A stretch of 64,000 bases of DNA from positions 1,483 through 65,482 of the forward strand of contig JAQTTG010000005.1 of the NCBI GenBank assembly GCA_028710885.1, given 5' to 3'. Of this stretch, positions 1 to 64,000 are shown one piece after another. Made by a program: the position numbers and the translations under genes. This DNA comes from Sulfuricurvum sp. (lineage in GTDB: Bacteria; Campylobacterota; Campylobacteria; Campylobacterales; Sulfurimonadaceae). The first letter of the stretch is position 1; each line of letters starts with the position of its first letter. The notes beneath the pieces were generated by a model that saw nothing but the letters and a program-made list of their open reading frames with translations, was not told where the DNA came from and did not search any database.

Positions 1-305
1 TAAGTTGCTTTACGCGTAATCTCTGGCATGTTTGGGGCTGATATAACCGTGTTTGCCAGTACTAAAGCAGTGTTTCCTGATTCTAGTACCTCAATGCCTC
101 TTTGACTGACCTGTAAACCATTTTTAAAATAAACTGCAATAGCTTCAAATGCTTTTCTTATCGCATCTTTACCTACTGCATTCCGTCCTGGTTCAATAAC
201 TAGTATTGCGTCGTCAGTATATATGTCAATGAGAGTGTCGAAATTTTCTTCAACGATTGCTCTATCAGCTTTTTTAATTTGTTTAATTACTTCGTGTTGT
301 TCCAA
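1..305 (-). CDS. YybH/DUF4440 (SnoaL/NTF2-like) protein, 3' end outside window
   Basis: Not in ORF track. Hand translation from TTG at 305, with AAGGA RBS upstream: MEQHEVIKQIKKADRAIVEENFDTLIDIYTDDAILVIEPGRNAVGKDAIRKAF...; the D..Y.DDA.L and G..AIR pattern is typical of the family. Confidence 0.75.
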   Translation of the reverse strand, partial: MEQHEVIKQIKKADRAIVEENFDTLIDIYTDDAILVIEPGRNAVGKDAIRKAFEAIAVYFKNGLQVSQRGIEVLESGNTALVLANTVISAPNMPEITRKAT

Positions 306-795
306 TGCGATTTTCCTTTATTATATTGAGTTCCTCGTTTCCCGAGGGAATTTCAAAAAATGCAGTGACATGATTGAATGTCGCTTCATTATCAAATTGT
401 GCTCGTTCAGGCTGTTCAACTCTTCTCTTGGCGATTTGTGACAAACACTGCTCATCACTCAAATCGAGGAAAATCATTTCGTGTTCGCATCCGATTTCTG
501 TACAAAGTTGTTTAAACCATGATCTTTGGCGTGCAGTATTTGCAGGAAAATCCATAACTACATTTGTACCCGTATTTAAAATCTGTTGCACATGTGATTT
601 CACAAAAGGTTTAATAAGTGTGGAAAATTTTATAAAATCATCAAAAGAGTTTATTTGATTTGGATAATGGGCTGCAAGCCAATCATCTTCTGAGAGTAAC
701 ACCGCATTTTTCTCAATCGATACGGTTTTTGATTTTGTAGTTTTTCCAGCTCCCATTTTTCCACAAAAAAAAGTGAGGGTTCCTTTTTGATTCAT
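283..795 (-). CDS. AAA_33-like P-loop ATP-binding protein
   Basis: Walker A GKMGAGKT, then DDW and VVMDF motifs; start placed at MNQKG (795) after AAAGGA RBS and just downstream of the attC core. Confidence 0.8.
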   Translation of the reverse strand: MNQKGTLTFFCGKMGAGKTTKSKTVSIEKNAVLLSEDDWLAAHYPNQINSFDDFIKFSTLIKPFVKSHVQQILNTGTNVVMDFPANTARQRSWFKQLCTEIGCEHEMIFLDLSDEQCLSQIAKRRVEQPERAQFDNEATFNHVTAFFEIPSGNEELNIIKENRIGTTRSN

Positions 796-810
796 TAATG
801 TTCCTTTAGT

Positions 811-850
811 GTATAACGTTTGGCATGTCCGCTCGATGGAAGGGTTAGGC
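811..850 (-). repeat. Internally deleted attC site (40 bp), aacA4-like ends
   Basis: Minus strand GCCTAAC-CCTTC-CATCGAGCGGAC-ATG-CCAAAC-GTTATAC: RYYYAAC inverse core, 5-nt spacer, L'' start and GTT core, but the central stem is missing. Confidence 0.75.
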
Positions 851-885
851 AACACCGTTTGTATTGAACGATAAGCCATGCACAC

Positions 886-1230
886 TCATGTTTGCCCTAC
901 CAACATGGGGCGCGGATCGTAGTAGCCACGAACCGACATGATTTGTCCGTCTACGACGCGGATGTGCTCCGCAAACGGAATTGTTCCGAAGGTTGTATCG
1001 ATGTTGAGGAGGGCGACGCAGTGTTCACCATCGACGACGAGACGAATGATTTCGATATGCTTGACGATTCTCGAGAACCGCTCCGTGGCTTCAATGAAGG
1101 CCACCGCACCCTGGTACGTATTCATGGGAAAGACACCAATCACCTCCGGATGAATTGGGAGATTCTTTGGATCGTTTCGACGAACAGCATCGATGTATTT
1201 CTCGACCACGCTAGTTACTTGAGTTCTCAT
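886..1230 (-). CDS. SnoaL-like / NTF2 family protein
   Basis: 114 aa with Y..A, F..P, V.DG.H and DGQI.SVRGYYDP patterns; AAAAGGA RBS; GC-rich relative to its neighbours. Confidence 0.75.
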   Translation of the reverse strand: MRTQVTSVVEKYIDAVRRNDPKNLPIHPEVIGVFPMNTYQGAVAFIEATERFSRIVKHIEIIRLVVDGEHCVALLNIDTTFGTIPFAEHIRVVDGQIMSVRGYYDPRPMLVGQT

Positions 1231-1260
1231 ATGATTCCTTTTTGTTTATTTAATAGCTGT

Positions 1261-1332
1261 ATATAATGTTTAAAATGAGCAATTAAAAAGTCGCCCGCGG
1301 GTTTTTGATTGGTCTCTTTTGGTTTGTTAGAT
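1261..1332 (-). repeat. attC site (72 bp, AT-rich type), core G replaced by A
   Basis: Minus strand ATCTAAC (overlaps stop codon)-AAACC-AAAAGAG-AC-CAATCAAAAA-CCCGCGGGCGAC-TTTTTAATTG-CTCATT-TTAAAC-ATTATAT; GAG/CTC and CAATCAAAAA/TTTTTAATTG pair around an unpaired AC. Confidence 0.7.
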
Positions 1333-1974
1333 CTTCATGATTTGCATATTTGACATTCTTTGCCCATCTGCCCATTGTTCATAAGTTAACATTGTGTTCC
1401 AGCACGCTTCTTTACTCATTTGTTGTATTGGAATAAGGCTTTCAAAATGCTCATGATGCTTAATAAGTTGTCGTGTTTTTATGTCTTTACCCCAGCGAAT
1501 TTTCACTTTGTTGTCTTCAAGAGTATTTTGTTTTTCAGGGACATCTGGAACAAATAAAATGTTTTCTTCACCTTCTGCATTAAATGTTATATCTTTATAA
1601 ATTCCATCTTTAGACCATATAGCATGTCTCTCTAATTCAATATACTTAGGCTTGTTGTACCAAACTTTGTAGCCACATAGTATTTGTCCACCATTTAATT
1701 TAATATATTCTTCTACATTCAAGTCACAACAAGACTGTCTTGACCATGCTTCAGGCTCGATTTCAAGAAAAAAAGGCTCAAGATCACTGATTTTTCTGCA
1801 AATTTCTAATATATCATCATTTATACTTGTTGGAGTTGTCAGCCTCGTGGGATTAAAAAGCTCTTTCAAGCCTTTTTCTATTTCAAATTGACTAAGCTCT
1901 TTTGACTGACTGTTCTTTATTTGGTTTTGTCTTTTTTTCTCAGCCTTTTTTCTTTTATCCCGTTTAGTACTCAT
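1327..1974 (-). CDS. Hypothetical cassette protein with basic N-terminus and possible Cys-His-Asp triad
   Basis: Start placed at MSTKRDK (AAAGGA RBS); motifs CCDLNV...GG...GYKVW...IELERHAIW...KDIT...ILFVPD; stop codon overlaps the attC inverse core. Confidence 0.7.
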   Translation of the reverse strand: MSTKRDKRKKAEKKRQNQIKNSQSKELSQFEIEKGLKELFNPTRLTTPTSINDDILEICRKISDLEPFFLEIEPEAWSRQSCCDLNVEEYIKLNGGQILCGYKVWYNKPKYIELERHAIWSKDGIYKDITFNAEGEENILFVPDVPEKQNTLEDNKVKIRWGKDIKTRQLIKHHEHFESLIPIQQMSKEACWNTMLTYEQWADGQRMSNMQIMKI

Positions 1975-2075
1975 AACTTTTCCTTTATTGTTTAACAATT
2001 TATTCATACCAAAATATACCATTCTGGTAGAAATATCCAACCAAAATTTTGCAAATAGCCATATTTTTAAACATT

Positions 2076-3446
2076 TTACATCGTTTCTCTTAAAAAGACT
2101 TCCGCAAACGCTCCCACCGCACTCTCTATTTCCTCCATCTCAAACCCCCCGAATCCCATCCGTATGGCGTCCCATTCTCCCCCTGAGTAATCCTTGGCAA
2201 AATAGAGCTTGATTCCCGCTTCTTCGGCTCTTTGTCGCAATACGGAGAGGTCGATGTCTGATGCGGGACGGATATTGATCGAGAGACCGCCCCCTTCGCT
2301 AACAATCACTATCGAATCTCCGAGATATTTAATGAGAGATTGTTTCATCAGGTCGTGTTTTTTACGGTTCAGGTTTCGCACCCGTCGCAGATGACGCTCC
2401 CAATGCCCCTCATTCATGAACAGCTCCAGCGTCTTTTGAGTCATGAGGCTGACACGCGAAAAGGTGCCGTGAAAGGAGCGGTATCGATCCATCAGATGAC
2501 GAGGGAGTACGATATATCCGACGCGCAAAGCTGGCGAAAGGGCTTTTGCAAAGGTGCCGATGTAGATGACCCGCTCATTACTGTCGAGTCCTTGGAGCGA
2601 GGGGATAGGGCGGGAGCGATAGGTGAGTTCGCTGTCGTAGTCGTCTTCGATGATGTAGCCCTCATTCTCCTTTGCCCAGTTGAGAAGCCGTAGACGGTTT
2701 GCGACGGGCATTGCCGCACCTGTGGGGTACTGGTGCGAGGGGGTGATGTAGACTACGTGGGCACCGGAGGCACTTAGTTCATCGATTTTCAAACCGTTTT
2801 CATCGACTCCGATAGGGGTGATGTCGTAGTGATGGTGGGTGAAAACTTTTCGGGCGATATGGTAGCCGGGATGCTCGATAGCAAAATGTGGATGGGTCGG
2901 ACGGAGAATATCGGCGATTATCCCCATCGCATCGATAAATGCCCCCGTAACAATAATCTCCGATGCGTCGCACCGTACGCCTCGCAGTTCGGTGAGATAA
3001 CGCGCGATTTCGGTTCGTAGTCCAAATTCCCCTTGCGGATCCGGATACCCCCCCATATCGAGGGTTTTATCGATGGCACGGTTAAACAGCCGCTTCCAGA
3101 GTTTGAGAGGAAACACCTCTTTGGAGAGGCGGACGGGGTAAAAGTTGTAGCGGTAGGTGATGGCGGGTGTGTCGGCTGACTCTATCGTCGCAGAGTCACC
3201 AAGTACAATGAAATCGGCGTCCGCGACGTAGTAGCCGCTTTTGGGACGGCTCTCGATATACCCCTCGGCATAGAGTTGATTGTATGCCGATTCGACGGTG
3301 TTTTTGCTGATGCGGTACTCTTGGGAGATTTTGCGAATCGAGGGGAGTTTGCTCCCGATGGCAAGAGTAGTCGTAATGTCGTGTTTGAGTGCTTCGTAGA
3401 GCTGGATGTGCAGAGGAGTTTCGGATGCGGCGTCGAGGAGATACAT
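2076..3446 (-). CDS. MocR/GabR family regulator (GntR HTH + PLP aminotransferase-like domain)
   Basis: LPSIR...ISKNTVESAY HTH; YITPSHQYPTG, IIEDDYDSE and GTFAKALSPALRVGY motifs. Confidence 0.95.
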   Translation of the reverse strand: MYLLDAASETPLHIQLYEALKHDITTTLAIGSKLPSIRKISQEYRISKNTVESAYNQLYAEGYIESRPKSGYYVADADFIVLGDSATIESADTPAITYRYNFYPVRLSKEVFPLKLWKRLFNRAIDKTLDMGGYPDPQGEFGLRTEIARYLTELRGVRCDASEIIVTGAFIDAMGIIADILRPTHPHFAIEHPGYHIARKVFTHHHYDITPIGVDENGLKIDELSASGAHVVYITPSHQYPTGAAMPVANRLRLLNWAKENEGYIIEDDYDSELTYRSRPIPSLQGLDSNERVIYIGTFAKALSPALRVGYIVLPRHLMDRYRSFHGTFSRVSLMTQKTLELFMNEGHWERHLRRVRNLNRKKHDLMKQSLIKYLGDSIVIVSEGGGLSINIRPASDIDLSVLRQRAEEAGIKLYFAKDYSGGEWDAIRMGFGGFEMEEIESAVGAFAEVFLRETM

Positions 3447-3535
3447 AAACTGACCTCATAAAATTTAAATATTTTGTCACTTGCGCAGAGTGCAGATTGG
3501 CGGTATAGTATCATAAACTTTTTGAGGAAAGCGAT

Positions 3536-4153
3536 ATGAGACGTTCAGAATTTGAGGTCACCGATCCGCAAGCCATCGAATCGGTGTTGAGCGAATGTGA
3601 ATACGGGGTATTGTCGCTTGTGAGCCGTGGTGAGCCTTACGGTGTTGCACTCAATTTCGCGTATCGTGAGGGGGTCGTGTACTTTCACGGCAGTATCGAA
3701 GGGCGCAAAGTCGAAGCGATAGGGGATCGCGCGAAGGTGGCATTCTTGGTCGTAAAACCTTATGCCTATATCCCCTCGTATTTCAGCGATACGAGTGCGG
3801 CATATCCTGCGACGCAGTTTTTTACGTCGGTACATATCAGCGGTGAAGCGATACGGGTGAGCGATGAACGGGAAAAAGCGTTCGGATTGACGGCCCTGAT
3901 GGAGAAAATGCAGCCCGAGGGGAAATACGACGCCATCGATGCGGCGAACCCGATTTATACCAAGATGATGGAGCTAACAGGGGTCTATAAAATCGTACCG
4001 AGTACGATGACACTCAAAGTCAAAGCAGGGCAAAATTTACCAAAAGAGCGGTACGATACCCTTATCAAACACATAGAAGAGCGAAATGGCCCTGTCGATA
4101 GCGCAACACTTCAGTTGATGCGACAATTTCAGAAACAAGCAGATGTAAAATGA
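3536..4153 (+). CDS. Pyridoxamine 5'-phosphate oxidase-like / NimA flavin-nucleotide-binding protein
   Basis: MRRSEFE, PYGVALNF, YFHGS.EGRK and SVHISG motifs; divergent from MocR. Confidence 0.85.
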   Translation: MRRSEFEVTDPQAIESVLSECEYGVLSLVSRGEPYGVALNFAYREGVVYFHGSIEGRKVEAIGDRAKVAFLVVKPYAYIPSYFSDTSAAYPATQFFTSVHISGEAIRVSDEREKAFGLTALMEKMQPEGKYDAIDAANPIYTKMMELTGVYKIVPSTMTLKVKAGQNLPKERYDTLIKHIEERNGPVDSATLQLMRQFQKQADVK

Positions 4154-4590
4154 AAAAAGATTTCAAACCTCATTGGATATTTGATGACATATTAATAGAC
4201 TGGGATGAACTTGCACATTTATATAAGATTGCTCCATTAGGGAATAAGAATCCCAATGATTTGAAAATTGCTTTCGCTAACAGTATGTACAAATGCTTTA
4301 TTTATGATGGCAAAAAGTTGGTTGGTGTAGGGCGAGCTTTAGCGGACGGAGTCGATGTATCCTATATCTGTGATGTGGCAATCCATCCTGAGTATCAGCG
4401 GTGTGGGTTAGGTAAGCAGATTGTTAATAAATTGGTCGAATTTTCACAAGGGTATAATAAAATATTACTTTTTGCCAGTGCCGGAAAAGAACCGTTTTAT
4501 AGCAAACTCGGATTTGATAAAATGACGACGGCGATGGCGATTTTCAAAAATCGGGAAAGAGTTTTGGAGATGGGATTGATAGAGGAATAA
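4150..4590 (+). CDS. GNAT acetyltransferase
   Basis: DVAIHPEYQRCGLGK acetyl-CoA motif; FYSKLGF. Confidence 0.9.
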   Translation: MKKDFKPHWIFDDILIDWDELAHLYKIAPLGNKNPNDLKIAFANSMYKCFIYDGKKLVGVGRALADGVDVSYICDVAIHPEYQRCGLGKQIVNKLVEFSQGYNKILLFASAGKEPFYSKLGFDKMTTAMAIFKNRERVLEMGLIEE

Positions 4591-4593
4591 CGG

Positions 4594-5166
4594 ATGCAGG
4601 AGTTTTTAGAAGCCACCGACATTATCGATTACGATCATCCCGCAGTAGCGGCAAAAGCACGGGAGTTGGCAAAAGGATGCACTGACGATACCGTGATCGC
4701 AAAGCGATGTTTTGAATTTGTCCGCGATGAGATACGTCACACGGGTGATGCGGGTGAAGGGATCACGACACTGCGAGCCAGCGAAGTGCTCGAACAAGGA
4801 CAGGGATGGTGCTATGCTAAAAGCCATTTGCTCGCCGCACTGCTTCGCGCCAACGGTATCCCAATTGCATTATGCTATCAGCGTCTTAGCTGTTCGGAAT
4901 ACGTAGAAGGGATTTATTGTCTGCACGGTCTCAATGCCGTGTATCTTAAAAAATTTGGATGGTATAGAGTCGATGCACGGGGGAACAAAGAGGGTGTGAA
5001 CGCGCAGTTTGACCCTCCGCATGAGAGATTGGCATTTGCTTTGTGTGAGGGTGAATACGATTTGCAAGAGCGCTATGCTGAACCGCTTCCCATTGTCGTA
5101 GAAGCACTGAAAAGCCGTAAAAATTACAACGAAATGGTCGGACATTTTCCAGATATTGAAGAATAA
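4594..5166 (+). CDS. Transglutaminase-like protein
   Basis: CYAKSHLLAALLRANGIP, HGLNAV and WYRVD supply the Cys-His-Asp triad. Confidence 0.9.
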   Translation: MQEFLEATDIIDYDHPAVAAKARELAKGCTDDTVIAKRCFEFVRDEIRHTGDAGEGITTLRASEVLEQGQGWCYAKSHLLAALLRANGIPIALCYQRLSCSEYVEGIYCLHGLNAVYLKKFGWYRVDARGNKEGVNAQFDPPHERLAFALCEGEYDLQERYAEPLPIVVEALKSRKNYNEMVGHFPDIEE

Positions 5167-5182
5167 ATAAGTAGGAGTTGAA

Positions 5183-5431
5183 ATGTACATTCCGCAAAGT
5201 TTTAAAATAGAAGACGAAGTGATTATTGAGACATTTATTAAAAATAATCCGTTTGCCATTTTAACGAGTACGCATAATGGAAAAATTATAGCAACGCATT
5301 TGCCGATCAGTCGTTTAAAGGATGGTAAACTCTATGGACATATCGCTAAAGCTAATCCACAGTCGCAAATCAATCCTAAGGAAGAAGTATGCTTAATTTT
5401 TAGTTGCAGTATATCTTGTAAATGGCTATAG
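5183..5431 (+). pseudogene. Truncated PaiB / FMN-binding negative transcriptional regulator
   Basis: MYIPQSF...FIKNNPFAIL...ATHLP...LYGHIAKANPQ is the PaiB N-terminus; the ORF stops at 82 aa whereas the family is about 200 aa. Confidence 0.8.
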
Positions 5432-5441
5432 ATAAAGAAGT

Positions 5442-5762
5442 TCACTTTTTTCCAAACTCGACACCATGACAAATTTCGTCTTTCACGAATAGTAAAGATT
5501 TGGCTTTACCAAATCGCACTTGAACGAGTTTGCCTTCGAGATTGGGGGATATCCCTATCGGCAAGTCAACTGTAACGTTTTCACCTCGCTCTTTCATCAT
5601 TTGAACAAAGTCTTCAGGGGAGATTGGCGTCCGTGATAATTTCAATTCTCGAACAATGATTTGAATATCAATGCAACCATCATCTCTTGCTAAGATGTAC
5701 CAATTGGTGTTAGCACCATACGTCATTGAGTAAATAAGAAATATTAAGAGAATATGAAACAT
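5442..5762 (-). CDS. Hypothetical secreted protein
   Basis: Start placed at MFHILLIFLIYSMTYGA (signal-peptide-like, AAGGGA RBS); two Cys. Confidence 0.6.
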   Translation of the reverse strand: MFHILLIFLIYSMTYGANTNWYILARDDGCIDIQIIVRELKLSRTPISPEDFVQMMKERGENVTVDLPIGISPNLEGKLVQVRFGKAKSLLFVKDEICHGVEFGKK

Positions 5763-5969
5763 TACAGACTTTCCCTTATAACGATGATAAAAATAACTAT
5801 ACCGAAAAGAATATAGAAAATTTGTTATGCATTCTAGTGAAGGTGAGAAATTTCTGAAGAGTTGTGTGGTACAGGCTTTTGAATCACACGAAATTTTTTT
5901 TGCCAAGCAATTTTAATTATGCTTGACTGATTTAATTGTACAAATATTTACTATGAAATGAAAATATAA

Positions 5970-6863
5970 TTATTTCTTCCTTTTTGTAATCATGAACAAT
6001 AGGCCTGAAAGTACTATCACAGTACTTAGTAAAAAAAACGATCCAGGGCTTTCATTAAGAAAGACAAATGCCAATAAAGTACCAAAAATAGTTTCTAAAA
6101 GCAGCACACTAGATGTAATAACCGGGGGAAGATATTTTGAAGCAACTGTAATTGCAATAGTTGGAATAGCTGTAGAAACTATGCCAAGTCCTGCGAGTAT
6201 AAAGATATTGTTCAAAAGTATATTTTGATTGATGATAATAGAAGATTGTAGATAGTAGATAGAAGGTATTAATGATAATAAAAGCATCGCGTAAGTAACA
6301 CTGAAAGACGATGGCGAATAAATATTTTTTCGTGAGTGCATAAGAGCATATATTGCAAATAAAAAGGCTACAGTTAGAGCAAGAAAATTTCCAAGACAAT
6401 GTTCAGCTGTGTAATTTGTACTGGAAAAATTGGAGATAAAAAATATAATTATTCCAATAAGTGCAACTATTCCTCCTTGTTTTTCTCTGGGTGATGTATA
6501 TTGTTTAGTCCATAATTGATGAATAATAACATATATAGGAGCTATTGACATTAAAAGGGTAGTTTCTCCTACTGGAGCCAATTGAAATGCTGTCGTCCCT
6601 ATGTAGTAACAACTCAGCATAATAATCGCGTATATCCACGTAATATGTTGCTTTAAATCATTGATAATAGCCCTAGAATTTAGTTTAATAATTAAAAAAA
6701 ATGACAAAAAGACGAATGCGAATATAAAACGCAGAGAAACTATTTCATAAGCTTTAAATGTTGGCAATAGTCTTATAAATATTCCAGCTAATGCCCATCC
6801 AATTGCAGCAGTAAATATTGAAAATAGAGCAATTTTATAAGAAGATTTTTCATAAAAATTCAT
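5970..6863 (-). CDS. DMT/EamA family transporter
   Basis: 297 aa with about ten hydrophobic segments in two repeats; APIYVII and LLLETIFGTLLAFVFLNE motifs. Confidence 0.85.
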   Translation of the reverse strand: MNFYEKSSYKIALFSIFTAAIGWALAGIFIRLLPTFKAYEIVSLRFIFAFVFLSFFLIIKLNSRAIINDLKQHITWIYAIIMLSCYYIGTTAFQLAPVGETTLLMSIAPIYVIIHQLWTKQYTSPREKQGGIVALIGIIIFFISNFSSTNYTAEHCLGNFLALTVAFLFAIYALMHSRKNIYSPSSFSVTYAMLLLSLIPSIYYLQSSIIINQNILLNNIFILAGLGIVSTAIPTIAITVASKYLPPVITSSVLLLETIFGTLLAFVFLNESPGSFFLLSTVIVLSGLLFMITKRKK

Positions 6864-6893
6864 TTATAAACCTTTATCTCATAGCATAATTTA

Positions 6894-7559
6894 TTAGTTG
6901 TAAAAAAATGTGAATTCGCTTATATCTGAACGTTTTGTTCGATAGCCATTAATTGGTGCATTTTTATCTTCGTAGCCTAATGCCATACCACATAGCAATT
7001 TTTTGTTCTTATCAATATTTAAAATATTTCTAACGATATCAGGATATTCAGCCAAAGCGGCTTGTGTACATGTCCCAATATCAAATTCCATAGCACTAAG
7101 CATCACAGATTGTAAAAACATGCCATAATCTATATATGATCCTATCTCTAAAGAATTGTCAATAAAAAAATAGAGAACGGTAGGAGCATCAAACGCTCTG
7201 TAATTTGCTTTCCACTGTTCTTTTTGTTTTTCTTTATCCTCTTTTTTAATATTGAGAATTTCATACATCAATAAACCCGTTTCTTTTCGTCTGCTTTTAT
7301 ACGGTTCATTCCATTCAAGTGGATAATATTGATAATCCATATTTGGTTTTATTTCCGCTTCAAATGCTTTGATAATTTGAGTTTCTATTTCTTGTTTTGT
7401 TTTTCCGCTAACGGCATAAACGATCCATGGTTGCATATTTACACCGGATGGCGAATGCCTAGCAATATTTAAAATCATTTCGATTGTTTCTTTTTCAACG
7501 ACTTTATTTAAAAAAGCTCTGACTGATTTTCGATTTTCTAAAGCTTTGATAATATTCAA
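6894..7559 (-). CDS. Nitroreductase family protein
   Basis: RKSVRAF, HSPSGVNMQPW, DYGMFLQSVML and GMALGY motifs. Confidence 0.92.
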   Translation of the reverse strand: MNIIKALENRKSVRAFLNKVVEKETIEMILNIARHSPSGVNMQPWIVYAVSGKTKQEIETQIIKAFEAEIKPNMDYQYYPLEWNEPYKSRRKETGLLMYEILNIKKEDKEKQKEQWKANYRAFDAPTVLYFFIDNSLEIGSYIDYGMFLQSVMLSAMEFDIGTCTQAALAEYPDIVRNILNIDKNKKLLCGMALGYEDKNAPINGYRTKRSDISEFTFFYN

Positions 7560-7562
7560 TAT

Positions 7563-7910
7563 TTACTCCTCAACAACCATTGTTCCAAATGTTTTTGCGT
7601 AGTACTGAGACCAAGCGATGATTTCATTGATAACAGGTTTTAGTAGTTCGCCATGGGAACTAAGTGTATATTCGACCTTTGGAGGAACTTCTGCGAAAAC
7701 TTTACGTTCAATGAGGTGGAGTTCTTCTAGTTGTTTGAGTTTAAATGAAAGAGTTTTATTAGTTATTGGATACAAATATTTAGATAAATCTTTAAATCGC
7801 ATAGTTCCATTACTTAAATACCAGATGATCATCAACTTTAAGCGGTCATCGAATATTTCAAAAAATATTTCTGTTGAAAAACTATACTTTTTTTCATTTA
7901 ATAAAATCAT
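7563..7910 (-). CDS. HxlR/DUF24 winged-helix regulator (Cys-less paralog 1)
   Basis: MRFKDL, ITNKTLS.KLKQLE and EVPPKVEYTLS motifs. Confidence 0.9.
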   Translation of the reverse strand: MILLNEKKYSFSTEIFFEIFDDRLKLMIIWYLSNGTMRFKDLSKYLYPITNKTLSFKLKQLEELHLIERKVFAEVPPKVEYTLSSHGELLKPVINEIIAWSQYYAKTFGTMVVEE

Positions 7911-7947
7911 ATTGTAACTATATCTATATGTTTCTTTAAATAATATA

Positions 7948-7965
7948 AGTATATTTTAGTATACT
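7948..7965. promoter_or_regulatory. Putative HxlR operator AGTATA-N6-TATACT
   Basis: Perfect 6-bp-arm palindrome 38 bp from the HxlR start; near-identical copy at 16238. Confidence 0.7.
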
Positions 7966-8002
7966 AATATCCATTTTTAATATAGTTAGTCAAGGAGAAA
8001 AA

Positions 8003-8284
8003 ATGGGAGTCTTTGTAGTAGGTCAAATTCAGATTAAGAATCAAGAAAAATGGGATGAGTATAAAAGTTTAGTCCAAGCTACACTCAAACCGTATGGAGG
8101 AATAGTAAAGTTGCGAGGAACTCAGGTCAAGACTTTGATCGGAGATACTTTATATCCTGATATTGTTGTTATTGAATTTGAATCCCATGAAAAGGCAGAA
8201 AAATGGTATTTTTCTTCTGAATATCAAAATATAGTGCCGATTCGTGAAAAAGGTGCAGATATCATTTTAAATATATACACTTAA
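8003..8284 (+). CDS. DUF1330 family protein
   Basis: Y...V..TL..YGG, VVIEFES.E.A..WY.S.EYQ....R motifs. Confidence 0.9.
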   Translation: MGVFVVGQIQIKNQEKWDEYKSLVQATLKPYGGIVKLRGTQVKTLIGDTLYPDIVVIEFESHEKAEKWYFSSEYQNIVPIREKGADIILNIYT

Positions 8285-8297
8285 ATATATTATAACA

Positions 8298-8313
8298 TGG
8301 TATGTTTTTTGCT
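8298..8313 (+). promoter_or_regulatory. Putative sigma54 (-24/-12) promoter
   Basis: TGGTATGTTTTTTGCT: GG and GC separated by exactly 10 nt with TTGC(T), 34 bp upstream of the ATG at 8347. Confidence 0.55.
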
Positions 8314-8346
8314 TGCTATTCTCTAAGTATTTATCAAGGAGAAAAC

Positions 8347-9051
8347 ATGTCAGTAATTGATTCATGGAAATCAAATACTTCTCTTGTATCTTACGGTTCT
8401 ACCAGTAATACGAAAAATGATTTTTCGTCGATATCAATGGGAAGTGATTATCAGGCCTTATGGAATCAGGCTACGAGTGGATTGTCTATTCAGCAAAAAA
8501 CCGAACTGTTTGCAAATACATTTGATCCGAATGCATCAGCAACCTCCGATCAAAATCGTCTCAATAATGCAGCAGAGAAGTTTCGACAATTAAGTTCTTT
8601 GTCTTCTGGGACTGACCAGACGAAGTTTACTAGCTATGCAAATGCGATTTCTGCTTTTTCAAATCTTTTAGATGATAGATCAAATATTTCGTCTCAATCT
8701 ATCACAGAAGCTGCCAATCAATATGACGTAACCAATATGACCACCAATGAGATGAACCAGATGGCAAATAACCTTTTTAAAAGTGGGGCAATTGATTTAG
8801 ATACCCTTGGTACATTAACTTTGATGCCTGCAAAGATTGATATGGATTCAAACGGTAATATTACAAATATCACTCCACTCCGAGATAATTCAACCCATTT
8901 TAATTATTTGAAAAACATTGAGGAAGGACTGAGTAATGCAAAAAGTACCGGTTCAAGTAGTACTCCTTATTTTCAAAAAGTTTATGATGTATTGTCTATG
9001 ATCAATCAGTTACACACATCTGGCTCTTCTAGGCTTGATACTGTAAGTTGA
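8347..9051 (+). CDS. Ser/Thr/Asn-rich hypothetical protein
   Basis: Start placed at MSVIDSW after AAGGAG; no hydrophobic signal peptide; internal YDVTNMT.NEM..M...L...G.I motif. Confidence 0.7.
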   Translation: MSVIDSWKSNTSLVSYGSTSNTKNDFSSISMGSDYQALWNQATSGLSIQQKTELFANTFDPNASATSDQNRLNNAAEKFRQLSSLSSGTDQTKFTSYANAISAFSNLLDDRSNISSQSITEAANQYDVTNMTTNEMNQMANNLFKSGAIDLDTLGTLTLMPAKIDMDSNGNITNITPLRDNSTHFNYLKNIEEGLSNAKSTGSSSTPYFQKVYDVLSMINQLHTSGSSRLDTVS

Positions 9052-9662
9052 TATTTTTGATGGATCGTTTACGAATCGCACTTCAAAAGTTTGTTGAAAT
9101 TAATGACCAAGAATGGAGCTATATCCAAAATCAATTTACACTCAAGACATTTGATAAAAAACAAACTATTCATTATTCTGGGGATGTATTTAGGCAAGTT
9201 TATTATCTAAAATCCGGCGTAGCAAGATCATATTTCATGGATTTATCAGGGAAAGATTATACATGGCAACTTTATTTTCGTGATAATGAAATATTTGGCT
9301 ATAACCATTTTTTAGAGGATAGCGTCAGCCATTATACCAATGAACCTTCTCTGCTAACATTTGAAACATTGACTTCTGCAGAATTTTATGTAATTGGTGT
9401 TGAGCAGTTAGATAAGATGTTCAACTATGGAAAGAAATGGGAATATTTGGCGCGTATGTATAAATTACGCCATTTTTTTATTCCAATGTATCAACGTTCC
9501 TTGTCTATCATAACAGAAGATGCTCAAACGAGATACATACGATTATTAAAAGAACATCCCAATATCTTCAAAAAAGTAAAATTACATCATATTGCATCAT
9601 ATCTTGGCATTGCACCGCAAACACTAAGTAAAATCCGAAAAAAAATGAATTTAGGTGAATGA
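9048..9662 (+). CDS. Crp/Fnr family regulator
   Basis: YYLKSGVARSYF cNMP-type domain; HIASYLGIAPQTLSKIR HTH. Confidence 0.9.
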   Translation: MIFLMDRLRIALQKFVEINDQEWSYIQNQFTLKTFDKKQTIHYSGDVFRQVYYLKSGVARSYFMDLSGKDYTWQLYFRDNEIFGYNHFLEDSVSHYTNEPSLLTFETLTSAEFYVIGVEQLDKMFNYGKKWEYLARMYKLRHFFIPMYQRSLSIITEDAQTRYIRLLKEHPNIFKKVKLHHIASYLGIAPQTLSKIRKKMNLGE

Positions 9663-9708
9663 ATTCAATCTACTTTTTTTGATATATTTATGAAAAAAAA
9701 GGCTTAGA

Positions 9709-10122
9709 ATGATTCTTTATGCTATCGGTATTGGAGTGTTAATTGGTATCTTTGTGATACTACGATTTAAAAAGCGAAAATTGGAGCGAACAAGATGGGC
9801 TTATCCAGTTTTTTTAGCAACTTTTCCACTTTATTACATTCTTTTTGCTTTGTATGCAATGGATTACAAGGCTTTATTAAATGAAATTATTATTAGTATT
9901 TTGTTTTTAGTAATAGCATATATCAGTTATAGATATAAAAATAAAATAACACTAATTCTTCTTTCAATAGGATATATACTTCACGCAGTATATGATTTTA
10001 TACACGATTATCTCTTTAGCAATGCTGGTATACCAGTCTGGTGGCCCTATTTTTGTAGTAGTGTAGATATCATAATGGGTATTTATATATTGTATTTTGC
10101 AATAAGAGTTAGAAAAGAATAA
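9709..10122 (+). CDS. Membrane protein, DUF6010-like
   Basis: Several TM segments; LHAVYDFIH and PVWWPYFCSSVD motifs. Confidence 0.55.
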   Translation: MILYAIGIGVLIGIFVILRFKKRKLERTRWAYPVFLATFPLYYILFALYAMDYKALLNEIIISILFLVIAYISYRYKNKITLILLSIGYILHAVYDFIHDYLFSNAGIPVWWPYFCSSVDIIMGIYILYFAIRVRKE

Positions 10123-10201
10123 GTAGTGATTGAAGCAATTAAAAATGTTACCGAATAGGGTGTTATAATAATCTATCAATTATGAAAAGGATCTAACGTT
10201 A

Positions 10202-10597
10202 ATGAAAGATCAAATAAAACACTATGAGAATAAATTGGCATACGAAATCGATTCATGGGATTTGAATACCGGATTAATAGGCGGAGAGAAAATTGTCGTC
10301 ATTGACGCTAGATCAACCGAAGCATATAGTCGTGAACATATTCCTAATGCGATAAATATCCCTCATCGAATGATGGATGAAACTACTACGCTCTCTATAG
10401 ATAAAACGGTATTGATAGTCGTGTATTGTGACGGTATCGGATGCAACGCTTCTACCAAAGGGGCTTTAAATATGACCCGATTAGGATTCAAAACAAAAGA
10501 GTTGATTGGAGGGTTGGATTGGTGGAAGCGTGATGGGTACCTGACAGGTGGAGAGAAAATTAGACAAAATGAGATGATATCTTGCGGGTGTGAATAA
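10202..10597 (+). CDS. Rhodanese-like protein
   Basis: VIDARS.EAY..EHIP.AINIP; VYCDGIGCNAS; GGLDWW. Confidence 0.9.
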   Translation: MKDQIKHYENKLAYEIDSWDLNTGLIGGEKIVVIDARSTEAYSREHIPNAINIPHRMMDETTTLSIDKTVLIVVYCDGIGCNASTKGALNMTRLGFKTKELIGGLDWWKRDGYLTGGEKIRQNEMISCGCE

Positions 10598-10737
10598 ATA
10601 AAATTACTTTTGACAATAATACAATATTGCAACCTTCTCTAAATTGATGTATAACAGATTAGATTTTAGTAAAGAATTGTTCTTTGTTATTTTAGCATAT
10701 AGGGCATGATATAGAATTTAAAAAAAGTGGAAACTTA

Positions 10738-11145
10738 ATGGATATTTTAAAAATTCCCTTTGTTGAAAAAGTGGGTATACAACACGATAATATAGGGCTA
10801 AATTTACCTTTTCGTCCTGATAATCTGAACCATATCGGCACTACTCACGCGAGTGCAATATTTACATTAGCCGAGAGTGCAAGCGGTGAAGTATTGCAGA
10901 AACTTTTTCCCGAATATGCAGGTAAAGTGATTCCGGTTTTGCGTGATTCCAAAATCAAATTTAAAAAGCCTACGACTGAGGTTGTCCATGCATTTTCTTC
11001 GGTAAGTGATGAAGATACCAAAACCTTTAGAACCCAATTGGATAAAAAAGGGCGTGCATTGATAAACGTTCAGGTCGAAGTAAAAGATGATAGTGAAACG
11101 GTGGTTTGTATCGGCACGTTTATGTGGTTTGTACAGAGAATTTAA
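10738..11145 (+). CDS. PaaI/DUF4442 hot-dog thioesterase
   Basis: NHIGTTHASAIFTLAE; IKFKKP. Confidence 0.85.
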   Translation: MDILKIPFVEKVGIQHDNIGLNLPFRPDNLNHIGTTHASAIFTLAESASGEVLQKLFPEYAGKVIPVLRDSKIKFKKPTTEVVHAFSSVSDEDTKTFRTQLDKKGRALINVQVEVKDDSETVVCIGTFMWFVQRI

Positions 11146-11663
11146 TGATATATCTTTTACGCCATTTCAAAGTGATTGATGGGTCTGAAGTTATGATGGA
11201 TTCTGAAAGATTCAATAATTGGGTATATGATTATGACCACTACGAATTGAAATATAGCGATTTGTCACTTCCTATTGTAGAAAAGGTCTATTGTTCGACT
11301 ATGGAACGCTGTACTCGAAGTGCAAACTATCTTAAAACGGATAGCATATTTAGGGATGAATTAATCGAAGTAGCCTCAAAAGCTTCATTTAAAACTTGTA
11401 TCAAACTTCCAAAATCCTTTTGGCTAATAATAGACCGGATTTTATGGTATTTCAATATATCAAAGCATGAAAATCGGTGTGATACGATCCTAAGAGCAGA
11501 TAAGTTTATCGATTCACTTGATACATCAAAAGATATATTAGTGATATCTCATGGACTGTTTTTGAATGTATTATATAAACGATTAAAACTTCGAGGATAT
11601 CATGGGTATATAGGACTCGCAATGAAAAATGCACACGTTTACAAATTAGAAGGTGTAAAATAA
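11145..11663 (+). CDS. Histidine phosphatase family protein
   Basis: Start at ATG overlapping the previous stop; IYLLRH, CSTMERC and ILVISHG motifs. Confidence 0.75.
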   Translation: MIYLLRHFKVIDGSEVMMDSERFNNWVYDYDHYELKYSDLSLPIVEKVYCSTMERCTRSANYLKTDSIFRDELIEVASKASFKTCIKLPKSFWLIIDRILWYFNISKHENRCDTILRADKFIDSLDTSKDILVISHGLFLNVLYKRLKLRGYHGYIGLAMKNAHVYKLEGVK

Positions 11664-12178
11664 TGAACATTAAAAACAGCACCATCAATGACATCGACGA
11701 AATTTTTAGACTTTACAAAATAGCTACTAATTTCCAAAAATCCAAATTCTTCGTACATTGGCCGGAGTTTAAACGTGATCTTATCGAGACAGAGATACAT
11801 GAGAACCGACAATGGAAGATGATGATTGAGGGACGTATAGCGTGCATTTGGGCGACGACGTTTAATGATCCTCAGATATGGGGGAGCCGTGATAGTGATC
11901 CCGCCCTCTATATCCACCGCATTGCAACCAACCCCGATTTTCGAGGGAATAATTTCGTAGAGCGTATCGTCGAATGGGCGGAACAATACGCACGTGACAA
12001 TTCAAAAGAGTTTATTCGGATGGATACGATTGGTGAGAATCAAGGATTGATTGAACATTATAAAAAATGCGGGTTCGAGTATCTTGGGTATCATAAACTG
12101 GATTCTATTGAAGGATTGCCAGATCATTATGCGTTGGCGGATGCGTGTTTGTTTGAGAAAAAGATAGTTAACTTATAA
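11663..12178 (+). CDS. GNAT acetyltransferase
   Basis: YIHRIATNPDFRG; RMDT...N..LI.HY...GF. Confidence 0.85.
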   Translation: MNIKNSTINDIDEIFRLYKIATNFQKSKFFVHWPEFKRDLIETEIHENRQWKMMIEGRIACIWATTFNDPQIWGSRDSDPALYIHRIATNPDFRGNNFVERIVEWAEQYARDNSKEFIRMDTIGENQGLIEHYKKCGFEYLGYHKLDSIEGLPDHYALADACLFEKKIVNL

Positions 12179-12189
12179 GAGAGGCAAAG

Positions 12190-12876
12190 ATGAAAAAAAC
12201 CGTTTTAATAACCGGCGGAAATAAAGGGATAGGATTAGAAGCGACTAAAGCTTTTATGGCATTGGGGTATGAAGTCATTGTCGTAGCGCGGGATTTTAGT
12301 GATTTTGAAGAGCATGAATCCGTACAGCAGGTCGTATTTGATTTGACACAAGTGGATAAAATACCTGCGCTTATCGACTCTTTGCCACCGATTGATATTC
12401 TGATCAATAATGCAGGTGTGATGTATTCGATCCCTTATCACAGTTATAGCTCTGAAAAAATTGATTCGATGATGCAGTTAAATCTTTATGCACCGATCAA
12501 ACTGATCGAAGAAGTTGCCAAAAAGATGCCATTTGGCGGTCGCATTGTCAATAACGCCTCTATCGCCGGACAAATTGGACATCCCGATATTTGGTATGGG
12601 ATGACCAAAGCGGCTCTCATCAATGCTACCAAGAGTTTTTCGAAAATATTTGAGGGTAAAATTATCATCAATGCCGTAGCACCCAGCCCCGTCGAAACGG
12701 ATATGCTCGATGTGATACCAAAAGAACGGCAGGAAGCATTTTTAAAGTCGGTCATTACTAAACGTTTTGCTTATCCGCAAGAGATCGCCAAAACAATAGT
12801 CTGGCTCGCTACCGAATCACCCGAATACATTAACGGAAGTGTGATTGATATTAATAACGGGTCGTTTCCGAGATAA
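12190..12876 (+). CDS. Short-chain dehydrogenase/reductase
   Basis: TGGNKGIG, NNAG and catalytic YGMTK. Confidence 0.92.
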   Translation: MKKTVLITGGNKGIGLEATKAFMALGYEVIVVARDFSDFEEHESVQQVVFDLTQVDKIPALIDSLPPIDILINNAGVMYSIPYHSYSSEKIDSMMQLNLYAPIKLIEEVAKKMPFGGRIVNNASIAGQIGHPDIWYGMTKAALINATKSFSKIFEGKIIINAVAPSPVETDMLDVIPKERQEAFLKSVITKRFAYPQEIAKTIVWLATESPEYINGSVIDINNGSFPR

Positions 12877-12885
12877 AGAGAGACC

Positions 12886-13329
12886 ATGTTAGAGACCATT
12901 TTAAATTATATGCAAATCACGGAAAACATAGCTTCATCTGGACAGCCTAATGAGCCTGAATTCGCCGCAATCGCGGATGCAGGATATGATGTCATTATTA
13001 ATCTCGCTATGCCAAATTCGGAAAATGTAATACACTCTGAAGGTCATTTCGTTACTGTGAACAACATGATCTATATTCATATTCCGGTTCCGTTTGATGC
13101 ACCTAAGTTTTTTCATTTGAAGTCATTCATTAAAATTATGGAAACATTTGCTGATAAGAAAGTTTGGGTTCATTGTGTAAAAAACTACAGAGCATCAGCT
13201 TTTTTGTACCATTATTTGCGTATGTCACGTGGTTTTAGCGATGCAGAAGCGCAAAAAGCGATACTTCCATCATGGGAACCGAATGAAATCTGGCAACGGT
13301 TTATGAGTATTGATTCTAAGTTAGTATAA
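12886..13329 (+). CDS. PTP-like / DUF442 (CX5R) protein
   Basis: SSGQP, VIINL and HCVKNYR CX5R loop. Confidence 0.8.
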   Translation: MLETILNYMQITENIASSGQPNEPEFAAIADAGYDVIINLAMPNSENVIHSEGHFVTVNNMIYIHIPVPFDAPKFFHLKSFIKIMETFADKKVWVHCVKNYRASAFLYHYLRMSRGFSDAEAQKAILPSWEPNEIWQRFMSIDSKLV

Positions 13330-13382
13330 AAGAAAAAAATCTTTATCATCCTTTTCGATGATAGCAATAAATAAGGGTAATT

Positions 13383-14108
13383 ATGAAGGTCTTTTGGATA
13401 CTCGTTTTATCATTAAAGTTTTTATTGGCTTCCGAACCCAATTTTGGCAAATTCGATGGTTCTGGAGTTGTGGTCGATCTCAACAACTCTGAACGTAGTA
13501 TATTTGGCAAACATGCAGATGAGCGGATGAATCCGTGCTCGACATTTAAAATTTTAAATTCAATGATCGCACTGGATAGTGGTGCCGTACGTGATGAAAA
13601 TGAGACTCTTAAATGGGATGGTGTAGTACGAGAATATCCGGTATGGAATCACGACCATTCAATGAGGAGTGCGATAGGTGTTTCAGCAGTGTGGTTTTAT
13701 CAAGAGTTGGCACGTCGTGTTGGAGAGAAGAAAATGGGGGAGATGGTACGTAAAACAGGCTATGGCAATATGGATACATCCCACACGATTATCGATTTTT
13801 GGCTAGGGGATGGTAGTCTTAAAATATCAGCAAATGAAGAGACTGATTTTCTCTCGAAACTGGTGCGAAATCAGTTGCCGTTTACCTCGCGTGCAATGAG
13901 AGTTACGAAAGAGATTATGACTCTCGATAAACATGATAATTACACCTTGGCAGGCAAGACGGGCAGCTGTGGCGGAATAGGGTGGTTCGTCGGATTCGTT
14001 GAAGAAGCGAATTCAACAAAGGCATTTGCGTTTAATATCCGAGGTGAGGGTGCTAACGGATCGGTAGCTAAAAAGATTGCACTTGATTATCTCATTAAAG
14101 GAAAATAA
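13383..14108 (+). CDS. Class D serine beta-lactamase / BlaR-YbxI-like penicillin-binding protein
   Basis: Signal peptide; S-T-F-K, S-A-V, Y-G-N, FWL.G.L.IS and K-T-G motifs in the canonical order. Confidence 0.9.
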   Translation: MKVFWILVLSLKFLLASEPNFGKFDGSGVVVDLNNSERSIFGKHADERMNPCSTFKILNSMIALDSGAVRDENETLKWDGVVREYPVWNHDHSMRSAIGVSAVWFYQELARRVGEKKMGEMVRKTGYGNMDTSHTIIDFWLGDGSLKISANEETDFLSKLVRNQLPFTSRAMRVTKEIMTLDKHDNYTLAGKTGSCGGIGWFVGFVEEANSTKAFAFNIRGEGANGSVAKKIALDYLIKGK

Positions 14109-14111
14109 TTG

Positions 14112-14399
14112 ATGTTTATCATTTCACTTACCTACATCAAGCCTCTCGAAGAGGTGGATGCTCTACTCGAAGAGCATGTCGAGTATCTCAAAGAACAGTA
14201 TAGATTAGGAAATTTTCTCGCTTCTGGACGTAAAGTTCCCCGCACCGGAGGGGTGATTTTAGCACGTGCGGTATCGCGCGAAAAGATCGAGACGATTATT
14301 AGCCTCGATCCGTTTGATCGGCATGGTGTCGCTGAGTATGAGATCACTGAATTTGCTCCTACAATGACAAGCGATGGATTAGGGATTTTGAGGGAATGA
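14112..14399 (+). CDS. YciI family protein
   Basis: H..YL......G.FL.SG...PR.GGVI...DPF motif. Confidence 0.9.
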   Translation: MFIISLTYIKPLEEVDALLEEHVEYLKEQYRLGNFLASGRKVPRTGGVILARAVSREKIETIISLDPFDRHGVAEYEITEFAPTMTSDGLGILRE

Positions 14400-14410
14400 C
14401 AGGGACTATC

Positions 14411-14767
14411 ATGAAAAAAAACAAAACATATAATTGTTCTTTTGAGGCAGCATTGGACATTATTGACGGTAAATGGAAAGTACTGATCTTGTGGCATTTA
14501 AATAAACAAAAAACTCTCCGAAATGGAGAATTAGTCAAGCTAATCCCCAATATTACTCAAAAAATGTTGGCTCAACAACTTCGTGAAATGGAGAATAATG
14601 GTCTTATTGTTCGTAAGATTTATCAGCAAATCCCTTCAAAAGTAGAGTATTCATTAACGCTACAAGGTGAAAAGTTATTGCCGGTACTTGAAGCACTACG
14701 AGAATGGGGAATCGAATATTCTCGCGAAAACGGAATTACACTTCTTCGAAATAGCACCTACGTATAA
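14411..14767 (+). CDS. HxlR/DUF24 regulator (with N-terminal Cys)
   Basis: YNCSFEAALDIIDGKWK; ITQKMLAQQLREME; KVEYSLT. Confidence 0.92.
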   Translation: MKKNKTYNCSFEAALDIIDGKWKVLILWHLNKQKTLRNGELVKLIPNITQKMLAQQLREMENNGLIVRKIYQQIPSKVEYSLTLQGEKLLPVLEALREWGIEYSRENGITLLRNSTYV

Positions 14768-14774
14768 AAACATG

Positions 14775-14807
14775 TTACCAAAAAGTAATAATAGCACCTG
14801 GCAGTGC
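14775..14807. promoter_or_regulatory. Twin palindromes TTAC-N6-GTAA and GCAC-N6-GTGC, putative HxlR operators
   Basis: Adjacent palindromes between the HxlR gene and the nitroreductase. Confidence 0.45.
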
Positions 14808-14867
14808 GTTCTTGAAAGTTATTCTCAAAATATTTATAATGCTGAATCTTACATAAAAGGAGAATAG

Positions 14868-15476
14868 ATGAGGGATGATTTTCAAAAAGCAATGATTTTT
14901 CGACATGCGTGCAGGTTATTTGATAAACAGCGTAAAATAGCCATAGAAGATTTGGATTTTATCCTTGAATCCGGGCGTATGAGCCCTAGTTCCATCGGAC
15001 TGGAACAATGGAAATTTTTGGTCGTAAAAAACGATCAATTAAAAATAGCGCTACTCCCACATGTAAAGAAAAATACCAATCAAATTGCAACATGCAGTGA
15101 TTTGGTGTGTGTTCTTTATAAAAAACAATTGCGACCTGATACTCTTTATATGAGAGAACAATGGATGAAAATTTTTGGAACGGAAGAGATACCGGAGTAT
15201 TATCGACAAGTGTTTAATGCTAGAAGTGATGAAGAACTTGAGTGTTGGGCAAAGGCTCAATGTTACATCGCTACAGCCAACATGATGACGGCAGCAGCTT
15301 TTATTGGTATTGATAGTTGTCCTATGGAAGGGTTTGAAAAAAACAATGTTGAAGAAACTTTGGGGTTGGATACATCGCTGTATGGAGTAGCTTTAATGTT
15401 GCCATTTGGTTATCGAGTTAATGCACAGCCGGAACATAAACGTTCACGATTTGATGAAATAGTGGAGTATGTTTAG
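14868..15476 (+). CDS. NAD(P)H nitroreductase (NfsB/FrxA-like)
   Basis: RHACRLFD, SPSSIGLEQW, IDSCPMEGF and PFGYR motifs. Confidence 0.92.
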   Translation: MRDDFQKAMIFRHACRLFDKQRKIAIEDLDFILESGRMSPSSIGLEQWKFLVVKNDQLKIALLPHVKKNTNQIATCSDLVCVLYKKQLRPDTLYMREQWMKIFGTEEIPEYYRQVFNARSDEELECWAKAQCYIATANMMTAAAFIGIDSCPMEGFEKNNVEETLGLDTSLYGVALMLPFGYRVNAQPEHKRSRFDEIVEYV

Positions 15477-15508
15477 ACCGCTACGGGATTTTAACGCTTC
15501 AAATAGGT

Positions 15509-15850
15509 TCATTGCACTGGCTCAGGTGAAAAGGCAATAGCGACTTCATTGATTTGAATAATCGGTTGAATATCCGTATAGTTTTGGATATCACCTTGAA
15601 GCTCCTGAGCATGTGGCATAAATGCGGCAATAAAGTGTTCGACCGTATCAAAATAATAGTGACACATTGCTACATACGAACATGGGATATTTGCTTCTTT
15701 CAATGCAAGACCTCGCTCAACCCTGACACTATGAAACCCCTCTGCCTTTGAAAGACATTCAATCGAAAGCGGCATATGTTTTTCCAAATAATAGTCAAAA
15801 TCAAAACGGCACCCCTCTGTGAAGGGGTAGATACTGGTGATGTTAAACAT
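15509..15850 (-). CDS. EthD family protein
   Basis: FDFDYY...HMPL; D..NYTDIQP motifs. Confidence 0.88.
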   Translation of the reverse strand: MFNITSIYPFTEGCRFDFDYYLEKHMPLSIECLSKAEGFHSVRVERGLALKEANIPCSYVAMCHYYFDTVEHFIAAFMPHAQELQGDIQNYTDIQPIIQINEVAIAFSPEPVQ

Positions 15851-15852
15851 GT

Positions 15853-16200
15853 CTATTCCTCATTTATGGTTTGTCCGAAAGTTTTGGCATAGTGCTGAGA
15901 CCATGCGATGACTTCATCAATGACGGGTTTGAGCTGTTGTCCATGGGGGCTAAGTGTGTATTCGACCCTCGGAGGGACTTCGGCAAATACTTCGCGTTCT
16001 ATCAGATGCAGTTCTTCGAGTTGCTTGAGTTTTGCGGATAACGTTTTATTGGTAATCGGTTGCAAATATTTGGATAATTCTTTAAAACGCATCGAGCCGT
16101 TGCTGAGATACCAGATAATCATCAGTTTAAGCCGATCATCAAACATCTCGAAAAATATTTCTGCTGAGTACTGGTAAGTATTGCCATTTAGTTTTATCAT
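15853..16200 (-). CDS. HxlR/DUF24 regulator (Cys-less paralog 2)
   Basis: Start moved to MIKLNG (16200), which gives 115 aa, the same length as 7563-7910, with 91/115 identical residues by hand count. Confidence 0.9.
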   Translation of the reverse strand: MIKLNGNTYQYSAEIFFEMFDDRLKLMIIWYLSNGSMRFKELSKYLQPITNKTLSAKLKQLEELHLIEREVFAEVPPRVEYTLSPHGQQLKPVIDEVIAWSQHYAKTFGQTINEE

Positions 16201-16237
16201 GCCGAAACTGTAACCAATAGTTTCTTTATTTATCATT

Positions 16238-16255
16238 AGTATATTTTAGTAAACT
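16238..16255. promoter_or_regulatory. Putative HxlR operator AGTATA-N6-TAAACT
   Basis: 17/18 identical to 7948-7965 and at the same 38-bp distance from the start codon. Confidence 0.7.
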
Positions 16256-16306
16256 ATTGTAATCCGTTTCTAAACATGCATTAAAATAAAGAGAGTTATC
16301 TTTGTA

Positions 16307-16996
16307 TCATAAAGGCTGTATCGTTTGAGGTCCAAACTCTTTCACACGGTTGAAATCACGAGATAGGCTTACCGCAGTCTCGGTCGTTTGTCGATAAGCG
16401 ATAAGTTCCTCGATACTGATAAGCGGGTAATGATATTTATCCGAGAAAGCTTTGGCCTCATCACGGTTCATCATCGTTCCGTCGGGATTGGTCAATTCGC
16501 ACAATACTCCACAAGGTTCTAATCCTGCCATGCGCATCAGATCGACGGTTGCTTCGGTATGTCCCGGGCGTTCCAGTACTCCGCCGTCGCGTGCTCTTAA
16601 CGGAAACACATGACCGGGAGAAACGATGCGGGATGCGCCGTCTTCGGCGATAGCTGCACGGACGGTTGTGAGACGGTCTTGTGCCGAAACTCCGGTTGTC
16701 ACCCCATCTTTGGCTTCGATAGAGACGGTAAATGCCGTTTGAAAACGGGAATAATTGTCCGTTGTCATCATCGGCAGGTCTAATTCGGCAATTTTTTTGG
16801 CACTTAGGCATAGGCAGACGATACCGCTGCATTCACGGATGAGCAGTGCCATTTGTTCTACGCACAGTGTTTGAGCCGGAAAAATAAGATCGGCCTCGTT
16901 TTCACGGTCGGTACTGTCGGTCACGATGACGCCCTGAGCGTTACGTAATGCTTCAATAGCATCAAAAAGCGGTTGGAAATTTGGATTCTGATTCAT
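16307..16996 (-). CDS. ribB: Monofunctional 3,4-dihydroxy-2-butanone-4-phosphate synthase
   Basis: [31 protein letters not shown] and LCEL...DG.M motifs; no GTP cyclohydrolase II domain. Confidence 0.95.
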
Positions 16997-17103
16997 AGGT
17001 ATACTCCATTGTGTAGGTGTAAACTTGAATCAGGGCATGAGTGTATACGTATGTATGTGTAGAATGGCCGTTGATATTAAAAGGGACAATGGACAAACTA
17101 ATA

Positions 17104-17252
17104 CATTCTCTTTCATCCGGACTGTAACCGTTGGTTTTGGATTCGCACCAAATCTGCTTGACCCCCGACATCTTTACAATGTCGGAGCGCTCGCGGACTT
17201 TTATCATGTGATAATTACCGCCAGTAAGGAATTTCACCTCGCCCTGAGAATA
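17104..17252 (-). promoter_or_regulatory. FMN riboswitch (RFN element)
   Basis: Minus strand TATTCTCAGGGCGAGGTGAAATTCCTTACTGGCGGT...AGTCCGCGAGC...AGCAGATTTGGTGCGAATCCAAAACCAACGGTTACAGTCCGGATGAAAGAGAATG; P1-P6 pair; lies upstream of ribB. Confidence 0.95.
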
Positions 17253-17265
17253 AAGTTTCAAAAAA

Positions 17266-17274
17266 ATTATAGCA
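17266..17274 (-). promoter_or_regulatory. Extended -10 promoter (TGCTATAAT) for the riboswitch-ribB transcript
   Basis: TGnTATAAT about 14 nt upstream of the aptamer. Confidence 0.65.
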
Positions 17275-17365
17275 ATATGGGGATGAAAGAGTCAAACCCA
17301 ATAGATGAATTTACCAGCTTTTTGATGGTGGCAATGTAGAAATAAAAGAGGCTCTTTAATATAAA

Positions 17366-18391
17366 TTACCTACCATCTATTCCGTGGAATCGCTCGACCA
17401 TCCATTCGGGATACTCTTTTTTTAACGCGCTAGCGGTGTCTAATTTTTGCAATTCACTATTACTAAAAACTATATCGATAGAATCAATGTTGTCTATCAG
17501 TTGCTCTGTTCTTTTTGCCCCTATGATCGTACTGGTAACTCCTTGTTGCATTCGCACCCACGCTAAAGCAAGTCGGGCAATAGAGACATTTTTTGCTCGT
17601 GCTATTTCATCCAAAACATCAATGATATCAAAAGCGCGTTCTTTATCGATAGGAGGAAAGTCGAAGTTAATTCTTCGCGAATCCTCACTATTGCTTCCCT
17701 CCTTTTTATATTTACCACTCAGAAAGCCACCTGCGAGTGGGCTCCATGGCATGATCGCCAAATCTTCATGGAGTGCTAGTGGTATGATTTCACGCTCTAT
17801 ATCACGACCCGTGAGGCTGTAGTAATACTGGAGTGCAACAAATTTATGCCAACCGTGATGCTTAGCAAGTGCGTTTGCTTTCATCACCATCCACGCGGGC
17901 CAGTTGCATACGCCTATATAGCGTGCTTTGCCACTTTGAACGATGTCGTTTAGCGATCGCATGATCTCTTCCAAATCAGTTTTTCCATCAGTGCCATGGA
18001 CATAGAGGATATCGACGTGATCAAGTTGTAAACGCTCCAAACTTTTCTCTACGGAATGAAAAATATGGTAGCGCGAAAGACCGCTATCGTTGACTCGTTC
18101 ACTCATTTTACTCCGTACTTTGGTAGCGATGACAAGATCGTCTCTGTTTATCCCGAGATCTTTTATCGATTGACCTAGCAAAAGCTCCGACTCTCCAAAA
18201 GAGTAGATATTTGCTGTGTCGAAAAAATTTATCCCTTTGTCATAGGCTACTTTAATGAGGTCATTTGCCTCGCTTTGTCCCGCCTTACCGATATGCTCCC
18301 AAAAGCCGCCGCGGTTTCCTCCAAACGTCATTGTTCCAAAGCAAATCTCCGAGATTTGCAGTCCTGTTTTACCAAGATAGTTATATTGCAT
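17366..18391 (-). CDS. Aldo/keto reductase
   Basis: GTMTFG, FFDTANIY, VIATK, LDHVDILYVH and PWSPLAGG motifs. Confidence 0.95.
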   Translation of the reverse strand: MQYNYLGKTGLQISEICFGTMTFGGNRGGFWEHIGKAGQSEANDLIKVAYDKGINFFDTANIYSFGESELLLGQSIKDLGINRDDLVIATKVRSKMSERVNDSGLSRYHIFHSVEKSLERLQLDHVDILYVHGTDGKTDLEEIMRSLNDIVQSGKARYIGVCNWPAWMVMKANALAKHHGWHKFVALQYYYSLTGRDIEREIIPLALHEDLAIMPWSPLAGGFLSGKYKKEGSNSEDSRRINFDFPPIDKERAFDIIDVLDEIARAKNVSIARLALAWVRMQQGVTSTIIGAKRTEQLIDNIDSIDIVFSNSELQKLDTASALKKEYPEWMVERFHGIDGR

Positions 18392-18478
18392 TGCTTTTTC
18401 CTATATTTATTTTCTGGAAAATGATAACGGGAAGCGGAGATTTTAGCGATGCACTATTCAATTAAAAAATTGCAATAA

Positions 18479-19387
18479 TCAAACATGAATACTTTCTCGG
18501 TATTTTTTCGGTGTTTGGTCAACCATTTTTTTAAAAAAGTTTATAAAATGAGGTGCTTCATCATAGCCTAGAGCAAAAGCGATATCTGAAATGCTCCAGT
18601 CCGTGTGCTTAAGGAGAATTATCGCTTCTTGGGATATTCGCTGTGCGATGAGTTCCGAGGTAGTTTTTCCCGTGATATTTTTAAGCGTCCTGTTGAGATG
18701 ATTCACGTGAATATTGAGGTGTTTGGCAAAATCGCTTGGTGTTTTTATTTCCAAACGCCGAAATGGTGACTCTATAGGAAATTGCCGCTCTAACAGTTCC
18801 ATAAACAGGAATGCAATCTGTGTAGAACGTTCATGTCTATGTGATTTTACGGCGCTAATGGGCTCCATCTTTAGGGCGTAGTGAATGAGTTCAAAGACAT
18901 GATTTCTTAGAACATCATATTTATAGGGATACTCGGATACTATCTCCGTAAACATTTTTTCGTATATTGTTTCTATGTCAGTGAGTCCCGTCGCATCTAG
19001 TAAAAAAACTTTGTCACCATTGGGTTGAAACATTGGATACTCTCTAAGCGCGCCGAATCGATGAAAAAATGCTTCAGTAAAGATGCAAAAATACCCAGAC
19101 TGCTCTTCATTTAACGGTTCCCAGCTGTAAGGTACCAGTGGATCTGAGAACATTAGTGCATATTTTTTGCTCTCAATGCTTTTGTGAGCATAGTTGATTT
19201 TAACGTTACCTTTTAGAAGCGTAATTTTGAAATAGTCGCGTCGGTTATAATTTATAGGCTCATTTTTGGAAGTGCCGCATGCCCCACGTAGAAAGACATT
19301 AAAGTGCCCGATTTCATTTTTTAGCCCTTTTGGTATCCAGTCAAATTTGTTTTTATAAAAAGCTTCAATGTTTTCTCTATTTTTCAT
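18479..19387 (-). CDS. AraC family regulator
   Basis: YNRRDYFKI N-terminal motif; C-terminal double HTH with ISDIAFALGY...HF..FFKK....TP..YR; start uncertain (19387 or 19432). Confidence 0.9.
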   Translation of the reverse strand: MKNRENIEAFYKNKFDWIPKGLKNEIGHFNVFLRGACGTSKNEPINYNRRDYFKITLLKGNVKINYAHKSIESKKYALMFSDPLVPYSWEPLNEEQSGYFCIFTEAFFHRFGALREYPMFQPNGDKVFLLDATGLTDIETIYEKMFTEIVSEYPYKYDVLRNHVFELIHYALKMEPISAVKSHRHERSTQIAFLFMELLERQFPIESPFRRLEIKTPSDFAKHLNIHVNHLNRTLKNITGKTTSELIAQRISQEAIILLKHTDWSISDIAFALGYDEAPHFINFFKKMVDQTPKKYRESIHV

Positions 19388-19439
19388 AAGGACAATAATA
19401 CAATAATACAAAAAACAAATATCATAGGTCAAGTGATAT

Positions 19440-19952
19440 TTATACCCAATACGACGGATAAATCAGAGACTTTTTGAAATTCAGATAAAACAATGCCACG
19501 ATCACCAAGATAACCGCTCCGATAAGCGTCGGCGTGATCAGAAACGACCACGGCGCACCCAATAAAAATACGATGATCGGATTAGACCCAGCGGGTGGAT
19601 GGACAGTATTGGTCGCCAACATCACAGCGATAGCGGTTGCGAGCGCTAGTGCCATACTCCACCACATATCTCCAATAATATGAAAGAATATTAAGCCGAT
19701 CAATGTCGAGATAAAATGACCGAAAACGACGTTTCGCGGTTGAGAAAACGGACTTTTCGGAAAGCCAAACAGCAGCACGCATGAGGCCCCGAATGAGCCA
19801 AGCACCAATGGATGCTGTAATGAATGGGTTAGAAAACCGATCAGTGCGATGGCGATAAATCCGCCGCCCCATGCGAATGCGATCTCTTTGATGCCGGTTC
19901 TGGCAGCCAATGGTGCATGTTCCCCTCTGAACTTTTGAAAATAGCTTTTCAT
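19440..19952 (-). CDS. HPP family membrane protein
   Basis: SFGASCVLLFG.P.SPFSQPRNV..GH and HPPAG motifs. Confidence 0.92.
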   Translation of the reverse strand: MKSYFQKFRGEHAPLAARTGIKEIAFAWGGGFIAIALIGFLTHSLQHPLVLGSFGASCVLLFGFPKSPFSQPRNVVFGHFISTLIGLIFFHIIGDMWWSMALALATAIAVMLATNTVHPPAGSNPIIVFLLGAPWSFLITPTLIGAVILVIVALFYLNFKKSLIYPSYWV

Positions 19953-20010
19953 GGTAACTCCCTTGAGTATTGGTTTTGCATTTTAGAATCCTCCTTATAT
20001 ATTTACTAAA

Positions 20011-20024
20011 CAAACGGTTGTTTG
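20011..20024. promoter_or_regulatory. Putative TetR operator CAAAC-GGTT-GTTTG (HPP promoter)
   Basis: Palindrome identical to the copy at 20610-20623. Confidence 0.75.
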
Positions 20025-20043
20025 ATAAAGTGGTCAAAAAAAA

Positions 20044-20601
20044 CTAATCGAGCAAAGCGATCAATTTTTTCTCGATTTTTAGATAAAGGGTTGAATCGTT
20101 ATAGAGATTCATCATCATAATCGCCCCTTGAACCGACGCGACCGATTCGACGGCGATTTCTCGTGCCTTTTCTGCACCGTAGCGATTTTCGAATATATGA
20201 CTTACCGCCTTTTCCCAGTTGTCGAAGTATGCAAGTATCTCCTCTTTGAACAGCGGTAGATCGTGTGATGCTTCGAGTGCAAGATTTCCCAGTAGGCACC
20301 CTCCTGCACTATTTAAAAAATATTCATCGGTTTTCTGGACGAAGAGGGCGATCTTTTCAGGGTCTGAGAGATCGCGACGGTACGCGATAGAGAAAATATG
20401 TTCTTCGAAATAGCGGTGGATGTATCGAAGCGACTCTAACCCAAGCTCTTCTTTGCTTTTGAAATAGTGGTAGATGCTTCCCTTGATCAGTCCGCACGCT
20501 TCACCGATCTTTGCCATCGTCGTGTTGTGGTAGCCGTGGAGTTTGAAGAGGGCAATAGAGTCTTTGAGAATCTTTTCTTTGTCTGTTTTTACGATGGGCA
20601 T
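20044..20601 (-). CDS. TetR/AcrR family regulator
   Basis: GY..TT...I...CG..KGSIYHYF.SKEEL HTH; GGCLLGNLALE. Confidence 0.93.
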   Translation of the reverse strand: MPIVKTDKEKILKDSIALFKLHGYHNTTMAKIGEACGLIKGSIYHYFKSKEELGLESLRYIHRYFEEHIFSIAYRRDLSDPEKIALFVQKTDEYFLNSAGGCLLGNLALEASHDLPLFKEEILAYFDNWEKAVSHIFENRYGAEKAREIAVESVASVQGAIMMMNLYNDSTLYLKIEKKLIALLD

Positions 20602-20609
20602 ATTTTATC

Positions 20610-20623
20610 CAAACGGTTGTTTG
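20610..20623. promoter_or_regulatory. Putative TetR autoregulatory operator CAAAC-GGTT-GTTTG
   Basis: Immediately upstream of the tetR start; identical 14-mer at 20011. Confidence 0.75.
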
Positions 20624-20641
20624 GTAAAATAGTAGTGGCTT

Positions 20642-20996
20642 TTGAAAAGAATGTCAAGTGGAGCAGAAATTTTTAATTGTAATAATGATTTTATCTATCC
20701 TATTCGTCCGATGGGCAGTCAAGGATTACAACATGTCTCATCTTGGGTTACTAGAGATGAATTTGATATACAAAAAGATATTCTTTTAAACAGCGGATTA
20801 GCTTTAGTACAAGAAGGAACCATTCCTTATAGTGGAGTTTAACTTGCTTATTTTGATCCGGAGCATAATGGGGAAAGCTTGATTTTTTTAGATCGTTGAT
20901 TTAAAAGAGCCTGAACGCTATCAGCGTGTTTTGAACATTAAAAAAGCTGCTGATATGTGGGATGATGATAAGTATGTTATTGAAGTTACAGCATGA
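20642..20996 (+). pseudogene. Degraded VOC/glyoxalase-like gene
   Basis: ...GLQHVSSW...SGV*LAYFDPEHNG then a frameshift to IVDLKEPERYQRV...W; in-frame TAA at 20840-20842; 5' part missing. Confidence 0.6.
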
Positions 20997-21071
20997 TAAC
21001 TAGCTTACTAGGAATAACAGAGATGAGCTTGAGTTCGATATAATTTGTCTTAGAAAATTTTATCAGGAAAT

Positions 21072-21821
21072 ATGTTGAAAAATTCTAATCTGTTTTTGAT
21101 TTTGATAACTGCGGTTTCACTTAATGCGGGGGTCTATCTATCGCAGAGTGAAGAATACACGCAAGAGGGTGCATCAAGCTACTGCCGTGAGCATGGATGG
21201 CGGCCAATGCAAATCCAAGAGATTTTCAATCTTCCTAGCTCGACTCCATTTGTGCCAGGGTTTAGCTACTGGTCTGCGACCAATATTATGACGGGTGAAG
21301 CGATTATTGGCACTGGTAGTGAAGGGGATGGTGGAGTTCTAGCACATACAGGATTAGCGTATTATGCCAAAGAACGGAATGTTACCCCATCGCCGGAAAA
21401 CAAAAAAATAGCTGCAATCTGTACTGATGCTCCGCCGCTGAAGCAAATACGGAACTATACGCTTGAGAAGCTTGGGACAAAAGATGTAAAAAATGGTTTG
21501 CTTTGGCATTCACTCGATGCGACCGATAAAAAAGCAAAATATACCTATGAAGGTGCGGTTGAGATGTGTCAAAATTTCTCATTGGGGGGAAGAAGCTGGC
21601 GGTTACCAACACTCGATGAGATGTATAGTACGGTAGACTATAGCTTTAACCGTCCGACCATAGATATGAAGTATTTCGGTCCTGTAATGCAACGGTATTA
21701 TTGGACAAGTGATACTCTAAACGAAAATTCTGCTTTTGTGGTTGGATTTAAACTGGGTTCTGTAGCCACCGTGTCTATGAAAGAGGATGTCTATACTCGT
21801 TGTGTCAGTGAATTGGAATAG
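21072..21821 (+). CDS. Secreted DUF1566 (Lcl, C-type-lectin-fold) domain protein
   Basis: Signal peptide; GLLW...Y..A...C......WRLPT..E....YYW.S....RCV; second degenerate copy of the domain in the N-terminal half (YC...GWRP...YWS). Confidence 0.85.
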   Translation: MLKNSNLFLILITAVSLNAGVYLSQSEEYTQEGASSYCREHGWRPMQIQEIFNLPSSTPFVPGFSYWSATNIMTGEAIIGTGSEGDGGVLAHTGLAYYAKERNVTPSPENKKIAAICTDAPPLKQIRNYTLEKLGTKDVKNGLLWHSLDATDKKAKYTYEGAVEMCQNFSLGGRSWRLPTLDEMYSTVDYSFNRPTIDMKYFGPVMQRYYWTSDTLNENSAFVVGFKLGSVATVSMKEDVYTRCVSELE

Positions 21822-21861
21822 ATTAATAGATAGAGATACTTGTGGATAATAAAATTTAGAA

Positions 21862-21890
21862 AAAAATGATTTTTTGTCAAAATCATTTTT
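21862..21890. repeat. Perfect 12-bp inverted repeat AAAAATGATTTT-N5-AAAATCATTTTT
   Basis: Read directly; lies between the DUF1566 gene and its C-terminal copy. Confidence 0.8.
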
Positions 21891-21911
21891 ATACAGTAAT
21901 TAGGAAGTAAA

Positions 21912-22028
21912 ATGAAATTAACACCAACTAAGTTTAGTTTAATCCTCGGGTTCAAACTCGGAGGAGTAGCAACAGCTCCCAGGAGAGAATCGGCACACGC
22001 TCGATGCGTGAGTGAAGAAATACAATAG
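21912..22028 (+). pseudogene. 38-codon ORF that is an alternative DUF1566 C-terminus
   Basis: MKLTPTKFSLILGFKLGGVATAPRRESAHARCVSEEIQ* versus ...SAFVVGFKLGSVATVSMKEDVYTRCVSELE*; AGGAAG RBS-like sequence upstream. Confidence 0.75.
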
Positions 22029-22060
22029 TATAATTACTTTATATTGCATTAGGAGCCGAT

Positions 22061-23326
22061 TTGAATCACGACAGCGTACTAAATCAAAAAGCATTAGATT
22101 ATCATGAATACCCCCGTGCCGGTAAAATCGCAACCGAAATCACCAAATCTTTTGTGACTCAAGATGATTTGACATTGGCCTATTCTCCAGGAGTGGCAGC
22201 TCCATGTCTGGAGATCCAAAAAAATCCTGATGATGCCTATCGTTACACCTCAAAAGGGAACTTGATTGCCGTAATAAGTAACGGTACGGCGGTACTCGGT
22301 TTGGGTAATTTGGGAGCTTTAGCCTCCAAGCCTGTGATGGAAGGAAAAGCGATTCTTTTTAAAAAATTCAGTGATTTGGATGCATATGATATCGAAGTAG
22401 ATGAAACCGATATAGAGCGTTTTTGCGATGTTGTGACGGCTATTGCTCCGACGTTTGGGGGGATTAATCTCGAAGACATCAAAGCTCCTGAGTGTTTTGA
22501 GATCGAGCGTCGTTTAGTGGAACGCCTCGATATTCCCGTGATGCACGATGATCAACACGGTACAGCGGTTATCTCATCAGCAGGAATTATTAATGCGGCG
22601 CATATCACAGGACGCTCTTTAGGAGAGATGAAAATTGTGATCATAGGAGCAGGAGCTGCGGCAATCAGTTGTGGACGAATTTATCGTTTTATGGGAGTCA
22701 AGGAGATTTATATGTCCGATTCTAAGGGTTTAATCCATACGGGACGTCATGACCTTAACGCGCAAAAACTTGAATTTGCCGCACCAGAGGGGATGACACA
22801 ACGAGAAGCATTTGAGAATGCTGATGTTGTGGTTGGACTCTCCGCACCTGGGAGTTTTTCTTTGGAAGATATTGCTCTTATGGCACCTGAACCGATCATT
22901 TTTACCCTTGCTAATCCTCTTCCAGAACTTTTTCCAGAAGATGTCCGTTCTGCACGCCCCGATGCAATTATTGCAACCGGACGGAGTGATTACCCGAATC
23001 AGGTTAATAATGTTCTCGGATTTCCGTTTATCTTTCGAGGTGCTATGGATGTTCGTGCAAAAGTGATCAATATGGAGATGAAAGTGGCTGCATCGTATGC
23101 ACTAGCAACATTGACACGTCAGGAAATTCCACACTATTTGAATGAACTTTATGGAAAAGATTTGTTTTTTGGAAAAGAGTACATTATCCCTAAACCGTTC
23201 GATAAACGGCTTATCGTCGAAGTCTCTGCCAGTGTCGCGGAAGCGGCGGTAAAAAGCGGAGTGGCACGTATGGAGAGTTTCGATGTTGAAGTCTATAAAC
23301 GCCAACTTGCACAACGGATAAAATAA
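22061..23326 (+). CDS. NAD(P)-dependent malic enzyme (no PTA domain)
   Basis: YSPGVA, NGTAVLGLG, GGINLEDI, HDDQHGT, GAGAA and NQVNNVLGFP motifs. Confidence 0.95.
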   Translation: MNHDSVLNQKALDYHEYPRAGKIATEITKSFVTQDDLTLAYSPGVAAPCLEIQKNPDDAYRYTSKGNLIAVISNGTAVLGLGNLGALASKPVMEGKAILFKKFSDLDAYDIEVDETDIERFCDVVTAIAPTFGGINLEDIKAPECFEIERRLVERLDIPVMHDDQHGTAVISSAGIINAAHITGRSLGEMKIVIIGAGAAAISCGRIYRFMGVKEIYMSDSKGLIHTGRHDLNAQKLEFAAPEGMTQREAFENADVVVGLSAPGSFSLEDIALMAPEPIIFTLANPLPELFPEDVRSARPDAIIATGRSDYPNQVNNVLGFPFIFRGAMDVRAKVINMEMKVAASYALATLTRQEIPHYLNELYGKDLFFGKEYIIPKPFDKRLIVEVSASVAEAAVKSGVARMESFDVEVYKRQLAQRIK

Positions 23327-23676
23327 TGGGTTGGCTGATCGCTAAATATTTGTTTACTGCTAGTATGATTGTACTCATATCCGAAGCAGCGAAGCGGAGT
23401 GAAAAATTGGGAGCATTGATTACTGCTTTGCCATTGGTCACCTTTAGCGTATTGATCTGGATGCATTTGGAGAACCAACCGGCGGAAAAAATCGGTAATT
23501 ATGTTGGATTTGTTTTTTGGTATGCATTACCAACTTTGCCGATGTTTTTTCTCTTTTCTTTTATTTTGGGAAAAATCGGATTTTGGCCTGCGATTGTGGC
23601 TTCTATTTTGATCACAATTGGATGTTTTGGAATAGAAGTGTTGGTATTAAGACGATTTGGAATCGAGCTTTTATAA
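23326..23676 (+). CDS. DUF3147 family membrane protein
   Basis: ISE.AKRS..LGALI.ALPL; FWY.LPTLPMF. Confidence 0.85.
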   Translation: MGWLIAKYLFTASMIVLISEAAKRSEKLGALITALPLVTFSVLIWMHLENQPAEKIGNYVGFVFWYALPTLPMFFLFSFILGKIGFWPAIVASILITIGCFGIEVLVLRRFGIELL

Positions 23677-24122
23677 TGAAAATTCTGGTTGATGCGGATG
23701 CTTTTCCTAATGTGTTAAAAGAGATATTGCTTCGAGCTGTTTTGAAACGGAAAATTACGACTATTTTTATTGCGAATAAACGTATCGGAATTCCCGATGT
23801 CGATCATGTTTCTATGGAAGTTGTGGCACAAGGTCCCGACGAAGCAGATCACCGTATCGCCGAGCTGGCAGAAGTAGGGGATTTGGTGATTACCGCCGAT
23901 ATTCCTCTCGCTGATCGGATCGTCACCAAGGGAGCTGTCGGACTTGATCCGCGCGGGACGATTTACGATGAGAACAACATCAAACATCTCCTCGCGATGC
24001 GCAATCTGATGGAGGAACTGCGTAACAACGGCGAAATTACCGGCGGACCTGCAGCTATCGGCGAAAAAACCGTTCGGGCGTTTGCGGATGGACTTAATAA
24101 GATTCTTTCCAAACGGGGATAA
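23676..24122 (+). CDS. YaiI/YqxD (DUF188) protein
   Basis: Start at MKILVDADA; DEADH.I and DLVITADIPLA motifs. Confidence 0.92.
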   Translation: MKILVDADAFPNVLKEILLRAVLKRKITTIFIANKRIGIPDVDHVSMEVVAQGPDEADHRIAELAEVGDLVITADIPLADRIVTKGAVGLDPRGTIYDENNIKHLLAMRNLMEELRNNGEITGGPAAIGEKTVRAFADGLNKILSKRG

Positions 24123-24138
24123 TAAATGAATAGCTAAA

Positions 24139-27100
24139 TTAGTTTTCCAGTTGTTTGAGAAGGTTAATTAATCGATCGCTTTTTAATAGAAGTTTGTCAA
24201 TCGGTTCTTGATAATTGAAACTTTCTCCAGAACTTTTTTGTTGCAGCATCTGATTGGCTATTTCATGTACATCATTATGAATTTGCACAATTTCAGGAAA
24301 GAAAAGATAGCCGCCATAGTGTTTTTCTCCGTATTCATTAATCCATTGTCCAAAATTACATTTAGATGAGTCAATGGCAAATAGTTCTTGTTGTTCATAT
24401 TTCATATAGGCGAGAACCTTTGATGTCCATGCTTTGTGTTCAACTGCGGCAAAAAGGAGTGGAATATTATTTCGACGTACACGGTTAGCTTTATGCCATT
24501 TTAAGTCAGGTGTCCAATGTGTTACCCAATTATGTAGTTCTTCGGGAGGCATAGGTTTGGCTATGATATAGCCTTGTGCATTTACGCACCCCAAACGTAA
24601 AAGCATCTCTCCATGCTCAATACTCTCAACCCCCTCAGCGATAACATCTCGGCGAAATGCAACCGATAAACCGATAATACCGTCGAGTATGGCTAAATCA
24701 TCAGGATCACTGAGCATTCCCTGTACAAAGCTTCGATCAATTTTAAGGGTTTGAGCCTGAAGTCGTTTTAGATAAGTGAGAGATGAATAACCGGTTCCAA
24801 AATCATCCAATGAAAAATGGATACCCATTTCATGACAACCTTGTATGATATAGGAGATATGTGTAATATCTTCAAGAGCACTGGTTTCAAGAATTTCAAA
24901 CTCTAAATCACCGTGGATTACTTCGGGATAGAGAGTTAAAAGAGCTTGTAAGTGTTGGAGAAAGTCATCTTGTTGTAGTTGAAGCGCATCTATATTTACA
25001 CTGATAGGGAAATGGAGTCCTTGCTGTTTGAAATCCTTTATTTGACGCATTGCTTGTTCAATAACCCATTTTCCCACTTGGATTGAGAGACGATGTCCAT
25101 CTATTGTGGGTAAAAAAGCAGCAGGTGGCAAGATCCCTTTTTCAGGATGATTCCAGCGAATCAGTGCTTCTGCTCCGATTACTTTTCCAGTGTGCATATT
25201 GACTTTTGGTTGATAGTAAAGAATGAACTCGTTATGTATGAGGGCATGTTCGATTGCTTCCAAACTCTCATGATGGGTTCGGATCGTTCGATCTTGTACC
25301 GCATCGAAAATATGGTAGCGGTTTTTACCGGATAGTTTTGCCTGATACATTGCCTGATCTGCTTGTCGGAGGAGTTGATCGGCATCAAGATTATTATCCT
25401 CTTCAAAAAAGCTTACTCCGAGACTGGCAGAAACATTTATCGATATTCCATCAATGGTAATATTTTCAGAGGCAAGCGAAAGTAGCCGAATTAACATTGG
25501 AACGCAATCTTCATGATCTTTGAGGTCCAAAAGTACGGCGACAAACTCATCTCCTCCTAATCGTGCGATGGTATCACCATCACGTAGGGATTGTTTCATT
25601 CGTCCGGCAAGTCTCGAAAGTAATATATCACCAACTTTATGCCCATAGAGGTCGTTAATCTCTTTAAATCCATCAAGATCGAGATAAACAATGGCGATAG
25701 TTGAGCGGTTGCGTGTTGCTTGTGCAATTGCCTGTTGGAGCCTGTCTGAGAGTAAAACGCGATTTGGTAATCCGGTTAGGGCATCGTAATGAGCGATGTA
25801 GTGAAGTTTTTGTTCCTGTGCTTTGGCTTCTGTAATATCTTTAGTGCTAATGAGGATTCTTTGCTTGTCAGGCATTAATACAATGGCCATATTAATAATG
25901 ACTTGTTTATTATCTTTTACTAGACATGTTTTTTCAAAATTAGTAATAAAGCCTTTGTCTAGAACGATTTTGAGTGCTTCGATTGCGCGCTCATGATCTT
26001 CTGGAATACTTAAACCAACACACGATTTAGTCAGTAGTTCTTCTCGTGTAAAGCCGGTCATCTCTAAATAGGTGTTATTGAAATCCAAAAAGTTGGTCTC
26101 TAAATCTAAAATGGCAATTCCATCTCTGGAAACATTAAAAATAGTTTCAAACTCCTCTTTTTGTTTTTGGAGTTCCTCATCGGCTTTTTTACGTTCACTG
26201 ATATCGTAGCAGTGACCGACATAACCGATAAATGTTCCCTCACTGTCAAATCGCGGATCTCCGTTGTCAATAATCCAAGAGTAGATTCCATCGGCTTTGC
26301 GTAGTCGATATTCCAAACTAAACGGTTTACGTTGATGAAAGGTCGTTGTATAAATCTCCATGCAGCGTTCAAAGTCATCAGGATGGATACCTTCGCTCCA
26401 ACCGTTACCCAACTCTTGAGATAAAGTACGGCCGGTAAAGTTTAACCAAGGTTCATTGAAGTAATTGCACAACATATCAGTTCCGGAAGTCCAAATGAGG
26501 GCAGAGCCAGTATTGGTAACAGTACGAAAATGCTGTTCACTCTCTATTAGTGTCCGCTGAACTCGAATCTTCTCAAAGACATTGAAAAGCAGTTTGCTAA
26601 AAAGATCGAGTAATGCAATATCACTCTTGTTAAAATCATGTTTGTTTACTACCGCATCAAAGCCTACATATCCAATACATTCAGAAGTATTTATCAGTGG
26701 AAGTGTGACTAAGCTTTGTATCTCTTCAGCAACCAACATCTCTTTGAGCGGGCCTTCTTCTAGTTCTGAGACATCATGAATCACAATTGCTTCACCTCGA
26801 CGGTGAGTTTTAAACCACTCTGGAATCATTTTAAGAGGGATGTTTTGAAGCTTCTGAATTTGAGGTGAAATGCCCTCTGCACACCATTCGTAGGTATTCG
26901 TATTAGTGAGGGTTTTCCAGTCATAATCAAAAATATAAGCCCGATCCGCTTTTGCAAAGAGCGCCATCTTCTCCAATGCGTTATGGATTTCATTATCGAT
27001 TTGATCGAGGGGGAGATTGATAAAGGATGTAGAGAACTCAAGTAACAGCTTTTGATACTTATCTTGGTTATACAGTTGCTCTTCAATGATTTTTTGAGCA

Positions 27101-27675
27101 TTTAAGAGTTTATCATTTTCTCTCATTTCGTGTACGAGTTCCAACGTATTGGATGTGAGAGTACTGTATACCGATAAAATAATATCGATCAGAAATCGGG
27201 TAGATCCGCTCATTTGCACTTGCGCATGTGCTTTTGCCTCTTCTAGCGAGAGCCCGTCTTGGAGGGCAAAGATGATATATGCCATATGCCGATCGGTTTC
27301 CAAGATATGGGAAGCGAGCCATTTAGCCAGATATTCGAGAGCTTCTCTGGCAAGATCCATAATCGGTTTATTGTGTTGTTCCTCTTTAAACTTTAATGCT
27401 GTAGAAACAAATTGCTGATGAACGCTTTGATGATCATGATCGAGAGGATCATTAGGAAGGTATTTATGCCAAATAGCTTCTTCGGTTTGAAAATGATAAA
27501 TTGTATAGTCGGTGAGTTCATCAAAGATAGTATTGAGAGAAGTAATATTGGCATTAAACGCGATATTTGTTGCCAGAGAATTGAGCAGGGTGAGCAGTTT
27601 GCGGTGTTGTTGATCCACCATAGCAAGACCGGTTTCAAAGTGGTCATTCCATGGAAAGATATCAATATTTTGCAT
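24139..27675 (-). CDS. Hemerythrin-GAF-PAS-PAS-GGDEF-EAL-CZB c-di-GMP enzyme
   Basis: W...FETG...VD.QH, HF.TEE, H...H and HI...D; RAYIFDY GAF; PAS with IHPDD; RDGD-x5-GGDEF; EALIRW; HKAW...CNFGQW...H..VH. Confidence 0.9.
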   Translation of the reverse strand: MQNIDIFPWNDHFETGLAMVDQQHRKLLTLLNSLATNIAFNANITSLNTIFDELTDYTIYHFQTEEAIWHKYLPNDPLDHDHQSVHQQFVSTALKFKEEQHNKPIMDLAREALEYLAKWLASHILETDRHMAYIIFALQDGLSLEEAKAHAQVQMSGSTRFLIDIILSVYSTLTSNTLELVHEMRENDKLLNAQKIIEEQLYNQDKYQKLLLEFSTSFINLPLDQIDNEIHNALEKMALFAKADRAYIFDYDWKTLTNTNTYEWCAEGISPQIQKLQNIPLKMIPEWFKTHRRGEAIVIHDVSELEEGPLKEMLVAEEIQSLVTLPLINTSECIGYVGFDAVVNKHDFNKSDIALLDLFSKLLFNVFEKIRVQRTLIESEQHFRTVTNTGSALIWTSGTDMLCNYFNEPWLNFTGRTLSQELGNGWSEGIHPDDFERCMEIYTTTFHQRKPFSLEYRLRKADGIYSWIIDNGDPRFDSEGTFIGYVGHCYDISERKKADEELQKQKEEFETIFNVSRDGIAILDLETNFLDFNNTYLEMTGFTREELLTKSCVGLSIPEDHERAIEALKIVLDKGFITNFEKTCLVKDNKQVIINMAIVLMPDKQRILISTKDITEAKAQEQKLHYIAHYDALTGLPNRVLLSDRLQQAIAQATRNRSTIAIVYLDLDGFKEINDLYGHKVGDILLSRLAGRMKQSLRDGDTIARLGGDEFVAVLLDLKDHEDCVPMLIRLLSLASENITIDGISINVSASLGVSFFEEDNNLDADQLLRQADQAMYQAKLSGKNRYHIFDAVQDRTIRTHHESLEAIEHALIHNEFILYYQPKVNMHTGKVIGAEALIRWNHPEKGILPPAAFLPTIDGHRLSIQVGKWVIEQAMRQIKDFKQQGLHFPISVNIDALQLQQDDFLQHLQALLTLYPEVIHGDLEFEILETSALEDITHISYIIQGCHEMGIHFSLDDFGTGYSSLTYLKRLQAQTLKIDRSFVQGMLSDPDDLAILDGIIGLSVAFRRDVIAEGVESIEHGEMLLRLGCVNAQGYIIAKPMPPEELHNWVTHWTPDLKWHKANRVRRNNIPLLFAAVEHKAWTSKVLAYMKYEQQELFAIDSSKCNFGQWINEYGEKHYGGYLFFPEIVQIHNDVHEIANQMLQQKSSGESFNYQEPIDKLLLKSDRLINLLKQLEN

Positions 27676-27811
27676 TCTGGTTAATTCCGTATATTTTTAG
27701 TTTAAAATAATCATATCCAAGTTTATCCAAATCACTACTTCAAGAAAGATAAATCCGTTTTTAATCCCCCTCATACTATAATATTTTTACTTTTTTTCAA
27801 GGCATTTTTTT

Positions 27812-30800
27812 ATGAGCACAGTCCCCCCGTTTACCCATTTACATCTTCATACCGAATATTCACTCCTCGACGGTGCTAACAAGATTTCCGCGTTAGCCTC
27901 ACGGGTAAAAGAACTGGGGATGACCTCGGTGGCGATGAGCGATCACGGGAATATGTTCGGAGCGATTGATTTTTATCAACAGATGCGTAGCGCTGGACTT
28001 AAACCGATTATTGGGATGGAAGCCTACATCCATAACGGTGAAGATTTAGGGGACAAGAGTATCAAACAGCGTTTTCACGTCTGTTTGTTTGCCAAAAACG
28101 AGGTCGGTTATAAAAACCTGATGTACCTCTCATCAAAAGCCTATATTGACGGCTTTTACTACTTTCCCCGTATTAACAAACAGCTCCTTCGCGAGAACTG
28201 CGAGGGGATTATCTGTACGTCGGCGTGTTTGCAAGGCGAAGTCAACTGGCATCTCAATACCAACAGTGAACGTAACGTCAAAAACGGGGCGTTAGGGTAC
28301 GATGAGGCGAAACGAATCGCACTGGAGTACCGCGAGATTTTCGGGGATGATTTTTACATGGAGATCATGCGTCACGGTATCGCCGATCAGCTCTTTATCG
28401 ACGAGCAGGTGATTAAAATCTCTCAAGAGACACAGATTAAACTCATTGCCACCAACGATACCCACTACACCTACGCCGGTGATGCACAGTACCATGAAGC
28501 GTTTATGTGTATCGGGATGAATAAACTCTACGATGACCCCAAGCGTATGCGCCACTCCGTCCATGAGTTTTATATCAAATCGCCCGAACAGATGGCACGT
28601 CTTTTCGCCGATATCCCCGAAGCACTCTATAACACCCAAGAGATCGTCGAGAAGTGTCAGCTGGAGCTGAAACTCGGAAATCCGACTCCGCCGAATTTTA
28701 AATTTACCACCGAATACGCCCTCGAAGAGGGGTTGACTATCGAGGAAGATTCGGAGTACTTTATCCACCGCTGCCGTGTCGGTCTGGAAGAGCGCCTCGT
28801 TCACGTTCCCTCCGAGCGGCATACCGAGTATCGCGAGCGCCTAGAATTCGAGATGCAGGTGATCAACCAGATGAAATTTCCCGGCTATATGCTCATCGTT
28901 TGGGATTTTGTTCGTGAAGCCAAACGGATGGGGATTGCCGTAGGGCCTGGGCGAGGGTCTGCGGCGGGGAGCCTCGTTGCGTATTCTTTAGAGATCACCG
29001 ACATCGACCCGATGAAATACGATTTGCTTTTCGAGCGTTTCCTCAATCCTGAACGGGTATCGATGCCCGATATCGATATGGACTTTATGCAGGCGCGTCG
29101 CGGTGAGATTATCGACTACGTTGTTCGCAAATACGGGCGTGAACAGGTGGCGCAGATCATCACATTCGGTTCGCTCCTCGCCAAAGGGGTCATCCGCGAC
29201 GTTGCCCGTGTTTTGGAGATGCCGCTCTCCCAAGCCGACATGATGGCAAAACTGATCCCCGACGAGCTGGGGATCACCCTGAACGGCAAAACCAAAGGGG
29301 GAGAGTTCAAACCCGGCGCGTTCCAAAAAGAGCCGAAGATCGCCGAACTGGTGGAATCCGATCCGCAAATCGCGCGGGTGTGGGAGTTCTCGAAAAAACT
29401 CGAAGGGCTAAAACGCAATGCGGGGATGCACGCGGCGGGGGTCGTTATCAGCAACGAACCGCTGTGGAAGAAAACCCCGATCTACAAACCCTCGGGCGAG
29501 GAGACGTTTGTCACCCAGTATTCGCTCAACTACCTCGAAGACATCGACTTGATCAAATTCGACTTCTTGGGACTCAAAACCCTCGACGTTATCGACAGCG
29601 CCATCAAACTGATCAAAAAACGCTATGACGTTGATGTAAACTGGCACGCTATCGACGAGAATGATCCGAAAGTGTACGAGATTATCCAAAGCGGCGACAC
29701 GATCGGGATGTTCCAGATCGAGAGTTCGGGGATGCAGGATTTGAACAAACGGCTCAAACCCTCCTCTTTTGAAGACTTGATTGCGGTACTCGCCCTCTAT
29801 CGTCCCGGACCGATGGAATCGGGGATGTTGGATGACTTTATCGAACGTAAACACGGGCGTAAAAAGATCTTTTACCCGTTTGAAGAGGTCAGCTTTGACG
29901 CGCTCAAAGATACCTTGTTGCCGACGTATGGGATGATCGTGTATCAAGAGCAGGTCATGCAGATCGTTCAAACCATCGGGGGGATGAGCCTCGGCGGTGC
30001 GGACATCGTTCGTCGTGCCATGGGTAAGAAAAAAATCGAAGAGATGCAAAAGTACAACAAAGAGTTTTCCGAAGGGGCAGTCAAACAAGGACTTGACTAC
30101 AAAAAAGCTTCAGAGCTTTTCGATCTGATCGAAAAATTCGCCGGATACGGGTTTAACAAATCGCACTCGGCGGCCTACGCGATGGTCACATTCCAGACGG
30201 CGTGGCTCAAAACCTACTATCCGCAGGAGTTTATGGCGGCGTTGCTCACGTCCGAGAAAGACAACACCGACAAAGTGGTCAAATACATCGACGAAGCCAA
30301 GCGGATGAAAATCTTCCTCGGCGCTCCCGACATCAACCACTCACAGCTCGAATTCTCCGCGATCACCAAAGACGATCAAGATCAAATCCTCTTCGGTCTC
30401 GGGGCGATCAAAGGGGTAGGAGAAGCGGCGGTCGAATCGATTCTAGAAGCGCGCGCCGAGGGTGAGTTCAAAGATATTCAGGACTTCATCAACCGCATCG
30501 AACCCCAAAAAGTGAACAAAAAAGTGATCGAGTGTATCATCAAAGCGGGAGGACTGGATCAGTTTGGATACTCACGCCGTGCACTGATCGAGCAGGTCGA
30601 AGTGATGGTTGAGACGGCGAAAAAAGGCTCATCCCTGAAAAAAGATGCCCAGTTCAGCCTTTTCGGAGATGATGATGAGGTGACGGCTGTCGAACTTAAC
30701 CTTAAGAACTATGAGGAATATGACCTCAAATCTCTTTTGGATTTTGAGAAAGACACACTTGGGTTTTACGTCTCAGGCCATCCGCTCGATAACTTTCGCG

Positions 30801-31366
30801 ACCAGATCGACGCGATCAACTATACCCTCTCCAGTGATATCGAAAACATAGCTGATGGTTCGAGTGCCATTTTTATCGGTAAGGTCGAAAGCATCACGAA
30901 AAAGATGTCGAAAAAAGGTTCTATGTTTGGGCTTGTGAGTCTGATGGATTTTCACGGCAATATCGAGGTGATGCTTTTCAGCGACAAAGTTGAAGAATTA
31001 GAAAAAATGGATCAGGACGAGCCGATCGCGTTCAAAGTCAAGGTGACCCACACCGAGATGTTCACCCGCATCAGCGTCACCAAAATTATGACCCTCGCCG
31101 AAGCGAAAAAAGAGGCGAAAAAGGTGGAGACGAAGATCGTAGAAAACCTCCCGCCGCAAGAGCCGTTGCAATTACGCATTCGCCTCAGCGACAACCTTGA
31201 GACGTTAGAGAAACTCTACACCCTCGTTCGCCGTCATCCGGGACGCCGAGAGATCAAACTCACCATCGTCTCGAAACTCGCCGATGTCGTCATTGATTCC
31301 GCGATACGGGTCGATAACAAGGTGATCGAAGAGTTAAGTGCTTTAGAAGATGTGGATGTGATTTAA
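27812..31366 (+). CDS. dnaE: DNA polymerase III alpha subunit
   Basis: HLHLHTEYSLLDG PHP domain, GRGSAAGS, PDIDMD, YGFNKSHS and OB-fold. Confidence 0.98.
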   Translation: MSTVPPFTHLHLHTEYSLLDGANKISALASRVKELGMTSVAMSDHGNMFGAIDFYQQMRSAGLKPIIGMEAYIHNGEDLGDKSIKQRFHVCLFAKNEVGYKNLMYLSSKAYIDGFYYFPRINKQLLRENCEGIICTSACLQGEVNWHLNTNSERNVKNGALGYDEAKRIALEYREIFGDDFYMEIMRHGIADQLFIDEQVIKISQETQIKLIATNDTHYTYAGDAQYHEAFMCIGMNKLYDDPKRMRHSVHEFYIKSPEQMARLFADIPEALYNTQEIVEKCQLELKLGNPTPPNFKFTTEYALEEGLTIEEDSEYFIHRCRVGLEERLVHVPSERHTEYRERLEFEMQVINQMKFPGYMLIVWDFVREAKRMGIAVGPGRGSAAGSLVAYSLEITDIDPMKYDLLFERFLNPERVSMPDIDMDFMQARRGEIIDYVVRKYGREQVAQIITFGSLLAKGVIRDVARVLEMPLSQADMMAKLIPDELGITLNGKTKGGEFKPGAFQKEPKIAELVESDPQIARVWEFSKKLEGLKRNAGMHAAGVVISNEPLWKKTPIYKPSGEETFVTQYSLNYLEDIDLIKFDFLGLKTLDVIDSAIKLIKKRYDVDVNWHAIDENDPKVYEIIQSGDTIGMFQIESSGMQDLNKRLKPSSFEDLIAVLALYRPGPMESGMLDDFIERKHGRKKIFYPFEEVSFDALKDTLLPTYGMIVYQEQVMQIVQTIGGMSLGGADIVRRAMGKKKIEEMQKYNKEFSEGAVKQGLDYKKASELFDLIEKFAGYGFNKSHSAAYAMVTFQTAWLKTYYPQEFMAALLTSEKDNTDKVVKYIDEAKRMKIFLGAPDINHSQLEFSAITKDDQDQILFGLGAIKGVGEAAVESILEARAEGEFKDIQDFINRIEPQKVNKKVIECIIKAGGLDQFGYSRRALIEQVEVMVETAKKGSSLKKDAQFSLFGDDDEVTAVELNLKNYEEYDLKSLLDFEKDTLGFYVSGHPLDNFRDQIDAINYTLSSDIENIADGSSAIFIGKVESITKKMSKKGSMFGLVSLMDFHGNIEVMLFSDKVEELEKMDQDEPIAFKVKVTHTEMFTRISVTKIMTLAEAKKEAKKVETKIVENLPPQEPLQLRIRLSDNLETLEKLYTLVRRHPGRREIKLTIVSKLADVVIDSAIRVDNKVIEELSALEDVDVI

Positions 31367-31381
31367 ACATTCAAAAAAAAT

Positions 31382-31969
31382 TTAAGAAACTGGAACGATA
31401 TTCTCTTTAACTCTGCAATATGCTTCATGTGCAGTGTGCATTAAATAGCGTATAGATTGTAATTCAAGACTTAATGTATTATGCTCATATATGTATCTCC
31501 AGTTTTCAAAAGCTTTATTTAGTGATTCTAAACAAGTATGAATGTCAACTCCATCATTTAAATAATAATGGTTTCGAATATCATTGGCGGCATTTAAAAA
31601 GTGTTGTTTTCCTTTTATCGGCATGTCTTTGTATAAAGAAGCAAGATGATGCCCTTTAATCTTATTACCGTATGCATTGTGAATGGCTTTAAAATAAAGC
31701 TCGATGCTAAAAGTTGCATTAACAATAAATGGTGAAATGCTGAAAGCATTAAGTGGAGATATTTTTAAATCATTTTGATATAAATCATTGGCAACTTTAG
31801 CAAAACAATTTGCTTGACTATAAATACTGCTATGGGTGCTTATTTCTTTGAAAAGATTTTTGTCTTTTAGTATATTTTTGGCTGTTTTAATATCTTCAAA
31901 ATTATTTCCAGTAGCATCTAACGTTGCGACCTTAACTCCATTAAATAGAATATCTTTTTTTGTCATCAT
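31382..31969 (-). CDS. HEPN-like domain protein
   Basis: NATFSIELYFKA...GH.L..LY...F..WRYIYEH (Rx4H); AT-rich. Confidence 0.5.
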   Translation of the reverse strand: MMTKKDILFNGVKVATLDATGNNFEDIKTAKNILKDKNLFKEISTHSSIYSQANCFAKVANDLYQNDLKISPLNAFSISPFIVNATFSIELYFKAIHNAYGNKIKGHHLASLYKDMPIKGKQHFLNAANDIRNHYYLNDGVDIHTCLESLNKAFENWRYIYEHNTLSLELQSIRYLMHTAHEAYCRVKENIVPVS

Positions 31970-32015
31970 AAAAGTTAATTCTTCAAATTAAAGTAATCAA
32001 AAAAATGTTTTGTAT

Positions 32016-32381
32016 TTATTTGCATATTACAGACTTTCCGACGTGAAGAATAATACATTGGCGAGCACTTAATTGATTTGTTGCACAATATTTTGAAATA
32101 TATTCTTTATTATAATTCAAACAAAATTCTTCTTTGCTTCCTGTAGCAAATGTTATACAGTCTCCATTTATACCAGATAGTGTTTTTAAGCAGTCATCAC
32201 TATCGCAGTTTTTAATGGATGCTATTGTTTTTTTCATACAATTATCTTTTGTAATGTTATGCATGAAATTCTCGTTAAGTTCCTCTTGTTTCCATGCCTC
32301 CGATATATTATCTGCATGAATAATATTTGGTACAGATGTAAACATCAACAATATCATTAAAAATAATTTTTTTAAATCCAT
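32016..32381 (-). CDS. Cys-rich secreted hypothetical protein
   Basis: Signal peptide ending IHA; eight Cys in about 100 mature residues. Confidence 0.65.
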   Translation of the reverse strand: MDLKKLFLMILLMFTSVPNIIHADNISEAWKQEELNENFMHNITKDNCMKKTIASIKNCDSDDCLKTLSGINGDCITFATGSKEEFCLNYNKEYISKYCATNQLSARQCIILHVGKSVICK

Positions 32382-32456
32382 TTACGCTCCTTTAATAAAA
32401 TTTATAATTGGGTGTTGTCAATTTTGAAAAATATTGTAGCATGAATAAATATTTAT

Positions 32457-32485
32457 TTGACAAAGCGTACGCTTTTCGGTACGAT
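32457..32485 (+). promoter_or_regulatory. Toxin-antitoxin promoter with operator
   Basis: TTGACA-17 nt-TACGAT overlapped by the perfect palindrome AAAGCGTACGCTTT and a second GTAC half-site. Confidence 0.7.
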
Positions 32486-32505
32486 TTGAACATAAGGAAC
32501 TAACT

Positions 32506-32751
32506 ATGACCAAAGTTATCACCGCCTCTCAGGCACGCTCAGACATCTATAATCTCATCGATGAGACGGCACAGAGCCACGAACCGATCATCATCACGGG
32601 CAAACGCCATAACGCCGTCATGGTCTCTCAGGAAGACTGGAAAGCAATAGAGGAGACGTTGTATCTCAATGCTATTCCCAATATGTCACAATCGATTATC
32701 GAAGCGATAAATGCACCTGATAGCGAATTTAGCGAAACGGTCGAATGGTAG
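32506..32751 (+). CDS. yefM: Phd/YefM antitoxin
   Basis: ITASQAR..IY.LID....HEPIIITGK...AVMVS.EDW..IEETLYL. Confidence 0.92.
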   Translation: MTKVITASQARSDIYNLIDETAQSHEPIIITGKRHNAVMVSQEDWKAIEETLYLNAIPNMSQSIIEAINAPDSEFSETVEW

Positions 32752-33014
32752 AGTATAAAATCCTCTACAGCAAAGATGCGCAAAAAGATGCGAAAAACCT
32801 CTCTGCCGCAGGATTAGCCGATAAGGCAAAAGAGCTGATCGAGATTATCAAATGCAATCCGTTTCAAACCCCTCCAAGCTATGAAAAACTCGTCGGAAAT
32901 CTCAGCGGAGCGTACTCCCGCCGTATCAATATCAAACACCGCCTCGTTTATCAGGTGATCGAAGAGAGCAAAACGGTGAGAATCTTGCGAATGTGGAGTC
33001 ATTATGGGGAATGA
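32745..33014 (+). CDS. yoeB: Txe/YoeB toxin
   Basis: NPF..PP.YEKL.GNL.G.YSRRIN..HRLVY...I...WSHY. Confidence 0.93.
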   Translation: MVEYKILYSKDAQKDAKNLSAAGLADKAKELIEIIKCNPFQTPPSYEKLVGNLSGAYSRRINIKHRLVYQVIEESKTVRILRMWSHYGE

Positions 33015-33040
33015 TATAACTCGAAATAAAAGGTAGAATA

Positions 33041-33250
33041 ATGCAAACGCTTCGTATTGAAATACAAGATGACTTGAAAGATACGTTACTCAATTTTTTG
33101 AAATTATTTCCAACTTCAGCAGTAAAAATTTATGAAGATGACGATAGTGAAGATGAAATTATTTCTGATCAACGTATCGATGAGGTCAAGAGTGGAAAAA
33201 TGGAAGTTTACACACTTGATGAAGTTGCTAAAAAATTAAATTTGAATTGA
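33041..33250 (+). CDS. Small acidic protein resembling a type II antitoxin (orphan)
   Basis: 69 aa; C-terminal D.R..E...G....YTLDEV.KKL.L pattern. Confidence 0.5.
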   Translation: MQTLRIEIQDDLKDTLLNFLKLFPTSAVKIYEDDDSEDEIISDQRIDEVKSGKMEVYTLDEVAKKLNLN

Positions 33251-33260
33251 GAGAAAAACC

Positions 33261-34499
33261 ATGCGTGAATTTAATGAAGAGATGATCAGTTTTATCGATG
33301 CTTCCCCGACCCCGTTTCATGCGGTGGAGTGGATGGCTAAAACACTGGAGTGTCGAGGATTTACCTGTCTGGCTGAAGATGAGAAATGGGAGCTTGAGGA
33401 AGGGCAGAATTATTACGTCACCCGAAATAACTCTTCTATGATCGCGTTTACCTACCCTCCGTGTAAAGAAAAAGGGTACATGATCCTAGGTGCGCATACT
33501 GATTCGCCCCATCTGCGCCTTAAACCCAATCCCCTGACAACATCCGCAGGGGTGAAACGCCTCGGAGTCGAACCCTACGGCGGAGTATTGCTCAATCCAT
33601 GGTTTGATCGCGATTTGGCACTTGCAGGTCGAGTCGTCTATTTGGAGGGGGAAGTGCGTAAAGAGGCGTTGATCAACATCAACCGCCCCATCGCGATAAT
33701 CCCTTCGCTCGCTATCCATTTGGATCGTGATGCCAACAGCTCCCACTCTATCAATGCCCAGACCGATATTGTCCCTATCATTGCAACGGGGGAGATCGAT
33801 TTTGAGAGCTTTATCCTCTCTCATATCCAAGAGAACACCGAAAATCTGACCCTCTTAGCGCATGAACTCAGTTTTTATGATGTACAAAAAGGGTCGTTTA
33901 TCGGGATCAATAGTGAATTGATCGCCTCGGCGCGACTCGATAATCTAGTGAGTTGCTACATAGGGCTTCAGGCACTGTTAGAGACCTCCTATCCGATGAT
34001 GTGTACCTTTATGGATCACGAAGAGGTGGGGAGTGAGTCTCATGTCGGGGCAGGGGGGACATTTGTCGAGGAGGCGTTGCGTCGGATCGCGGGAGATGAG
34101 TATGAGAAGCTGATGCGTCATTCCATCATGGTATCGTGCGACAATGCCCACGCACAGCATCCGAATTTCCCAAGCAAGCATGAAAGTGAGCACGCTCCGC
34201 TACTCAATGGCGGGGTGGCGATCAAGATCAACTCCAATCACCGTTATGCGACCAACTCACGAACGCAGGGACGATTTTTGCAGTGTGCAAGAGCGCTTCA
34301 TGTTTCGACACAGACATTTATCACCCGAAGCGACATGGGGTGCGGTTCCACCATCGGGCCGATCACCCAAACACGATTGGGAGTCGAGACGATTGATGTG
34401 GGGGTTCCGCAACTCTCAATGCACTCGATTCGCGAGGTATGCGGTACGGAAGATGCTTACGGGTTGTATCGAATATTAGTTCATTTGGGGGATTTTTGA
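33261..34499 (+). CDS. apeB: M18 family aspartyl aminopeptidase
   Basis: SPTPFHAV, GAHTDSP, ARLDNL, DHEEVGS, CGSTIGP and SMHSIRE motifs. Confidence 0.93.
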   Translation: MREFNEEMISFIDASPTPFHAVEWMAKTLECRGFTCLAEDEKWELEEGQNYYVTRNNSSMIAFTYPPCKEKGYMILGAHTDSPHLRLKPNPLTTSAGVKRLGVEPYGGVLLNPWFDRDLALAGRVVYLEGEVRKEALININRPIAIIPSLAIHLDRDANSSHSINAQTDIVPIIATGEIDFESFILSHIQENTENLTLLAHELSFYDVQKGSFIGINSELIASARLDNLVSCYIGLQALLETSYPMMCTFMDHEEVGSESHVGAGGTFVEEALRRIAGDEYEKLMRHSIMVSCDNAHAQHPNFPSKHESEHAPLLNGGVAIKINSNHRYATNSRTQGRFLQCARALHVSTQTFITRSDMGCGSTIGPITQTRLGVETIDVGVPQLSMHSIREVCGTEDAYGLYRILVHLGDF

Positions 34500-34516
34500 C
34501 CCCGTCAAGGAATAAC

Positions 34517-35500
34517 GTGAGTCAGAGTATCTCCCCCGAAGAGTTGAAAGCTCTCATTGAACAAACCTATAAGGTTGAAGAGGAGTATGTTGCTCTTCGA
34601 CAATCGTACAATCATCTACAAAGTACGATAGAACAAGTTATTGAATTCTTGCCCAATGCTATTTGGATTGTTGAAGCAGACGGCTCTATATTTTTGCAAA
34701 ATTCCCAGGCTAAAGAGTTAGGATCACTTTTCGAAACGCTTCGGTTTGATGAACGTGATTATGAAGTCAATTTTGATGATCGCTCTTATCTGATTAAATC
34801 GGCACATCACAATGAAAAAGAGCTTCTCAGCGCAACAGATATTACAGATCAAAAACGCAAAGAAAATCTCGCGACAATGGGGCAGATGGCGGCACACCTT
34901 TCCCATGAAATTCGAAATCCTATTGGCTCAATCGCGTTGCTTGCATCGACATTGATTAAAAGAGTGATTCCTGAAAATCGACCGATTGTTGAAGAGATTC
35001 AAAAATCACTCTATCGGATTGAGCGGATTATCAAAGCGACATTAATGTTTTCAAAAGGGATAAGTGCACAGAAAACTCCGCTTCGATGGTGGCAAATTCG
35101 GGAAGCATTGATGAGTTCTATTGGCTATTACAGCTATTCAAAGACAATAGAATTTGTGTTTCCCGAAGATGATTTTACATTAAATGGAGATTTGGATCTC
35201 CTCACGATGCTATTTTCAAATTTTGTTTTTAATGCCATAGATGCTATCGAATTGGATGAGGAAGATGAGGGGAAAATAGAGATTATTTATGCGTATCGAA
35301 ATGGAAAACATTCGTTTGAAATTTACGATACAGGAATAGCAATCGAAAATAAAAAATGGCTTTTTGAAGCATTTAAAAGTACAAAAGAACGAGGAAATGG
35401 GTTAGGTTTGGTTCTGTCGAAAAAAATAGCATTAGCTCATGGAGGAGACATCGAGGTTTGCGAAGGGGATAAAAAAGGTTTTAGAATTACCCTCTCATAG
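34517..35500 (+). CDS. FlgS-like cytoplasmic sensor histidine kinase
   Basis: GTG start after AAGGA; MGQMAAHLSHEIRNPIGS, NAIDA, D.G and GNGLGL boxes; no TM segment. Confidence 0.75.
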   Translation: MSQSISPEELKALIEQTYKVEEEYVALRQSYNHLQSTIEQVIEFLPNAIWIVEADGSIFLQNSQAKELGSLFETLRFDERDYEVNFDDRSYLIKSAHHNEKELLSATDITDQKRKENLATMGQMAAHLSHEIRNPIGSIALLASTLIKRVIPENRPIVEEIQKSLYRIERIIKATLMFSKGISAQKTPLRWWQIREALMSSIGYYSYSKTIEFVFPEDDFTLNGDLDLLTMLFSNFVFNAIDAIELDEEDEGKIEIIYAYRNGKHSFEIYDTGIAIENKKWLFEAFKSTKERGNGLGLVLSKKIALAHGGDIEVCEGDKKGFRITLS

Positions 35501-37714
35501 AGGTTTTGGTTCTCCTAAATAATATCCCTGAAGATAATCGATTCCAAACTCTTTACATTTGTTATAGACCGCTTCAGAGTGGACAAATTCCGCAACAATT
35601 TTTATACCAAGTCGTTTGGAAAATTCGGTGACTGCTAGTACAACCGTTTGAGTATTGGTATCGGTATCGAGATTACGGATAAGAGAGCCGTCAATTTTTA
35701 GAATATCAACATCAAGTTTCAAAATGTGGGCAAAGTTTGAATAGCCTGTACCAAAATCATCGATAGCTATTTGCACACCAAATTGTTTTACTTGAGCAAT
35801 AAATGCAGAAACTTCTGCATAATTTTCAATGCCTTCGCTCTCTAAAAGTTCGAAAATTAATCGATTCCCATGCGCTGTAGTGCTGAGTTTGTGGATTAAA
35901 AATTCACGGGTAGGGGCATCGAAAATATCATCTACGGATAGATTAATAGAGTACCGGTGAGGTGTTTTTTCCAACATGTTAAAAATTGCATCAATGACGA
36001 ATTGTGAAATGTGTGAATAAAGACGTGATTGTTTGGCTGCCGGGAGAAAATGGGCAGGAGATATGATTGATCCATCGCGATCAACTATCCGGATTAGCGC
36101 TTCATATTCGATCACTTCTCCGGATTGAGTGTCAAAGATAGGTTGATAATGGAGGGTAAAACATTTTTGCTCAATTGCTTCTTTGACTTTTTTACTCCAT
36201 AAAATATTATTTTGATATTCTTGTTTGATTTGCATGGTTTCATCGTAGAGCGTATAGCTGAGATGACGTTTTTTAGCCGCTTTTAGTGCCATATCCGCAT
36301 TTGCCAAAAGGGATTTTGCATTATTTTTTTTGGAGATATCCATACCCATCGTAAAGGTTACATAGATACTTGCCCCTTGGAGATTATAGTGTTTGGATTG
36401 AATATGGTGGACAATCGATTGACGTGTTGTTTCGAGTTTGGTTAACGTCATTGGTTCGATTAGGGCAATGGCGTATTCATCTGATGGCATTTTATAGAGA
36501 TTCATAGGTAGATTATGCAGGGCACTTTTAATAGATTTAGAGAGTGACAATAGTGTTTCATCACCCATTTCATGACCATAAAAATCATTTATTTCTTTGA
36601 AATTATCTATATTGAGAAGCATTAATGCATAAAATTTATTAGTTTGTATATCTCGTATTAGAGCATTTCGATTTGGTAAAGAGGTGAGATTATCAGTATA
36701 GAGCTGATGCTCAAGTTGGAGGTTTAGTTTACGAGCTGTGTCTGCATCGCGGCTAATTCGTTGAACCAATATTTTAAACCCATAATGGAGAATAAAAGCA
36801 ATAATTGTAAGGAGTAATATACTGATTATAATCAGATTACGGATCTCTTTATTATAATCGATGACATCATCTGTAATATCAAATGCACACATCATCATAG
36901 CAATCGTATCATCTTTGTAATTTGTCAAAGAGCGTGAAGCAATGATGTAATTGCGGCCGTCTATTGTATATCGATTACTCGTATTGAATGCATAATTGGA
37001 TGGAAGATGGCTAAAAAGAGGATCATTGGAAGAGACAAGAGAAAATCCTTGATAGGTTATTTTTTTGGCTTCTGGTATAACAAGTGAAAGTTTATTTGTA
37101 TCAAATACTATGGCACTTTTAATCCCAGAATGGGCATTTAAGCGTTGTTGAACGCGATCAATTTTAGCAACGGTCTGGAGAATTCCAATAAAGGTATTCC
37201 CTTTAAAAATGGGGATAATATTGACGATTGCTACATCATAAATGGTGACATCCAATGAAGTGATCGGTTTTTTAGTTTGAATGGCATATGCCAACATCGG
37301 ACGTTTTTTTAGAATATTATCACCGTATTTGTGTGGATCCTGAAGACGGAGAAAGTGGGAACCATTTGCACTGACAAAGCCGGTTACATCAACATCGCCT
37401 CGACGTTTTGCTTCTTTAAAATAGGGGAGACTGAGTAGATAGAGCTTTTCGCGATCTCCGGAGGCAAAAGCGTCAACGATTTCACGGTTGGTTGCAAGTT
37501 GACATGCGAATTCTCTTAACCCTTTTTGAGTATCGAGTATTGATAGTTCAAATGAGTTACGTAGTAATGCTCTATGTGCAGTTGTTTTTTCATTAAGAAC
37601 TTTTTTTTTGTCTTGAATAATAGTTGCGAGAAAGATAGCGACAAGAAGAAGTACAAGTCCTAAAGCATACAGTGTAGCTCGCTTCTTGATCGTTTTCACT
37701 TTATGCCTTTTCAA
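35495..37714 (-). CDS. Cache + degenerate GGDEF + EAL phosphodiesterase
   Basis: Two TM segments flanking a periplasmic domain; GGDEF position reads PSDEY; EALIR and DDFGTGYS intact. Confidence 0.85.
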   Translation of the reverse strand: MKRHKVKTIKKRATLYALGLVLLLVAIFLATIIQDKKKVLNEKTTAHRALLRNSFELSILDTQKGLREFACQLATNREIVDAFASGDREKLYLLSLPYFKEAKRRGDVDVTGFVSANGSHFLRLQDPHKYGDNILKKRPMLAYAIQTKKPITSLDVTIYDVAIVNIIPIFKGNTFIGILQTVAKIDRVQQRLNAHSGIKSAIVFDTNKLSLVIPEAKKITYQGFSLVSSNDPLFSHLPSNYAFNTSNRYTIDGRNYIIASRSLTNYKDDTIAMMMCAFDITDDVIDYNKEIRNLIIISILLLTIIAFILHYGFKILVQRISRDADTARKLNLQLEHQLYTDNLTSLPNRNALIRDIQTNKFYALMLLNIDNFKEINDFYGHEMGDETLLSLSKSIKSALHNLPMNLYKMPSDEYAIALIEPMTLTKLETTRQSIVHHIQSKHYNLQGASIYVTFTMGMDISKKNNAKSLLANADMALKAAKKRHLSYTLYDETMQIKQEYQNNILWSKKVKEAIEQKCFTLHYQPIFDTQSGEVIEYEALIRIVDRDGSIISPAHFLPAAKQSRLYSHISQFVIDAIFNMLEKTPHRYSINLSVDDIFDAPTREFLIHKLSTTAHGNRLIFELLESEGIENYAEVSAFIAQVKQFGVQIAIDDFGTGYSNFAHILKLDVDILKIDGSLIRNLDTDTNTQTVVLAVTEFSKRLGIKIVAEFVHSEAVYNKCKEFGIDYLQGYYLGEPKPL

Positions 37715-37787
37715 ATCCTATATTGTTAAGATTATAACATAGCGGAAACAAAAATGTGACTAAAAAATGATTAAAATTGGGGGAAAA

Positions 37788-38465
37788 TTACCCTTTTGGG
37801 AAGAGGACAGAACCTAATCGTATCATGGTTGAACCGCATTCGATTGCAAGGGTAAAATCACCGCTCATTCCCATAGAGCACGTATTTGCGCCTTTGAGTT
37901 GTTCGAATAGTTTTCGGGTAGTTTCAAAGCTTTTTTTGACAATATTTTCTTCATCTGTGTGCGCACCGATACTCATAATACCCTGAAGATGAATTTGCGG
38001 ACATGTTTCTCGGATTTGTTCGTATTGATCGATGAATTCTTCAGGTGAAAAACCACTTTTGCTCTCTTCATAGGCTGAATTTACTTGAACTAATGCCCGA
38101 AGAGTTTTTCCTTCACGTTTTAGTCGATCATTGAGTGCATGTGCTAATTCTACTGAATCAATCGAATGGAGCAAGTGAGGGTTGATCGCTAGTAGCTGAT
38201 TGATCTTGTTTTTTTGTAAAGAACCAATAAAGTGCCATTCAATAGGTAAATCGTCGAGTGTTTCCGATTTTGTTTTTAGATCTTGCACTTTGTTTTCACC
38301 GAATGCTCGTTGTCCAATTGCATAGAGTGATGCAATCGCATCGGCATCGACGTATTTGCTGGCGGCAACAATTTTGACAATATGATGATTATTTACACGT
38401 AATCGGGCACTTTCGACTTTTTCGATGATACGATCAAAGGATAATTTCTGTTCTAATATCGTCAT
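37788..38465 (-). CDS. yggS: PLP homeostasis protein
   Basis: VAASKY, FGENKVQ, WHFIGSLQKNK and SMGMSGD motifs; start overlaps the rseP stop. Confidence 0.93.
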   Translation of the reverse strand: MTILEQKLSFDRIIEKVESARLRVNNHHIVKIVAASKYVDADAIASLYAIGQRAFGENKVQDLKTKSETLDDLPIEWHFIGSLQKNKINQLLAINPHLLHSIDSVELAHALNDRLKREGKTLRALVQVNSAYEESKSGFSPEEFIDQYEQIRETCPQIHLQGIMSIGAHTDEENIVKKSFETTRKLFEQLKGANTCSMGMSGDFTLAIECGSTMIRLGSVLFPKG

Positions 38466-39514
38466 TGCATCAACCTTGTTATATCGTTGTACAAACCTAA
38501 GCTCATGAGCGCGAGTAAGATAACCCATCCACCGATTGTAAGACGGGTAATAATCTCTTCACTGGGTGCTTTACGGCGTATCATTTCATAAAGATTAAAC
38601 ATCATATGACCACCATCGAGTGCTGGGATAGGGAGAAGATTTAGTACCCCGAGATTTACAGAAATCAATGCAGAGAAAAAAAGAAGACTCATCCATCCAT
38701 AGGCAGTGGCATTGGCTGTGATTTGGACGATGCTGACCACTCCGCCAATTTCTTTTGCAGGGACAACACCGGTGATTAGTTTTTGGACACTTTGGAATAT
38801 TAATAAGGATGAATTGTAGGTCTCATTTGATGCATATGAAAATGCTGAAATCGGATTAAGGTTCAATGTTTGGACAGTACCTAATGGTGCAATTCCTACC
38901 ATTCGTTTATATACAGTCTCTTTAAAAAGATTTTGTGAAGGGGTGATTTTAGGTGTTACAATAATGGTGTTAATCGTACCAGAACGTTCAATATTTAGTG
39001 CCAATGAACCTTCAGAAGATTTAATTTGCTCTGATACTTCATCCCATGTTGTGATGGATTTTCCATTGATTGCAAGAATCGTATCACCGTTTTGCAAACC
39101 GGCATTTTGAGCAGGAGAATTCTTTGAGATATTTCCAATTATGGGTGAGAGTGCTTGAGGTCCACCTAATGCGATAGCATAAAAGAAAATCCATGCTAGA
39201 ACAAAGTTGGCAAGAGGACCTGCCATAAGAATGATGATTCTTTGCCATGGTTTTTTGGAATTATAACTATCACTATCAGAGCTGATAGCTGTAGGATCAA
39301 GATCATCTTGACCTTTCATCTTTACATAGCCGCCCAGAGGGATGGCGGAGATTTGCCAGTCAGTGTTTAACCATCTAAATGAGGCGATTTTTTTCCCAAA
39401 ACCAATACTGAACACCTCTACGTAGACACCAAAAAAGCGTGCGGCACTGTAGTGTCCGAGTTCGTGGAAGAAAATGAGAACCGAGAGGACGAGAAGGGCG
39501 ACAATCCACGACAT
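38462..39514 (-). CDS. rseP: RIP metalloprotease RseP
   Basis: HELGH, PLGGYVKM, PDZ domain and NLLPIPALDGG. Confidence 0.96.
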   Translation of the reverse strand: MSWIVALLVLSVLIFFHELGHYSAARFFGVYVEVFSIGFGKKIASFRWLNTDWQISAIPLGGYVKMKGQDDLDPTAISSDSDSYNSKKPWQRIIILMAGPLANFVLAWIFFYAIALGGPQALSPIIGNISKNSPAQNAGLQNGDTILAINGKSITTWDEVSEQIKSSEGSLALNIERSGTINTIIVTPKITPSQNLFKETVYKRMVGIAPLGTVQTLNLNPISAFSYASNETYNSSLLIFQSVQKLITGVVPAKEIGGVVSIVQITANATAYGWMSLLFFSALISVNLGVLNLLPIPALDGGHMMFNLYEMIRRKAPSEEIITRLTIGGWVILLALMSLGLYNDITRLMQ

Positions 39515-39515
39515 A

Positions 39516-40097
39516 TTAGAGTTTCCCTTTATAGGCTTTGCTAAAACCGATCACGTATTCGGCACCGGAATAGACGGTAAGCGCTACGGCAATCCATAGC
39601 AGAGTATTTCCAAACGGCCAATGCATCAATAAAAATCCGATGGCTATCATCTGTGCCACGGTTTTCACTTTTCCAGCCATGGATGCGCTGACATCGATCC
39701 CTTCGGAGAGGGAGAGGGTACGAAGTCCTGTAATGAAGAGTTCACGAACAATGATGATGTAGATCGCCCACGCTGAAGCGGCACCACTCATCATGAGACC
39801 CAAAAATGCGGCGAGAGTGAGCATTTTGTCCGCGAGAGGATCGAGGATCTGTCCGACGATAGTGATCTGATCGAGCTCTCTAGCAATGTACCCATCAAAA
39901 AAGTCGGTTGTACTGGCAATGACAAAGAGCAATGTCGCAATATAATAGTTCCAGCTGATATGCCATCCCATATCGGTAAAAATTTGGGGGTTGAGGATGA
40001 TCCAAAACATCACCGGAGCGATGAGAAGGCGGATAAAAGCGAGGAGATTGGGAAGGTTAAGCACCCTATGAGCCTTTGATTGATTCTTAAAAAACAC
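39516..40097 (-). CDS. pgsA: CDP-diacylglycerol-glycerol-3-phosphate 3-phosphatidyltransferase
   Basis: NLPN; DFFDGYIAR...G..LDPLADK. Confidence 0.95.
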   Translation of the reverse strand: MFFKNQSKAHRVLNLPNLLAFIRLLIAPVMFWIILNPQIFTDMGWHISWNYYIATLLFVIASTTDFFDGYIARELDQITIVGQILDPLADKMLTLAAFLGLMMSGAASAWAIYIIIVRELFITGLRTLSLSEGIDVSASMAGKVKTVAQMIAIGFLLMHWPFGNTLLWIAVALTVYSGAEYVIGFSKAYKGKL

Positions 40098-40177
40098 AGT
40101 TTACTGCGCATGAGCTCTCTGCTGAAGAGAACATAATGTAACGTAGCGATCGGGACGAGGTCCTATCGCGTATTAAA

Positions 40178-40951
40178 TTATTGAAATGTGGTTCCACCAT
40201 CAACAACGATGGTTTGTCCTGTAAGCCATGAAGAACCGTTACCGCAGAGGAACAGACATGCTCCAGTGAGATCTTCCGCTTCACCCATACGGCTAAGAGG
40301 TGAGCGTTTGATCACTTCCCCTTTGACCTCTTCGTAATTTGGAAATGCTTTCAGTGCATCAGTATCGATCGGTCCGCCGCTGACCGCATTGACACGGATC
40401 CCTTTTTCACCCAGTTCAGCTGCCGCATAACGTACCATCGCTTCAACTGCCGCTTTGTTGGTTCCATGTCCTGCATAGTTTGGCGTGTAAACCAAATTTC
40501 CGGTAGAACTCATAGAAATAATTGAACCACCACCTACTTTTTCCATCCGTTTCGCTGCTTCTTGTGCTCCGACGACAAACGCGTCAACCGTTGCGGTATA
40601 GATGTTGTTCAATCCTTTTGGTTTCAGACGCATAAACGGTCCAAAACCACCGACTACAGCACGTCCTGAAATGATTGCATTGGAGATAAAAAAGTCGAGG
40701 CGATCGAAATCTTCATCAAATTTTGTATAAACATCTTTATACTCATCTGGCTCTAAAATATTGAGGGCATAACCACGACATTTTACATTGTGGGTATTTT
40801 CAACGTCATTTGCAATTTCTTCAGCAATTTCTGCATTAGAATTGTAGGTAAATGCGACATTGACCCCTTTTGCTGCAAACGCGTAAACGATTGCTTTTCC
40901 GATACCGCGAGTCCCGCCGCTGATAAGTAGAGTTTTTCCTTGCATATTCAA
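40178..40951 (-). CDS. SDR oxidoreductase (FabL-like enoyl-ACP reductase / HdhA-like)
   Basis: SGGTRGIG, YAGHGTNK and GGPIDTDAL; conserved position next to dapA. Confidence 0.85.
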   Translation of the reverse strand: MNMQGKTLLISGGTRGIGKAIVYAFAAKGVNVAFTYNSNAEIAEEIANDVENTHNVKCRGYALNILEPDEYKDVYTKFDEDFDRLDFFISNAIISGRAVVGGFGPFMRLKPKGLNNIYTATVDAFVVGAQEAAKRMEKVGGGSIISMSSTGNLVYTPNYAGHGTNKAAVEAMVRYAAAELGEKGIRVNAVSGGPIDTDALKAFPNYEEVKGEVIKRSPLSRMGEAEDLTGACLFLCGNGSSWLTGQTIVVDGGTTFQ

Positions 40952-41845
40952 TTACATTCCTTTGATGGTATAGTTTTTCATAATAGTTTCGAGACGTTTC
41001 AAATTTTCATTGCTTGGTGCGACGAGTGGGAGACGATATTCGAGGGTATCGATGAGTCCGGCAATGTACATAGCTGCTTTGATCATCACCGGATTGGATT
41101 CTAAAAACAGTGTTTTGTTGATCGGGAACAATTGATCGTTTAACGCTTTTGCTCCGCTCATATCACCGCTCAGCGCTTTGGCGACGAGTGAGCTTTTGAA
41201 ATCGGGAAGGAGGTTTGAGGTAACCGAAGTGATACCTGCTCCGCCGCACGCGAGAATCGCGTAGTCGATAGCGTCATCCCCGCATAAGACTTTTAGCTCT
41301 GGTCTGCGAGAGAGGAGTTCAATGGTGCGTTCGATGCTTCCCGTAGCTTCTTTGATCCCATAAATATTTTTAACATCATCGAAAAGTCGAATAACCGTGT
41401 CAGCACTGATATCGACCATAGTTCTTCCCGGTACGTTATAGAGCATAAACGGCAGTTCTGGAACTGACTCTGCAATCGCTTTGTAGTGTTGGTATAGCCC
41501 CTCTTGTGAGGGTTTGTTGTAATACGGAGCAACGGAGAAAATAGCATCTACGCCACATTTTTGAGCACTCAAAGCTGCTTCGATCGCTTCAGCTGTTGAG
41601 TTGCTTCCTGCACCGGCGAGGACTTTGGTATTTGTCCCTTTACAAACGGCAACTGCGATTTCCATGCAAATTCGATCTTCATCATAGGTAAGGGTAGCAC
41701 TTTCACCGGTAGTTCCGACAGGACATACCGCATTAATTCCATTCTTAATTTGTCTTTTAATCAGATCAGCGTATTTTTGCTCATCTAATTTTCCATTTTT
41801 AAAAGGGGTTATCAAGGCTGTTGTTGAGCCTGTAATTAGATTCAT
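40952..41845 (-). CDS. dapA: 4-hydroxy-tetrahydrodipicolinate synthase
   Basis: GTTGES, PYYNKP, YNVPGRT and GIKEA motifs. Confidence 0.97.
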   Translation of the reverse strand: MNLITGSTTALITPFKNGKLDEQKYADLIKRQIKNGINAVCPVGTTGESATLTYDEDRICMEIAVAVCKGTNTKVLAGAGSNSTAEAIEAALSAQKCGVDAIFSVAPYYNKPSQEGLYQHYKAIAESVPELPFMLYNVPGRTMVDISADTVIRLFDDVKNIYGIKEATGSIERTIELLSRRPELKVLCGDDAIDYAILACGGAGITSVTSNLLPDFKSSLVAKALSGDMSGAKALNDQLFPINKTLFLESNPVMIKAAMYIAGLIDTLEYRLPLVAPSNENLKRLETIMKNYTIKGM

Positions 41846-43143
41846 TTTTGACCTTTTCGTAGGATTATTGTCGTTGATTTTTCAGGTGTCAAGTAATATT
41901 TTGCTACAGTTTGGATATCTTTGGGTTTGAGTCCTTCTATGGACGATTCGTAGCTCAACAGAGGAGTGATATCCCCTCGTGCGAGGTAGCTTCCAAACAA
42001 ATCAGCAACCGATGTCGAACTCTCAAGTGAGTAGATAAAATCGGATTTTGTGTTGATTTTAACTTTGTCGAGTTCAGTTTTTTCAACAGGCGCTGATTGA
42101 AGCTTGCGAATGATATTCCAAATCTCTTCCTCCACTGTCTCCGCTTTTATACCGTTGTTGCATACAGCAATAAAAAGAAATACGCCAGCATCGATATTTT
42201 CCATATTGTAGGCATAGATTTGATTGACCATTCTTTTTTCATCTACTAATGTACGGTAAAGGCGCGAACTTTTACCGGAACTGAGCATTTCACTTAATGC
42301 AGAGAGTTTGACCTGGTCGGGATTTTGAAAATTTGGTATTGGAAAACTGATAGCGAGCATTTCAACTTCGCTCTCTTTGTGAACCATCACACGGCGTGCT
42401 CCGTCTTGTTCAGGTTCAATTGTTTTGACTACAGGGATATCTAATGTGTTAGGAATTGAATCGAACTGTTTTTGGGCTTCATCAAAGACTTTATCCGGAG
42501 AAATATCGCCGGTGACGATGAGAATGGCATTTTTTGGTTGATAGTAGGTTGCATGAAATGAACGTATATCTTCTAATGACCATGTTTGGATGTCATTCAT
42601 AAATCCGATTGGCATCCAGTGGTAGGGATGATAGACATAGGCACTGTTAAAGAGGCGAAAATACATGTATCCCATCGGATTATTGTCGGTTCTCCATCGA
42701 CGCTCTTCAGCAACAACATTGCGTTCGGGTTGAAATTCATCATCTTTGAGGTTAAGGTTTTGCATAAGTTCGGCAAACAGTGAGAGTGATTTAGGGAGAT
42801 TTTCTGAACTCGATTTGATGTAATAGTGGGTGAAATCAAATCCGGTTGAGGCATTATTGAGCCCGCCGATACTTTTAACTTCTTCGTCAAACTCGCCTGC
42901 TTTGAGATTTTTAGTCGATTTAAAGTTCATGTGTTCGAGCATATGCGCGATACCGCTTTTTCCCATCACTTCATTACGGCTTCCCACTTTATAAAAAATA
43001 TCGGTGGAGATAACGGATGAGCCATTATCCATCGGAATGGCGACTATTTGCAATCCATTGGATAAGGTTTTGGTTTCATAGTGAGGCAGTGATGAGGCCA
43101 TAAGGGTTCCTAAACTCAAAAATATTGCGACGAGGGTTTTCAT
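41842..43143 (-). CDS. M16 family zinc peptidase
   Basis: HMLEH (HxxEH) motif; NASTGFDFT. Confidence 0.93.
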   Translation of the reverse strand: MKTLVAIFLSLGTLMASSLPHYETKTLSNGLQIVAIPMDNGSSVISTDIFYKVGSRNEVMGKSGIAHMLEHMNFKSTKNLKAGEFDEEVKSIGGLNNASTGFDFTHYYIKSSSENLPKSLSLFAELMQNLNLKDDEFQPERNVVAEERRWRTDNNPMGYMYFRLFNSAYVYHPYHWMPIGFMNDIQTWSLEDIRSFHATYYQPKNAILIVTGDISPDKVFDEAQKQFDSIPNTLDIPVVKTIEPEQDGARRVMVHKESEVEMLAISFPIPNFQNPDQVKLSALSEMLSSGKSSRLYRTLVDEKRMVNQIYAYNMENIDAGVFLFIAVCNNGIKAETVEEEIWNIIRKLQSAPVEKTELDKVKINTKSDFIYSLESSTSVADLFGSYLARGDITPLLSYESSIEGLKPKDIQTVAKYYLTPEKSTTIILRKGQK

Positions 43144-44198
43144 CGCCGATCCGCACCGATTGCTTCGCTGATAGAGCTAAATCCATCCTGAGCGATTAAA
43201 TCGATGAGTCCGCTGTTGATCTCTTCGACCACTTCGGGTCCTTTAAAAATCAATGAAGTGTAAAGTTGCACGAGAGAGGCACCTGCACGAATACGGCGGT
43301 AGGCTTCTTCAGGTGTGCTGATGCCGCCGACGCTAATAAGGGTGGCTTTACCATACAGCTCACGTGCAATAGCATCAAAAATGTAGAAACTGCGTTCACG
43401 TAATACTTCTCCGCTGAGTCCTCCCATCTCTTCTGGTTCGCTCACCAGTGAATAATCGATAGTGGTATTGGTTGCAATGATCCCATCCGCACCGCTTTCA
43501 ACTGCATGAACACATAACGCGACAGCTTGATCTTCAGACATATCGGGCGCAATTTTAAGTAAAATCGGTTTTGAAGTAATTGCTTTTGCTTCTGTAAAAA
43601 GCTGAGAAATAAAGGCTTCATTTTGTAAATCACGTAATCCAGGAGTATTTGGTGAAGAGATATTGATAACCATGTAATCAGCATATTCGTGAAGTGCTTT
43701 GATCAGAGTTGTATAGTCTTTTATCGCATTCGTATCAGAAGTGATTTTGTTTTTTCCGATATTTACCCCTATAGGAGTACTGAACGGGTAAATGTTTTTG
43801 AGGCGGTGACTGATACGGAATAAACCGTCATTATTGAAACCCATGGCATTTTGAAGCGTCTCTTCTTCGATATGACGCCATAATCTTGGGCGAGGATTTC
43901 CCTCTTGAGGCTTTGGAGTTAATGTTCCGATTTCAGTAAAACCGAATCCAAGTGCCATTACACCGTGAAATAGCGTAGCATTTTTATCAAATCCTGCAGC
44001 TAAACCTATGGGATTTAAAAATGTTCGTCCAAAAAGCTCTTGAGAAAGAGAAGGGTGTGTGACGAAATGTTTGGCCATCCAACCATTGAAAAGAGGGGGA
44101 CAAAAACTTGCACTACGTAGTAACGTAGCCGCAAGTGTATGAGCACTTTCAGGTTGAAGTTTAAAAAGCCATGGTTTTAAAGATTCGTAATCAAACAT
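43140..44198 (-). CDS. pyrD: Quinone-dependent dihydroorotate dehydrogenase
   Basis: NPIGLAAGFDKN, NISSPNTPGLR, KIAPD and GGLSG motifs. Confidence 0.97.
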   Translation of the reverse strand: MFDYESLKPWLFKLQPESAHTLAATLLRSASFCPPLFNGWMAKHFVTHPSLSQELFGRTFLNPIGLAAGFDKNATLFHGVMALGFGFTEIGTLTPKPQEGNPRPRLWRHIEEETLQNAMGFNNDGLFRISHRLKNIYPFSTPIGVNIGKNKITSDTNAIKDYTTLIKALHEYADYMVINISSPNTPGLRDLQNEAFISQLFTEAKAITSKPILLKIAPDMSEDQAVALCVHAVESGADGIIATNTTIDYSLVSEPEEMGGLSGEVLRERSFYIFDAIARELYGKATLISVGGISTPEEAYRRIRAGASLVQLYTSLIFKGPEVVEEINSGLIDLIAQDGFSSISEAIGADRR

Positions 44199-44263
44199 AC
44201 CGTCTCGCTTCGTGGTCTAAAATTAGTGCGATTATACTCAAAAAAGATTGAATGGTTTGTTAA

Positions 44264-44285
44264 TGCCTCTCTATTGCAAGAGGCA
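44264..44285 (-). terminator. Hairpin TGCCTCT-N8-AGAGGCA downstream of the GT9 gene
   Basis: 7-bp stem; U-tract weak. Confidence 0.35.
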
Positions 44286-44305
44286 GATGGTAATAGCAGA
44301 GGATT

Positions 44306-45379
44306 TTAAAGAGCAGATAAATGGTGTGAAATTTGCTCCGCTATTTTTTCCGGAGTGGAATCATCTAAAGTGAGTGATAGATCATTTTTTCCCAAAGTGC
44401 CATAGAGGGCAGGAGTAGTTGCTTTAAAAAGGGCTATGGTCGGTACACCTGAGGCACTGGCTAGATGCATTGGTCCTGTATCACCGCATACAAATACATT
44501 CATCTGTGAGAGTATGGCACCTAAACTACGTAAATTGGACTCTAAGAGAAAATAAAGTTCATCAGAGAGTTTTTCGGTTACATCTGGAGAGAGAATATCG
44601 ATAAATATGGCATCCGGATTGAGCTGTTTCATCTGAATGTACCACTCGTTCCACCACTCATTGGAGATCTTTTTCTCAAATCGGGCATCGCGAAACATAC
44701 CAATGATCTTTGTCTCATTATTCCAAGTGTACCCTTGATCACTAAGCCGTTTTTTCAGTTCATCACTTCCTGCAACTCTCTCATTTTCGCTTAAAGAAAT
44801 GTCCATTTTTTGTGGAAAATCGCTTGGCGAATTACCAAAAGCTTCCATCAAATATAGTGGTTTTAAGGCTTCATGAATCATTCCATGTGGATTATCAATA
44901 ACATGAGTTGAAGGAGACCAATCTAACGTATCAAATCCAAGTTTATAGGTACCTCGCGCTAAAAAAGTTGCTCCTCGATCACTTGCCGAACCGGCATTTA
45001 GATTGATAACAAGGTCATAATAGGGTGTTCTGAGCTGCTTAATGTATCGAAACAGATGGATCGGATTCTTGAGCAGACGACGGGGAAAATCAAATACATT
45101 TTGGACCGTTGAAAACCCTTTTAGCAAAGAAGATGGATACCGTGCTCCGATGAGAATATCCATAGACGCTTCAGGAAATCGTTGTTCAAGTGCCCGAAGA
45201 AGCGGAGTAGTAAAGAGAATATTACCGATACGGTAATTAATCCGTATGACCAAAATACGGCGAATATTTTCACATGGAATGATCTCATGTTTTGGACGCG
45301 TGGGGAAAAGAAAGAGTAATAATGCATTAAAAGCATTTTTGATTTTTTTTCTTATTTGTGAGTGAAATGGTACTCCCAT
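44306..45379 (-). CDS. Glycosyltransferase family 9 (heptosyltransferase-like)
   Basis: RIGNILFTTPLL and DTGPMHLA motifs. Confidence 0.9.
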   Translation of the reverse strand: MGVPFHSQIRKKIKNAFNALLLFLFPTRPKHEIIPCENIRRILVIRINYRIGNILFTTPLLRALEQRFPEASMDILIGARYPSSLLKGFSTVQNVFDFPRRLLKNPIHLFRYIKQLRTPYYDLVINLNAGSASDRGATFLARGTYKLGFDTLDWSPSTHVIDNPHGMIHEALKPLYLMEAFGNSPSDFPQKMDISLSENERVAGSDELKKRLSDQGYTWNNETKIIGMFRDARFEKKISNEWWNEWYIQMKQLNPDAIFIDILSPDVTEKLSDELYFLLESNLRSLGAILSQMNVFVCGDTGPMHLASASGVPTIALFKATTPALYGTLGKNDLSLTLDDSTPEKIAEQISHHLSAL

Positions 45380-45391
45380 CCGTTAAATCCT

Positions 45392-47104
45392 TTAATTTTC
45401 CGTTAGTGTTTGGCTGAGACGTTGGTATTCCTCAGAAGAGTCCAAAAGATTTTGATGTGTCCCTTCTGCGACAATTTCCCCCGCATTAAATACAAATATC
45501 CGGTTTGCATCTTGAACCGTGCTGAGACGATGCGCGATGAGGATAGTAATTTTGTCTTTAGTATAGTTATTGAGTGTATTTTGAATTTTACGTTCTGTTT
45601 CATTGTCAAGTGCACTGGTTGCTTCATCTAAAATCAAAAGAGAGGCATGTTTGTAGATGGCACGTGCTATGGCAATTCGTTGTCGCTGTCCTCCGGAGAG
45701 GTTAGCTCCAAACTCTTGCATCACGGTGTAAATTCCATCAGGTAGAGATTGTGCAAATTCTAATGCATCTGCCATATCCAGAGCTTCTATAACACGCGCT
45801 TCATTGATTGTTGCCCCATACGCTACGTTTGCCGCTAATGTATCTTGAAAAATATAGACTCGTTGGGAGACAAAAGCAATTTGAGAACGGAGTGAATGTT
45901 GTGTATACTCTTTCAGGTCATGTCCGTTAATAGAGACACTTCCGGATATTGGATCATAAAAACGGAGTAGAAGATTGACAAAAGAGCTTTTACCACCTCC
46001 GCTTTGTCCGACTAGAGCGATAGTCTCTCCTGCTTGAATATTTATATTGATATTATTTAATGCTGTTTTTTTGTCAAATTTGAGTGTTACATGATCAAAT
46101 TGGATATGTTTAACAGGATCATTTAATTGAACTTGACCATCTGTGATTGTATTATCCATATCAAATATCTGAAATACCCGCTCGCTTGCCGCTTGGGCAT
46201 CTTGTACTCTTCCTAAGATATTACTCATCCCTTTGAGCGGTTGAAATACTAGACCCAATGCAGTTAAAAATGCGGTGAATTCTCCAACACTCATGGTTCC
46301 GGCGTAAACCTGCTTACCCCCTATGTAGATAACCGTTGCTAGTCCGATTGCTGCAATAATTTCTATCATCGGAGAAATTAATTCACTGGTATAGGTTGAT
46401 TTCATATTGATTTTGAAAAAATGGACGTTTTCATTTTGAAAACGTTCCAATTCGTATTGCTCGGTTGCATTGGATTTAATGATTTCGGAATTGTTGAAAA
46501 CTTCAGTTAAGCGGGTAACCATGTCGGCATTTTTTTCTTGTGAACGGTGAGCGAGCCGCTTAAGTCGTTTGGTAATTTGTAACAAAGGGATGATAACAGC
46601 CGGCATAACAATCAATGCCCAAAAAGCAAGAGTAGGATTGAGATAGATAACATAACCGATGAGGGTAATAACTGTGAGGCTCTCACGAACTAATTCAGGC
46701 ATCATAGAGGAGACAAAGTATTGAATTCTATTGATGTCGTTGGTGATACGTGAGATAAGCTCTCCACTACGGTTGGTATAGAGAAATTGCATATCCAAAT
46801 GGATCATTTTAGAGAGCAATTCTTCTCTAATTTCTGAAACGATATGGAGACCGATATACGTATTGAAAACCGATTGAATGTATCGTCCAATTGCTTTGAA
46901 TACATAAATTCCAACCAAAAGGATAGGGATGATATATAACATCCGAGCTTCTTTTTTGATAAACATATTATCCATCAATGGTTTCATGATGTGTGCAGTT
47001 GCCGCAGTTGCACTGACGGTCAAAATTATCCCGATCAAGACCATTAAAAACTGGAATTTATACTTTCGGATATAAGGCCAGAAGCGTTTATAACTTTCTC
47101 TCAT
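45392..47104 (-). CDS. msbA: MsbA-like lipid A ABC exporter
   Basis: TM domain plus GQSGGGKS, LSGGQRQ and LDEATS; conserved position. Confidence 0.88.
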   Translation of the reverse strand: MRESYKRFWPYIRKYKFQFLMVLIGIILTVSATAATAHIMKPLMDNMFIKKEARMLYIIPILLVGIYVFKAIGRYIQSVFNTYIGLHIVSEIREELLSKMIHLDMQFLYTNRSGELISRITNDINRIQYFVSSMMPELVRESLTVITLIGYVIYLNPTLAFWALIVMPAVIIPLLQITKRLKRLAHRSQEKNADMVTRLTEVFNNSEIIKSNATEQYELERFQNENVHFFKINMKSTYTSELISPMIEIIAAIGLATVIYIGGKQVYAGTMSVGEFTAFLTALGLVFQPLKGMSNILGRVQDAQAASERVFQIFDMDNTITDGQVQLNDPVKHIQFDHVTLKFDKKTALNNININIQAGETIALVGQSGGGKSSFVNLLLRFYDPISGSVSINGHDLKEYTQHSLRSQIAFVSQRVYIFQDTLAANVAYGATINEARVIEALDMADALEFAQSLPDGIYTVMQEFGANLSGGQRQRIAIARAIYKHASLLILDEATSALDNETERKIQNTLNNYTKDKITILIAHRLSTVQDANRIFVFNAGEIVAEGTHQNLLDSSEEYQRLSQTLTEN

Positions 47105-48498
47105 TCACGCATCTCCCAAAAGGTTCCATTCACCGTATCCATAATAGAAATTCCCATCGTTGTTAGTTCGTCTCTTATTGCATCGGAAGCGGCAAAATTT
47201 TTCGCTTTTTTGGCTTCAGTTCGTTGTATGATTAAATCGTCAATTTTGGCTTTCGTCGTCTCATCCAAACCGAATTGGAAATACTCGAACGGATTTTTTC
47301 TTCCGAAACCGAAGAGAGTCTCAATCGTTGTCAATGCGGATAGAAGAATCTGGCGGTAACTTTTATCTTTCGGGTTGGTATCGAGCGCTTCGTTCGCCCC
47401 TGAGATGAGTTCATCGATCAGAGCATAAGCACGTGAGACGTTAAGATCATCCCCCAACGCTTCGAGGAGAGATGCTTTAAACTCGGTATCGACCAATTCG
47501 ACAGTGAGACCGAAAAGCCGTTTTTTGAGGCGGTAAAGACGATCCAAACGCCGTTTAGCAGCAATGAGGTCCTCTTCGTTAAAGTTAAAATCACCTCGGT
47601 AATGGGTGCTGAGAAGGTAAAAACGGAGCACTTCGCCATCATAGGCTTTGAGGGCATCTTTGAGAAAAAAACTGTTCCCTAAGCTTTTGGACATTTTTTC
47701 CCCGTCAATCGTGACGAAACCGTTGTGTATCCAATACTTTGCCAATTCATGATTGGTCGCACAGCGGGTTTGTGCCGCTTCGTTTTCATGGTGAGGGAAG
47801 AGGAGATCGGCACCGCCGCCATGGATATCGATGGCATACGCTCCGCTGTGGGAGCTGACATAACGCTCGATCATTGCTGAGCACTCCAAATGCCATCCAG
47901 GACGTCCTCGACCGAACGGAGAATCAAAGGCAACCCCCTCATCATGAACCGCTTTCCAGAGGGCAAAATCGGCTTCATTTTTTTTCTCGGAGATTTTTTC
48001 GACACGGCTTTGATTTTCAGAGCTTTGGCGATTTGAGAGAGAGAGATAGTTTTTGTCTGTTGCCGTATCAAAATAGATGTCACCGTTACTAATGGTATAC
48101 GCATGTTTTTTGTCGATGAGGTGCTGGATCATCTGCGTCATCGCATCAATCGATTCGGTTGCTTTTGGTTCTAGCGTCGGTTTTTGGACACCTATAGCTT
48201 CCATGTCACGGTGATATGCCGCAGTATAGCGTTCAGCGATCTCCGTGGTGCTAATTCCAAGCTCACGTGCTTTGTTGATAATTTTGTCGTCAATATCGGT
48301 GATGTTACGGGCAAAGAGGACGTCATAACCCTCTGCTTCGAGAACACGGCGGAGAAGGTCAAAAACCAAAGCGCTTTTTGCATGTCCCAAATGGGCATCG
48401 TCATACACGGTAGGGCCGCAAACGTAGAGAGAGACTTTTCCCTCTTCGAGTGGTTCAAATTTGAGTTTGCTCTTTTTAACGCTGTCGTAAATGGTCAT
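47101..48498 (-). CDS. cysS: Cysteine-tRNA ligase
   Basis: CGPTVY..HLGH, GRPGWH.ECS, HGGG.DL.FPHHENE and KMSKS motifs. Confidence 0.98.
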   Translation of the reverse strand: MTIYDSVKKSKLKFEPLEEGKVSLYVCGPTVYDDAHLGHAKSALVFDLLRRVLEAEGYDVLFARNITDIDDKIINKARELGISTTEIAERYTAAYHRDMEAIGVQKPTLEPKATESIDAMTQMIQHLIDKKHAYTISNGDIYFDTATDKNYLSLSNRQSSENQSRVEKISEKKNEADFALWKAVHDEGVAFDSPFGRGRPGWHLECSAMIERYVSSHSGAYAIDIHGGGADLLFPHHENEAAQTRCATNHELAKYWIHNGFVTIDGEKMSKSLGNSFFLKDALKAYDGEVLRFYLLSTHYRGDFNFNEEDLIAAKRRLDRLYRLKKRLFGLTVELVDTEFKASLLEALGDDLNVSRAYALIDELISGANEALDTNPKDKSYRQILLSALTTIETLFGFGRKNPFEYFQFGLDETTKAKIDDLIIQRTEAKKAKNFAASDAIRDELTTMGISIMDTVNGTFWEMRE

Positions 48499-48513
48499 GA
48501 ATTTCCAATCTTT

Positions 48514-49917
48514 TTATCGTATCAAGTGTATCAAAAATTTATTTAAAGTATAAAATACTATCCCTAATCCTGCTGTTCCTAGCAAGAAATAGAGGCTAAA
48601 TTTTGTTTTAAGAAGATCAAAAAAGATATGCCAACCTACCTCTTTGACGGTGAGTATCATTTGTACCGCACCGCCGATACTCCCTGCTAGTGCCAAGCCC
48701 GCCGCTCCGAGAGGTTTCATTAAAATAACTGAACAAATAATATTGATAATCAGAGAAATAGCGGCGATTTTGGCTGCTTTAATGTGCTTGTGCATGGCAT
48801 AAAGGTAGAGAGAAAATAGCTTTGCTAGTCCGAAAGGGATGAGCCCTATCATGTACATCATTAAGACATTGACGGTGTTGTGCGTGTCTTGGATACTAAA
48901 AGCTCCCCGCTCAAATAAAAGCCAAACGATCGGCTCGGCTAAAAGAACTCCCCCCAATACGGAGATACCCAAAAGGGCACTGAGGAGCCAGAATGATTTG
49001 TAGAGATTTTGGTAAGCGAGGGTATGGTTTTCATTTTTGATTGCTTTGGCGATACTGGGGAAGAGTGCGGTTGTAATCGCCAGTGCGATAATGGCAAACG
49101 GGAGTTGAAAAATTCGGTTCGCGTAAAACAGATACGATACGGAACCCGCCGCCAAAAATGAGGCGAGAGAAGTATCGATGAATGAGGCGATTTGAGCGGT
49201 TGAATTACCCAGTACTGAAGGGAAGAAGAGGGCGCTGAATTTGGACTCTTCTGCTTTGACATCTTTGGATTTTCGATATTTCCACCCGCCGACGAGTAAC
49301 TTCATAAGCCCTTTTTTCCGTATCGTGTATAAGTGGGTAATAACTTGTAATATCCCTCCGACCAAGATCGAAAAACTTAAAGTATAAACAATCGTTTTTG
49401 GATCACTTTTGGCAAAGAGTAACAGAGCAACTATCATAGCAATATTGAGCCAGACTGTAGAAAAAGCGGTGGTAAAAAAGTGCTCTTTGTGTTGAAGAAG
49501 TGATCCTAAAAATGTGACGATAAAGATGAGATCTAAATACCAAAAATTGATGGTAGTTAGGGGGGCTGTTTTTGAGATTAAATCTGCATCCCAATCCCAT
49601 GCTAACATTTTTGTAAAAAACTCAGGGAAAAGGGTTACTACAAAAGAAAATAGAACGATAAAAATCATAAAACGGATAAATATAGCAACGGCAAATACAC
49701 TTTTTTGTTTAGAAGCAATGTATGAGGGCATGAAGCTTTGAGTGAAGGATCCCTCTGCAAAAATTCGTCGAAAAAGATTTGGAAATTTAAATGCCATAAA
49801 AAAGATATCACTCCACATATTAGCACCTAAAACAGATGTCATTAAAATATCTCTGGCAAGTCCGCTCACACGGGAAATTAAGATGCCAAAAGAGTTGGAG
49901 AATATCGATTTAAACAT
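48514..49917 (-). CDS. murJ: Lipid II flippase
   Basis: SR..GL.RD and PNLFRRIFAEG motifs. Confidence 0.95.
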   Translation of the reverse strand: MFKSIFSNSFGILISRVSGLARDILMTSVLGANMWSDIFFMAFKFPNLFRRIFAEGSFTQSFMPSYIASKQKSVFAVAIFIRFMIFIVLFSFVVTLFPEFFTKMLAWDWDADLISKTAPLTTINFWYLDLIFIVTFLGSLLQHKEHFFTTAFSTVWLNIAMIVALLLFAKSDPKTIVYTLSFSILVGGILQVITHLYTIRKKGLMKLLVGGWKYRKSKDVKAEESKFSALFFPSVLGNSTAQIASFIDTSLASFLAAGSVSYLFYANRIFQLPFAIIALAITTALFPSIAKAIKNENHTLAYQNLYKSFWLLSALLGISVLGGVLLAEPIVWLLFERGAFSIQDTHNTVNVLMMYMIGLIPFGLAKLFSLYLYAMHKHIKAAKIAAISLIINIICSVILMKPLGAAGLALAGSIGGAVQMILTVKEVGWHIFFDLLKTKFSLYFLLGTAGLGIVFYTLNKFLIHLIR

Positions 49918-49937
49918 ACGGAATATAAGCCCAAAAA

Positions 49938-49964
49938 TAAATTTTACGAAATTTTAACCGATAA
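49938..49964 (+). promoter_or_regulatory. Putative sigma28 (FliA) promoter
   Basis: TAAA-N15-ACCGATAA upstream of the FapA-family gene. Confidence 0.5.
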
Positions 49965-50001
49965 GTGATTAAAATAGGGTCACTGATGCAAAGGATCAAT
50001 A

Positions 50002-51909
50002 ATGGGACTGTTTACCAACCAGGGCAAACATGAAGAGACAATACCACAAATTAAACCGATCGTTGTACGTACTTCAAATGTCGCTAAAGAACTATTGCAG
50101 GTATCTTCCAATCATCAAATCCATGTCAATTCTCTCGATTTTAATCTTTTGGATATTCAGACTTTAAGCAGAACATTACTGGAAGGTTCAGGAACACAAG
50201 AAGACTGGAAAGAACTTTCTGAAGAAGATATAAGAAAGCTGGGGGAAGATTCGTATCTGAACCAAAAATTTGAGCTTAAACAAGTATATGAGATTGAAAT
50301 ATATGCAAAATCTGAAGCGACTATGCTTGATTTGATTGATATGTCTATCGGTGGAAACTCAACGCTTTGCAAAATATATTTGACGATTAAAGCAGGTAGT
50401 GAAGCCACATATTATGAGACATTTAAAGAAGATTTTTTAAAGTTAATCGATCGAAAAAAGCTTCGGGCGAATATGATGATCGGATTGTTTGATTCGATGC
50501 TTCAACAAAACCTTGCAGATCTTTTAGCAAAAATTAAAATTGAAGGCTCTTATCGGTTTGAAGTTCAAGAACGTTATGTGATTGGGGTTGGATATGAGCC
50601 TGTAGCTACAGTCAATGATAAATTAGTTCTCCATTATGAAACAAAACGCAAAAATTTAGACGAACACGGACGGATCAATTATGCCAAACGAGGGTATATT
50701 ATGAGTGCCGTAGCGAACGAATTGTTAATGGAATACATTAAGCCACAAATGGGAGAACATGGTCGTAACTGCCGTGGGGAGTATCTAGTTCCAAAAGCAC
50801 CAATCGTAAAAAATGAACCGACATTTACCGTCGGTGAAAAAATTGCTGTAATTGATACACCGACTAGCATTGAATACAGAGCTAAAGCAAGTGGATATGT
50901 CACATTGGAAGGTGGGATGTATGATATTAAAACAGAAGTAGATGTCAGTGAAATCAGTTTTAGAACGACAGGATCCATTGAAACTCAGTTGGATGCAGAT
51001 GTCTTGATCAATGTTACGGAAAAAGATGTTCTTAAAGATGCTATCGGGATGGGGATGGATGTTACGGTAAATGTGATTAATATTGAAGGTAATATTGGTC
51101 CAAATGCCAAAGTAACAGCACACAAAGCCACCATAGAGGGACAAGTGCATCAAAGTGCCATTATAACTGCAGATGAATTGACGATTAATATTCATAAAGG
51201 TACTGCCCATGGAAAAGAGGTCAATATTACACGTTTGGAACATGGTATTGTTGAAGCAGAAACGGTTAAGATTACACAGGCTACCGGGGGAAAAATACGG
51301 GCAAAAGATATCTCGATTGAAATTTTAGGATCTCATGTTCAACTGACAGCTTCTCATAAAATTGAGATCAAATCTCTTCAAGGGGGAGAAAATTTATTTA
51401 TTATTGATCCACTGTTGAATGAATCGATGGATGTTATTACTGAACAAATGAAAAAAATTGAAGAGGTAACCCAATCTCTTAAAGAGATCAATAGAGAACT
51501 CACTGGGTACGAAATGACCTGGAAAGAAAATGTTCCAGTGATGGAAGAGCTTAAAAATAAACTTATCCATTACAAACAAAATGGTGTAAAAGCACCGACA
51601 GCATTTGTTCAAAAATATCAGCAGCTTTTACAGTTCAAACAAAAATTAGATGCATTACGTGATGAAATGAAGCAAAAAGAAGATATGTATAAATTGCTTA
51701 GCTCAAAGCATACCGCATTGCAAAATGAAATTTTTGAAGCGCGAATCATTAATCATGATCGTTGGAGAAATCATAATGAAATTATTTTTAAATTGATTGA
51801 TCCTCCGATTGATGTGATGTATGTCCCCTCGCATAATAGTGATGAAAAAATATTGGGATTGCACAAAGATGAATTTGGAGAATACTCTATTAGGAAATTA
51901 GAAGAATGA
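50002..51909 (+). CDS. FapA/DUF342 family protein
   Basis: [12 protein letters not shown] and beta-helix-like repeats; conserved position between murJ and ruvA. Confidence 0.8.
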
Positions 51910-52469
51910 TAGTAGGTTTGGAAGGTGTTATCGAGCACAAGGAGCCTACATTATTGCATCTAAATGTAGGTGGGGTTATTTACGAAGTTTTTATATCACT
52001 GCATACGTACAGTTTGCTTGCATCAGAGAGGGTGAAAGTTCATACGGCACATATTATTCGTGAAGATGCACAGCAGCTCTATGGATTTGCTCAAAAAAAT
52101 GAGAAAATTCTCTTTGAAGGGATGCTTAAAATCAACGGAATCGGGCCAAAAGCAGCCCTTGCAATTTGTTCAACCTTTACGCCGGAGCAGTTTGCGGGTA
52201 TTATTTCATCTAAAGATATCAATGCTCTTAAAAAAGTTCCGGGGATTGGACCTAAAAGCGCAGGGCGAATTATGGTTGAATTGGCTGGATTTGATGCGGT
52301 ACTTTTAAACTCTGGAATAACGGTTAATACGGTCACTACTGAAGCTTCAATGGCGCTTGAATCATTAGGGTTTAAAAAAGATCAAATAGCGAAAGCATTG
52401 AGCATGTCGACGGCAAGTGATACGTCAACATTGGTTAAAGAAGCATTAAAGCAACTACAAAAACTTTAA
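51906..52469 (+). CDS. ruvA: Holliday junction branch migration protein
   Basis: IREDA..LYGF, INGIGPK and [11 protein letters not shown] motifs. Confidence 0.96.
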
Positions 52470-52484
52470 AACAAGGAAATTAAA

Positions 52485-53522
52485 TTGAAATTAGCCATTT
52501 TATTTGGTGGAGCGAGTTATGAACATGAGATCAGTATTGTTAGTGCGATCACTGTAAAAGAGAAACTTAGCCGATTTGAACTTAGTTTCATTTTTTGTGA
52601 TCAAGATCATAAATTTTATCTTATTGATGCCGCAAAAATGAAAGCGATTACTTTTTCACGCGGTGAGCATCGTAAGATGCCTCAAATCTTTTTGACCAAC
52701 GGCGGATTTGAACAGCGTGGGATGTTTGGAAGCAAAAAATACGATATGCCCCTCCTTAATCTGATTCACGGTGGAGATGGTGAAGATGGAACCATTGCAT
52801 CATTACTTGATTTTTTTCATATCCCGTTTATTGGTCCTCGTAAAGAGGCGTCGATGCTCAGTTTTGATAAACACTATACCAAATGGCTTGCTGCATCTTT
52901 GGGGGTTAAGACACTTCCGTATGAGATTCTTCGCAAAGAAGATAAGCGTGTGATTACAACTAGCTATCCATTTATTGTTAAACCGGCTCGTTTGGGAAGC
53001 TCTATAGGAGTGAGTATCGTCCGTGAAGCTTCAGAACTCGATTATGCGTTGGACGTCGCATTTGAATTTGATAATGTTCTTTTGATCGAGCCGTTTATAT
53101 CGGGGGTTAAAGAGTATAACTTGGCCGGTTTCAGTGCACGCGGTGAAATCACTTACTCGATTGTTGAAGAGCCTCAAAAAGCTGATTTTCTCGATTTTGA
53201 GAAAAAATATCTCGATTTTTCTCGTTCAGGAAATGTTGCAGAAGCCGCTGTGAGTGATTCCTTAGTTCAGCAATTACGTGATGCATTTAAAACAATCTAT
53301 TCTCCTTTATTTGAGGGGGCATTGATACGCTGTGATTTCTTTGAGATTGAAGGAGAAGTCTATTTGAATGAAGTGAACCCGATCCCAGGGTCAATGGCAA
53401 ATTATTTGTTTGAAGATTTCAGTGGATCAATTCAAAAGCTCCTGGGATCATTGCCGGATAAAAAAGAGATTCGGGTTAATTATGACTATATCCACTCAAT
53501 TTCCCAAGCCAAAGGGAAATAA
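52485..53522 (+). CDS. ddl: D-alanine-D-alanine ligase
   Basis: GG.SYEHEIS, HG..GEDG, GSSIGVS and NEVNPIPG motifs. Confidence 0.95.
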   Translation: MKLAILFGGASYEHEISIVSAITVKEKLSRFELSFIFCDQDHKFYLIDAAKMKAITFSRGEHRKMPQIFLTNGGFEQRGMFGSKKYDMPLLNLIHGGDGEDGTIASLLDFFHIPFIGPRKEASMLSFDKHYTKWLAASLGVKTLPYEILRKEDKRVITTSYPFIVKPARLGSSIGVSIVREASELDYALDVAFEFDNVLLIEPFISGVKEYNLAGFSARGEITYSIVEEPQKADFLDFEKKYLDFSRSGNVAEAAVSDSLVQQLRDAFKTIYSPLFEGALIRCDFFEIEGEVYLNEVNPIPGSMANYLFEDFSGSIQKLLGSLPDKKEIRVNYDYIHSISQAKGK

Positions 53523-53524
53523 GC

Positions 53525-54259
53525 GTGGCAGTTAAAACGGTTCAATACAAACAGCACACCTTTTCGATCAGTTACGAGATTCTTAATCCGAGCGCCCATT
53601 ACGATATCGTTTTTTTACATGGCTGGGGCTCACATAAAAATCTGATGAAACACGCTTTTGCTACTCAATTAAAGCAATTTCGTCATATTTATATCGATAT
53701 GCCTGGGTTTGGAAATAGTACATGCAATATGAAATTGACGACTGAGGATTATGCGACGATTTTAGAATCTTTTTTATCGATGATTGAAGCTGATAAAACA
53801 ATTATTCTAGGGCATTCATTTGGTGGTAAAGTAGCAACACTTCTTAACCCGGATATTTTAGTTTTGGTAGGTTCAGCAGGTATTTTAGTCCCTAAACCGT
53901 TGAAAATACGAGCTAAAATTGCCCTTTTTAAAGTGCTTAAATTGACAGGGTTGACACAGCTTCGCCGTTTTTTCGTTGCGCCGGATGCACAAGGATTAAG
54001 CCAGCCGATGTATGAGACGTTTAAAAATGTCGTTAACGAAGATTTCAGTGAGAAATTTAGGGCTTTCAAGGGTAAAGCTCTCTTATGTTTTGGAGCGCAA
54101 GACACGGCAACACCGCTATGGACAGCTTATAAAATTGCGGAGCTGATTCCTGAATCGAAAGTGGTTGAATTTGACGGTGATCACTATTTCTTTTTGGAGC
54201 AGGGTGCTACGGTAGCCAAAGAGATTGAAAAAGCAGTTTTAAAAAACTTGGAGCATTAA
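53525..54259 (+). CDS. Alpha/beta hydrolase
   Basis: LHGWG and GHSFGG nucleophile elbow. Confidence 0.9.
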   Translation: MAVKTVQYKQHTFSISYEILNPSAHYDIVFLHGWGSHKNLMKHAFATQLKQFRHIYIDMPGFGNSTCNMKLTTEDYATILESFLSMIEADKTIILGHSFGGKVATLLNPDILVLVGSAGILVPKPLKIRAKIALFKVLKLTGLTQLRRFFVAPDAQGLSQPMYETFKNVVNEDFSEKFRAFKGKALLCFGAQDTATPLWTAYKIAELIPESKVVEFDGDHYFFLEQGATVAKEIEKAVLKNLEH

Positions 54260-54268
54260 GGAAAGAGT

Positions 54269-55711
54269 ATGGACTACACGCAGATTTTTGTATTTTTGAC
54301 CAATATTTTATTTGTGATGACGTTGGGGTGGTATTTGATTACCAATCTGCAATGGTATGACTATCGAATCGAGCGGGTGGTATTACGTCATCATAAAACG
54401 TGGTGGCATCTTGTCTATTTTATCCTCCCATTTTTTGTATATTATGCAATTCCTGAGTATTTTTGGATCTATTTTTACGCAGCGCTTCTTCCATCTGTGA
54501 TTTTATGGCACCGTAAACTCGACAAAAAAGTGATTTTGACGTGGCGGGTAAAACGGTTTTTAATCCTATTATTTTCTATAACCCTTGTATTAGATATCCT
54601 TTTTACGCTTAAGGGGATAGCTCATACGTACAGTGTGTTCTTTCCGATTCTTTTGACCTATATGGCTTCATGGGGAACTGAAAAGTTTTTATTTTTGGCC
54701 TATAAGCGTGAAGCGTCGCGTAAAGTTGCTTCCATGAGCGATTTGACGATTATTTGTGTGACCGGAAGTTACGGTAAAACGTCGATGAAAAACTTTATTG
54801 CACAGGTATTAGGTCAAAAATTTAACGTTTATGCAACGCCGCGCAGTGTTAATACCCTCGGTGGTATTATTCGAGACGTTAATGAATCTCTACCCTCAAA
54901 TACACAGGTCTATATCTGTGAAGCGGGAGCACGTGAAGTAGGGGATATTTATGCTATTACACAGCTTCTTCATCCTCAAATCGTTGTTGTCGGCAAGGTG
55001 GGGCCTCAGCATCTAGAGTATTTTAAAACGTTGGAACGGATACAGCGTACTAAACTTGAAATTATCCAATCTAATCGTCTTAAACGAGCGTTTATTCACA
55101 CATCGGTGACGGATGAAACACATGAAAAAGTGACATTCTTCGGAGACGGTATCCATAATCTGAATGCAACGTTAGAGGGAATCGATTTTGAGATAATGAT
55201 GAATGATACGATGGAACATTTTCATACCTCTGTTTTGGGTGGATTTCAGACGATCAATATCAATGCAGCGATTTTGATCGCGCAGGAGATGGGGATGAGT
55301 ACGGAAGAAATACTCAAAGCGGTCGAAAAACTCAAAAGTGTTGAACACCGATTGGAACGGATCGATGCAGGGGGTAAAATTATCCTCGATGATGGTTACA
55401 ACGGTAACATCGATGGGATGTTGGAGGGGGTGCGTTTATGCTCATTGCATACTGGACGTAAAGTCATCGTAACTCCTGGATTAGTTGAGAGTACCGAAGA
55501 GCTTAACTCCGAATTGATTGATGCTATTAATAAAGTATTTGATATTGCCATCGTTACGGGATCATTAAATGCAGTGCAATTTGATAAAGAGTTAAAAGTG
55601 CCTCAAAAAATAATGTTGGCAGATAAATCGCAAATGGTTAAAACACTCGGCGAAGTAACCCGAGCGGGTGATATTATCCTATTTGCGAATGACGCACCGA
55701 ATTTTATCTGA
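54269..55711 (+). CDS. murF: Mur ligase (MurF-like) with N-terminal TM region
   Basis: TGSYGKTS, EAGARE and DDGYNGN motifs; conserved position. Confidence 0.85.
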   Translation: MDYTQIFVFLTNILFVMTLGWYLITNLQWYDYRIERVVLRHHKTWWHLVYFILPFFVYYAIPEYFWIYFYAALLPSVILWHRKLDKKVILTWRVKRFLILLFSITLVLDILFTLKGIAHTYSVFFPILLTYMASWGTEKFLFLAYKREASRKVASMSDLTIICVTGSYGKTSMKNFIAQVLGQKFNVYATPRSVNTLGGIIRDVNESLPSNTQVYICEAGAREVGDIYAITQLLHPQIVVVGKVGPQHLEYFKTLERIQRTKLEIIQSNRLKRAFIHTSVTDETHEKVTFFGDGIHNLNATLEGIDFEIMMNDTMEHFHTSVLGGFQTININAAILIAQEMGMSTEEILKAVEKLKSVEHRLERIDAGGKIILDDGYNGNIDGMLEGVRLCSLHTGRKVIVTPGLVESTEELNSELIDAINKVFDIAIVTGSLNAVQFDKELKVPQKIMLADKSQMVKTLGEVTRAGDIILFANDAPNFI

Positions 55712-56202
55712 TGAAAGATATTTTATATGCCCCTTGGCGCAATGAATATGTAACGGGTGAGAAGATCGAGGGGTGTGTCTTTTGTCACATCAGTACCCAT
55801 GCATCTGATGATGAGACACTCCATGTTCTTTATCGCGATGAGTTCTGTTTTATCGTTATGAATCGCTACCCCTATACACCGGGTCATTTTATGATTATCC
55901 CTCACAAGCATACCGATGCTCTTGAAGCGCTTGATCCACAGGTGTGGCTCCATATGAGCGCATTGGCACAAAAGGGTGTGCGGATGCTCAAAGAGAGTTT
56001 TGGAGCTCATGGTGTTAATATTGGGATGAATTTAGGAAAAGCTGGTGGTGCTGGAATAGCAGAACATATTCATCTGCATTTGGTTCCGAGATGGCAAAGT
56101 GATACTAATTTTATTACGTCGATTGCTCAAACACGTGTTTATTCGACAGATTTTGAAAAAATATATATACGATTGAAAGAAGAAACTGGAAATTATTTTT
56201 GA
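55711..56202 (+). CDS. HIT family hydrolase
   Basis: APWR, NRYPY..GH and HIHLH motifs. Confidence 0.93.
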   Translation: MKDILYAPWRNEYVTGEKIEGCVFCHISTHASDDETLHVLYRDEFCFIVMNRYPYTPGHFMIIPHKHTDALEALDPQVWLHMSALAQKGVRMLKESFGAHGVNIGMNLGKAGGAGIAEHIHLHLVPRWQSDTNFITSIAQTRVYSTDFEKIYIRLKEETGNYF

Positions 56203-56232
56203 GATCTCCCATATAGGGAGAAGAAGAGAATA

Positions 56233-56877
56233 TCAGCGGATTTCGATTTCAATACGGCGGTTTTGGGCACGTCCTGCATCGGTAGCATTAGTAGCGATTG
56301 GTTGGTGAGAACCTTGACCGGATGTTTTGATACGATTGATATCAATACCTTTCGCGATTAATTTATCTGCTAACGCTTTTGCTCGGGCTTCTGAACGAGG
56401 TTGATTGCGTTCATCGTTACCTATGTTATCCGTATGACCAATAATAGTGATAATACATGCAGGATTATTGCTCATAAATTGGACTAGTTCAGATATATCA
56501 TTGTCCGATGAAGCTGGAATTTCATTAGAAGCAAAAGCAAAGTTCATATGCAATGTCACACTCTGAGGGCAGCCATTGCTGTCGACTTGATATCCTTTTG
56601 GAGTATCTGGGCATTTGTCTTTTGAATCCAATACCCCATCTCCATCTGAATCCTTTTCTGTCACTGGAATAGGTGCTGCAGCTATTGGTGTAGAGGCTTT
56701 TTTCTCTACACAACAAGCAGGATGCTCAGGTGCGAATTTTTCAGCCTTTACTGACATTGACTGATTGGTCGTTCCATCAAAGTAGGTTACATCTGAATTG
56801 GCTGCAGATAATTGTATTCCTAATAGCATTGCTATATAGATGATTTTTGTACGATACATTGAAAATGTTAAGTTCAT
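56233..56877 (-). CDS. OmpA-family protein with TSP3-like Ca-binding repeat
   Basis: DSDGDGV.DSKDKCP.TP.G..VD.NGCP; GHTD..G and NRRIE. Confidence 0.92.
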   Translation of the reverse strand: MNLTFSMYRTKIIYIAMLLGIQLSAANSDVTYFDGTTNQSMSVKAEKFAPEHPACCVEKKASTPIAAAPIPVTEKDSDGDGVLDSKDKCPDTPKGYQVDSNGCPQSVTLHMNFAFASNEIPASSDNDISELVQFMSNNPACIITIIGHTDNIGNDERNQPRSEARAKALADKLIAKGIDINRIKTSGQGSHQPIATNATDAGRAQNRRIEIEIR

Positions 56878-57064
56878 AGGTGCTTTTTCCTTCTTTTATT
56901 TTGTAATGGTATATTCTAACATACAATTGTCATTCAAATGTGTAAAAAAGCTTTTATAAAAGTTTATATTTGTATAAAAAATATTGATTTTTTATTGTAC
57001 GATTTGTATGCGATATAGGTAAGATAGAATTGATAGTTAAGTTTTCATATGCGGAGATAGATGA

Positions 57065-57742
57065 ATGTTAGAACGTCTTAAAGATAAAAAAATCCTTTTT
57101 CTTGAAGATAATATTGATTTCGCTCTAAATACAATTAGTTTATTACAAGTTTTTGTAAAAACAGTTCATCATGCTCAGACAATATCAGAAGCCAATTCTG
57201 TACTTATTACACGTGCTATAGATTTTATTATTTGTGATATAAAACTGAAAAATGAAAATGGACTTGATTTTATTCGTGATTTTAGAAAACATGATACCAA
57301 GATGCCAATTGTTATTATAAGCGGACACAAGGATGAAGAATTTTTGTTTCGTGCTATTCCTCTTGGTTTAACAGCGTATTTGCTAAAGCCGATTAAATAT
57401 GAGATGTTGATTGACACTCTAAAACGCTGTCTTGAATTGATTGAATTGAAACATTTGGAAAAAATTGAATTGAAAAATGGATGGTTTTTTGACAGTAAAA
57501 ACAGATGTATGGAAAAAGAGTCTCTAGTTTATACTCTTAATAAAAAAGAGTCTCTTTTTGCAGAACTTCTTTCCAAAAATCGTGATAGACTTATCACGAA
57601 AGATATGATAAATGTTATGGTTTGGCAATCTGAAGATATGTCTGACTCCGCACTTACCAATTTTATACTACGATTTCGTCGTCGTTTTGGCAAAGATATT
57701 ATTTTTACTATCCCTGATGTCGGATTTCGACTGAATACTTAA
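57065..57742 (+). CDS. OmpR-family response regulator
   Basis: LED, IICD, AYLLKP and C-terminal winged helix. Confidence 0.9.
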   Translation: MLERLKDKKILFLEDNIDFALNTISLLQVFVKTVHHAQTISEANSVLITRAIDFIICDIKLKNENGLDFIRDFRKHDTKMPIVIISGHKDEEFLFRAIPLGLTAYLLKPIKYEMLIDTLKRCLELIELKHLEKIELKNGWFFDSKNRCMEKESLVYTLNKKESLFAELLSKNRDRLITKDMINVMVWQSEDMSDSALTNFILRFRRRFGKDIIFTIPDVGFRLNT

Positions 57743-57746
57743 CTGC

Positions 57747-60173
57747 TTATTGAAAAATGACATGCGCACATAAACCTGAGCTATTATTATTCAGCTCTAA
57801 TATTGCATTGTATTTTGCTGTAATCTCATGGCACATTTGGAGGCCTAAACCGTTAGTTGGGATACTCATATCTATCCCTCCTCCATTGTCACAAAATATT
57901 ACCTCTTTATATGTAGCGTGGATTCTAATAGACGGGTTAGTGATTTGACGTGATTTCAAGATTTCTATTGAATTATTTATCAGATTGAGCCAAACTTGCA
58001 TCCACTCATTTTTTATTCCAGATATTTCGACAGTTTCATCTCCCGTAATTGTAATCATTATAGCATTATCTAAAATCTTTGTTTCGATAATAGAGAGAGT
58101 TCCATAAATTGATTCCATGAGATTAAATGTGGCGGGGATATCGCTTTTTTTATAAAATTCAAGAAAGTTTTGCATAGTATGGGACATAAATTCAAGTGTT
58201 TCTTCAATTTTTTCACATTGTTTGAGTAGTACTGTTTCATCGATTTTTCTTCCAGTTTTAAGGTTTGCCAAAGTGAGAAGATTAATAGAACTTAATTTTG
58301 AGAGCGGTTCACGCCATTGATGCGATATGTTAGCGATAAGATTTCCAATTTCTGCTTGTTTGCTTTTTTGTAAAACAATGTTGGCTTGTAGCAAATTTTT
58401 GGCTACTGCCTCTTTTACTTTTCGTCGTAAAAGTATGTTCCATACCATTAGTAAAACGCTAATAAGCGCAACAATCACGAGAACTCTAAGTATAATGGTT
58501 TTGTATGGATTTTGTTCATTGAGGACGGGAGCGTAGCGGTTGTAAATTTTTTGTATCATAACTGGATCGATTCCGACAACCAATTTTTCAAAAATATCGT
58601 GCAAAAGTGGTTCATCATTTCGAGTTCCTACTGCCAAATAGAGACTTTCTTTGAGTCGGGATGAGACCTTAAGTGTTCCTGTATGCTCTTTTTGAATATA
58701 GGAAGAGACAACCATTAGGTTATCTACATACCCATAAAGCTCTCCCGATTCAACACGTTTCAATCCATCGGTAATAGAGGTAACTTCGATAAGGTTGAGA
58801 TCGGGGTGGGTTAAGCGTAGCTCTTCTTCTATGGCATACCCCTTTACAACTCCCAGCTTTTTTTTGCCCAAGGAAGTAATATCTTCAATAAAGGGTTTAT
58901 CCATTTTAGTCGCCATGACAATGGGAACCGTTATGTAAGGAGAGGTGAAATCCATGTATCTTAGTCGTTCTGGAGTACTTGAAGCGAGTGATAGAATATC
59001 ACAATTATGATTTTTTATATCTTCTATTGACTCCTGCCATGATATAGTAGGGATGAGTTTAATGCGAGTTCCCAGTTGTTTTTCAAACTCTTTCATCACA
59101 TCTGCGGCAATTCCGATATGATGATTTTTTCGTATCGCTTCAAACGGATACCACTCGGGATCGACACACATCGTAATCTCTTTTTTGTTGAGGAGATACT
59201 GTTTTTGTGCCGTCGTCATTTGGATACCATGCACGGATGCGACGATATCTTTGAACATAAACTTTCCAAGCGGCTGATCGGAGGATATTCTCCCCGATTG
59301 TACGAGCTGTTTGTAAGCTCGAACCGTTAGCTCCTCATTCGCTTGACCTACCGGATAAAAATCGATCATCATCATTTTCTTGGTTACTTTATACTCATAC
59401 ATAAGGGCTTCTCGTGATTTGTCAGTATGATATTTTTTCAAAAGCAGATCGACCATTTCATCAGGGTGATTGAGAGCATACTGCCATCCTCGGTTGCTCG
59501 CATCGATAAACCGCTGTGTCCGTTCAGGATTTTCCAACGCTTCACTGTGAGAGGTAAAAAGATTGACCGCACTCATCATAAATCCGTAATCATACGGATC
59601 AAGAATAGTGTAGGGGATGTGACGACGATTAAGCTCATAAAGCTCATTTGAACGAAAAGCAGAAATCGCATCGATTTTTCCCTCAATGAAATCATTGAGA
59701 TTAAAAGAATTAGGTAATAGTATGGCATTATTTGCGGTAATACCAAAATGATTCAGCATCAGCCCCAGAGACGATGAACTAAATTCATCACTGGTTCCCA
59801 TAATTTTTTTCCCAATTAGATCAGCTGGATTATCAATTCCTTTTTGGACGGCAAAGACGAGAGGTGAGCGTTGGAAATAGGTTGCTAGCAAAACGACCGG
59901 AGCCGGTTTGTCTCCAGAGACGATGATACTGGTATTATAGGTTCCATACGTTGCTTTTCGATTGATAATATCCGAAGCGGTATCGACGCTGTTTTGGTAT
60001 TCACGCAATTCTACATCTAAACCTGCATCATGATAAAATCCTTTCTCTTTTGCCGCGATAAATCCTGCAAATTCGAACTGATATTTCCAATCTAGCTGAA
60101 GAGAAACTTTTTCGATATTTTTGTGTGATAAAAGAGAGCTAGTAATCAAAATGAGGATAAGTATAAAGCGCAA
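57747..60173 (-). CDS. Sensor histidine kinase with NMT1/THI5-like and PBP2 periplasmic domains
   Basis: LDWKYQFEFAGF..A.EKGFY; CVDPEWYPFE; TM; ISHQWREPL; DNGGG...GLGL. Confidence 0.85.
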   Translation of the reverse strand: MRFILILILITSSLLSHKNIEKVSLQLDWKYQFEFAGFIAAKEKGFYHDAGLDVELREYQNSVDTASDIINRKATYGTYNTSIIVSGDKPAPVVLLATYFQRSPLVFAVQKGIDNPADLIGKKIMGTSDEFSSSSLGLMLNHFGITANNAILLPNSFNLNDFIEGKIDAISAFRSNELYELNRRHIPYTILDPYDYGFMMSAVNLFTSHSEALENPERTQRFIDASNRGWQYALNHPDEMVDLLLKKYHTDKSREALMYEYKVTKKMMMIDFYPVGQANEELTVRAYKQLVQSGRISSDQPLGKFMFKDIVASVHGIQMTTAQKQYLLNKKEITMCVDPEWYPFEAIRKNHHIGIAADVMKEFEKQLGTRIKLIPTISWQESIEDIKNHNCDILSLASSTPERLRYMDFTSPYITVPIVMATKMDKPFIEDITSLGKKKLGVVKGYAIEEELRLTHPDLNLIEVTSITDGLKRVESGELYGYVDNLMVVSSYIQKEHTGTLKVSSRLKESLYLAVGTRNDEPLLHDIFEKLVVGIDPVMIQKIYNRYAPVLNEQNPYKTIILRVLVIVALISVLLMVWNILLRRKVKEAVAKNLLQANIVLQKSKQAEIGNLIANISHQWREPLSKLSSINLLTLANLKTGRKIDETVLLKQCEKIEETLEFMSHTMQNFLEFYKKSDIPATFNLMESIYGTLSIIETKILDNAIMITITGDETVEISGIKNEWMQVWLNLINNSIEILKSRQITNPSIRIHATYKEVIFCDNGGGIDMSIPTNGLGLQMCHEITAKYNAILELNNNSSGLCAHVIFQ

Positions 60174-60481
60174 ATTATAATCCTTTGTATTTTAATAAAA
60201 ATTTAGTTGATAGCTTGAATATGTAAATTATAAATGCTACAGGACTAATTTTAAAGTAGTTAATTATATCCATGATATTATAATTTACGATACGAGTGAG
60301 ATACGAAAAAGATATAATTATTGTGTTACAATATAAAAATGAATTTTACATGAATTTTTATGTCTTGATGAAAAAATAACACTTTCTATCAACATTTTGC
60401 GTACATTTGTTGTATACAATAACGGAAATTTAGTTTTCATCTATTAGAATATCTAACTTTAAAACGTAAAAGAGAGTAAAA

Positions 60482-61900
60482 ATGCAGAGCAACAAAGTTT
60501 TCTTTTCATCATTTGCCGCAATATTAGTCTTAGGTGCATTTTCATCTTTAAATGCATTAACATTGCAAGAAGGAGTTGATGAAGTTCTTTCTAGTCATCC
60601 GGTTGTATTGGAACAATTGCACAACTACCGTGCTACGTTGGAAGACTTGCGTACCACTGAAGCACAATACCTTCCTACATTAGACTATGAAGGGACAATA
60701 GCACGTGAAAAAACAAAAGCTCCTACAACGGCATTTGTTAGTCGATCATTAAGCAGTTATGAACACTCTTTAACTCTTTCACAAAACCTTTTTAACGGAT
60801 TCGGTACAACATACGAGGCTGATTATAATAAAGCACGTATCCTTGCAGCATCAAATCATTATGTTGAAAATGCAAATGATATAGCTTATAAATTTATCAA
60901 TGCCTATGTTAACGCTTTGAAAACGCGTGATTTACTTTGTATAGCAAAATCAAATGTACAGTTTAATGAAGATATCTATGCTAAAGTCAATAAACTTTAT
61001 GGTGCCGGTATGACAACCCGTTCAGAAGCGGAAAAAGCGGATACATCACTTTCTCTAGCTAAATCAAATTATATTGTTGCTAAAAATAATCTTGATGATG
61101 CTTTATTTAATTTGGAACGCGTATATGGAAAGCATATTAGTGCCGGTGAACTTCAAGATGCGACGTTTTCCGGTAATATTCCTGCCACATTAGAAGAGAT
61201 GAAAGCATACGCTCAAACTCATAATCCTTCTGTTCTGGTCAGTAACTATAATATTAAAGCGGCTAAAGCACAACGAGATGCTTCATATAAAAATTATTAT
61301 CCGAAAATAGATGCATTTGCCCGCCAAAGCTGGGGGAATAACCTCGGTGGCTTAGAAGGTCAGGATGATCGAACGAAACTTGGAATAAGTCTTTCTTACA
61401 ACCTTTATAGAGGTGGTGCGGATGAATCGCAAATCCAAAAGAATTTGAGTAGAATTTATCAAGAAAATGAAAATAAACGAGAAACTGTACGTAAGCTTGA
61501 TGAGCAGGGTGAACTCTCGTGGAGTGCTAAAACTTATTTGTCTGAACAACTCGCACAGCTTAAACGTTATGAAGAAACCAGTGCAAAAACACTTGAATTA
61601 TATCAAAAAGAGTATGATCTTGGTCGTCGTACATTGCTAGATCTTTTGGTCGCTCAAAATGATAATGTCGCAGCACAATCTCAAATTGTCCGTGCGGAAA
61701 ATGATCTCTTATTTGCTCATTATCGAATCTTAGATGCTATGGGATCTATGGTAGAAAATGTATTGGGTGCTAAAGCAGATCCATATATACAAAAAGGTGG
61801 GTTAACCGTATTAGATAATCGACTTGATAATGACACGAAAGTCGAAAACCTTATTTTTGCTGATCGTAAGATTGACAAATATAAACGAGATAGTGAATAA
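60482..61900 (+). CDS. TolC-family outer membrane protein of a type I secretion system
   Basis: Signal peptide; YLPTLD, YYPKID and EY.LGRRTLLDLL.AQN motifs (LapE/AggA type). Confidence 0.92.
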   Translation: MQSNKVFFSSFAAILVLGAFSSLNALTLQEGVDEVLSSHPVVLEQLHNYRATLEDLRTTEAQYLPTLDYEGTIAREKTKAPTTAFVSRSLSSYEHSLTLSQNLFNGFGTTYEADYNKARILAASNHYVENANDIAYKFINAYVNALKTRDLLCIAKSNVQFNEDIYAKVNKLYGAGMTTRSEAEKADTSLSLAKSNYIVAKNNLDDALFNLERVYGKHISAGELQDATFSGNIPATLEEMKAYAQTHNPSVLVSNYNIKAAKAQRDASYKNYYPKIDAFARQSWGNNLGGLEGQDDRTKLGISLSYNLYRGGADESQIQKNLSRIYQENENKRETVRKLDEQGELSWSAKTYLSEQLAQLKRYEETSAKTLELYQKEYDLGRRTLLDLLVAQNDNVAAQSQIVRAENDLLFAHYRILDAMGSMVENVLGAKADPYIQKGGLTVLDNRLDNDTKVENLIFADRKIDKYKRDSE

Positions 61901-61962
61901 TACGTAAAATTTTCCGCTTAAAGTAGGTAAAATTGGTATTTTTAAGATGAAGGTTAATAAAA

Positions 61963-64000
61963 ATGAGCGAGGAAATTGAAGGACGGATTGTTGATGCAGA
62001 AGGGGCGGCTTTTGGTGTAGATCCTTTATTACAATGTTTGGTCTTATTTACGCAACTTTATCATAAACCATACTCAGCTGAAGTTTTGATGGCTGGCTTA
62101 CCGATTTCGCCATGGGGTGGTGCGCTTAGTCTTTTCAGTTTAAAATCTTCGAAAGGGCTTTTTGCTCGTGCTGCAAGTCGCGCCGGATTAAAAAGTACAC
62201 TTGTCAGTCGAAAACTTCATGATATTTCTCCATTGCAGCTTCCGATGATTCTTTTGCTTGAAAATTCTCAAGCGTGTATTTTGGATTCTATATCTGCAGA
62301 CCGTATGACGTGCAAAATTATTTTACCTGCTGATGAAGCGATTGAAGAAACAGTTCCTTTTGAAATGCTTGATGGGGAATATACCGGTTTTGCATTTTTG
62401 GTAAAAAAACCTTTCGTTTATAATGAAAATGATGGATTAACTCTTAATGTAAAATACAAACATTGGTTTTGGGATACATTAAAACTTTCTAAAAATATTT
62501 ATCGGGATGTTATTTACGCAACAGTTTTAGTCAATCTTTTTGTGTTAGCAACACCTCTTTTTACTATGAGTGTTTATGATCGTGTTATACCTAATAATGC
62601 TACTGAAACATTATGGGTATTTGCTATTGGTGTATTAGTCATTTATGTTTTAGATACATTTTTAAAATTTACGCGTGCTATGTTATTGGAAAGTGCCGGT
62701 AAAAAAAGCGATGTTATTATGTCATCAATTATTTTTGAAAAGGTGCTTGATTTGAAAATGGCATCTCATCCAAAATCAGTTGGTTCATTTGCGAGTAATT
62801 TAAAAGATTTTGATTCAATACGTTCATTTTTAACCAATGCTACACTAACGGCATTGGTTGATTTTCCTTTTGCAGTTTTATTTTTATTGGTCATTGGCTA
62901 TATCGGTGGATGGATGGTGATGGTCCCTATCCTTATGATGATTTTAATTATAGCTTATGCGCTCTTTCTTCGTATTCCATTACGAGAGAGTATAGAGGAG
63001 AGTCATAAAGCATCAGCAGCTAAAAACTCGATACTTATAGAAGCATTACATAATATTGAGACGTTAAAAACATTGGGTGCAACCGGACAAGTACAATGGG
63101 CATGGGAAGAAGCAACGGGTGAAATTGCCCAAAAAAGTTTAAAATCAAGACTTATGTCTACATCTATTTCTACGGTAACCGGTTTTTTGACGCAGTTGAC
63201 AACAGTATTGTTGGTTATTTTTGGAGTCTATTTGATATCTGAACATGAACTAACGATGGGTGGGTTGATCGGAATCATTATTATCGCTGGACGCACCGTA
63301 GCACCTATGGGGCAAGTAGCTGCACTCATCTCTAATTATTCTGATGCAAAATCAGCATATGATGTATTGGATGGGATTATTTCGCAACCATCAGAACGTC
63401 CTCATGGCAAAAAATTTATTAATCGTCCAAAATTAAAGGGAGAGATAGAATTTAAAGATGTCTTTTTTGCCTATGACGAGTCAACACATAATGCATTGGA
63501 TGGAGTTTCATTTACGATTAAATCGGGTGAAAAGGTAGCGATTATCGGTCGTATTGGCTCGGGTAAAAGTACAATATCAAAACTTTTACTTCATTTATAT
63601 GAACCAACATCCGGATCAATTTTACTCGATGGTATCGATATAAAACAGATCGATCCTGCAGATTTACGGAAAAATATGGCATATGTAGCGCAGGATATTA
63701 TGCTTTTTAAAGGGAACGCAAAAGATAATATTGCTTATCGATCATCTCGGGTAAGTGATGAGCAAATGATTCGGGCATCTGTTATATCTGGAGCCGATGA
63801 ATTTATACGAAAACATCCGCAAGGGTATGAAATGCCAATCGGAGAGCGAGGCATGGGACTTTCAGGCGGTCAACGTCAAAGTATCGGTATTGCACGAGCA
63901 CTTTTATTTGAATCTCCAATCGTGATTATGGATGAACCAACCAATGCTATGGATCAGCTTAGTGAAAACCGTTTGATTGGAAATTTGAAAACCTATTTGG
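61963..64000 (+). CDS. Type I secretion permease/ATPase (LapB/HlyB-like), runs off the window
   Basis: Not in ORF track. Hand translation MSEEIEGR...DPLLQCL...; VYDRVIPN, GRIGSGKST, LSGGQRQ and MDEPT motifs. Confidence 0.93.
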   Translation, partial: MSEEIEGRIVDAEGAAFGVDPLLQCLVLFTQLYHKPYSAEVLMAGLPISPWGGALSLFSLKSSKGLFARAASRAGLKSTLVSRKLHDISPLQLPMILLLENSQACILDSISADRMTCKIILPADEAIEETVPFEMLDGEYTGFAFLVKKPFVYNENDGLTLNVKYKHWFWDTLKLSKNIYRDVIYATVLVNLFVLATPLFTMSVYDRVIPNNATETLWVFAIGVLVIYVLDTFLKFTRAMLLESAGKKSDVIMSSIIFEKVLDLKMASHPKSVGSFASNLKDFDSIRSFLTNATLTALVDFPFAVLFLLVIGYIGGWMVMVPILMMILIIAYALFLRIPLRESIEESHKASAAKNSILIEALHNIETLKTLGATGQVQWAWEEATGEIAQKSLKSRLMSTSISTVTGFLTQLTTVLLVIFGVYLISEHELTMGGLIGIIIIAGRTVAPMGQVAALISNYSDAKSAYDVLDGIISQPSERPHGKKFINRPKLKGEIEFKDVFFAYDESTHNALDGVSFTIKSGEKVAIIGRIGSGKSTISKLLLHLYEPTSGSILLDGIDIKQIDPADLRKNMAYVAQDIMLFKGNAKDNIAYRSSRVSDEQMIRASVISGADEFIRKHPQGYEMPIGERGMGLSGGQRQSIGIARALLFESPIVIMDEPTNAMDQLSENRLIGNLKTYL

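Follow-up and report, generated by a model that had tools for sequence, protein, structure and literature searches.

In the IntegronFinder definition, a CALIN is a cluster of attC sites that lacks an integron integrase (Cury et al. 2016, 10.1101/030866; Neron et al. 2022, 10.1101/2022.02.28.482270). The criterion used for a CALIN was at least two attC sites recognised by covariance model with no intI nearby, and an integron integrase was accepted as a tyrosine recombinase that carries the IntI-specific insertion and scores at least 265 bits with TIGR02249. The attC site was defined as an imperfect palindrome, R''(RYYYAAC)-spacer-L''-stem-L'-spacer-R'(GTTRRRY), with unpaired spacers and extra-helical bases on one arm, and with a structure that is more conserved than its sequence. 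To our knowledge attC is not represented by an Rfam family. Sedentary integrons of Campylobacterota carry attC sites of the family described below, scoring 45-93 bits upstream of intI; examples are Arcobacter iocasae KX21116, MAGs of Sulfurimonadaceae and an uncultured Sulfuricurvum MAG, here called G009, with its integron on contig NZ_CALDDG010000119.1 (C119). The literature retrieved on integrons in Sulfuricurvum consisted of two incidental co-mentions only.

The window analysed here is a stretch of 64,000 nt on contig C29 of a Sulfuricurvum genome, beginning at contig position 1,483. Its left end is the attI-proximal end of an integrase-less cassette array in the chromosome. We conclude that window positions 1-2102 together with C29:594-1482 are very probably the fossil of a sedentary chromosomal integron of this genome, from which intI was lost and in which the recombination sites decayed. 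The observations concern homology, synteny, a deletion junction, the membership and structure of an attC family, and the absence of intI.

Like a CALIN, the locus is an integrase-less chromosomal array of small co-oriented cassettes with the attC parts R''/L''/stem/L'/R', derived by loss of intI. Unlike a CALIN, it contains one model-detectable attC, at 1261-1332, while the others are internally deleted; this site was the single match in the whole genome for each of two family-specific covariance models, R1 and R2, which are distinct from the general IntegronFinder attC model. It also retains attI and a piece of the intI promoter region, neither of which a CALIN needs by definition, and comparison with a congener reveals exactly which deletion removed intI. 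Because only a single attC is detectable, the locus probably falls below the usual CALIN threshold. The initial annotation had called it a CALIN; this holds for the integrase-less array, but with one detectable site the terms decaying CALIN or integron fossil suit it better. With the integron of G009 the window has in common the attI sequence, the neighbouring MocR gene and one cassette that is 96% identical, whereas compared with the sedentary integrons of Campylobacterota it is without intI, its sites are degenerate and its array of four cassettes is very short. Class 1 integrons enter the comparison through the cassette aacA4 (aac(6')-Ib), whose attC resembles window 811-850 at both ends. 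The window differs in that it holds no resistance gene and that its aacA4-type site adjoins a SnoaL_2 gene and has lost the central stem; the Sulfuricurvum host integron is chromosomal, and the IntI of G009 is not IntI1, its closest relatives being Campylobacterota IntIs with 60-75% identity. The locus requires no new kind of system and is a degenerate CALIN-like case of a known gene-capture system.

Cassettes and attC sites of the array

The array extends about 1.4 kb to the left of the window, to C29:594, where it is limited by a conserved plus-strand SnoaL gene. It comprises four cassettes of 729, 450, 940 and approx. 760 bp with five intact ORFs, all in the same orientation, and the GC content forms a mosaic of 32-51% across the cassettes in a genome of 39% GC. 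The four small minus-strand ORFs that the initial annotation had listed were recovered at 3-305 (continuing off the window to C29:1398), 283-795, 886-1230 and 1327-1974, and its hand counts of GC, 18/60 at 1501-1560 and 32/60 at 961-1020, were exact.

The gene of cassette 1 (ORF4 in the ORF list, 1327-1974, minus strand) encodes 215 aa with a Lys-rich N-terminus and has a GC content of 33%. Neither ORF4 nor the ORF of approx. 226 aa in the fourth cassette gave a match in Pfam or NCBIfam. Cassette 2 carries a SnoaL_2 (NTF2-like) gene of 114 aa and 51% GC at 886-1230 on the minus strand, assigned by Pfam. This gene is 96% identical to the third cassette gene in the intI-bearing array of G009, where the match covers the cassette plus its attC, and 92% identical to its counterpart in the relative G021. 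For the SnoaL_2 protein 263 metagenomic relatives were found, and in another genome a relative is flanked by a GTTAGGC core and a GCCTAAC inverse core; a comparison of the cassette with plasmids gave no DNA match. Cassette 3 contains two minus-strand genes. Its 5' gene at 283-795 encodes a P-loop kinase of 170 aa (AAA_33, 9e-23; zeta-toxin-like, Zeta_toxin, 1e-5); G024:C42 has a degraded homologue at a distance of approx. 0.7 kb from an attI-like element. Its 3' gene, at 1-305 and on to C29:1398, encodes a SnoaL_3/DUF4440-like protein of 129 aa (SnoaL_3, 8e-6).

The attC of cassette 1, E2, is a 72-nt site at 1261-1332 with the minus strand as top strand, supported by covariance models, folding and family covariation. 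Its R'' box, ATCTAAC (1332 to 1326), includes the TAA stop of ORF4 (1329 to 1327), in agreement with the initially noted overlap of this stop codon with a RYYYAAC inverse core. The R' box reads ATTATAT (1267 to 1261), with A in place of the crossover G of the GTTATAT found in relatives. The bottom strand, here the plus strand, folds into an R box, unpaired spacers of 5 nt, an L box and a stem of 10+3 bp, and the model alignment places two unpaired bases, GT at 1312-1313, on the R''/L'' arm. The fold has an energy of -9.8 kcal/mol (z = -3.2 against shuffles). Model R1, built from the copies of eight relatives with the window's own copy left out, gave 89.4 bits (E ~1e-16) on the plus strand and 26.8 bits on the minus strand; model R2 gave 85.8 bits. 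Among 80 loci of Campylobacterota retrieved by an IntI query, 40 of the 48 R1 matches near intI were plus-strand matches, all within 6 kb upstream and on the intI coding strand, and 0 lay downstream; the remaining 8 were weaker reverse-strand matches to the same sites.

In the E2 family alignment 84.7% of the cells were paired, against 75.4% in shuffles, and the covariation score was 0.278 against 0.133; neither value was reached by any of 500 shuffles, and in slid registers the paired cells fell to 37-54%. Compensatory changes occurred at 8 of the 16 stem pairs among 32 family members, and the R-box TAAC/GTTA was present in 30-32 of them. At model position 7 a C is found in 30-31 of the 32, and a T in E2. 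We concluded that 1261-1332 matches the attC definition and is a genuine attC that has lost one defining base, its R' being ATTATAT and not GTTRRRY. The opposite assignment, with the plus strand as attC top strand and the genes reversed, was excluded by the plus-strand position of intI in G009, by the constant orientation of the model relative to intI in the 80 loci and by the unpaired bases, which sit on the arm adjoining the gene stop.

Two attC-shaped elements had been proposed initially, together with a covariance-model search as their check. The search upheld the one at 1261-1332, with its fold and 89.4 bits, but not the one at 811-850, which folds no better than shuffles (z = +1.0) and scores 11-13 bits; the by-eye reading of 811-850 as a canonical attC was dropped after folding and model scoring. 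This 40-nt element on the minus strand, E3, was instead assigned as the remnant attC of cassette 2 from its alignment with the attC of aacA4. Its minus-strand sequence is GCCTAAC-CCTTCCATCGAGCGGAC / ATGCCAAAC-GTTATAC, with the inverse core GCCTAAC and the core GTTATAC at its ends. Over 29 nt, E3 matches the terminal part of aac(6')-Ib cassettes at 93-97% in over 3300 plasmids; aligned with the full aacA4 attC, it agrees in 23 of 24 nt on its 5' side and in 8 of 9 nt on its 3' side, with an internal gap between. To judge from its sequence, E3 is an aacA4-type attC without approx. 32 central nt, a remnant and not an attC-shaped hairpin.

A further degenerate attC on the minus strand, E1, is located at C29:1353-1403, equal to window -129 to -79, and was recognised by the motifs GTTTAAAAYGAGCAAT and GGTTTGTTA, which are also present in E2; the first of these, a 16-mer, has only these two occurrences in the genome. 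The inverse core of E1, GTATAAC, holds the TAA stop of the 3' gene of cassette 3, and stop codons within inverse cores were seen for both ORF4 and ORF1. E1 scores 15 bits without a fold and approx. 21 nt are missing; overall the remnant sites score 7-15 bits with the family models. The mutated sites would be non-recombinogenic. No foldable attC was found at the distal array end (C29:590-660). Since a distal attC is not recognisable, the fourth cassette and the exact left limit are the weakest parts of the delimitation. The cassette limits other than the one at E2, the only site that a covariance model recognises, were drawn from core motifs, remnants of sequence and comparison.

The attI remnant and the lost integrase

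An attI remnant was located at 1990-2034 on the minus strand by alignment with the attI-intI intergenic region of G009, with G021 and G015 and with two further copies in the own genome. Its core GTTAAAC runs from 1996 to 1990, then follows the conserved block CAATTTATTCATACCAAAATATACCATT; relative to G009, G021 and G015 approx. 43 nt are deleted internally. A core-like GTTAAAC upstream of the first ORF had been pointed out in the initial annotation, and it is this minus-strand motif, 15 nt before the ATG of ORF4 at 1974. With a GTTRRRY crossover core at the proximal end of the array, 1990-2034 is an attI. The nonamer TGGTATATT (2021 to 2013) might serve as the -10 element of a cassette promoter; a consensus scan upstream of ORF4 and in the attI region gave no promoter of the sigma-70 type. 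The cassettes may still be transcribed from such a putative attI-borne promoter.

Sequence conservation ends exactly at the G|TT of attI, and beyond it the cassette DNA differs genome by genome. The first-cassette gene is aadA1 in G009, an ORF of 161 aa in G021 and one of 227 aa in G015; the SnoaL_2 cassette is the third in G009 and the second in the window and G021; and different cassettes lie between the same flanks in G009, G021, G015, G023, G014 and G012. Thus the comparison of cassette order proposed initially showed that both content and order vary among relatives at this locus. The aadA1 cassette of G009 is canonical, 99.7% identical to plasmid copies and inserted exactly at G|TT, and therefore the attI of G009 works as an attI.

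G009 has an IntI of 419 bits (TIGR02249) at C119:32980-33945, between the homologue of window 1990-2034 and the MocR gene. A search for intI in the own genome, which had also been suggested, was run on the assembly of 29 contigs (estimated 100% complete) and found none; the best TIGR02249 match had 60 bits, and tblastn and blastn with the intI of G009 returned only Xer-like matches and the flank on the MocR side. Contig C14 has at its end a truncated tyrosine recombinase, which was rejected as intI, as it scored 26 bits in the generic C-terminal catalytic region and was not matched by the IntI of G009. No intI adjoins the window array. The reading of the window end as a promoter-proximal array end without integrase was thereby supported by the intI at the same position in G009, by the variable cassettes and by the lack of intI in the own genome.

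Relative to G009, 1120 bp are deleted, corresponding to C119:32875-33994 with the whole of intI, and the junction is at window 2102/2103. Positions 2035-2102 on the plus strand are the remnant of the intI promoter and leader, homologous to C119:32790-32874. Their last 27 nt now encode C-terminal residues and the stop codon of the right-hand neighbour, a MocR/GabR-type regulator with a GntR HTH and an aminotransferase fold (Pfam; 2076-3446, minus strand), which lies outside the integron. The deletion has rewritten the last six MocR codons: the protein of the window ends in AFAEV-FLRETM (stop), a deletion fusion product, and that of G009 ends in AFAEVWHGIWVCNI (stop). With tblastn, residues 1-451 matched in G009, G023 and G024, and residues 1-456 only in genomes that have the junction. 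The same junction is also present in G021, G015, G012 and in the own genome at C29:147470-147650. As intI was removed by a deletion next to MocR, MocR is an old neighbour and not a replacement. The proposal that a MocR gene had replaced intI and attI was wrong in this respect; the MocR gene is a conserved neighbour that converges with intI, attI is kept and intI was deleted.

The module of attI and deletion junction occurs at least twice in the own genome, in the window and at C29:147470-147650, and copies are found in many congeners. A third attI-like platform of the own genome, at C29:134537-134738, shows a different loss of intI.

The original layout would have been that of G009, with a plus-strand intI convergent with the MocR gene and attI just upstream of intI. 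Cassettes would have entered at the G|TT of attI (window 1996/1995), and they would have been read outward from attI on the minus strand. A single 1120-bp deletion would then have taken intI with approx. 100 nt of its leader, so that the promoter region of intI now runs into the 3' end of MocR. After the loss of intI, attI and each attC would have degraded independently, while the cassette ORFs stayed open. With no integrase and with decayed recombination sites, the cassettes would therefore be frozen in place and act as an ordinary small accessory islet.

Alternative readings

An islet of this kind could also be of ordinary origin, a variable region of horizontally acquired small genes with terminator- or REP-like hairpins and chance heptamers in AT-rich DNA, and with no integron ancestry. 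TAAC/GTTA-type heptamers are indeed common at 39% GC, three of the four proposed boundaries have no fold and score at noise level, and the genome is without integrase. We nevertheless regard this as very improbable, because the E2 hairpin family occurs upstream of intI only, in one orientation and in dozens of Campylobacterota genomes, because in G009 the adjoining conserved element serves a real integron as its attI, where a textbook aadA1 cassette was captured at G|TT, and because 24 + 9 nt of the aacA4 attC are matched by 811-850. An ancestral intI-less layout in the genus, with a secondary insertion of intI between attI and MocR in G009, is hardly credible. It would agree with the finding of a full-length intI in only 1 of 25 genomes of the genus (G009), and with a junction that is common to several species and to two loci of the own genome. 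However, the MocR end AFAEVW... is common to G009, which has intI, and to G023 and G024:C32, which have no integron platform beside MocR, and an insertion cannot recreate this older end. Moreover, the genomes with the junction encode their MocR end with sequence homologous to the intI leader of G009, and intI survives as pseudogenes in G021 and G027, a sign of ongoing loss and not of gain. The deletion would thus be the derived state.

A CALIN that is still functional, with cassettes mobilisable in trans by an incoming or unassembled integrase and with site changes that are tolerated variation, we consider improbable. The fold of the site at 1261-1332 is still complete, integrase-less arrays are common in the genus (G009:C37 has five E2-type sites and no nearby intI), and the uptake of a clinical cassette by the G009 integron means that cross-system activity occurs. 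In class 1 work the nature of the first GTT nucleotide was not critical if both partner sites match (PMC2811028). Yet the same work found that an identical first nucleotide in both partners is needed for effective recombination (PMC2811028), and the partners that the ATT of E2 would meet, attI and the other sites, have GTT. In addition, two sites are entirely without central stems, attI is internally deleted and the genome, with an estimated completeness of 100%, has no intI. It is also rather unlikely, although the several attI platforms of the own genome and the copies in congeners leave room for it, that the orphan intI-less attI sites are dispersed landing pads loaded in trans by visiting integrases. 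A fossil sedentary integron remains our preferred reading of the locus.

Decay of integrons in Sulfuricurvum and the cassette pool

As a fossil, the locus documents the stepwise death of a sedentary chromosomal integron, in which the deletion of intI altered the C-terminus of the neighbouring regulator first. With a single site that still passes a model, fossils like this probably escape standard tools, so that counts of integron-derived genes in Campylobacterota may be too low. Sulfuricurvum integrons have an aacA4-type attC and, in a relative, a whole aadA1 cassette in common with clinical class 1 integrons, and these common cassettes and attC types bear on where resistance cassettes circulate in the environment. 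On the rather unlikely landing-pad reading, aadA1 in G009 and an aacA4-type attC on a non-resistance gene would mean that integrons of the Sulfuricurvum type exchange cassettes in the environment with the clinical pool.

An attC site at 1261-1332 and its family

The element at 1261-1332 (E2), which the initial annotation had taken for an attC site, is a genuine attC. As single-stranded DNA it folded at -9.8 kcal/mol (z = -3.2 against shuffles), and a BLAST search of the region against 40 relatives gave numerous short matches on precisely its 72 nt, often several per contig. A covariance model (R1) was made from eight relatives' copies, leaving the window copy out; it was given R and L boxes, unpaired 5-nt spacers, a long stem and, in one of the arms, two bases left unpaired. 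With R1, E2 reached 89.4 bits on the plus strand, compared to 26.8 bits for the minus strand.

Using an IntI protein query we fetched 80 loci (Campylobacterota and beyond), each turned so that intI was plus-strand and located no later than position 6001. Across these loci R1 gave 48 matches. Forty were on the plus strand, all upstream of intI and on its coding strand; the remaining eight were weaker reverse-strand matches at the same sites, and none was found downstream of intI. Such a layout is what attC bottom strands should show when the array diverges from intI. Within the E2 family (n = 32) 84.7% of positions were paired compared to 75.4% in shuffles, and the covariation score was 0.278 compared to 0.133, both values being reached by 0 of 500 shuffles. 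When the register was slid the paired fraction fell to 37-54%. The R-box TAAC/GTTA hardly varied, and both partners were altered in 8 of the 16 stem pairs. From the structure and the orientation relative to intI it follows that the attC top strand is the minus strand.

Accordingly named on that strand, R'' (ATCTAAC, 1332->1326) abuts the gene of the first cassette (ORF4, 1327-1974) and contains its stop codon, as had been proposed, and R' lies at 1267->1261. R' reads ATTATAT in the window and GTTATAT in relatives. Since effective recombination in the class 1 system needs an identical first nucleotide of the GTT triplet in both partner sites (PMC2811028), this change should block recombination of E2 with GTT partners such as attI.

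The cassettes and their degenerate boundaries

The own assembly comprises 29 contigs (2.64 Mb); the window occupies C29:1483-65482, and contig C29 extends 1482 nt further left of it. The taxonomic assignment of the initial annotation agrees with the relative G009, a Sulfuricurvum genome of the same genus. All four minus-strand ORFs of the initial annotation were recovered, its two GC counts (18/60 and 32/60) were exact on recount, and its core-like heptamer GTTAAAC lies at 1996->1990, 15 nt before the ORF4 start. The GC content of the ORFs was 32%-51%, compared to ~39% for the genome. On the minus strand, cassette 1 (1995->1267, 729 bp) carries ORF4, without a Pfam match, and cassette 2 (1266->817, 450 bp) a SnoaL_2 gene (886-1230). 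Cassette 3 (816 to C29:1359, 940 bp) holds an AAA_33 kinase, zeta-toxin-like (283-795), and a SnoaL_3/DUF4440 ORF (3-305, extending left of the window to C29:1398), the two overlapping by 23 nt. Cassette 4 (C29:1358 to about C29:600, about 760 bp) contains a 226-aa ORF of no known function; the map is least secure for this cassette and for the left boundary. A conserved plus-strand SnoaL gene (C29:242-598) adjoins the distal array end, and no foldable site was found beside it.

The second attC-shaped element of the initial annotation, at 811-850, did not hold up as a complete site: its 40 nt showed no fold (z = +1.0; positive controls, aacA4 attC z = -5.2 and aadA1 attC z = -3.5) and scored 11-13 bits with the covariance models. 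Its minus strand matches aac(6')-Ib cassette ends in >3300 plasmids. Compared to the full aacA4 attC, 23 of 24 nt at the 5' end are kept, as are 8 of the 9 nt preceding the core, while ~32 central nt are missing, by which alignment it is evidently an attC remnant of aacA4 type with central loss. The third boundary (E1, C29:1353-1403, minus strand), left of the window, shares the motifs GTTTAAAAYGAGCAAT and GGTTTGTTA with E2; the 16-mer common to both does not occur elsewhere in the own genome. E1 lacks ~21 central nt, did not fold and scored 15 bits, and the TAA stop of the SnoaL_3 gene sits in its inverse core.

Cassettes between the same flanks differed in G021 (two cassettes), G015, G023, G014 and G012. 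The comparison of relatives proposed in the initial annotation thus gave varying cassette content, which leaves its reading of a cassette array standing. The SnoaL_2 gene had 263 metagenomic relatives, and in one other genome it lay with a GTTAGGC core on one side and an inverse core, GCCTAAC, on the other. A 91% identical copy on the JGI metagenome contig Ga0451650_000155 (L123:4001-4460) had no integron visible around it. Its neighbours were valS on one side and, on the other, a gene matching Y1_Tnp and Bac_DnaA_C in Pfam; the copy was followed by GCCTAACCCTTCCATCGAGCGAACGGGCCAAAGGCCGCTTATGGAAAAGG (an aacA4-like attC without the GTT core) and tandem repeats, and may represent an off-site cassette insertion.

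Loss of the integrase

No integron integrase was found in the own genome (TIGR02249; top match 60 bits, cut-off 265), and tblastn and blastn with the intI of G009, an uncultured Sulfuricurvum MAG (NZ_CALDDG010000119.1), found no intI remnant there. G009 itself encodes an integrase (419 bits, C119:32980-33945, plus strand). On one side of this gene lies a MocR homologue and on the other a 170-nt region in which the left portion corresponds by homology to window 1990-2034. This synteny is the decisive evidence for an integron origin. Three minus-strand cassettes lie left of the G009 attI: aadA1 (L027:17851-18724 = C119:31851-32724), the first, with a canonical attC and fused to attI precisely at G|TT; one with a 156-aa ORF and an E2-type attC; and a SnoaL_2 counterpart of the window cassette (96% identity). 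In every genome compared conservation of the attI block stops at G|TT, and the cassette DNA beyond differs. The aadA1 cassette is 99.7% identical over its whole length to copies on thousands of clinical plasmids; at this genus-specific attI it reflects either true capture of a clinical resistance cassette by an integron outside class 1 or a chimeric assembly. Uninterrupted intI was seen in only 1 of 25 genomes of the genus. Pseudogenes were present in G021, as an N-terminal fragment covering 169 positions and interrupted by an in-frame TAG (C1:203652-204161, 177 bits), and in G027, as a match over the full length that contains a single in-frame TAA (C1:310639-311583, 419 bits).

The initial annotation had MocR (2076-3446, minus strand) replacing intI and attI. 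Instead, intI was removed by a deletion: the segment absent from the window (C119:32875-33994, 1120 bp) contains all of intI, and attI persists, with ~43 nt missing that are kept in G009, G021 and G015. In the alignment with G009, window 2035-2102 corresponds to the intI promoter and leader region, and the MocR 3' end follows from 2103 on. MocR ends in AFAEVWHGIWVCNI* in G009; in G023, which has no integron platform next to MocR, the protein shows a similar AEVW end. The window protein ends in AFAEVFLRETM*, its final six residues coming from former intI-leader DNA (FLRETM* with the stop, 2076-2102). Because of the AEVW end in G009 and G023 as opposed to the leader-encoded end in the window, the deletion is most probably the derived state, rather than an insertion in G009. 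The same junction was found in G021, G015, G012 and a second own-genome locus (C29:147470-147650). By these alignments the integron deletion appears to have altered the C-terminus of a neighbouring housekeeping-type regulator, in a version now fixed in several species.

Related platforms and classification of the locus

Outside the window, a further attI-like platform (C29:134537-134738) keeps a G009-like intI leader ~25 nt beyond that of the window locus, followed in place of intI by two genes (118 aa and 97 aa) that form a putative toxin-antitoxin module. A 256-aa minus-strand ORF of no known function occupies the first-cassette position, and the platform looks like an independent intI loss. 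At C29:143940-147650 there is a second attI and deletion-junction module with only ~35 nt of MocR tail, preceded by an attC-like site (GCATAAC...GTTGGAT) and a single, very large ORF on the minus strand (1150 aa) that seems to be helicase-like and, by eye, contains a GSGKS P-loop. Its left flank (98-aa ORF, start MKAFVLLFL...) matches that of the intI-bearing array of G009, which suggests that integron platforms rearranged with each other. Another G009 stretch (C37:94210-98742, L029:6210-10742) holds a clean array of five E2-type attC sites (34-84 bits), each following an ORF on the minus strand; one unit has two genes, of 721 aa and 292 aa. No intI was found on this stretch. In G012 (C16, L037:8710-10563) two minus-strand ORFs (379 aa and 236 aa) at the cassette position adjoin the same deletion junction, but the attI core is absent. 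Beyond them comes a GC-rich hairpin repeat, CTCCCAAGCTCCAGCTTGGGAG, also present in G024 arrays; this could be a further attC type or an insertion of defence genes.

The comparisons show that the window locus was once an integron like the one still active in G009, and that it has lost its integrase and carries lesions in its sites. Its cassettes would be beyond excision or shuffling and persist as fixed genes, perhaps transcribed from a conserved candidate element, TGGTATATT (2021->2013), in the attI remnant; a consensus scan of this region found no sigma-70-type promoter. The nearest described category is the CALIN (10.1101/030866; 10.1101/2022.02.28.482270), and the initial annotation's use of the term was right as to an integrase-less array derived from an integron. 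The locus behaves as a CALIN in decay, but it stays below the customary minimum of two attC sites that a model can detect; with attI retained, it ranks as intermediate between complete integron and CALIN. Our literature search found no paper on Sulfuricurvum integrons. Integrons of Campylobacterota are present in databases, as related IntIs (60-75% identity) were found in Arcobacter, Sulfurimonas, Sulfurovum and Sulfurospirillum genomes. The system is of a known kind, and the value of the locus lies mainly in its reconstructable path of decay and its ties to clinical cassette types.

What the first reader, a model, noticed from the sequence alone, without database searches (positions are those of the whole stretch)
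811..850. Internally deleted attC with ends matching the clinical aacA4-type attC
Seen (minus strand): GCCTAACCCTTCCATCGAGCGGAC joined directly to ATGCCAAACGTTATAC, 40 bp in total. From memory, the aac(6')-Ib/aacA4 attC begins GCCTAACCCTTCCATCGAG and ends CATGTCAAACGTTAG, so both ends match closely while the central stem is gone. It follows the GC-rich SnoaL gene. Inference: a cassette from the beta/gammaproteobacterial (class 1-type) pool entered an environmental Campylobacterota array and was then fixed by attC deletion, which would be cross-phylum cassette traffic.
Basis: partly seen in the sequence, partly recalled or inferred. Interest (0 to 1): 0.7.

Follow-up and report, generated by a model that had tools for sequence, protein, structure and literature searches.

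The report
Deleted attC scar on imported cassette
A 40-base stretch in a Sulfuricurvum chromosome is what remains of a 78-base integron recombination site after a 38-base deletion. It marks a small gene imported from the betaproteobacterial cassette pool that can no longer be cut out, which is a clear but not unprecedented case of cross-phylum gene traffic.

Summary
Window 850..811 (minus strand) reads GCCTAACCCTTCCATCGAGCGGACATGCCAAACGTTATAC. Its ends match the clinical aacA4 attC, which I verified on plasmid pTR2 rather than from memory.

A better reference exists. The same SnoaL cassette (91% aa, 95% nt) sits as the first cassette of a complete integron in a Sphaerotilus MAG, with an intact 78-bp attC. 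The window's site equals that attC minus 38 bp. The deletion lies between TGCCAAA and TGTCAAA, with a CAAA microhomology. It removes the L' box and the whole stem: folding energy drops from -33 to -1.2 kcal/mol.

The gene is foreign to its host:
- GC is 0.52 against 0.39 for the genome.
- It occurs in 3 of 66 genomes of the genus.
- It nests inside a betaproteobacterial and soil cassette clade.
- Its dS to the betaproteobacterial copy is 0.08, while neighbouring host genes differ by dS 0.7-3 between the same lineages.

The host array is a decayed chromosomal integron. A ~1.1-kb deletion removed intI, which a congeneric MAG still has. That MAG also carries a clinical-type aadA1 as its first cassette. 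All four attCs of this array are defective.

This is a new member of known kinds: fused cassette, CALIN, cross-taxon cassette transfer.

The parts
811..850 (-). 40-bp remnant of a 78-bp attC. R'' GCCTAAC 850..844; spacer CCTTC 843..839; L'' CATCGAG 838..832; deletion joint inside CAAA 822..819; R' GTTATAC 817..811, with the canonical crossover between G817 and T816. The L' box and the whole stem are missing.
   Evidence: Sequence. Comparison with the intact site of the same cassette in L023/L162. Bottom-strand fold -1.2 kcal/mol (z +1.0) against -33 kcal/mol (z -8.1) for the intact site.
817..1266 (-). SnoaL gene cassette. It runs from T1266 (after the crossover base of the upstream attC) to G817. 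The 5' end TTATATACAGC... is shared with the copies in L019, L020 and L022.
   Evidence: Alignment A1. Boundaries.
886..1230 (-). ORF of 114 aa: a SnoaL_2 / NTF2-like protein with GC about 0.52, intact and under purifying selection (dN/dS 0.16-0.5 among copies).
   Evidence: Pfam PF12680, E 4.5e-6. 263 homologues. dN/dS.
1261..1332 (-). AT-rich, host-type attC of cassette 1 (72 bp). Its crossover base is mutated, so R' reads ATTATAT with A at 1267. Other metagenomes and relatives have G there.
   Evidence: G at 1267 in runs X2, X4 and X5. 94% identical over 66 nt to a site on Aliarcobacter cryaerophilus plasmid pCNAC48.
1327..1974 (-). ORF of cassette 1 (215 aa, no Pfam match). Its stop codon lies inside the R'' box of its attC.
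1990..2101 (-). Remnant of the intI-attI spacer and attI. The crossover lies between G1996 and T1995 (AATAAATTG|TTAAAC). The region is homologous to L020 1398..1556. Its upstream end now encodes the last residues of the MocR-type regulator.
2076..3446 (-). MocR-type (GntR + aminotransferase) regulator: the conserved chromosomal neighbour of the integron. Its 3' end is a chimera made by the ~1.1-kb deletion that removed intI.
   Evidence: Pfam. 82% identity to L022. Junction.
283..795 (-). AAA_33 / zeta-toxin-like P-loop kinase ORF, the next cassette. It starts 16 nt after the attC remnant. Its orthologue follows the same 40-bp remnant in L021 but is far more diverged (dS 0.91).
1..305 (-). DUF4440 / SnoaL_3 ORF. 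It overlaps the kinase stop by 23 nt with no attC between them, and it runs off the window. Its degenerate 51-bp attC lies at contig C29 1403..1353.

Best explanation
Window 850..811 is the scar of an internally deleted attC. A promoterless SnoaL/NTF2-like gene cassette, native to the GC-rich cassette pool of betaproteobacterial integrons, carried a 78-bp attC of the same family as the aacA4 and dfrB9 attCs. The sedentary chromosomal integron of a Sulfuricurvum lineage, which sits next to a MocR-type regulator gene, captured this cassette. Capture by the integrase is inferred. A 38-bp deletion then removed everything between two near-identical direct repeats: TGCCAAA in the 5' arm and TGTCAAA in the L'-R' spacer, with 4 bp of perfect microhomology (CAAA). 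The repeats flank a very stable hairpin, so slipped-strand mispairing or hairpin bypass during replication is the inferred mechanism. The remnant keeps R'', L'' and R' but has no L' and no stem. It therefore cannot fold into the bottom-strand hairpin that integron integrases bind. As a result the SnoaL gene is welded to the downstream kinase cassette, making a fused cassette. In this genome the whole array is inert: intI was removed by a ~1.1-kb deletion, and the other three attCs are also damaged. What is shown: the homology, the deletion end-points, the loss of folding, the foreign origin and the loss of intI. What is inferred: the slippage mechanism, loss of recombination activity, and whether the deletion was selected or neutral.
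For: Intact reference: L023 (Sphaerotilus MAG) and L162 carry the same cassette followed by GCCTAACCCTTCCATCGAGCGGACGTGCCAAAGGCCGCTTCGCGCCCTTTGGCCCGCCGCTCATGTCAAACGTTAGGC. The window matches 37 of its 40 bases to the two ends of that site. Folding: -33 kcal/mol (z -8.1) intact against -1.2 (z +1.0) for the window. Family: the aacA4 (pTR2), dfrB9 (Comamonas class 1 integron) and Methylibium plasmid attCs share GCCTAACCCTTCCATCGAG...CTCATGTCAAACGTTA. Foreign origin rests on five results. Gene GC is 0.52 against 0.39 for the genome. The gene is in 3 of 66 genomes of the genus. The exact 19-mer is in 1 of 401 Campylobacterota genomes, the window's own. In the tree, the Campylobacterota copies sit in a 100/99 clade with Sphaerotilus and Methylophilus, inside a betaproteobacterial and soil cassette clade, while Acidobacteriota homologues have no attC. 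SnoaL dS is 0.065-0.11 between Campylobacterota copies and 0.077 to Sphaerotilus, against 0.91 (kinase), 0.75 (MocR) and 0.73-3.1 (flank gene) for host genes in the same genome pairs. The donor setting is a real integron: in the Sphaerotilus MAG, and in L146, SnoaL lies next to an intI (451 bits in the Sphaerotilus MAG). The recipient is a real integron: congeneric MAG L020 has an intact intI (419 bits against a cut-off of 265), attI, then aadA1, an AT-rich cassette and SnoaL. Loss of intI here: there is no TIGR02249 hit above 60 bits in a 100%-complete genome, and the window equals L020 minus about 283..1403. Precedent: fused cassettes formed by partial attC loss are documented, and a truncated GES-1 attC was shown not to be an IntI1 substrate (PMC4670013, PMC8876359).
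Against: No recombination assay exists for this 40-bp site or for the Sulfuricurvum integrase. One truncated aadA1 attC has been reported to remain excisable (cited in PMC4670013). The same 38-bp deletion is present in L021, whose neighbouring genes are far more diverged than SnoaL. So either the deletion recurred independently or the cassette spread after the deletion; the second option would sit badly with complete inactivity. The 5' UTR of the Campylobacterota version (38 nt, AT-rich) differs from the betaproteobacterial one (85 nt), and this is unexplained. Most comparison genomes are MAGs. The contrast in 19-mer counts between phyla is weak (0 of 400 other Campylobacterota genomes against 3 of 400 in the Sphaerotilus class).
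Confidence: 0.85

Rival explanations
1. The deletion is one symptom of neutral erosion of an integron that had already lost its integrase. It was not an event that was selected because it fixed the SnoaL gene.
For: All four attCs of the array are defective. The upstream attC has ATT in place of GTT at the crossover. The two downstream sites are short and fold at only -3.5 and -1.0 kcal/mol. The kinase and DUF4440 ORFs overlap with no attC between them. intI is deleted. Related arrays show further attC losses (L020, L021 cassette 1, L022, L152).
Against: SnoaL is kept intact, with dN/dS 0.16-0.5, in every Campylobacterota context seen, and no Campylobacterota copy retains an intact attC. That pattern is also what selection for retention would give. 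The order of intI loss and attC deletion is unknown. L020 still has intI, yet its SnoaL attC is already truncated.
Confidence: 0.5
2. The 40-bp site is still a usable recombination site. The cassette spread among Sulfuricurvum lineages after the deletion, carried by its mini-attC.
For: The identical deletion and an identical R' context (GTTATACAC) occur in the window and in L021, although SnoaL dS is 0.065 and the adjacent kinase dS is 0.91. In the tree, the window is closer to L019 and L020 than to L021. A single deletion event would therefore have to be ancestral to all of them.
Against: There is no L' box and no stem, and the fold is no better than shuffled sequence. Identity past the crossover extends 8 nt (TTATACAC). 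The rest of the L021 spacer aligns as an indel in the orthologous kinase 5' UTR. This fits insertion upstream of the same old cassette followed by a recurrent, microhomology-guided deletion. A comparable truncated attC was inactive in vivo.
Confidence: 0.07
3. The transfer went the other way: a Campylobacterota cassette entered betaproteobacterial integrons.
For: Sequence similarity alone does not give a direction.
Against: The deleted and truncated attC states are derived and cannot regenerate the 78-bp palindrome. Gene GC (0.50-0.55) fits the betaproteobacterial hosts (0.5-0.6), not the 0.39-0.43 of the Campylobacterota hosts. Deeper relatives at 61-78% identity are all betaproteobacterial, soil or Acidobacteriota. 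The attC family is shared with other cassettes in the Sphaerotilus MAG (3 sites) and other genomes of that class.
Confidence: 0.03
4. The feature is an assembly or binning artefact, or a chance resemblance.
For: The genome is probably a MAG from a landfill metagenome.
Against: The array lies inside a 260-kb contig with genus-typical genes on both sides. Independent Logan contigs reproduce it, including one from a different study. The chance expectation for the motif is 0.00. The only other GCCTAACCCTTCC in the genome lies inside a coding region, matches just 13 nt, and is not an attC.
Confidence: 0.02

Closest known systems
Fused gene cassettes of class 1 integrons formed by partial attC loss (e.g. 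blaGES-1/aacA4, blaOXA-10/aadA1, aadA1/blaOXA-9 of Tn1331)
   Same: An internal or partial attC deletion leaves both ORFs intact and welds two cassettes together. The hairpin-forming part is lost. In the blaGES-1/aacA4 case the truncated site was not an integrase substrate (PMC4670013, PMC8876359).
   Different: This one is in a sedentary chromosomal array of an environmental Campylobacterota genome, not a clinical class 1 integron. The genes are not resistance genes, and the array has also lost its integrase. The deletion end-points (TGYCAAA repeats) could be defined here because the intact parent site was found.
attC of the aacA4 / aac(6')-Ib cassette, and the related dfrB9 attC
   Same: Identical R''-spacer-L'' (GCCTAACCCTTCCATCGAG), and in the intact parent site an identical L'-spacer-R' (CTCATGTCAAACGTTA). 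65 of the 70 aacA4 bases align identically to the 78-bp parent.
   Different: The central stems differ, and the cassette gene is unrelated. The window's site lacks L' and the stem altogether.
[quoted passage not shown] 2016, as summarised in PMC8618304)
   Same: An array of cassettes with attC-like sites and no intI in the genome. It arose by one of the proposed routes, deletion of intI.
   Different: The deletion that removed intI can be reconstructed here against a congeneric genome that still has it. The attCs are themselves decaying.
Cross-species cassette transfer between integrons (Ghaly et al. 2021, PMC8352920; 2024, PMC11089894)
   Same: Near-identical cassettes appear in unrelated hosts, and the attC type betrays a foreign source.
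   Different: The transfer is between phyla (Pseudomonadota to Campylobacterota), into an array whose own attCs are AT-rich and structurally different. The imported attC did not survive intact in any recipient copy seen.

Membership tests
attC (integron cassette recombination site) | R'' core RYYYAAC at the 5' end, directly after a promoterless ORF | tested here: met
   GCCTAAC at 850..844, 35 nt after the SnoaL stop.
attC (integron cassette recombination site) | R' core GTTRRRY at the 3' end, complementary to R'' | tested here: inconclusive
   GTTATAC at 817..811 has GTT, but T at the second R position and 2 mismatches to the complement of R''. The last six bases belong to the next cassette, so this alone is not disqualifying.
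attC (integron cassette recombination site) | L''/L' inverted repeats with extrahelical bases, folding the bottom strand into a hairpin | tested here: not met
   L'' (CATCGAG) is present and L' (CTCATG) is deleted. Minimum free energy is -1.2 kcal/mol with z +1.0, and 173 of 200 shuffles fold as well. The intact parent gives -33 kcal/mol, z -8.1.
attC (integron cassette recombination site) | Recombined by an integron integrase | not testable with these tools
   Needs an attC x attI assay. Literature on a comparable truncated site found no activity.
Complete integron | intI gene (TIGR02249) adjacent to attI and the array | tested here: not met
   The best hit in the whole genome is 60 bits against a cut-off of 265. 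The congeneric L020 has one at 419 bits at the same locus.
CALIN | Two or more attC sites in an array, with no intI nearby | tested here: met
   Four attC-derived sites in series on one strand between the MocR gene and the conserved flank gene. All are degenerate, so an automated attC model might call fewer.
Fused gene cassette | Two complete ORFs in series with the first attC partly or wholly lost, the unit bounded by other attCs | tested here: met
   SnoaL (1230..886), the 40-bp remnant, then the kinase (795..283). The parent attC is known.
SnoaL_2 / NTF2-like superfamily (the cassette's protein) | Pfam PF12680 match above the gathering score | tested here: met
   27.6 bits against a cut-off of 27, E 4.5e-6, residues 9-98. 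This is marginal, but homologues carry the same precomputed domain. Biochemical function is unknown.

The most novel reading that the evidence does not exclude
The GC-rich foreign attC hairpin is intrinsically unstable in these AT-rich hosts. The identical 38-bp deletion arose independently in separate Sulfuricurvum-type lineages that each captured the cassette at attI. Cross-phylum cassettes would then be converted almost automatically into permanent genes: a one-way ratchet from the mobile pool into the chromosome. Consistent observations: no Campylobacterota copy (six structural contexts) keeps an intact site, whereas several betaproteobacterial copies do. SnoaL is also about ten times less diverged than the genes next to it.
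Probability: 0.25. Interest if true: 0.6.

Novelty: new member of a known kind. Interest (0 to 1): 0.45.

Why it matters
It gives a fully reconstructed example, with parent site, deletion end-points and donor and recipient integrons, of how a mobile cassette crosses a phylum boundary and becomes a fixed chromosomal gene. Together with the clinical-type aadA1 cassette found first in line in a congeneric Sulfuricurvum integron, it shows that chromosomal integrons of environmental Campylobacterota from landfill, wastewater and river habitats draw on the same cassette pool as class 1 integrons. That matters for tracing where resistance cassettes go and come from. It also places attCs of the aacA4 family in betaproteobacterial chromosomal integrons. 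This is a lead on the unassigned origin of that widespread resistance cassette.

Tried and rejected
- A second GCCTAACCCTTCC in the genome (contig C27) lies inside a coding region and is a chance 13-mer, not an attC.
- Searching runs with the L020 array returned only isolates that carry aadA, so it said nothing about the Sulfuricurvum integron.
- Counting the exact 19-mer in 401 Campylobacterota genomes against 401 genomes of the Sphaerotilus class gave 1 (the window's own) against 4 (including the centre). The direction is as expected, but this is too sparse to carry weight.
- I considered integrase-mediated recombination as the origin of the 40-mer. The joint lies in CAAA upstream of the G|TT crossover, so it is not a canonical product.
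- I considered homologous recombination as the route of spread between the window's lineage and L021. The high-identity tract has abrupt ends next to non-homologous DNA, which does not favour it, but it is not excluded.
- I could not decide whether the deletion happened once or recurrently.
- No paper in the held library links Sulfuricurvum with integron cassettes in any informative way.

Full report
**1. The observation**

The minus strand of window 850..811 reads GCCTAACCCTTCCATCGAGCGGACATGCCAAACGTTATAC. It lies 35 nt after the stop of a 114-aa SnoaL_2 ORF (1230..886) and 16 nt before the start of an AAA_33/zeta-like kinase ORF (795..283).

The motif GCCTAACCCTTCCATCGAG-N(0-30)-CAAACGTTA occurs once in the window, against 0.00 expected from shuffles. 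GC rises to 0.50-0.54 over the SnoaL gene, in a genome of 0.39.

A distant BLAST of 780-1300 against plasmids matched more than 3,300 records at window 855..827. These were mostly the 3' end of aac(6')-Ib. Read from plasmid pTR2, the aacA4 attC is GCCTAACCCTTCCATCGAGGGGACGTCCAAGGGCTGGCGCCCTTGGCCGCCCTCATGTCAAACGTTA.

The dfrB9 attC of a Comamonas class 1 integron and a site on a Methylibium plasmid belong to the same family.

**2. The parent site**

Homologues of the SnoaL protein are abundant: 263 hits, the best at 97% identity. Fetching their DNA gave the decisive comparison.

In a Sphaerotilus MAG (L023; 91% aa, 95% nt) and a metagenome contig (L162), the same gene and the same 3' UTR are followed by an intact 78-bp attC:

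GCCTAACCCTTCCATCGAGCGGACGTGCCAAA|GGCCGCTTCGCGCCCTTTGGCCCGCCGCTCATGTCAAA|CGTTAGGC

The window's 40-mer is this site without the 38 bases between the bars. It also has one G>A change (GACGTG to GACATG) and the next cassette's TTATAC after the crossover G.

The deleted block is flanked by TGCCAAA and TGTCAAA, so the joint falls in 4 bp of perfect microhomology. The deletion removes the inner stem, the loop and the whole L' box.

As single-stranded DNA, the bottom strand of the intact site folds at -33 kcal/mol (z -8.1). The window's folds at -1.2 kcal/mol (z +1.0), no better than shuffles. Direct repeats flanking a strong hairpin are the classic substrate for slipped-strand deletion. This mechanism is inferred, not shown.

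**3. Is it real DNA?**

A Logan contig of the landfill run that holds the window at 100% covers 500-902 with no difference. A riverine metagenome from another study has a 168-nt contig across 700-867 with one difference. The array lies inside a 260-kb contig with genus-typical genes on both sides.

**4. The cassette is foreign to the host**

- The genome is congeneric with MAGs labelled Sulfuricurvum.
- SnoaL occurs in only 3 of 66 genomes of the genus.
- The exact 19-mer attC start occurs in 1 of 401 Campylobacterota genomes sampled, the window's own.
- Relatives at 73-91% identity come from Sphaerotilus, Methylophilus, Sulfuriferula, Nitrosomonadales, Thiobacillaceae, other betaproteobacterial MAGs and soil metagenomes. 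Most are followed by GC-rich GCCTAAC...GTTAGGC attCs, several of them the same subtype (L025, L055, L072, L079).
- Acidobacteriota homologues at 61-68% identity have no attC.
- In a maximum-likelihood tree the Campylobacterota copies sit with Sphaerotilus and Methylophilus in a 100/99 clade, nested in the betaproteobacterial and soil cassette clade.
- In the Sphaerotilus MAG, and in L146, the cassette lies next to an intI.
- Synonymous divergence settles the timing. SnoaL dS is 0.065 (window against L021) and 0.077 (window against Sphaerotilus). Host genes in the same genome pairs give 0.91 (kinase), 0.75 (MocR-type gene) and 0.73-3.1 (flank gene). The cassette therefore arrived, or spread, long after these lineages diverged.
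- dN/dS of 0.16-0.5 indicates a functional gene.

**5. The recipient is a decayed chromosomal integron**

On the minus strand the window shows, in order:

- a MocR-type regulator gene (3446..2076);
- an attI remnant with the crossover at G1996|T1995;
- cassette 1 (ORF 1974..1327) with a 72-bp AT-rich attC (1332..1261), whose crossover base is A instead of G;
- the SnoaL cassette (1266..817);
- the kinase ORF, then a DUF4440 ORF that overlaps it with no attC between them.

Beyond the window's left edge lie two short, poorly folding attC-like sites and a conserved flank gene.

The genome has no integron integrase: the best TIGR02249 hit is 60 bits against a cut-off of 265, at 100% completeness. 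A congeneric MAG (L020) has, at the same locus, an intact intI (419 bits) divergent from attI.

Aligning the two shows that the window equals L020 minus about 1.1 kb (L020 ~283..1403). That deletion fused the MocR-type ORF to the intI-attI spacer and gave it a new C-terminus. L022 and L152 share this junction. L021 lost intI in a different way. This array is therefore a CALIN formed by deletion of intI.

**6. Other fates of the same attC**

| Copy | State of the SnoaL attC |
|---|---|
| L021 (Campylobacteraceae MAG) | The identical 38-bp deletion, followed by the orthologous kinase after an extra ~105 nt |
| L020 | Cut after GCCTAACCCTTCC and followed by a hairpin repeat |
| L152-L159 | Cut after GCCTAACCCTA by the same repeat family, which also replaces the cassette's 5' boundary |
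| L022 | Whole site and part of the 3' UTR lost |
| L019 | Reads GCCTAACCCTT\|ATAC at a contig end |

No Campylobacterota copy has an intact site, whereas several betaproteobacterial copies do. Truncated ones also exist there (L024, L011/L051, L027).

I cannot tell whether the window and L021 share one deletion event or acquired it independently. The microhomology makes recurrence plausible. The tree places the window closer to L019 and L020 than to L021, so a single event would have to be ancestral to all of them.

**7. Comparison with what is known**

Fused cassettes produced by partial or total attC loss are documented in class 1 integrons. The truncated GES-1 attC was shown by inverse PCR not to be an integrase substrate, although one truncated aadA1 site was reported to be excisable (PMC4670013, PMC8876359). 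CALINs and their origin by intI loss are described (PMC8618304). Cross-species cassette transfer, and the use of attC type to infer source taxa, are established (PMC8352920, PMC11089894).

What is new here is the instance. A betaproteobacterial-type cassette sits in a Campylobacterota sedentary array, with the parent site, the deletion end-points and both integron contexts recovered. aacA4 does not appear in the main text of Ghaly et al. 2021, including its table of cassettes with a predicted source taxon. The betaproteobacterial homes of its attC family seen here are a lead, not a proof.

**8. Verdict**

The feature is a new member of known kinds. Interest is moderate (0.45): it is a clean natural history rather than a new mechanism.

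The open question with the most upside is whether foreign GC-rich attCs are systematically and recurrently destroyed in these hosts.

Noticed in passing
L020 330-2414 (NZ_CALDDG010000119.1, Sulfuricurvum MAG, same genus as the window's genome): A non-class-1 chromosomal integron with an intact intI has, as its first cassette at attI, an aadA1 streptomycin/spectinomycin resistance cassette. It is 99.5% identical over 869 nt to clinical plasmid copies and carries its own 60-bp attC, with canonical G|TT junctions on both sides. This shows flow of a clinical-pool cassette into an environmental Campylobacterota integron.
   Followed up: partly
window 2076-2101: The last ~8 codons of the MocR-type regulator are encoded by what is intI-attI spacer DNA in L020. 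The ~1.1-kb deletion that removed intI created a chimeric C-terminus (VFLRETM*). L022 and L152 share this junction.
   Followed up: yes
L152-L159 around the SnoaL gene; own genome C13 47.4-49.0 kb and 321.7-325.7 kb; C29 176243-176320: A REP-like palindromic repeat (CTCGTTCCCACTCTCCTGAGTGGGAATG, often paired with CTCCCAAGCTNGAGCTTGGGAGCGAG) replaces both cassette boundaries of SnoaL in some Sulfuricurvum arrays. It occurs about 8 times in this genome, in two clusters spaced 0.5-1.7 kb apart. Its nature (MITE, REP or another recombination site) is unknown.
   Followed up: partly
window 1264-1329 and L004 3972-4037: The AT-rich attC upstream of SnoaL is 94% identical over 66 nt to a site on Aliarcobacter cryaerophilus plasmid pCNAC48, next to an IS21 element. 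Sulfuricurvum arrays and Aliarcobacter plasmids therefore appear to share an attC family.
   Followed up: no
L001, L002, L003, L023, L025, L055, L072: The attC family of the aacA4 and dfrB9 resistance cassettes (GCCTAACCCTTCCATCGAG...CTCATGTCAAACGTTAGGC) is carried by non-resistance cassettes in betaproteobacterial integrons (Sphaerotilus, Nitrosomonadales, a Methylibium plasmid). This is a possible pointer to the source taxon of aacA4, which Ghaly et al. 2021 did not assign.
   Followed up: partly
L011 / L051 (JGI metagenomes): In a GC-0.53 organism, the SnoaL gene sits between valS and a Y1-transposase (RAYT-like) gene. It keeps only the 5' half of the attC, which is followed by tandem GGAAAAGGGGTCAAGTCTGCTGTTGACTAAT repeats. 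This is another independent fossilisation of the cassette.
   Followed up: no
window 283-305: The kinase ORF and the DUF4440/SnoaL_3 ORF overlap by 23 nt with no attC between them. In L021 the kinase is followed directly by the flank gene. This is probably a second fused cassette pair in the same array.
   Followed up: no
window 840-1330 in run X5 (wastewater, library labelled RNA-Seq cDNA): Contigs of SnoaL at 95-99% identity are present at word depths of 40-240 in wastewater RNA-Seq libraries. This suggests the gene is transcribed somewhere in such communities. The host is not resolved, and DNA carry-over is possible.
   Followed up: no

Follow-up and report, generated by a model that had tools for sequence, protein, structure and literature searches.

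A 38-codon reading frame in Sulfuricurvum is very probably the right-hand junction of a GInt-like island that interrupted a resident DUF1566 gene and itself contains an intact allele

The 38-codon open reading frame behind the DUF1566 gene of the analysed window, a stretch of 64,000 nucleotides from a contig of Sulfuricurvum sp., is very probably the attR junction of a GInt-like genomic island, which interrupts a resident DUF1566 gene and brings along an intact allele of it, that is, an ordinary integration scar and not a cassette system. The intact gene of the window is here termed gene A, and the resident gene, which lies in two pieces, is termed gene B. The 5' 225 codons of B are found on another contig of the same genome (contig C27 of genome G000), and its last 26-27 codons are found in the window, where the short reading frame appears to be the attR-side half of the split gene.

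Gene A (21072-21821, + strand) is intact, encodes 249 amino acids, and belongs to the DUF1566/Lcl_C family (PF07603, E=4.6e-22; 79 bits against a Pfam cut-off of 34.9, residues 136-245), for which a lectin-like fold is predicted. The short open reading frame (21912-22028, + strand) begins 90 bp past the stop codon of A and repeats the C-terminal end of A, as had been noticed in the initial annotation. Across 25 aligned codons, which are the last 25 codons of A (21744-21818) and codons 13-37 of the reading frame (21948-22022), the earlier count of 14/25 identical amino acids is correct, and the repeat as such is real at the nucleotide level, but the number of identical nucleotides is 43/75 and not 44/75. 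Codon positions 1 and 2 together agree at 35/50 sites and position 3 at 8/25. The similarity is beyond chance: when the complete 2.64-Mb genome is searched in six frames, the short reading frame is the sole significant second match of the C-terminus of A (E ~3e-5), and it matches the C-termini of orthologues in relatives with E values down to 1.6e-14. Further isolated C-terminal copies, which the initial annotation had suggested to search for, were not found in this genome by sensitive tblastn and blastn-short.

The short reading frame is a composite. Twelve island-derived codons, MKLTPTKFSLIL, which contain AGGAAG and the ATG, are fused in frame to 26 host codons, and the frame as a whole would thereby be a junction artefact. 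Its host part, GFKLGGVATAPRRESAHARCVSEEIQ with the stop codon (21948-22028, + strand), is the displaced 3' end of gene B and complements the stop point of B on C27. There, the 5' part of the split gene (G000:C27:17566-18255, - strand; 52% identical to A) is open for 229 codons, with homology ending at codon 225 (…NEKEAYVV) and being followed by VKL and a stop. The end of homology in B is the exact point at which the homology of the short reading frame starts (…GFKLGG…). Upstream of B lie the genes for DJ-1/PfpI and EF-P, and 125 bp downstream of B starts the gene of a 406-aa tyrosine integrase (PF00589). On the other side, the remnant ends 33 bp before the start of the malic enzyme gene (22061-23326, + strand; Pfam malic and Malic_M), which is the resident right-hand flank of the insertion site, and this spacing is as in relatives. 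The closest relative of B is the gene of genome G076 with 78% identity, and the 90% cluster, in which B stands alone, contains no intact allele of the same species.

At the Sulfuricurvum loci examined, the gene order in relatives is EF-P, DJ-1, a single full-length DUF1566 gene, and malic enzyme. In at least 13 relatives, DJ-1 and EF-P adjoin a single full-length gene, and wherever the flank reaches far enough, malic enzyme comes next, about 30 bp on; in G002, G006, G076 and G075 it lies directly 3' of the intact DUF1566 gene. G076 and G075 contain EF-P, DJ-1, the intact gene and malic enzyme contiguously within 3.7 kb and thus represent empty attB sites. As these four genes are contiguous in relatives, everything that lies between the two halves of B must have been inserted.

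The same architecture recurs in a second species, in genome G060. At its left junction, DJ-1 is followed by a DUF1566 gene that is cut at the identical point (…EREAYVVVKL and stop) and then by an 82%-identical integrase. The right side, which lies on another contig, consists of a 92%-identical gene A, 1.5 kb of other cargo with three small open reading frames, the terminal segment of the island, a remnant that stays in frame (GFKLGSVATVNKTESAYVRCISE and stop), and the malic enzyme gene, and the same island/host fusion gives a reading frame of 35 codons here. On a metagenomic contig, L037, with an 85%-identical integrase, the left flank starts with …LNAQEAYVVVKL and stop (…NAQEAYVVVKL and stop), so that yet another, third host allele is interrupted at this codon. 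In total, three host backgrounds show attL at one identical codon, and two of them (G000 and G060) also show attR. A scan of genome contigs for the integrase returned the G060 record only, and no more right ends turned up when metagenome contigs were scanned twice, by exact pattern, for the palindrome region described below.

In both genomes, the two pieces of the broken gene agree in their ancestry. In a maximum-likelihood tree of the 5' bodies, the B body of G000 groups with G076, G059 and G041, and the B body of G060 groups with G075, so that the two fall in different resident clades, with the A copies in a further, distinct clade. The tips follow the same pattern: the remnant tip of G000 is closest to those of G076, G041 and G059 (0.74-0.76 nucleotide identity), with which it has the rare GFKLGG in common, and the remnant tip of G060 is closest to that of G075 (0.91 nucleotide identity). 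The residues APRRESAHA of the remnant, which in the comparison with A had looked like variable positions, correspond to APKKESVHV in G076 and G059 and are simply the residues of its own host lineage. Likewise, the combination of a conserved framework and a variable tip is the usual conservation pattern among orthologues.

The right end of the island is a terminal segment of 122 bp with 78% A+T (21826-21947, + strand), which aligns almost base for base with its counterpart in G060 and part of which is also present in L077 and L078. The near-identical stretch upstream of the remnant in G060 shows that the 90 bp separating A from the short reading frame belong to the conserved right end of the element. 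Inside this segment lies the perfect 12-bp inverted repeat that had been reported between A and the short reading frame and that is indeed present at 21862-21873 and 21879-21890 (AAAAATGATTTT-N5-AAAATCATTTTT). The inverted repeat is kept in G060 and L077, and a further copy of its half-site TCAAAATCAT lies some 25 bp inward of the left end, where the motif GTTCAAAWTCAT is kept in 5/5 family members examined, including ones with other targets. The palindrome and its half-site are probably a recombinase docking motif. A consensus scan of the terminal segment for an outward promoter yielded 7 sites versus 5.5 in shuffles, and no terminator was found in the segment.

The junction comparison covered attB (G076, G075), attL (G000, G060, L037) and attR (G000, G060). 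Across the insertion point, attB of G076 reads …GCGTACGTCGTC followed by GGATTCAAACTCGGAGG…, attL of G000 reads …GCGTATGTTGTG followed by GTTAAGCTATAATACTG…, and attR of G000 reads …TTTAATCCTC followed by GGGTTCAAACTCGGAGG…. The island is flanked by imperfect direct repeats of 10-11 nt, GGTT-AAGCT at attL versus GGTTCAAACT at attR; in the full junction comparison, the attR copy is GGGTTCAAACT (21948-21958, + strand) and the attL copy on the other contig is G-GTT-AAGCT. The reading frame of attB is not recovered if one assumes a strictly conservative exchange in which the overlap is identical, and the junctions therefore do not define the crossover points.

The left end of the island carries an operon of four genes with overlapping starts and stops, which encode proteins of 406, 807, 529 and 160 amino acids. 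The 406-aa and 807-aa proteins match PF00589, and the 529-aa protein has no Pfam match. A structural model of the latter (14-sequence alignment, mean pLDDT 70) has XerH (5jjv_B) as its best Foldseek match, with a probability of 0.94 and E=6e-3, followed by several Cre structures. The integrase SAM-like domain PF13102 is present in one homologue, and the family retains recombinase-like motifs, including an invariant …NHHSFGTTDSY…, while a search of the family profile against PDB sequences gave no meaningful match. Taken together, the weak but consistent evidence suggests a recombinase fold for this third protein. The four-gene block is kept in five metagenomic homologues (L037-L041; integrase identity 52-85%), and the cargo directly after the fourth or fifth gene differs among G000, L037, L038, L039 and L041. 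With the 807-aa protein as query, tblastn against plasmids returned nothing but distant Bacillus integrases (25% identical), and NCBIfam gave no specific model match.

The right-hand part of the cargo, a mosaic of accessory genes, would extend leftwards over positions 1-21071 of the window. According to the Pfam annotation, the window-side cargo includes a GntR-aminotransferase regulator, a PNPOx-like protein, an EamA transporter, a nitroreductase, an SDR, a penicillin-binding/class-D-like protein, RibB, an aldo-keto reductase, and AraC, HPP and TetR proteins, and the C27-side cargo includes RmuC, a NERD nuclease and an SMC-like ATPase. The first 20 kb of the window match relatives only as shuffled patches at other locations. 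As the two junctions lie on two contigs that lack overlapping ends (C27 and the contig of the window, C29, have none, although other contigs overlap by 127 bp), we infer the continuity and size of the island. Five relatives support such a contiguity: their homologues of C27:180-1714 are 1.4-3 kb away from those of window positions 834-4160, in an orientation that fits C27 (reverse) leading into C29 (forward). Given this arrangement, the insert would comprise at least 17.5 + 23.4 kb, i.e. at least about 41 kb.

Where does gene A come from? In the tree of the 5' bodies, it is the sister of the G060 copy, with which it is 92% identical at the same island end, and both lie inside a long-stemmed A-like clade (support 100/99). 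A-like genes are found as a single chromosomal copy in other Sulfuricurvum lineages (G081, G063, G080; loci L042-L048), and the A-type gene in G060 and on the metagenomic contig L077 retains 115-155 nt of an upstream flank that is typical of one such chromosomal locus. This retained flank argues that A was copied from a chromosome of that lineage. Gene A is hence not the parent of the remnant, but a complete allele from another Sulfuricurvum lineage that is located near the right end of the island; it is island cargo and a horizontally acquired allele of the very family to which the disrupted gene belongs. For the island copies in G000 and G060, dN/dS is 0.06 at a dS of 0.39, which indicates that A is under purifying selection and selectively maintained. 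As to how an island could capture such a gene, models of aberrant excision would place the captured DNA on the wrong side of the terminal segment.

All this can be combined in a simple sequence of events. A GInt-like element, with its four-gene operon on the left, its cargo, the 122-bp AT-rich segment on the right and imperfect direct repeats of 10-11 nt, would insert site-specifically between the codons …AYVV and GFKLG… of the resident gene B. The 5' 225 codons of B would stay beside DJ-1, now ending in three island codons and a stop, and the last 26 codons would be moved to the far island end beside malic enzyme, where the island sequence happens to provide an in-frame ATG. Gene A would ride along as cargo close to the right end, and there it probably stands in for the broken gene B. 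We likewise infer the chemistry of the crossover and the present-day mobility of the element. The insertion of such an island would swap a surface-protein allele of the host for a foreign one in a single step.

An additional possibility concerns the 3' tips. The island-borne gene A and the resident remnant, and likewise the split body of B, retain the recombination site at the same codon, and the site in A (GTGGTT followed by GGATTTAAACTGGGT) differs from the right half of the G060 attB at only 1/15 bases. Island recombinases, or homologous recombination aided by the island, could thus in principle join one body to another tip, and such an incidental reassortment, for which A together with the remnant would provide a substrate and which would add to the integration scenario rather than replace it, we regard as rather unlikely. 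Chimeric C-termini, for which the initial annotation had suggested to look, do exist. The bodies of the A-like alleles L043 and L042 are 85-89% DNA-identical to A-type genes, but their tips are only 58-64% identical, and the nearest tips come from distant lineages. In a three-sequence breakpoint test, the switch falls at -4 to +5 nt relative to the insertion point (Fisher p ~1e-11 to 1e-13, two controls being flat). Synonymous differences affect 1-4 of 12-15 codons immediately upstream, but 4-8 of 8-9 framework codons immediately downstream. Moreover, L077 and L042 share 97% identity along the roughly 840 nt that lead to the junction region, past which the two are unrelated; downstream, L077 contains a part of the island terminal segment.

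On the other hand, the resolution of these breakpoints is only about 30 nt and a handful of alleles was examined, among which no product with an A body and a remnant tip was seen; pairwise max-chi-square mapping has a poor resolution and is biased towards the start of the variable residues. L042 and L043, which are vertical relatives with 88% identity in flank and body, switch at +27 and thus after the framework codons. In P0071, the switch lies about 90 nt further upstream, and mosaicism is seen at the 5' end of L048 and P0069, so ordinary homologous recombination clearly acts on this DUF1566 gene. Since homologous exchange would in any case stop where the tips become too divergent, and hence near the same place, homologous recombination accounts for the mosaics no less well than a site-specific exchange. 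The A-like body shows 85-87% identity between lineages that have only 67-72% identity in the flanking genes, which indicates that the allele spreads horizontally by some route. That island traffic at this one codon shuffles 5' bodies and 3' ligand-binding tips of a surface lectin-like protein across species, either by the recombinases or by recombination between co-resident copies and subsequent excision, with the mosaics being the products, may be considered a rather unlikely extension of the integration scenario. If the junction-centred mosaics were recombinase products, they would represent a simple, retroelement-free route to the exchange of binding tips.

What alternatives exist for the origin of the remnant itself? 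In the window alone, one sees a gene and then an isolated homologous 3' end, and this would agree with a tandem paralogue downstream of A that lost all but its last 27 codons by a deletion in place. The initial annotation had considered such a deletion, and it was correct in so far as the reading frame is a remnant of a second DUF1566 gene; however, nothing was deleted, as the missing 225 codons exist on C27 beyond the island, where they are cut at the complementary point and abut the integrase. Moreover, the spacer between A and the remnant is the conserved island end and not decayed coding sequence. A full second DUF1566 gene at this locus, which had also been suggested as a point to check, does not occur in the relatives searched, and a tandem pair is absent from every genome of the genus that was searched: at a threshold of E <= 1e-30, the other 65 genomes contain one copy in 36 cases, none in 28, and two in G060 only. 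Among the 66 genus genomes, two copies are thus confined to G000 and G060, and in both these are an A-type gene and a truncated B-type gene. On the basis of synteny and copy number, a deleted tandem paralogue is rejected as very improbable.

It is scarcely credible that a dedicated silent cassette, as had initially been proposed for the short reading frame, or a system resembling DGRs or antigenic variation, reprograms the ligand-binding tip of A, because, even though tip mosaics exist in nature and the tip is the most variable part of the lectin-like domain, there is a single remnant and no cassette array, the 57% DNA identity with third positions agreeing at only 8/25 leaves no tract for gene conversion, the deviating residues are those of the host lineage, and the origin of the remnant is fully accounted for by the integration. 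The involvement of a DGR is contradicted by the lack of any RVT_1 match in the genome, under conditions in which control genomes gave matches, and by the lack of an adenine bias, with 10 of the 32 mismatches between A and the remnant having an A in the orphan and 5 having an A in the gene; on these two points, the initial annotation had already been right.

Returning to the integration scenario, the island appears to represent a three-recombinase, GInt-type family in the Campylobacterota with a defined protein-coding target, for which clean examples of attB, attL and attR are available and at least three host backgrounds are known. Its most unusual feature is that it carries an intact allele, apparently under purifying selection, of the gene that it destroys. 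For annotation, it follows that the short reading frame should be labelled neither as a gene nor as a cassette, and more generally that an isolated, divergent 3' fragment beside an intact homologue can be an attR scar whose other junction is to be found on a different contig.

Several known systems share aspects with this island. Diversity-generating retroelements and silent-cassette systems such as pilS/pilE resemble it in that a C-terminal variable region of a predicted lectin-like fold adjoins a second, non-identical copy. In contrast to these systems, there is neither a reverse transcriptase nor an adenine bias, a cassette array or near-identical flanks for conversion, the second copy is of different origin, and its 57% identity is far below that of TR/VR pairs. 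Classical islands and prophages that integrate at 3' ends (tRNA/tmRNA-type; cf. the dusA-specific integrases, PMC4482086) likewise leave part of the target gene behind, displaced to the far junction, where it resembles an orphan duplicate. However, these elements usually rebuild the target with a replaced end at attL, whereas here the gene at attL ends with VKL and a stop, and a whole substitute is located near attR.

The SEs and Tn554 are, like this island, multi-recombinase, site-specific elements with an auxiliary small protein, without terminal inverted repeats, and with hybrid junctions. Tn554 differs by having only two recombinases. In SEs, the gene order is intA, tfp, intB, srap, with a non-catalytic protein in second position (PMC10214605), whereas the second protein of the Sulfuricurvum island has a Pfam integrase domain, and SEs have been reported only in Gammaproteobacteria.

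The closest resemblance in architecture, and the reason why we class the element as GInt-like by comparison with the published description, is to GInts, which are genomic islands with three integrases; they combine ginABCD with cargo and a short, poorly conserved AT-rich 3' end, are bounded by imperfect repeats of 10-17 nt, and excise as circles, for which all four genes are required (Bardaji et al. 2017, PMC5385486). The Sulfuricurvum island has three recombinase-type proteins, the third one on weak evidence from its modelled fold, and a small protein at one end, encoded by overlapping genes. Its cargo is variable and comes from related bacteria, and its far end is short and AT-rich (122 bp, 78% A+T), with stretches that are conserved. 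Its insertion is site-specific and of the kind that takes place inside or at the end of a host gene, and its flanking imperfect direct repeats, 10-17 nt in GInts, are hybrids of element and host. There are also differences. A 2023 survey describes GInts in Gamma- and Betaproteobacteria (PMC10214605), whereas the host here is Sulfuricurvum, a genus of the Campylobacterota. GinC has been described without RHRY, whereas the third protein of this island keeps recombinase-like motifs. Finally, the target is a DUF1566 gene, of which the island itself contains an intact homologue.

The four-gene recombinase block at the left end of the island lies outside the window, on the minus strand of contig C27 of the same genome (positions 11748-17441), and encodes proteins of about 400, 800, 535 and 160 aa, an arrangement that is kept in its metagenomic counterparts (L037-L041) down to an integrase identity of 52%. 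In all four of the metagenomic contigs looked at, the contig begins 160-220 bp upstream of the integrase gene, close to the left boundary of the element, and this suggests that the element is present in some strains and absent from others in the source samples. In three of the more distant family members (L038, L039 and L041, with 52-68% integrase identity), the left-end motif GTTAAnnTATAAT…GTTCAAAWTCAT is retained within the first 100 bases, and the sequence that adjoins the left end is not DUF1566, so that the element family has other insertion targets.

At the right end, the island contributes AGGAAG and an ATG whose reading frame continues into the displaced host codons, both in the Sulfuricurvum genome under study (window 21900-21914) and in a second one that shares the island junctions (G060; L031 1465-1479). 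The resulting fusion ORFs comprise 38 and 35 codons and end 33 and 11 bp, respectively, before the start of the malic enzyme gene. Such fusions could couple the expression of this downstream gene, or they could reflect a coincidence of descent. The right terminal segment, including its palindrome, also occurs as a partial copy in the contigs L077 (1640-1960) and L078, about 110 nt after an A-type DUF1566 gene; the copy stops just past the ATG, and a FIST-MCP gene comes next. It represents either an island end that was truncated or an island that has collapsed.

Among metagenomic and NCBI Sulfuricurvum contigs, the body of the A-like gene in L046 is 85-87% identical at the DNA level to that in L042 and L043, whereas the neighboring MoaA and 205-aa genes of these lineages share only 67-72% identity, and the similarity begins at the start codon. 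The A-like allele has been spread by horizontal transfer as a roughly gene-sized unit. The genome under study encodes a third DUF1566 protein (C27:34796-35113; L003 1495-1914, minus strand), which with 139 aa is far shorter and has 26% identity to the domain of A, and whose C-terminus likewise reads …FIRCVRKIK; its gene has a potassium transporter gene on one side and a histidine kinase/response regulator pair on the other.

Short sequences, 60-125 bp in length (window 1263-1329, 2029-2112 and 4028-4090; C27:4394-4519 and 8419-8540), recur with 79-93% identity at many sites in this genome and in relatives; they may represent small repeats or sites of cassette recombination. The left-hand cargo (C27:5527-10888) encodes a NERD nuclease that also carries a topoisomerase zinc ribbon, a member of the RmuC family and a 777-aa protein that matches SMC_N weakly, a set that looks like phage-defence or DNA-processing cargo.
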